Of a DNA stretch of 23,111 bases, positions 1 to 23,111 are shown one piece after another. A model generated the notes under the pieces. That model worked only from the letters and a program-made list of their open reading frames with translations. It was not told the DNA's origin and ran no database searches. Both the position numbers and the translations under genes were made by a program. Source of the DNA: Prasinococcaceae sp. CCMP 1430 (Eukaryota; Plantae; Prasinodermophyta); the NCBI GenBank assembly GCA_013416795.1, contig RQSC01000020.1, positions 273,188-296,298 of the forward strand. The letters run 5' to 3'. How positions within the stretch are numbered: the stretch's first letter is position 1; each line of letters starts with the position of its first letter.

Positions 1-239
1 CGCGGGGCGCCGCGGCCGGGCGCTGCCGTTACGCGCGGGGGTGCGCGGCGGAGGCCGATCGCGCGAGCGCGCGGGGGGGTGAACGAGGGCCGGGCTAAGG
101 GGGGAGCCGGCCGAGGCAGGGGAGAGGGAGCGTGCCACACTGCACGGCCCGTGCAGCGTCCACGCGCGCCCTCCCAACACATCCCCGTGTCCGCCCCCCC
201 ACACACACACCGCCCGGCCCCCGCGTTCCCGCAGCGACC

Positions 240-1562
<1,323 letters not shown>

Positions 1563-1802
1563 ACAGTTCGATGTTGCTAGGCTTGGTAGAGCTCTCCGAC
1601 TCTGGTCTTCTCACTAGTAACATCCAGTACGTCGATTCTTTGCTCTTCGCCCGGCGTCGCCGTCAGCGCATCGCCTGCGCAGCGCACGCGCGCGGATGCA
1701 TGCGGGCGCCCCTCGCGGTGCTGCAGCACCATCAGACAATCCTGCTGCGTTCTTACTTGTACAGTATGATACAGGCGCGAGCAAAGGCCGTGCAGATGAT
1801 AA

Positions 1803-2618
1803 TCAGCGCAACCGGCGTGGCTGCGACCGCTGCTCGGCGCTGCCATCGCCGGCGCCATAGCCGACCCCGTCCGCGAGCTGCGTTTGTGTCCCCGGCGCAG
1901 CCTCGCTCGCGCTGTACTTGCCGTACGCGCCGAGCGCCTTGACCATGAAAGGTCGCACCACGTTCAGCTCCGAGTGCGAGATGTTTTCGATGGGCACATC
2001 CAGCGTGCGCTCCTTCAGCCCCGCGAGCGCCGAGTGTAGCTTGTTCTGCCTCACCGCGCGCAGGTCTTCCACGAGGCAGCGCACTCGCTCCGATCTCGGC
2101 ACGTCCTCTCTCGCATCCCGCAGTAGCAGCATCGCCATCTCGTAGTAGTAGAAGGGCAGGGAGTGGAACTCGTTCGCGTTGCGGTCCTCCTCGAGCGCGT
2201 CGGCGAGCGTGTCCGCGTTGAGCCAGGCGGGCGGCTGCACCTCGCATCTGTTCCGCCGCCTGAGGCTGAGTGCGAGCCAAAGCGGCACCTCGACGGGCTG
2301 CAGCGCTTTGAAGGGGCCGAACGCGCCGCTCATGGTCACCACTTTGTCCGATGTGAAGCGCGGGACTATGGACACCTTCTCATCCTCCGCGAGGTACACC
2401 ACCTGCGGCGCGCGAAAGAGAGGAAGAAAAGCGAGCGCAGGCAAGGCAGAGGTGTGAGCAGTGCAATGCGGAGGCGCACGCGCGGGTTGAGGCGCAGGCA
2501 ACACCCGCTGGCACCCTTGCCAGCGCAGCCGGAGAGCGCAATCGGGGACACGGTGCGGCGAATGCAGGTGGCGGGCTGTGGAGGGGCTCGCGCTGGGCGG
2601 AGGCTGCGAGCTCGCCAT
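1803..2618 (-). CDS. PSF2: GINS complex subunit PSF2; exon 2 is 2402-1803, exon 1 probably 2618-2550
   Basis: LAEDEKVSIVP...GPF...VEVPLWLALSLRRRNRC.VQPPAWL...LPFYYYEMA...LVEDLRAVRQNKL...ELNVVRPF is the Psf2 pattern. The acceptor at 2403 follows a pyrimidine tract. The donor is weak, so exon 1 is uncertain. Confidence 0.9.
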   Translation of the reverse strand: MASSQPPPSASPSTARHLHSPHRVPDCALRLRWQGCQRVLPAPQPARAPPHCTAHTSALPALAFLPLFRAPQVVYLAEDEKVSIVPRFTSDKVVTMSGAFGPFKALQPVEVPLWLALSLRRRNRCEVQPPAWLNADTLADALEEDRNANEFHSLPFYYYEMAMLLLRDAREDVPRSERVRCLVEDLRAVRQNKLHSALAGLKERTLDVPIENISHSELNVVRPFMVKALGAYGKYSASEAAPGTQTQLADGVGYGAGDGSAEQRSQPRRLR

Positions 2619-3072
2619 GGCGTGCTGCGACACGCTGTGCCGCCGCCCACCCGCGGCCAGGGCGCCCACGCCGCGCGCGCGCGCGAATACGCGCGCATTC
2701 GCCACTCGGCACCCGCGAGGCCATCGCCGACACAAACAGATGGCTGATGAATGATCACTCTGACTGACTGACTGACTGACTGCTGATCAACAAGCAAGGG
2801 CTGGCTGATGAGACTCCTGCTGACCGATCCGATCAAATACTCTCGGTCAGCCAACCAACCTGACTGATGGCGCGACGCCATCATTTCGTGCAGTCCGGCT
2901 CGGGCTCGGCCGGCGCGCGTCCATGCTGCCCCGGCCCCGCGCGCCCATCCGCGCCTGGGCCCCGCCCGCTGCGGCCCAGCCAACCGGCCAGCCAGAGGCG
3001 CCCAGGCAGGTGGGAGGGGAGCAGCAGCGCGGATGGGCGGGCGCAAAGGGCGGGAAGCGCTTTTCAGGCGAA
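2619..3072. promoter_or_regulatory. Putative bidirectional promoter between PSF2 and Miro
   Basis: About 450 nt between divergent start codons, with a lower-GC core (about 2735-2870) containing repeated CTGAT/CTGAC. Confidence 0.5.
2761..2782. repeat. (TGAC)5 tetranucleotide repeat
   Basis: tgactgactgactgactgactg read directly. Confidence 0.9.
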
Positions 3073-5256
3073 ATGGTCGGAATGGTGCGTTTGCAGAGAG
3101 AGCAGGTGGCAGCCGGCGCAGGCGCGCAGGCCCCGGCGCAGCAGGGTGCGCGGGCAGGCGGCGCACCCGTAGCGCCCGCGGGGAGCGGGCGCGCTGTGGT
3201 GCGCATCCTGGTGGTAGGTGACAAGGGCGTGGGCAAGACGTCGTTGGTGGCTGCAGTGGCGACCAAGTCATTCCCGGAGGGCGAGGTGCCCTCCACACAG
3301 CCGCTGACGGTGCTCGCCGCCGACGAGCTGCCGGACAATGTGCCCGTGCACATCACCGACAGCGACGCGCCAGCGGACCACGCCGCGCTGCGCGACGAGG
3401 TGCGCGCCACCGACGTGATCGTGCTCACGTACGCGGCGGACGACGACGCCTCCCTCGCGCGCGTGCGAACGCACTGGCTGCCTGAGCTGCGCGCCGCGGG
3501 CGCGGCCGTGCCAGTTGTGCTCGTGGGCTGCCGGCTGGACCTGCGCAGCTCGGCCAACCGCAACGCGACGCTCATGGAGGTCATTCAGCCCATCATGAAC
3601 GCGTTCTCCGAAGTGGAGACCTGCCTCGAGTGCAGCGCGAAGAAGCTCATCTACGTCACCGAGGTCTTCTACTACGCGCAGAAGGCCGTGCTGCACCCGA
3701 CCGCGCCGCTGTACGACACCGAAACTGGCGAGCTCAAGACGGACTGCGTGCGCGCGCTGAAGCGCATATTCGTGCTGTGCGACAAGGACAAGGACTCCCT
3801 GCTGAGCGATGAGGAGCTTAACGGCTTCCAGGTGCGCTGCTTTCGCGCCCCGCTGCAGCCCGAGGAGCTCGCGGGAGTCAAGCGCGTCATCGGGGACAAG
3901 ATGCCCAGCGAGGTGTCCGCTGAGGGCGTGACCTTCAAGGGCTTCCTGTACCTGCACGCGCTCTTCATCGAGAAGGGCCGCATGGAGACGACGTGGACCG
4001 TGCTCAGGCGCTTCGGGTACTCAGATGACCTCGCCCTGGCCCCTGAGCTCCTCGCGCTGCCGTTCGCGTACGAGGCGTCGCAGTCGGTGGAGCTTTCGGG
4101 CCGAGCGCGCACCTTCCTGAACTCGTACTTCTCGCGGATCGCCGACCCGCACGGGGACGGCTTCGCCACGCGCCGCGAGCTCGACGAGCTTTTCTACCCC
4201 GTGCCCACCTCGCCGTGGGAGGGCGACGGCGTAATGGTGGAGGAGGATGCCGACGGCAGGCTCGGCCAGAGCGCCTTCATGGCCCACTGGGCGGCGACGG
4301 CGCGGCGCTCGCCGCAGGCCGCGCACGCGGCGCTCACGTACCTTGGCTTCTCCGACGACGGGGCGCATGGCGGGGGCACCAGTGACTCCAGCAGCGTGGG
4401 TGGGCATGCCAGCGGTGGCATGCAAAGCATTGGGGCGGGCGGCGGAGGGGGGTGCAGCAGCGCGCTGGTCGTGAGCAGGCCGCGCGGTGCGGAGCGGCGG
4501 CGGCGGCGCGTGGGCCGCACGACGCTGCGCTGCGTGCTCGTCGGCGCCAAGGGCGCCGGCAAGCGGGGGCTGATGAACGGGCTGGTGGGGCGCCCGTACG
4601 ACGCGGCCCTGCCAGACGGGGTGACCACCGCCGCAGGGTGCATGATGGCGGTTGAGGGGATGGATGCGCAGGCGACCGCAACGCTGCTCCTCACGGCACT
4701 GGACGTCGACGCCGACTGCCGCGCCGACTCGATCGTCGCCGCGGCGGGACTCGAGTCGGCAGACTGCTGCGCCTTCGTCTTCGACAGCTCGTCGGCGGAG
4801 AGCTACCGTGTGGCGCACGCGGCGCTATTGCAGGTGGCCGAATGGTCGGCAGGCACCGACGCCGACCTGCCGTGCCTCATGGTAGCAGCCAAGGATGACC
4901 TGGGCATGGCGGAGGACATCGCGTCGAGGTCGAGCGAATTCTGTGCCTCGCTGGGTCTCGAGCCTCCCGTGCAGACGAGCGTGCGCGCAGGCGATGCCAA
5001 AACCGTCTACGAGCACATGCTCAGCGTGGCGGTGGACGTCAGCGCGGGGGTGCCTGAGACGGAGGCGAGCAGGCTTGCGCGCGCGCGCCGGAAGCAGCTC
5101 GTCACGTACGCGGCGTATGGCGCGGCCGCGCTCGGCGCGGTTGCGATCGGGGCATACATGTATCGCCTGGCCACGTCCACCAGCAAGCGCCGCGATGACG
5201 ATGGCAGGAGCGGCAGCTCTGCCCCGGCCTTCGCGAGCGCTCGCCTGGACCTGTAA
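3073..5256 (+). CDS. MIRO: Mitochondrial Rho GTPase (Miro): nGTPase, EF-hands, cGTPase, C-terminal TM; apparently intronless, ~727 aa
   Basis: GDKGVGKTSL P-loop; ECSAK; EVFYYAQKAVLHPT; RALKRIFVLCDKDKDSLLSDEELNGFQ (EF-hand); FLYLHALFIEKGRMETTWTVLRRFGY; hydrophobic tail anchor AAYGAAALGAVAIGAYMY. Start at ATG 3073 or 3082. Confidence 0.96.
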   Translation: MVGMVRLQREQVAAGAGAQAPAQQGARAGGAPVAPAGSGRAVVRILVVGDKGVGKTSLVAAVATKSFPEGEVPSTQPLTVLAADELPDNVPVHITDSDAPADHAALRDEVRATDVIVLTYAADDDASLARVRTHWLPELRAAGAAVPVVLVGCRLDLRSSANRNATLMEVIQPIMNAFSEVETCLECSAKKLIYVTEVFYYAQKAVLHPTAPLYDTETGELKTDCVRALKRIFVLCDKDKDSLLSDEELNGFQVRCFRAPLQPEELAGVKRVIGDKMPSEVSAEGVTFKGFLYLHALFIEKGRMETTWTVLRRFGYSDDLALAPELLALPFAYEASQSVELSGRARTFLNSYFSRIADPHGDGFATRRELDELFYPVPTSPWEGDGVMVEEDADGRLGQSAFMAHWAATARRSPQAAHAALTYLGFSDDGAHGGGTSDSSSVGGHASGGMQSIGAGGGGGCSSALVVSRPRGAERRRRRVGRTTLRCVLVGAKGAGKRGLMNGLVGRPYDAALPDGVTTAAGCMMAVEGMDAQATATLLLTALDVDADCRADSIVAAAGLESADCCAFVFDSSSAESYRVAHAALLQVAEWSAGTDADLPCLMVAAKDDLGMAEDIASRSSEFCASLGLEPPVQTSVRAGDAKTVYEHMLSVAVDVSAGVPETEASRLARARRKQLVTYAAYGAAALGAVAIGAYMYRLATSTSKRRDDDGRSGSSAPAFASARLDL

Positions 5257-5586
5257 GTCACGCGACTCTCCAGCGAGTCCTCGCCCGTGCGAGTGCGGGT
5301 CCCCGCGTTCCCGAGAGGTCGCGCATTGCTGCGCTCGCGCTCCTCGCTCGCGGTCCCTGGGAGCTCGTTGCCCTCACCGGCGCCGGCCGGCTCGCGTGCC
5401 TCCGGCGCGCGCGCCTCGCCCACCCCCGTGTCAACCAATGCTTGGACCTCGCTCACGCACATGTACGCTCGTGACTGTTGACCGTCGCCTTTCGGCCCTG
5501 CTGGGACCCTTTCCCGCGTGCGGACAGATCTTTCGGGGCGCCACGTGAGCACCACGTGCTGCCTGTTGTCCCCCCCACCCAACACA

Positions 5587-7785
5587 TCACGCTGACGAAA
5601 GCGCTTTCATTCGCGAAAGCGTCGCGCGTCGCACCTCCACCTCACATGTGCTTTGGTCCCCATCTCCCCCCACGGGCACCCTCCGTCCTCGCTCGTGGGC
5701 CCATCGCGCGTCCCCCAAATCCGCCGTTTCCGCGCCTGCGCGCATCGGATTTCGCGGTGGGGGCCGCGATCCCGGCGGGTCGATCGGGCCCGCGCCGCTC
5801 CGATCCGCACCTCCGACCGACGCAAAAGGGGAAACCACTGGATACGAGCGGCTCGCGCGGTATCGCGCCGCGGACGCGCAGGCAAAAGCGCACTGCCGGG
5901 GGGCCGCCGTCGTCCCTCGCGCGCGGATTGGCGGGAAGCGAAGCGCCGCGCGACGCCGCGCGCCCTCGAAGCAGCCCGGCGCCTCGGCGCCCAGCCGGCA
6001 CACGAGATCCGCAGCGGCCTCAGCCAGTGACCGCCACTTGTCTGCGATGGAGCCCTCATCGGCGAGTGCGCCCACCTCTTCTAGCTCAAGTACGAACTCC
6101 GCGGCAACATCAGTCGCCTCGAGCACCGCGGCGAAGGCGTCCGCCTCCGTCTTGGCGGGAAGGCCTGCACCCATTGCGCCGTTTCCTCCGTCCCCGCCCG
6201 CGCCCGCCTCCGCCAGCGCTGCAACACACGCGCCTAGGAGCGAGTAGCAGGCGGGCAGCACCGCCAGCGCGTCGCGCGCCGTCGCCTGCGCGGCGTCGCC
6301 GGCGAGCGCACGGTCCGCACGGGCCTGCGCCTCGCGCTCGCGTCGCGCATTTTCGGAGGGCACCGGCCCAGGCTCGGGGGTGGGCGCACTGTTTGCGGCC
6401 GGAGCGTCACCTCCACCCCCGTTCGCGGTGTGGACGCAAGCACGGCGCACGACGTCATGCTCATGCGCCGCGAGGCGCATGGCGTCATTTTGCAGCACCT
6501 CCACCTCGATGCGAGCGACGCGCGCACACAGCGCGAGCAGCGCGCCAGCGGGGAGCTGGAGGCCCGCCGGGGTATCGTTGGCGGGGTCGCAGAGGTAAGC
6601 GCTCGACACCTCGGGGGACATGCCGCCTTCGCAGAGCACTGCTGCCAGAACCTCGAGCGCTGCGGCCCTGTGCTCGGGCTTGATCTTGGCTGCGATGACG
6701 CCGGCGAGCGCGCCGCGCAGAGAATCCAGCCCGCCGCCTGCTGCAGCGGCGGCCAGCGCGCGCGGTCGGCTGCGCGCGCGGCGGGCCAGCGCAGCGAGCG
6801 CGACGAAGCGTGTCACGCCGGCGCTCGCCGCCGCCAGCGCACCCAGCGCGCACAGTGCGTCTGCCTCCGCGCCCACGTCAGCCCCCGCCGCCGCCGCGGT
6901 CGCGAGCAGCTCGGCCAGGAGGCAAGCCTTTTCGAGAAACGCGTCCTTCGAGGCGCCGCCGCCCCGCACCTGCCCACGACGGCCCTCCGCGCCGCCACCC
7001 TCCGAGCGCGCGAGCGCGCGCGCGAACGCGGCAAGCGTGCGCGTAAATCCCGCTGCAAAGAGGGCATCGAGACCCGCGGCAGCGCCCACCGCACCGACGA
7101 CCACGCCGTCCGCGCACGCGCGAGCGCACTCGAAGGCGTCCGACCCCGCCGCAAGCGCGGCCGCCCTGCTCGCCGCGGCGTCGCCGGCGTCGTCCTTTCC
7201 CCCCGCCTCCCCGGTCGTGTGCTCTGGACATCCGTCGGGCGCGCTCACGAGCGCGGACGCCGCGTCTTCGACAACACGCACCAGCGCGGGCGCGTGCCGC
7301 GACGCAAGGGCGCCCGCAAGCTCTGGCGCGCCGCGGGCGAACGTCGAGCAGATGCTCGCGCCGAGCTGCCTGTACGCCGCGCCGTTGGCCACCCCCGCGT
7401 TGCTGTTGAGCAGCCTCCCCAAAAGAGACGGCGCCATCGCAGCGTACAGCCGGCGCAGCGCGTGCGTGGGCGCGTCGGCGCCCGCGAGGAGCTTGGCGGC
7501 GAGCAGCGCGCCGGCGAGCCGCCGCTCGTCGCTGCCAGCGCGCAGCAGCGCCTCGCATTGCGCGAGCGCCGCCTCGGACTGCGCCGCGGAGGGTGGCGCC
7601 GCACTCGCGCGCGCGCCGCGGCCACCACCGCCGCCGGCGCCGCTTCCGTCGTCGACAGACTCGCCGTCGCCCTGAAGGCCGCCAGCGGCGCCCTCGCCGC
7701 CGGCGCCGGCGCCATTCGGCTTGGCATTCAGGCTTCGTCCCATCGCCGTCAGGTTCGTAGGGTCGGGGTTTGTTTTGGGTTTCAT
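5587..7785 (-). CDS. NCDN: Neurochondrin-like alpha-solenoid protein (possibly the C-terminal module of a fusion; own ATGs at 7785 and 7743)
   Basis: LAQCEALLRAGSDERRLAGALLAAKLL...LRRLYAAMAPSLLGRLLNS...AYRQLGASICSTFAR..PELA matches the plant neurochondrin N-terminus; VARIEVEVLQ and LPACYSLL match later conserved blocks. The last ~120 aa are not recognisable. Confidence 0.82.
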   Translation of the reverse strand: MKPKTNPDPTNLTAMGRSLNAKPNGAGAGGEGAAGGLQGDGESVDDGSGAGGGGGRGARASAAPPSAAQSEAALAQCEALLRAGSDERRLAGALLAAKLLAGADAPTHALRRLYAAMAPSLLGRLLNSNAGVANGAAYRQLGASICSTFARGAPELAGALASRHAPALVRVVEDAASALVSAPDGCPEHTTGEAGGKDDAGDAAASRAAALAAGSDAFECARACADGVVVGAVGAAAGLDALFAAGFTRTLAAFARALARSEGGGAEGRRGQVRGGGASKDAFLEKACLLAELLATAAAAGADVGAEADALCALGALAAASAGVTRFVALAALARRARSRPRALAAAAAGGGLDSLRGALAGVIAAKIKPEHRAAALEVLAAVLCEGGMSPEVSSAYLCDPANDTPAGLQLPAGALLALCARVARIEVEVLQNDAMRLAAHEHDVVRRACVHTANGGGGDAPAANSAPTPEPGPVPSENARREREAQARADRALAGDAAQATARDALAVLPACYSLLGACVAALAEAGAGGDGGNGAMGAGLPAKTEADAFAAVLEATDVAAEFVLELEEVGALADEGSIADKWRSLAEAAADLVCRLGAEAPGCFEGARRRAALRFPPIRARGTTAAPRQCAFACASAARYRASRSYPVVSPFASVGGADRSGAGPIDPPGSRPPPRNPMRAGAETADLGDARWAHERGRRVPVGGDGDQSTCEVEVRRATLSRMKALSSA

Positions 7786-8812
7786 GGTAGCGTTTGTATT
7801 CAAGGATCCAAACTCGACCCCAACGAGCTCGTCGGCGTCGATGCCCTCCTCGGCGACCTCGCCGCGGACCTCATCCTCGGCGCCTGCGCCTGCCTCGGCG
7901 TCTGATCCCCCCTCTTCGCCGTCGCTGTCGGCACGCAGCACCGCCAGCGTGTCGGAGTAGTCGTGGCGGCCGCCTCCGCCGCCGGCGGAGGCGAAGCGCG
8001 GCAGGTCGAAGCGGGACACGGCGCGCAGCGCGCGCCCCTCGTGGTTGAGGAGGACCGCCTTGCGCGATGCGCGCGTCAGCGCGTGCGGTGTCATGTGCGC
8101 GTGCACGCAAGCGTGTGCGCGCGCGTGTGTGCGTGCGTGCATGCGTGTGTGTACCTTGTGGCGGACGAGGCGGTCGGCGTGGTGGAGGTCGACGCCGCAG
8201 CTGCGAAGGATGTGGTCCACCGCCAGCGGGGCGCGCGCGGACGACGCGAGGTCGGCTGTGTATCGCACTCGTCAGTGCTGTGCTCGTCTTTGACACACAC
8301 GCACGCATACACACGCACACACCAGTACACACACACACGCACACGCACACGCACGCACGTGCACCCGCACTCACCGTCGTCGTCGGAGCCCCCCGCGGCG
8401 GCCTCGAACTCCTCGGGGGTAGGGACGTTGATGGTGTGCACGCGCACGCGCTTGGCCTGCTCCTCGGGCTCGAAGAGGGCGGCGAGGGCGCCTTCCGCGC
8501 CGCCGTCGACGTCGTCGCCATCGAATTCGCCGCCAAGGCCGTAGCGCGCCACGGCGACCTCGTCGAGCTCCTCCACGGCCGCAGGCTTGTCCCCGCGCCA
8601 CCAGTTGAAGAGGTACACCACACGGTCGAAGCCGGCGGCCTCGCCGACGTCCGCATCGGCGTCGGCGTCCCCCTCCGCGGGGGCACCGGCCTCGTCGCCG
8701 CTCTCGGCCTCTTCCTCGCTCCCCTGGGCGATGGCACCGCCGTGGCGGAGGGCGAAACGGCCGAAGGCGCCAATGTCAGCGGCAGACTCTCAGGGGCGCA
8801 CACATGCACATG

Positions 8813-8874
<62 letters not shown>

Positions 8875-8875
8875 N

Positions 8876-8934
<59 letters not shown>

Positions 8935-9636
8935 CCGCACACGCACGCACAGACCCAAGCACGCACGCACCTCGGCGATGACGCCTGCGCCTCCGTCGCT
9001 GCCTCCGCCGTGCCGCCTGGGCGCTCCGTCGAGCACGCCGTGCGAGAGCTCGCCCGGGAAGAGCAGCAGCTGGTCCTCTTCGGGGTAGCACAGCAGCGAG
9101 CGGCGCGGGCGGTGCTGCGCGCCGCGCGCCGCGGCCGCGGCGACGTCCGCAGGCGCCTCTTGCGCGACCACCGTGGGCGACAGGCGCGGGGGCGCCGACT
9201 CCGCTCGCGCCTTCGCGCGCGCGGCTGGGGGCTCGTACGCGTCCAGGTAGAGCACCGAGCTCCACTCGGGCGTGCGAAGCTCGCCGCCAGTGGCGTACGC
9301 CGCCTCGTCCTTCAGAGCGTCGATGCGCCAAGCGGGGAGCGGTCAGCCGCACATCGCGCTGTGGAAGCGCGCGCGCGCCCGCACACACACACACACGGCA
9401 TGGCCTGCCACTGCCACAGCGGCAGCGGCGCGTCTGTCACCCCCGCGCGGACTCACCTTGTCGAAGTGGAAGGCGCGCCCTGAGCCGCCGCGGTACGCCT
9501 GGCACCACCACTCGACGCCGCACCAGTCGGCGGGCAGCAGCCGGCGCACCACGCGCGCGTACAGCGCCGCGGCCGCGTGCGCGGCGGCGTACGCGTGCGC
9601 GCGCGCGTGCGCGCCTGCAGACGCATCTGCGCCTCC
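7786..9636 (-). CDS. 2OG-Fe(II) dioxygenase-like domain (HFDKDE type) plus acidic linker; exons ~9636-9457, 9309-8971, 8723-8375, 8255-8155, 8058 onward; 5' end unresolved
   Basis: The spliced reading gives GVEWWCQAY..RAFHFDK|DEAAY..TPEWSSVLYLD..LLLFPGELSHGVL..RVVYLFNWW, i.e. HxD...H iron triad plus a distal Arg. All four introns are GT..AG, phase-compatible, and have CTGAC branch-like motifs. Confidence 0.75.
8816..8930. repeat. (CA)n microsatellite, intronic, containing one N at 8875
   Basis: Directly visible. Confidence 0.95.
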
Positions 9637-9859
9637 CTGCGCGCGCGCGTTCGCGCGTGCGTCCCCGACGGCGGCGGCGCGCACGGCGGCTGCGACATGG
9701 CAGCCGCCGCGCGCGGCGCGCGCGGTGTGCGCACTCGCGCTTGCGCACACACGCGCGCACGCACCACATCCTTTGGGTTGGATGTTTAGGGTCAAATATA
9801 TAGGGTTCACATGTTGCTCATGATATGCTCCACGCCTCCCTGCTCCTGCTCCGTGTGCT

Positions 9860-10345
9860 CACAGCGTGTGTGCTCGGTGTGTGCATACGCACGCACACAG
9901 AGTTGCGCGCGCGCACACGCACACACGCGCACGCACACACACGCACACACGCGCACGCGCACGCACGCACACGCACGCACACGCACGCACACGCACACAC
10001 ACACACATACACGCACACGCACGCACGCGCACGCACGCTTTGTGTGTGTGTAGGGAGCGGGAGCGTGGTGTGGTGCGGCGTAGTGTGTTGTCGGCGGAGG
10101 CGGCAAAGGGCGCCACAGCGCGCGCGCTGGGGCGCGCGGCATGCTCCTCGCGCGCGCGCGCGTCTTCGCACACGCCCACGCACACACACGCGGCCGCACG
10201 CCCGCACTCAGGCACACGCGCGTCTCCACACGCGCACACACGCACGCGCACGGGCACACACGCGTCTCCACGCACATACACACGCTTGCACACGGGCACA
10301 CACGCGTCGCCACACACACGCGCGCGCGCGCACACACACGCGTGA
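9860..10345. repeat. Imperfect alternating purine-pyrimidine (CA/CG/TG) tract between divergent genes
   Basis: Near-continuous cac/cgc/gtg low complexity. It may contain the 5' exon(s) and intron(s) of the minus-strand gene. Confidence 0.8.
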
Positions 10346-10356
10346 ACGCTCGGGCG

Positions 10357-10570
10357 ATGGGCGGCGCGGGCGCGGGCGGCGTGCCCTTCCTGTCCGCGGC
10401 GGACGCGGCGGCGGTGGACGCCGAGCTGATGGGCTCGCTCGGCTTCTGCCTGGAGCAGCTCATGGAGCTCGCCGGACTCAGCGTCGCTGGTGCGTGCGCG
10501 CGTTTATGCGTGTGTGTATGCGCTCATTGCAAGCACGAACTCGCCCGCGCCCGCGGCTGACTCCGCCTAT

Positions 10571-10623
<53 letters not shown>

Positions 10624-11529
10624 AACAGCCGCCGTGCGCGAGTGCTACGGGCCACACACGCACGCGCGCGCGCTGGTCGCGTGCGGCCCGGGCAACAACG
10701 GAGGCGATGGACTCGTCGCAGCGCGCCACCTGAAGCACTTCGGATACGACGTGGAGGTGCGGAGTGTGCGCGCGTGTGTGCATTCAGTCTTGCACGTGTG
10801 GGTGCGCGCGCACGCTCGCGCGCCGCGCCTCGTCGTCCATGCGCAGATGAGGCGCCCTGACGTGATACACACACACATGCGCACACACTCACACACGCAC
10901 GCACGCACGCATGTAGGTTTGCTACCCCAAACGCCCCGCCCACGCGCACTACGCGCGCCTGGTCGTCCAGCTGGAGTCCCTCGGCGTGCCATTCGTCGAC
11001 GCCGACGCGCTGCTCGCGGAGGGCGCATGTGCGTGCTCTCTGCACCCACGCGTGCGCTCACGCGCGCGCATGCGCTCGGGCGTGACCTCTGACACACGCA
11101 CACACACTCGTGCGTACACACACACGCATACACACGGCACACCGCACGCACACACACACGTGCACAAATCTACTCACACACATGGCACACGCACGTGCAC
11201 ACGCGCAAACGCGCGCGCACACGCACACAATCATGCACGCGCGTGGCACGCACGCGAACACACGCACACGCGTGCACACAGCGCCGCTCGCCGCTCGCTA
11301 CGACGTGTGCGTGGACGCGCTCTTCGGCTTCTCCTTCCGCGGCGCGCCGCGGCCGCCCTTCGACGCGCTGCTCGCGGCGCTCGCGCCGGGCAGCCACCCG
11401 CCGCCGCTCGTCGCCGTCGACGTGCCGTCGGGGTGGGAGGTCGACGGTGGGGACGACAGCGTGAGCGGCGCGACAGCGAGACAGCGTCGGAGCGCGTGCG
11501 CGAGTGCGTGTGCTCTCGAGCGGCCCGCT

Positions 11530-11573
<44 letters not shown>

Positions 11574-11582
11574 ACACACACA

Positions 11583-11644
<62 letters not shown>

Positions 11645-11884
11645 GTGCCCGCGCGCTTGCTCTCGCAGTCGGCGGTGGCCGGCGACGCGGCGATGGGCGG
11701 CGCGTCGGGCCTTCGCCCGGACGTCCTCGTGAGCCTCACCGCGCCCAAGCCGTGCTCCGCGCGCTTCGCCGGCGCGCACCACTTCCTCGGCGGGCGCTTC
11801 GTGCCTCCGGGCATCGTGGAGAGGTACGGCCTCGAGGTGCCCGAGTACGAGGGCGCAGCGCAGATCGTCAGGCTCGGGCCGTGA
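10357..11884 (+). CDS. NAXE: NAD(P)H-hydrate epimerase (YjeF_N / APOA1BP), 5 exons: 10357-10489, 10629-10756, 10917-11028, 11282-11460, 11669-11884; 255 aa
   Basis: [84 protein letters not shown]. All four introns are GT-AG with matching phases (1,0,1,0). Confidence 0.94.
10572..10619. repeat. (CA)n microsatellite between the branch-like CTGAC and the 3' splice site of NAXE intron 1
   Basis: ggctgac at ~10555-10561, then (CA)~24, then aacaaacag|. Confidence 0.92.
11531..11640. repeat. Inverted microsatellite (AC)~27 / (TG)~27, potential hairpin, NAXE intron 4
   Basis: AC arm 11531-11585 directly abuts TG arm 11587-11640. Confidence 0.9.
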
Positions 11885-11888
11885 ACAA

Positions 11889-11894
11889 AATAAA
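11889..11894 (+). terminator. Candidate polyadenylation signal AATAAA of NAXE
   Basis: AATAAA 4 nt after the stop codon, in an otherwise very GC-rich context. Confidence 0.4.
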
Positions 11895-11947
11895 GGCCAA
11901 CGCTCGTGCGTGTATCTGTCGCGTGTGTGTGTGTATCTGTCCAGTCC

Positions 11948-12694
11948 TTACGCGCCCGCGGGCGCCTCGCTCGCGCCGCCACCCCCGCCCGCCGCTTCCC
12001 CGCCCGCCGCCGCGTCGAAGCTCTCCGCCTCGGCGCGCAGCTCCGCGCCCAGCCGGTTGAGCAGCGCCGGCGGATCCCACAGGACGTCCTCCTCCTCCAG
12101 CTGCTCGGCGGGCACCAGGCAGCCCGTCAGCGCGCCGAGGTCGAGCTCACCCAGCGCGCCGTCGGTGTCGGCGCCAAGGCCGGGCAGGGCCGCACGGAGG
12201 CCACCGCGGGCTGTGTGTGTGTGTGTGTGTGTGTGTGAGCATGTGCGTGTGTGTGTGTGCGCACATGTGCGTTTGCGTGTGTGTGTGCGTGTGTGTGTGT
12301 GTGTGTGTGTGCACGCGCGCGCATGCGTGCGTTTGTGTGTGCGTGCGTTCGTCAGAATCCGCGTCAGGACGGCACGCGCACGCACACGCAAACACACAAA
12401 CACACGCGCACGCACCCGCGTCGTCGTCGAGCTCCCCCAGCGGTTTAACGCGGCGGTCGGCGGCGAGGCGCGGCGCGGCAGCCACTGCTCGCGCGAGCTC
12501 CTCCTCGCCCTGCGCCTCGAGCTCGGGGATCTCCTGGATGTCCTGCGCCGCCTCCTGCGCGAGCGAACACACACACGCACACGCGTGCACGCGCGCGTGT
12601 GGTCGCGCGTGTTCGCGCGCGTGTGGACGCGCGAGCGCGCGGGCGTGTCAGTGTGAGGGCAAGGCCGCGTGACACACACACGCACACACCCTCC

Positions 12695-12757
<63 letters not shown>

Positions 12758-12945
12758 GGAGAGGGCGGCGCGCATCCCCCAGCCACGCGCGCGCGCCCCG
12801 CACACACACCTCCTCGTAGTGCTTGTTTCGCGCGGGCCCCTTCGCGGCGGCCGCGGCCTCGCGCTCCGCGGCGCTCGCGGAGAGCGCCGACTCGTAGCCC
12901 TCGACCTGCCGCCGGCCGGGACGAGCGGTGCTGCCGCCGTGGCGA

Positions 12946-13003
<58 letters not shown>

Positions 13004-13214
13004 GAGGGTGGGGGCGTGTGTGTTTGCTCGTGTGTGAGAACCGACGCGAGTGTGCATACGCACGCGCACACGGGCGCGCGCATACGCGCGCGCGCGCACC
13101 TGCACCGGCGCGAGCGCCTCCGCGGCAGTCGCCGTCGCCGCGCCGCCTAACGGCGCCCCGCCCGGCGGCGCCGCGTCCTCGTCGTCCGAGTCGTCGAAGT
13201 CGGCCGCGATGCCC
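11948..13214 (-). CDS. IFT43: Intraflagellar transport protein 43 (IFT-A), 5'-partial; exons 13214-13100, 12905-12810, 12554-12416, 12210-11948
   Basis: DIQEIPELEAQGEEELARAVAAAPRL...RVKPLGELDDD and LDLGALTGCLVPAEQLEEEDVLWDPPALLNRLGAEL match the two conserved IFT43 blocks. Splice phases 0, 0 and 1 are compatible. The start is probably in or next to the gap. Confidence 0.85.
12700..12762. repeat. Compound (CA)n(GA)n microsatellite, intronic
   Basis: Directly visible. Confidence 0.9.
12947..13000. repeat. (TG)n microsatellite, intronic
   Basis: Directly visible. Confidence 0.92.
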
Positions 13215-13417
13215 CTGGGTGGCAGGACGGAGTGCACACAGCCGTGTGTTCGCGGGCGGTGTGTGTGTGTGTTTGTGTGCGCGCGAGTGTGTAAGTGCGT
13301 GTGCGCGTGTGCGTAGAAGGGGGCGAGCGTGTGTGTGTATGCGTGTGTGAGTTTGCAGTCAAAGACGTCAGCGTCAAGGCAAATGCTCGTGCTTGCGCTC
13401 ATACACGCACGCACGTA

Positions 13418-13418
13418 T

Positions 13419-13449
<31 letters not shown>

Positions 13450-13454
13450 CACGC

Positions 13455-13512
<58 letters not shown>
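13418..13512. repeat. (CA)n microsatellite running into the assembly gap
   Basis: Directly visible. Confidence 0.92.
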
Positions 13513-13984
13513 NNNNNNNNNNNNNNNNNNNNNNNNNNNNNNNNNNNNNNNNNNNNNNNNNNNNNNNNNNNNNNNNNNNNNNNNNNNNNNNNNNNNNNNN
13601 NNNNNNNNNNNNNNNNNNNNNNNNNNNNNNNNNNNNNNNNNNNNNNNNNNNNNNNNNNNNNNNNNNNNNNNNNNNNNNNNNNNNNNNNNNNNNNNNNNNN
13701 NNNNNNNNNNNNNNNNNNNNNNNNNNNNNNNNNNNNNNNNNNNNNNNNNNNNNNNNNNNNNNNNNNNNNNNNNNNNNNNNNNNNNNNNNNNNNNNNNNNN
13801 NNNNNNNNNNNNNNNNNNNNNNNNNNNNNNNNNNNNNNNNNNNNNNNNNNNNNNNNNNNNNNNNNNNNNNNNNNNNNNNNNNNNNNNNNNNNNNNNNNNN
13901 NNNNNNNNNNNNNNNNNNNNNNNNNNNNNNNNNNNNNNNNNNNNNNNNNNNNNNNNNNNNNNNNNNNNNNNNNNNNNNNNNNNN
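13513..13984. other. Assembly gap (472 N); should hold the 5' ends of IFT43 and the SDR and their shared promoter
   Basis: Run of N; both flanking genes lack start codons. Confidence 0.95.
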
Positions 13985-14672
13985 CGCCGGCGAGCTCGGC
14001 GCGCCGGCGGCGCGCTACGTGCACCCCGACGGCGTCGACGCGACGCTCGCCGACGGCGGCGCGAGCCTCAAGGCGGCGGTTGAGGCAGCGGTGCGCGCGG
14101 GCGACGGAAGGCTCGGCGGGCTGGCGTACTGCGTCGGCTCGATCAACCTGAAGCCGCTGCGGCGCGCGGCCATCGCCGACCACATGGAGACGTACGCCGT
14201 GAACGTGGTGGGCGCAGCCGAGGCGCTGCGGCACGCGCACAAGGCGCTCGCCAAGGAGAGCGACGCGCGCAGGGCGGCCGCCGAGGCGGAAGGGGCGGCG
14301 CCTCCGTTCGCGCCGCCCGGCGTGGTATTCTTCTCGAGCGTCGCAGCGCGCGCTGGCCTGCCCAACCACACCATCATCTCGGCGGCCAAGGCCGGCGTCG
14401 AGGGCCTCGCCGTCGCTGCCGCGGCCGAGCTGGCGCCCAAGGTGCGCGTGAATGCGGTGGCGCCCTCGCTGAGCGCGTCGGCGATGGCCGCGCCCATGCT
14501 TTCCAACGAGGCCGTCGCGCAGGGCGTCGCCGCCGCGCACCCGCTCAGGCGCACGGGCCTGCCCACCGACCTCGCCGCAGCGGCCGACTACCTGCTCGGC
14601 GATGGCGCCGGCTGGGTCACCGGGCAGGTGCTGGCCGTGGACGGCGGGCGCGGCTCCATCGCGGGCAAGTAG
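13985..14672 (+). CDS. Short-chain dehydrogenase/reductase, atypical (no catalytic Tyr), 5'-partial
   Basis: LAYCVGSINLKP, VVFFSSVAA, NHTIISAAKAGVEGL, VRVNAVAPSL, HPLRRTG.P.D, WVTGQVLAVDGG. The Rossmann Gly-rich motif falls in the gap. Confidence 0.9.
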
Positions 14673-14788
14673 CAGGTAGCAAGCACGCCGCGTAGAGCCG
14701 CCGGTGCGCGCGCGCCGCTCGAGATCTATAACGCTCACACACACCGCTTACGTGCCGCGTCACACGCAGCGAGCGCGACATGTCTCGA

Positions 14789-15451
14789 TTAGTACGAGCC
14801 GCGAGACCGCGACGCGGCCGCCGCCCAATAACGGACGAGTGCGCCGCATGCGACGCAGATCCCGGTGCCGACCCATACCACCACCGAGGCTACAAAGGCG
14901 CCCGCCATAGCAAAATAGAGGCTCAGGCCGATGGACTGGAAGGCGTTGCGTACCTCGGCAACCTCGAGCGACTTGCTAGACATGAAGCCCTGGCCCAAGG
15001 ACTGGAAGACGCCGCGTGCTTGGCCGGCGCCGACGCCCGGCGACCCTGCACCGGCGTGCGCCGACGGCGACGCCACCGCCGCCCCCGCGATCATCGACAA
15101 CACCGCAAGCTCCCCCAGCGTGCCGCTGAGAGAGAGTAATCCGAAGACGGCGTACATGCCCGTGACGTGCTTGCTGCCCTTGCCCAGCGCCTCCTTCCCA
15201 CAGGAGTACGCCAGCATGCCGCAGAAGTACAGGTGGGGGACAATGAAATGCGACGGCGTCAACACCAGCAAGAGCCACAGAACACGAATGATGAACCGGA
15301 CCAGGAGTGCCCTTGCAAATCCCGGGCTGCGCCAGGGTGCCCGCGGCGCACGGCTCGTCCGCGCCGGCGCCGTCTCCTCTCCCTCCTCCTTCTCGCCTCC
15401 CTCCTCTGCCCTTTTTTTCGCGGCGCCAGGCGCGCCGGTGCCATCATCCAT
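14789..15451 (-). CDS. Unrecognised membrane protein, 220 aa, short paralogue of the upstream repeat protein
   Basis: Contains YSCGKEALGKGSKHVTGMYAVFGLL and FVASVVVWVGTGI, both homologous to the repeat of 16096-18102. ATG at 15451. Confidence 0.75.
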   Translation of the reverse strand: MDDGTGAPGAAKKRAEEGGEKEEGEETAPARTSRAPRAPWRSPGFARALLVRFIIRVLWLLLVLTPSHFIVPHLYFCGMLAYSCGKEALGKGSKHVTGMYAVFGLLSLSGTLGELAVLSMIAGAAVASPSAHAGAGSPGVGAGQARGVFQSLGQGFMSSKSLEVAEVRNAFQSIGLSLYFAMAGAFVASVVVWVGTGICVACGALVRYWAAAASRSRGSY

Positions 15452-16095
15452 CGCGAACGCGCGGGTGCGCAAGAGCGCTCGCCTGCCAAAACGCGCGTGC
15501 GACCCCTGCGCGAGCTGGGGGGCGCGCGGAGCGCCGCCCGCGCGCTCTGTGGCTGGCGACGCGGCGCGTGCCCCGCGACGTGCACGTGCCCGCACAAATT
15601 GCCTCTGTCCGCAGACAGAGCATTTATTTGACAGCTCTTTTTATCCGAGCGCAGTGCGGGAACACTCGCGCGTGCGCAGCGACCAGCACTGCGACGAGCG
15701 GCTCGCGAACGGAGTGCGCGCGCTTGCGATGCGCGGCCACGCGTGATCAGGGTCGCCGTGCCTGCGGTTAACGTGCGCGCCGCGGCGCTCCTGGCGCTCA
15801 GGGTCGCATTCCTTCGCTTGCGTCGAGTTGCATGTCTCGTCTCTGACTTTGCAAACATACTTAAATATTCCGCTCGAGTGAGGCACCTTCAGGTGCTTAA
15901 TGTCTTCTTCAAGTCGTCGGTAGGCGCGTGCGCGCAGGCGCATGCGCAAGCGCACGCGCACGCGCGTGCGTGAGTGCTACTTGTCAATGTGCTCCTCTCG
16001 AAACTCCCAAGAGACACGGCGGTGAGCAGCACCGTCGGCCTCCGTTGGCGTCGCAAGGCAATGTTTCGGCGGCCGCACGCCCGGGCCGCCAGCGT

Positions 16096-18102
16096 TCAAT
16101 GGGCGCGACCGCTCACAAGGAGGTAGATGCCAGTGCCAGCCCACACCACCAGCGCAGCCAGAAAGACGCCGGCCGTAGACTTGAGCAGAGTCGAGGCCAG
16201 GGCACCAAAGAGGCCGCGTGCCTTCGCGGCGACGCCCTGGGGCTCTGGCTGCGACTTTTCGCCGGTAGGCTTTGACACCGGGGGTGCAATCGCTCGATTG
16301 AATTGAATCGTCGCCTCTGCCACCACGTACGCGACCAGGTACACTACTGCAAACACTCCCATCACAATGCTGAGCGCCAGTAGTGCGTACACCGCGTATA
16401 TGCCTTGGACGTGCTCACCGCCCTGGCCTACCGCATCGTTTGCGCAGTAGCTGAATGCGACGTAGATGCCTGTGCCGAGCCACACCACCAGAGTGGCCAG
16501 AAAGATGCAAGCCGTAACCAAGAGCAAGAGGAAGCCAAAAACGCGAAGTAAAAGGAAGAAAGCGGACGCCGTCTTCGCAACGTCAGTGATGACCTTAGAC
16601 CATTGCTTTTCCGCGGCATACGCCTTCAGCGCGTCTGCTATCAGTTGGGCGACGGCGTCTGTGACTACGTACGCAAGCGCAAGCCACGCCAGTGGCAAGC
16701 CAAGCGTCAACAGTGCGTAGACTGCGTACATTGCCTTCACGTGCTCACCACCCTGGCCCAATGCCTCTTTCGCGCAATAATGGAATCCGAAGTAGGCCCC
16801 TGTGCCGGCCCACACCACCAGAGCAGCCAAAAAGACGCAAGCAGTAGACAGGAACAGAGGCGGGCCCAAAGACACGAAGCAGTAGGCCGCTCTCTCGGCG
16901 ACGCCTTTAGGCCGCCACCTTCGGCTGGTATCGGTATACGCCGGCAGGTTGAATGCTGCCGGGGGCGAGACCGTGAACACGACGAAGTACGCAAGCGCAA
17001 GCCACGCCAGTGGCAAGCCAAGCGCCAACAGTGCGTAGACTGCGTACATACTCTTCACGTGCTCACCACCTCTACCCCATGCCTCTTTCGCGCAGTATTC
17101 GAATCCGAGGTAGGCCCCTGTGCCGGTCCAAACCATAAAAGCAGCCAGAAAGACGCCAGCTAGAGAAATGAACAAAGGCGGGGCCAAGGCAAAGAAGGAG
17201 TGGCGCGCCCTGTCCGCGACGCCCCCAGGCAGACACTTTGCATGTTCACCCAGCTCGGCCCAACCCTGCTCCAACAGCCCACAGCTCACACACAGCTGCA
17301 AAGCTCCCAAGACGACAAACAAAACAATAATGTAAGCAAGCGCAAGTCCTCCCAGCACGCAGCCGAGCGTCAACAATGCGTACACAGCGTACATTCCTTT
17401 CACATGCTCGTCCCCCTTCCCTAGTGTCTCCTGTGCGCAGTAGACGAGTGCGAGGTAGATGCCGGTAAAGGCCCACACCACGTACCCTACCGGGAAAAGG
17501 CCGAGTAAAATCGCAAAAATAAAAAGGACCAGCCTGCCGGCCCTGTCCAAAACTTGAGGAAAGCCCTGCCTGGTGGCCATGTCCAGAGGTCCAGGTTTGT
17601 TGTTGGCCGCTGGTGACTTCAAGGAGCCATCATTGTCCTGCGACTTTGCACCGGCACATACCATCAGTGACATGGTCGCTAAGCCCACTACATAGACCAG
17701 TCCTGCGATCAGAGAGAGCCCGATTCCTACCAACAGAGTCCACAAGGCGACGGCGACGAGTGCGAACCCCACGCGCGTGCCCATGACGTGCTCGTGTTCA
17801 TCGTCGACAGCCTGCCTTGTTGCATCTTTTGCCGCCATGAGAAACTCGAAAGATAAAAGGACTGCAAAGAAAATCACGAAGACAGCCCCAGCGACGACTT
17901 GAATCAATTCCGCCATGCTCCCCATGCTCTTCTGGCGGTCGGCCGAAGACGCCCGCGCCTGCACCGCCGCCTCCTTCAAGCTCTTCGCACCCGCCACAGC
18001 CCGCGTCTTCACGCCAGGCGCGCCTTCCACGATCACCGTCACCTGCGACTCAAGCTCCGAGTCGCCCCCCTCCTTCACGGCCCCCGACTTTCCGTCCTTC
18101 AT
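16096..18102 (-). CDS. Unrecognised multi-pass membrane protein with ~110-aa internal repeats (~668 aa; may splice at 16116 to a mini-exon 16003-15977)
   Basis: Long ORF with many hydrophobic segments. The motif VVW.GTG.Y..F.YCA.EA.G.G.EHV..MYAVYALL recurs four times clearly, with synonymous third-position variation between copies. First ATG is 18102 (the ORF track start 18111 is TTG). Confidence 0.85.
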   Translation of the reverse strand: MKDGKSGAVKEGGDSELESQVTVIVEGAPGVKTRAVAGAKSLKEAAVQARASSADRQKSMGSMAELIQVVAGAVFVIFFAVLLSFEFLMAAKDATRQAVDDEHEHVMGTRVGFALVAVALWTLLVGIGLSLIAGLVYVVGLATMSLMVCAGAKSQDNDGSLKSPAANNKPGPLDMATRQGFPQVLDRAGRLVLFIFAILLGLFPVGYVVWAFTGIYLALVYCAQETLGKGDEHVKGMYAVYALLTLGCVLGGLALAYIIVLFVVLGALQLCVSCGLLEQGWAELGEHAKCLPGGVADRARHSFFALAPPLFISLAGVFLAAFMVWTGTGAYLGFEYCAKEAWGRGGEHVKSMYAVYALLALGLPLAWLALAYFVVFTVSPPAAFNLPAYTDTSRRWRPKGVAERAAYCFVSLGPPLFLSTACVFLAALVVWAGTGAYFGFHYCAKEALGQGGEHVKAMYAVYALLTLGLPLAWLALAYVVTDAVAQLIADALKAYAAEKQWSKVITDVAKTASAFFLLLRVFGFLLLLVTACIFLATLVVWLGTGIYVAFSYCANDAVGQGGEHVQGIYAVYALLALSIVMGVFAVVYLVAYVVAEATIQFNRAIAPPVSKPTGEKSQPEPQGVAAKARGLFGALASTLLKSTAGVFLAALVVWAGTGIYLLVSGRAH
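16661..17160. repeat. Recent internal duplication within the membrane gene: ~16670-16840 vs ~16988-17158 (318-nt offset)
   Basis: Long identical stretches, e.g. acgcaagcgcaagccacgccagtggcaagccaagcg and cagtgcgtagactgcgtaca, occur in both copies. Confidence 0.85.
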
Positions 18103-18785
18103 GGCGCCCAAGGCTGAGACAGCCTGAGGGCACTACCACCAGCCAGCGCGTGACACGCGCCGCTCGCGTCCTCCGTGCGTGCACCTCCCCGCGCAAAATG
18201 TGACCGCCGCGGCGCTGTGGCCTGCGCGCTCGCTCGCCCTGACGGCGGGCCCGCGCTCGGCAGGCGCAAGCGCGCCCCGGGCGAGTGCGCGCTGTGGCCC
18301 GCACCGGGCGCGGCGCGGCGGTGCGCGCGCCTTTTTTTGCGCGCGCCGGCAAAATGCCTGCAAGAAAGAATGCCTTCGCAGGCACGCGAAGTGCCGCGTG
18401 TGATCTCATGTTCAGTGCGGGCAGCTCTTCTTCTTTGTGCTGTTGTTGCCAAAAGCGTGAGCTCTCGCGCCGGCGCGTGCCAGTGCCAGCGCGGGGCCGG
18501 CACCGCAGCCAGCGCACCGGCAGCGTCTGCATGCGCCTTGCAGGAGGCCCGCGCGCGGCGCGGCGCGCCACCCCTCTCTTCCCCCGCGCCCACGGCGCCT
18601 CGCCGCCCGCGTGCACGCTCGCGGGGTGCCGCAGCAGGAGGGGTGCCAGCGCTCACCGGATGTACAACAACATGAGCGCGTCGCTGGTTACAACGGGCTT
18701 GCAAATTTGCAGCCTCTCTCCTACACGCCCCCCCCCGCGTAGAGTACAAGCACGCAGCTGTCTGTGCCGCACGCGCGGCGCGCCA

Positions 18786-21036
<2,251 letters not shown>

Positions 21037-21245
21037 CTATGCGCACGCTCTGTGTGCGCGCGCGTACGTGCGCACGTGCGCGCGCGCGCGCGCACGCCTG
21101 CGCACGCCGATGCGGCGGACAAGGCGCGGCGCGCGCGCGCTGTGTGCGCCTGCACCCCCCTCCTCCCCCTCTGCACTACCCCGCCCTGCCGCGCGCGCCA
21201 ACCCGCACCAGTGCGCCGTTCGAAACGCAAATTGTGCGAGTGCGC

Positions 21246-21250
<5 letters not shown>

Positions 21251-21301
<51 letters not shown>
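21251..21301. repeat. (GT)n microsatellite
   Basis: Directly visible. Confidence 0.92.
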
Positions 21302-21304
<3 letters not shown>

Positions 21305-22544
21305 GACGCCGCCCTGCGCGCGTGCGGCACGGCGACCATCGTCGGCACGGGCGTGAGCGCCGCCGCCGTGCGCGAGCTCGAGCGCGAGGCGCGCGCGTTC
21401 TTCGCGGCGCCCGAGGAGACCAAGGCCAGCGTGGTGAGCGCGCGCGTGCAAGCGCGCGAAGAGGCACCTAACCCCCACCTCACACACACGCGCGCACACA
21501 GGCGCAACTAGGCACGCGCGTGCGCCCCGCTTCTCGCGCTGAACCGCACACACGCACGCGCACGCACACACGCGCCGCGCTTACACCAGGCGGCCGCGTA
21601 CTACGGCGACACGGGCTACTGCGCGCCGGGCGTGGAGTCGGTGTCGCGCACGGCTGTGGACAACGACGCGCCGCAGCGGCCGCCCGACGCCGTCGAGTCG
21701 TTCGTGTACCACGGCCACGCCGGGCGCGACAAGCTGCCCTCCGAGGCGGCGCTGCCGGGCTTCGCGTCGGCGCTGGGGCGCTACTGGGGCGAGCTCGAGG
21801 CGCTCACGCGCGCGCTCATGTCCCTCAGCGCCGCGGCGCTGGGGCTGGAGGAGGACCACTTCGAGGCCGCGTACGCGCGGCACGCCTCCGTGCTGCGCCT
21901 CGCGCACTACCCGCCGGCGGCCGCAGCGGTGAGCGCGCGCGGCGAGGGCGAGGCGGCGGCCGGTCGCCTGCGGTACGGCGAGCACACCGACTACATCGGC
22001 TTCACCATCCTCTTCCAGGACGACTCGCCGCGCCCGGGCCTCGAGGTGCGCATGCCGGGGGGCGAGTTCGTGGACGTGCCGCCGCTGCCGTCGACCGCCG
22101 CGGACGGCGCGGACGGGGGCGGAGGCGTGAGCTTCACCGTCAACGTGGCGGATATGATCGCGCGGTGGACAAACGACAGGTGTGTGTTTGCTTGGGGATG
22201 CGCGTGTGTGTTTGTGCATGCGTGTGTGCGTGATGCTGTGCGTGTGCACTCTGCGCGTGCTCGAGGCCTCCGACGGTATGTGGGTGTAGCTGAAGTGGCC
22301 CTGACCCCCTCATACCCCCCTGCACGCGATCGCGCGGTGGACCAACGGCAGGTGGCCGTCGCCGCTGCACCGCGTGGCCAACGGCGCGCCGGGAGCGGAG
22401 AGGGGCCGCCTCAGCGTGGTGTTCTTCTCGGGGCCGAGCAACGACACGCTCGTGGAGTGCCTGCCGGGCTGCGGCGAGCCCAAGTACGCGCCCGTGGTGT
22501 GCGGGGAGTACCTCAGGGCCAAGCTCGAGGCCTCCAACGGCTGA
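21305..22544 (+). CDS. IPNS/flavonol-synthase-like 2OG-Fe(II) dioxygenase (DIOX_N + 2OG-FeII_Oxy); exons ~21305-21433, 21590-22179, 22352-22544; 5' end unresolved
   Basis: ARAFFAAPEETK, GYCAPGVE, PDAVESF, VLRLAHYPP, GEHTDYIGFTIL (HxD), VNVADMIARWTNDR|WPSPLHRV (distal His), RLSVVFF (RxS). Splice phases 0 and 2 are compatible. Confidence 0.9.
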
Positions 22545-22707
22545 GGGTGCTGCAACGCTTCGGCCACGCGCGCGGTGTGCACGCATATACTGTACACAAA
22601 CACACACCTAGACGCACACACGCGCACTCGCACGCACACACACACGTTCGCGCGCGCTCACACCCCGCCATGTACAAAAGGAACGCGCCGTTCGTTACAG
22701 AGGAAAC

Positions 22708-22713
22708 AATAAA
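22708..22713 (+). terminator. Candidate polyadenylation signal AATAAA
   Basis: A-rich patch ~165 nt after the dioxygenase stop codon. Confidence 0.35.
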
Positions 22714-23111
22714 AATGAGAGCATGTCACGTGCCAGCCAGCACGCCGGGCGCAGCCTCGGCTCGTCGGCTCGATCGTGCGCCGATCCGCCGCCGCCACCG
22801 CCCGCGCACGTGTGCGGAGCGCCTCAGGTCGCGCCCACACCTCCATCTCACCATCTACCACATCCGCTTATCCCCCCCAGCCCCCACCCGCCCACCCACC
22901 CGCCCACCCATCCCCGCATCGCCCACACCCTTTCTACCAGCCCGGCCCCCTAGTGTACATACGTCGACGCTGCGTGCGCATGTGCGCGAGTGCGCGCGTG
23001 CCTTGGCACGCACGGGCGCGTGCGCTCAGAACCTGTGCGACATGCCCGCCCGCATGGGCACGCCCGGCGTGGCCGCGGGCCGCGGCGGCGGCGGGGAGCG
23101 CTGCTGCGACG

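Follow-up and report, generated by a model that had tools for sequence, protein, structure and literature searches.

We identified a gene for a membrane protein of repeated helical hairpins whose front part is hypervariable at the population level, a new result of this work. The gene lies on the minus strand of a 23,111-nt stretch of DNA (hereafter, the window). It was compared with Tara Oceans and Logan contigs carrying the same syntenic locus, giving five haplotypes including the window (WIN, L001, L004, L006 and L011); the "alleles" described here are metagenome consensus contigs without established species rank. Between these lineages the gene body is 20-45% divergent, with flanks 3-5% apart. 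We tentatively favor a reading in which an array of Glu/His hairpin tips is carried on a membrane protein whose front module is under balancing or diversifying selection.

The gene runs from position 18102 to 16096 and encodes a 668-aa protein in an intact, intronless reading frame (ORF 16096-18111, minus strand, first ATG at 18102). A second gene of the same family lies 650 nt downstream. The features are:

15869-18285, minus strand: transcript of the repeat-protein gene, without introns; 5'UTR ~183 nt, 3'UTR ~227 nt, from transcriptome-like contigs.
16096-18102, minus strand: coding sequence, 668 aa plus stop; ATG at 18102, stop at 16096-16098.
14789-15451, minus strand: small family member of 220 aa, acidic at the N-terminus, in which a single unit (loop YSCGKEALGKGSKHV) is followed by a C-terminal half unit; transcribed.

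The RNA evidence comes from contigs of two transcriptome-like assemblies, X1 and X2, of separate studies. Over the repeat-protein gene these are colinear with the window at 15869-16698, 16677-17016 and 16995-18285, with no mismatches, gaps or joints, and over the small paralogue they extend from 14829 to 15499. RNA-like contigs are restricted to the bodies of the two family genes; none from X1 or X2 lies over 15500-15868 or at 18286 and beyond, both of which are covered by the DNA assembly X9. An earlier note, made from the sequence alone, had named a lack of expression among the evidence that would count against its reading; transcript contigs cover the gene at a depth of 116-142, versus 22 for the small paralogue. 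DNA depth is flat at ~38x, and therefore no copy at least 90% identical exists elsewhere in the genome. Taken together, these data show a real, single-copy, well-transcribed nuclear gene of a green picoalga of ~70% GC, very probably Prasinoderma coloniale. The gene itself has a GC content of 57-61% and a GC3 of 0.69, compared with ~70% and 0.8-0.88 nearby. Assemblies break at unit borders, owing to the repeats. Splicing of the gene into the ORF at 14789-15595 was suspected, since the half unit ends at GTGAGC. The spliced model was ruled out by the RNA-like contigs, which form two distinct transcripts, each colinear with the DNA, and leave 15500-15868 between them untranscribed, and also by the transcriptome-derived paralogue P0005 and all orthologues, which end at the same half unit.

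The protein consists of a hydrophilic N-terminus, one degenerate unit, four canonical helical-hairpin units (~105-120 aa) and a terminal half unit:

17908-18102, minus strand: hydrophilic N-terminal region, aa 1-65, of mixed charge; ~90-96% nucleotide identity between lineages.
17533-17907, minus strand: degenerate first unit, aa 66-190, in which one helix is followed by the loop DDEHEHVMG.RV and then by 42 hydrophobic residues that end in CAG.K; boundaries approximate.
17203-17532, minus strand: canonical unit 1, aa 191-300, "first type", loop YCAQETLGKGDEHV.
16891-17202, minus strand: canonical unit 2, aa 301-404, middle type, loop YCAKEAWGRGGEHV; pairs with unit 2 of L001.
16543-16890, minus strand: canonical unit 3, aa 405-520, middle type, loop YCAKEALGQGGEHV; groups with unit 2 of L004 and L006 (support 98/97).
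16180-16542, minus strand: canonical unit 4, aa 521-641, "last type", loop YCANDAVGQGGEHVQGIY; clade support 100/97 with short branches; 88-97% nucleotide identity between lineages.
16099-16179, minus strand: C-terminal half unit, aa 642-668, consisting of helix A alone (VFLAALVVWAGTGIYLL) before the stop.

With about 11 hydrophobic helices, the 668-aa product is shown to be an integral membrane protein. The earlier note had described a multi-pass membrane protein with a ~110-aa repeat and of no recognized family, and this holds, with no match in Pfam, NCBIfam, the PDB or fold searches. Its EHV codon starts (17793, 17409, 17064, 16746 and 16416; spacings 384, 345, 318 and 330 nt) are exact, and its consensus was reproduced by 23 aligned units from the family. 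The additional hydrophobic segments that it placed in each unit were not borne out: each unit has two long helices. It had also missed the small family gene downstream and the variability between lineages. The repeat itself is beyond chance (unit 1 versus unit 4, BLASTP E=2e-17), and the first unit is indeed a degenerate copy (hhalign against the canonical-unit profile, probability 84%, E=8e-6). The partial sixth unit is also genuine, being helix A alone; the chain stops just before YCA, and P0005 ends in the same way. "First type" units form one clade in the unit tree (support 100/98). The units are mutually 65-87% identical in nucleotide sequence, i.e. old and diverged, and Tandem Repeats Finder detected no array anywhere in the gene, the repeat being seen at the protein level only. 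The units have in common a basic linker motif, W-R-x-x-G-V-x-D/E-R-A; the net charge of the linkers sums to about +8 and that of the loops to about -6. The N-terminal region (aa 1-65) is probably cytoplasmic. The full-length AlphaFold model (pLDDT 45) is unusable, and a two-unit model (pLDDT 66) yields secondary structure only, with four helices of ~46 aa per two units.

Purifying selection acts on the hairpin tip, W.GTG.Y..YCA.EALG.GGEHV..MYAVYALL. The constrained core comprises ~40 residues, namely the loop-proximal halves of both helices and the 8-16-residue loop KEALG.GGEHVK, and dS between units is saturated across the loop motif. Purifying selection, previously proposed from synonymous differences between the copies, thus stands for the core, where unit-versus-unit dN/dS is 0.18-0.38, with 0.61 for the youngest pair. 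The loop-distal helix halves and basic linkers change almost freely, with pN/pS near 1. The C-terminal half unit has a pN/pS of 0.10-0.22 in three allele pairs and 0.63-0.81 in two others, with few changes either way.

The divergence between lineages is concentrated in an island inside the gene:

16650-18000 (approximate), minus strand: divergence island, 55-80% identical to orthologous loci, with whole-unit indels; 150-nt bins versus L001, L004, L006 and L011.

Its flanks are 94-100% identical between the window and the orthologous loci. As a neutral yardstick nearby, intergenic identity is 96-97%, and the small paralogue is 96-97% identical in nucleotide sequence to its orthologues, with a dS of 0.035-0.07. 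Island dS is 0.3-0.9, and the degenerate first unit is the most variable part (dS 0.6-0.9, 54-63% nucleotide identity); the island alignment is uncertain, which inflates both dN and dS. Overall, island divergence is ~10x that of the adjacent intergenic DNA. Across most of the island pN/pS is 0.6-1.4, and values this close to 1 also fit weak constraint; aa 61-121 reach 3.7 and 2.6, a marginal excess (Fisher p ~0.03, uncorrected for multiple windows). The orthologues P0001-P0004 share their start (MKDGKSG...) and end (...LLVSGRAH) with the window protein; we rejected them as paralogues, as synteny makes them orthologous alleles. Orthologous alleles have 2, 3, 3, 4 or 5 canonical units, including 0-3 middle units, and the first, middle and last unit types hold their positions in all alleles. 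The front part of the gene falls into at least three deep allele classes, and its tree conflicts with that of the flanks: among the five haplotypes, the flanks support the split {WIN,L004,L006} (96/99) and the island the split {L001,L004,L006} (98/97). Notwithstanding the divergence and many indels, none of the five lineages has a disrupted reading frame. Moreover, haplotypes recur, P0003 being identical in five Tara assemblies and P0002 in two Logan runs; since independent assemblies yield identical haplotypes, these are not assembly artefacts. We rejected transcription-linked mutagenesis as an explanation of the island, since the transcript's 3' third is conserved to the same degree as the flanks. 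Divergence far above the neutral flanks and an allele genealogy discordant with the lineage genealogy, two hallmarks of long-term balancing selection, are both found at this locus.

The earlier note had suggested examining taxonomic distribution. A unit profile run against 1.84 billion representative proteins gave eight matches, all of them members of the same family, which in this search is restricted to the Prasinoderma lineage. We propose a Prasinoderma hairpin-repeat family, defined by the hairpin W.GTG.Y...Y(C/F)A.EALG.G.EHV..MYAVYALL together with a C-terminal half unit that stops after GTGIY; the window protein has both. The best Pfam hits scored 12.6 and 12.8 bits, where the cut-offs are 25 and 29, and the best NCBIfam hits (E=0.13-0.17) fell far short of the cut-off. 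No match was detected in the PDB (sequence profile and Foldseek PDB), VIA-align wide or the ESM Atlas (feature and fold searches), no relatives were found in the viral-contig collection and JGI metagenomes scanned, and literature searches on Prasinoderma with hypervariability or viruses gave nothing on the family. The likeness to light-harvesting (LHC) polyproteins is limited to tandem membrane units: PF00504 gave no match at E<=1, and the LHC motif of paired helices, E-x-x-N/H-x-R, is missing from the unit consensus. GDT1/UPF0016 cation transporters have two 3-TM repeats, each with the loop motif E-x-G-D-K/R-T/S. The present units are two-helix with the loop E-A-L-G-x-G-G-E-H, and PF01169 was not matched in Pfam.

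The family comprises several paralogues, often in tandem. A0A7R9TAD8 (P0005, from an MMETSP transcriptome of Prasinoderma coloniale) and the metagenomic P0006, P0007, P0011 and P0012 resemble the window protein in their acidic N-terminus, degenerate first unit, canonical units (loop EALGKGGEHVKGMYAVYALL) and C-terminal half unit. However, A0A7R9TAD8 is 37% identical to the window protein, has one or two units versus four, carries Phe for the loop Cys and lies at another locus (L002). The Cys-to-Phe change is found in all five proteins of this group, and the EH pair is missing from their second unit. A0A7R9TAD8 shares with the window gene a mosaic of variable front and conserved back: identity between P0005 and P0006 is 23-37% in the first ~200 aa and 87-100% in the remainder. 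Nearly all members retain a Glu...Glu-His loop in one or more of their units (Lys-His in the small paralogue), and therefore a cation or ligand site at the hairpin tip is possible.

In the reading that we favor, the N-terminus and linkers would be cytoplasmic and the Glu/His loops outward or lumenal, as the charge distribution suggests. The protein would thus present a series of nearly identical hairpin tips that carry acidic residues and His, plus Cys at this locus; the tips would most likely bind a cation or small ligand or serve as a docking surface, with valency set by unit number. The variable N-proximal module may be reshuffled by unequal and inter-allelic recombination, and its diversity may be maintained by balancing or diversifying selection from a co-evolving partner, perhaps a virus or conspecific cells. 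With outward-facing loops, the majority of the variable positions would fall within the inner half of the membrane and the cytoplasmic linkers, where surface-directed selection is not expected, and the first, longer loop would be the only part both exposed and variable. In addition, conversion from unsampled paralogues could mimic ancient allele classes. We consider it rather unlikely that the protein is a recognition determinant, that is, a virus-entry or resistance factor or a self/non-self marker, with ancient classes under frequency-dependent selection, specificity in the variable first module and unit number tuning the outward Glu/His array.

Three other accounts were considered. The gene might be weakly constrained filler that varies neutrally through unequal crossing-over and ectopic conversion, or a product of chimeric metagenome assembly. 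The pN/pS range over most of the island, the breaks of assemblies at unit borders, the tandem paralogues as possible donors and P0010, which resembles a mosaic of two classes, would all suit this account. However, the frame is intact in every lineage, purifying selection acts on the motif and C-terminus, and relaxed constraint alone is insufficient for a divergence ~10x that of adjacent intergenic DNA. In addition, nothing similar to the degenerate first unit occurs elsewhere in the gene, no copy at least 90% identical exists in the genome and the first units of known paralogues are <40% identical; chimerism is opposed by the identical haplotypes from independent assemblies. We regard this account as improbable, though worth keeping in view.

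The two remaining accounts concern the units themselves, and both seem very unlikely to us, the second slightly more so. The earlier note proposed a pseudo-symmetric ring, with the His and Cys residues of the unit loops meeting at a single metal, heme or redox center. Glu, Glu-His and Cys are kept in all canonical units at this locus, the motif is under purifying selection and the hairpins of the two-unit model are regular and of similar length, in keeping with a ring. Nevertheless, the variable unit number between alleles argues against a conserved, fixed ring stoichiometry, paralogues have replaced Cys by Phe and lost the EH pair from the second unit, AlphaFold gives no confident tertiary packing (pTM 0.31 and 0.40), and no heme or metalloprotein family was matched. 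Alternatively, the product could be a polyprotein that is cut within its conserved basic linkers to release small membrane proteins of two helices each, with unit number setting dosage only. Polyubiquitin and the light-harvesting polyproteins of Euglena and dinoflagellates are cleaved into units in this manner, and free variation in unit number, the common linker motif, the high transcript depth and the existence of one-unit members (WIN2/P0009) are consistent with it. Yet the units are not interchangeable, as their types are fixed in position across alleles, and the unique N-terminal module and half-unit end of every member suggest a single folded chain.

Among green plants, Prasinodermophyta is sister to all the rest (PMC7455551). 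We describe here an abundantly transcribed gene with no recognizable fold and with relatives in its own lineage only among 1.84 billion representative proteins, which in ocean metagenomes behaves as a hypervariable locus. Should its diversity be under selection, the locus would be a molecular interface of a globally distributed picoalga with viruses or its own kind, and whole transmembrane hairpins could be gained or lost as repeat units without destroying the protein. If it is not selected, the locus would be a natural experiment on the minimal sequence needs of a membrane hairpin. If the recognition-determinant reading were true, the protein would represent a kind of polymorphic membrane receptor not seen before, in a colony-forming alga of the earliest-branching green lineage. 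The 40-residue conserved hairpin tip offers a well-defined target for binding and structural studies.

Several known systems resemble this locus in part. Yeast FLO adhesins are encoded by cell-surface genes with intragenic tandem repeats whose copy number is strain-dependent. As in FLO genes, in-frame units are gained or lost among close relatives at one locus while the termini are conserved. However, the FLO repeat is extracellular and Ser/Thr-rich, whereas the present unit is a pair of membrane helices in a protein whose surface location is putative, and the units here are old and diverged, form no detectable array and keep their positional identity. Plasmodium merozoite surface protein 1 shows allelic dimorphism, and fungal het and Dictyostelium tgrB1/C1 are incompatibility and allorecognition loci. 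These likewise have conserved blocks around a few very old allele classes, over-diverged relative to neighboring DNA and with a discordant genealogy; they differ in having no sequence or fold relation to our protein, in which the variable residues are mostly predicted to be membrane-embedded or cytoplasmic, and the comparison here concerns five metagenomic haplotypes rather than a population survey. Mamiellales picoalgae carry hypervariable outlier chromosomes tied to virus resistance and mating type (PMC5498103). Although the outlier is a whole chromosome and the present region a 1.4-kb island inside one gene of a prasinodermophyte, both are unusually diverse regions of a marine green picoalga, with a GC content below that of the rest of the genome.

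The hairpin-repeat family is represented in the window by two genes:

16096-18111, minus strand: open reading frame of the repeat gene, whose first ATG at 18102 gives a protein of 668 aa
14789-15451, minus strand: small family gene, with a transcript at 14829-15499 and a protein of 220 aa (one unit plus a half unit)

The EHV codon starts proposed in the earlier note (17793, 17409, 17064, 16746 and 16416) were all confirmed in the repeat-gene frame. X1 and X2 are small, transcriptome-like assemblies that two separate studies produced from the same organism; their contigs map to the window at 15869-18285 and 14829-15499 only, with no mismatches, gaps or joints. Both assemblies carry the tentative label "RNA?", and coverage limited to gene bodies is the pattern expected from RNA. 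The DNA assembly X9 covers the whole stretch at a flat ~38x. Therefore, the contiguous, gene-body-only placement together with the flat DNA depth demonstrates that the repeat-gene mRNA is intronless and ~2.4 kb long, and that the gene is single-copy at at least 90% identity. Contig depth is 116-142 for the repeat gene versus 22 for the adjacent small family gene, which is also transcribed, at the lower depth. Neither exact protein (16099-18102 and 14792-15451) is present in a collection of 15 billion sequences, and both genes may be unannotated or differently modelled in public annotation. We rejected the reading of the terminal half unit as an exon end: the transcript continues past the stop without a break, and the same end point is shared by all orthologues and by P0005, a paralogue known from a transcriptome.

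Several simple repeats and assembly features accompany these genes. A (CGCGCA)n / GCGCAAGCGCAT microsatellite lies at 15931-15970, at the 3'UTR end of the repeat gene; in this bin X9 reaches a depth of 812 versus ~40 elsewhere, with many contig joins, and thus copies of the motif are scattered through the genome. Many X9 contigs also end or join at 18546-18570, a GC-rich low-complexity stretch between the promoter region of the repeat gene and the RecQ-like gene; this stretch, too, looks like a simple repeat dispersed in the genome. The apparent GC dip at 13001-14000 is due to an assembly gap (472 N, 13513-13984), and a single N is found at 8875.

Hydropathy and charge maps of the repeat protein revealed 11 uncharged stretches of 20-42 residues each. 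The canonical unit comprises a basic linker (W-R-x-x-G-V-x-D/E-R-A), helix A with the C-terminal end VVW.GTG.Y..F.YCA, the loop KEALG.GGEHVK, and helix B, which opens with MYAVYALL.LG. In the AlphaFold predictions, the hairpins are entirely helical, with ~46-residue helices broken solely by a G.GG turn; pLDDT is 45 for the full-length model and 66 for a two-unit model, so that the tertiary structure is not trustworthy. Canonical units 1 and 4 match by BLASTP at E=2e-17, and the N-terminal unit described earlier as degenerate proved to be a true diverged copy (hhalign probability 84%, E=8e-6); no tandem array is detectable in the gene at the DNA level. Summed net charge is ~+8 for the linkers and ~-6 for the loops. 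Under the positive-inside rule, the linkers would thus be cytoplasmic, as would the N-terminus, and the Glu/His loops would face the exterior or a lumen.

Four related metagenome proteins, P0001-P0004 (747, 524, 532 and 425 aa), share the first ~58 and last ~160 residues with the window protein. Tara Oceans metagenomes and two Logan runs supplied their contigs, in which the genes follow the order seen in the window, with a RecQ-like gene, then the repeat gene, then the small family gene of ~220 aa and finally a minus-strand gene. Therefore, P0001-P0004 represent alleles of one orthologous locus in related wild lineages. Five independent Tara assemblies contain an identical P0003, and two runs contain the same P0002; thus the haplotypes are not assembly chimeras.

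The flanks of the five lineages are 94-97% identical in pairwise comparison; identity is 96-97% for the intergenic DNA that separates the family genes, and dS of the small family gene is 0.035-0.07. Identity per 150-nt bin is 0.94-1.00 on either side of an island from ~18000 to ~16650, in which it falls to 0.55-0.80 with whole-unit indels and dS reaches 0.3-0.9, ~10x the local neutral level. A tree of all units revealed that unit types are positional (support 100/98 for first-type and 100/97 for last-type units), and middle-type units number two in the window, three in L001, one each in L004 and L006, and none in L011 (contigs with orthologous loci). Therefore, the alleles differ by gain and loss of whole hairpins, and concerted homogenisation is not the cause. 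For the degenerate first unit, at least three deep classes can be distinguished, namely the window, L001/L004/L006, and L011 with a further relative, P0008. The first-unit tree groups L001, L004 and L006 (98/97), in conflict with the flank tree, which groups the window with L004 and L006 (96/99); another relative, P0010, looks like a recombinant between allele classes.

Units within the window gene have a core dN/dS of 0.18-0.38, and their loop motif has a dN of 0.09-0.19 at saturated dS, evidence that purifying selection acts on the hairpin tip, in line with the selection between copies suggested earlier. Between alleles, pN/pS of the terminal half unit is 0.10-0.22 in three pairs and 0.63-0.81 in two pairs with very few changes. 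Most of the island gives 0.6-1.4, and residues 61-121 give up to 3.7 and 2.6 (Fisher p ~0.03, uncorrected). The open frame is intact in every allele.

A rival reading regards the variability as that of a neutral repeat. Relaxed constraint alone cannot account for an island 10x more diverged than the adjoining intergenic DNA. Therefore, the island represents either old allele classes under balancing or diversifying selection, or diverged sequence imported from paralogues. No donor for such import was found: the first units of other family members are <40% identical, and the search for a genome copy at at least 90% identity yielded none. The region 16000-18000 is a compositional outlier (GC 57-61%, GC3 0.69) in a window of ~70% GC; the published Prasinoderma coloniale genome has 69.8% GC (PMC7455551). 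Genes next to the repeat gene have introns. Taken with the one named relative of the protein, these features make Prasinoderma the very probable source of the window. GC3 is 0.68-0.71 in all five alleles, 0.81 in the small paralogue, ~0.88 in a nearby ORF and 0.8-0.88 in neighbours. Speculatively, this composition would fit reduced recombination between allele classes.

The small family gene, 650 nt downstream, is a minimal family member with SKHV in place of GEHV in its loop; contrary to the big gene, it keeps 96-97% identity across lineages, at a dN/dS of 0.35-0.77. At a second locus, the paralogues P0005 and P0006 show the same mosaic pattern as the big gene: their identity is 23-37% across the ~200 N-terminal residues and 87-100% in the remainder. 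Contig L012 carries family genes in tandem (P0012, then a P0011-like gene), and its positions 2546-2908 match 1-363 of contig L013 at 99.4%.

Because the hairpin tip is the conserved element, we propose that it is the working part of the protein. Each tip would consist of a short acidic/His loop held by two helix ends that pack closely and are rich in Gly, Ala, Trp and Tyr, and the protein would present an array of tips on the non-cytoplasmic face that may serve to bind a small ligand or cation, or as a docking site for a partner. The valency of the array would depend on the number of units, and the variable first module may confer allele-specific properties on which a co-evolving partner exerts selection. 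The chief objection is that, under the inferred topology, most variable residues lie in the inner leaflet and cytoplasmic linkers; the first, longer loop alone combines variability with exposure. A polyprotein is a rival reading of the gene. The ring with a haem site suggested in the earlier note is weakened, since unit number varies between alleles and the Cys is replaced by Phe in paralogues.

The earlier failure to assign the protein to a known family holds. Pfam and NCBIfam gave no score close to cut-off, the unit profile had no match at E<=10 among PDB sequences, and the best Foldseek match in the PDB had E=2.4. Atlas searches gave a feature score of 0.75, which is noise, and fold TM-scores of <=0.46 by query and at best 0.50 by target; one viral and two JGI metagenome scans returned no relatives. 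A word-indexed search matched seven proteins; when the unit profile was run exhaustively by hmmsearch on 1.84 billion representative proteins, eight matched, all from the hairpin-repeat family. The window protein has a single named relative, an uncharacterized protein from a Prasinoderma coloniale transcriptome.
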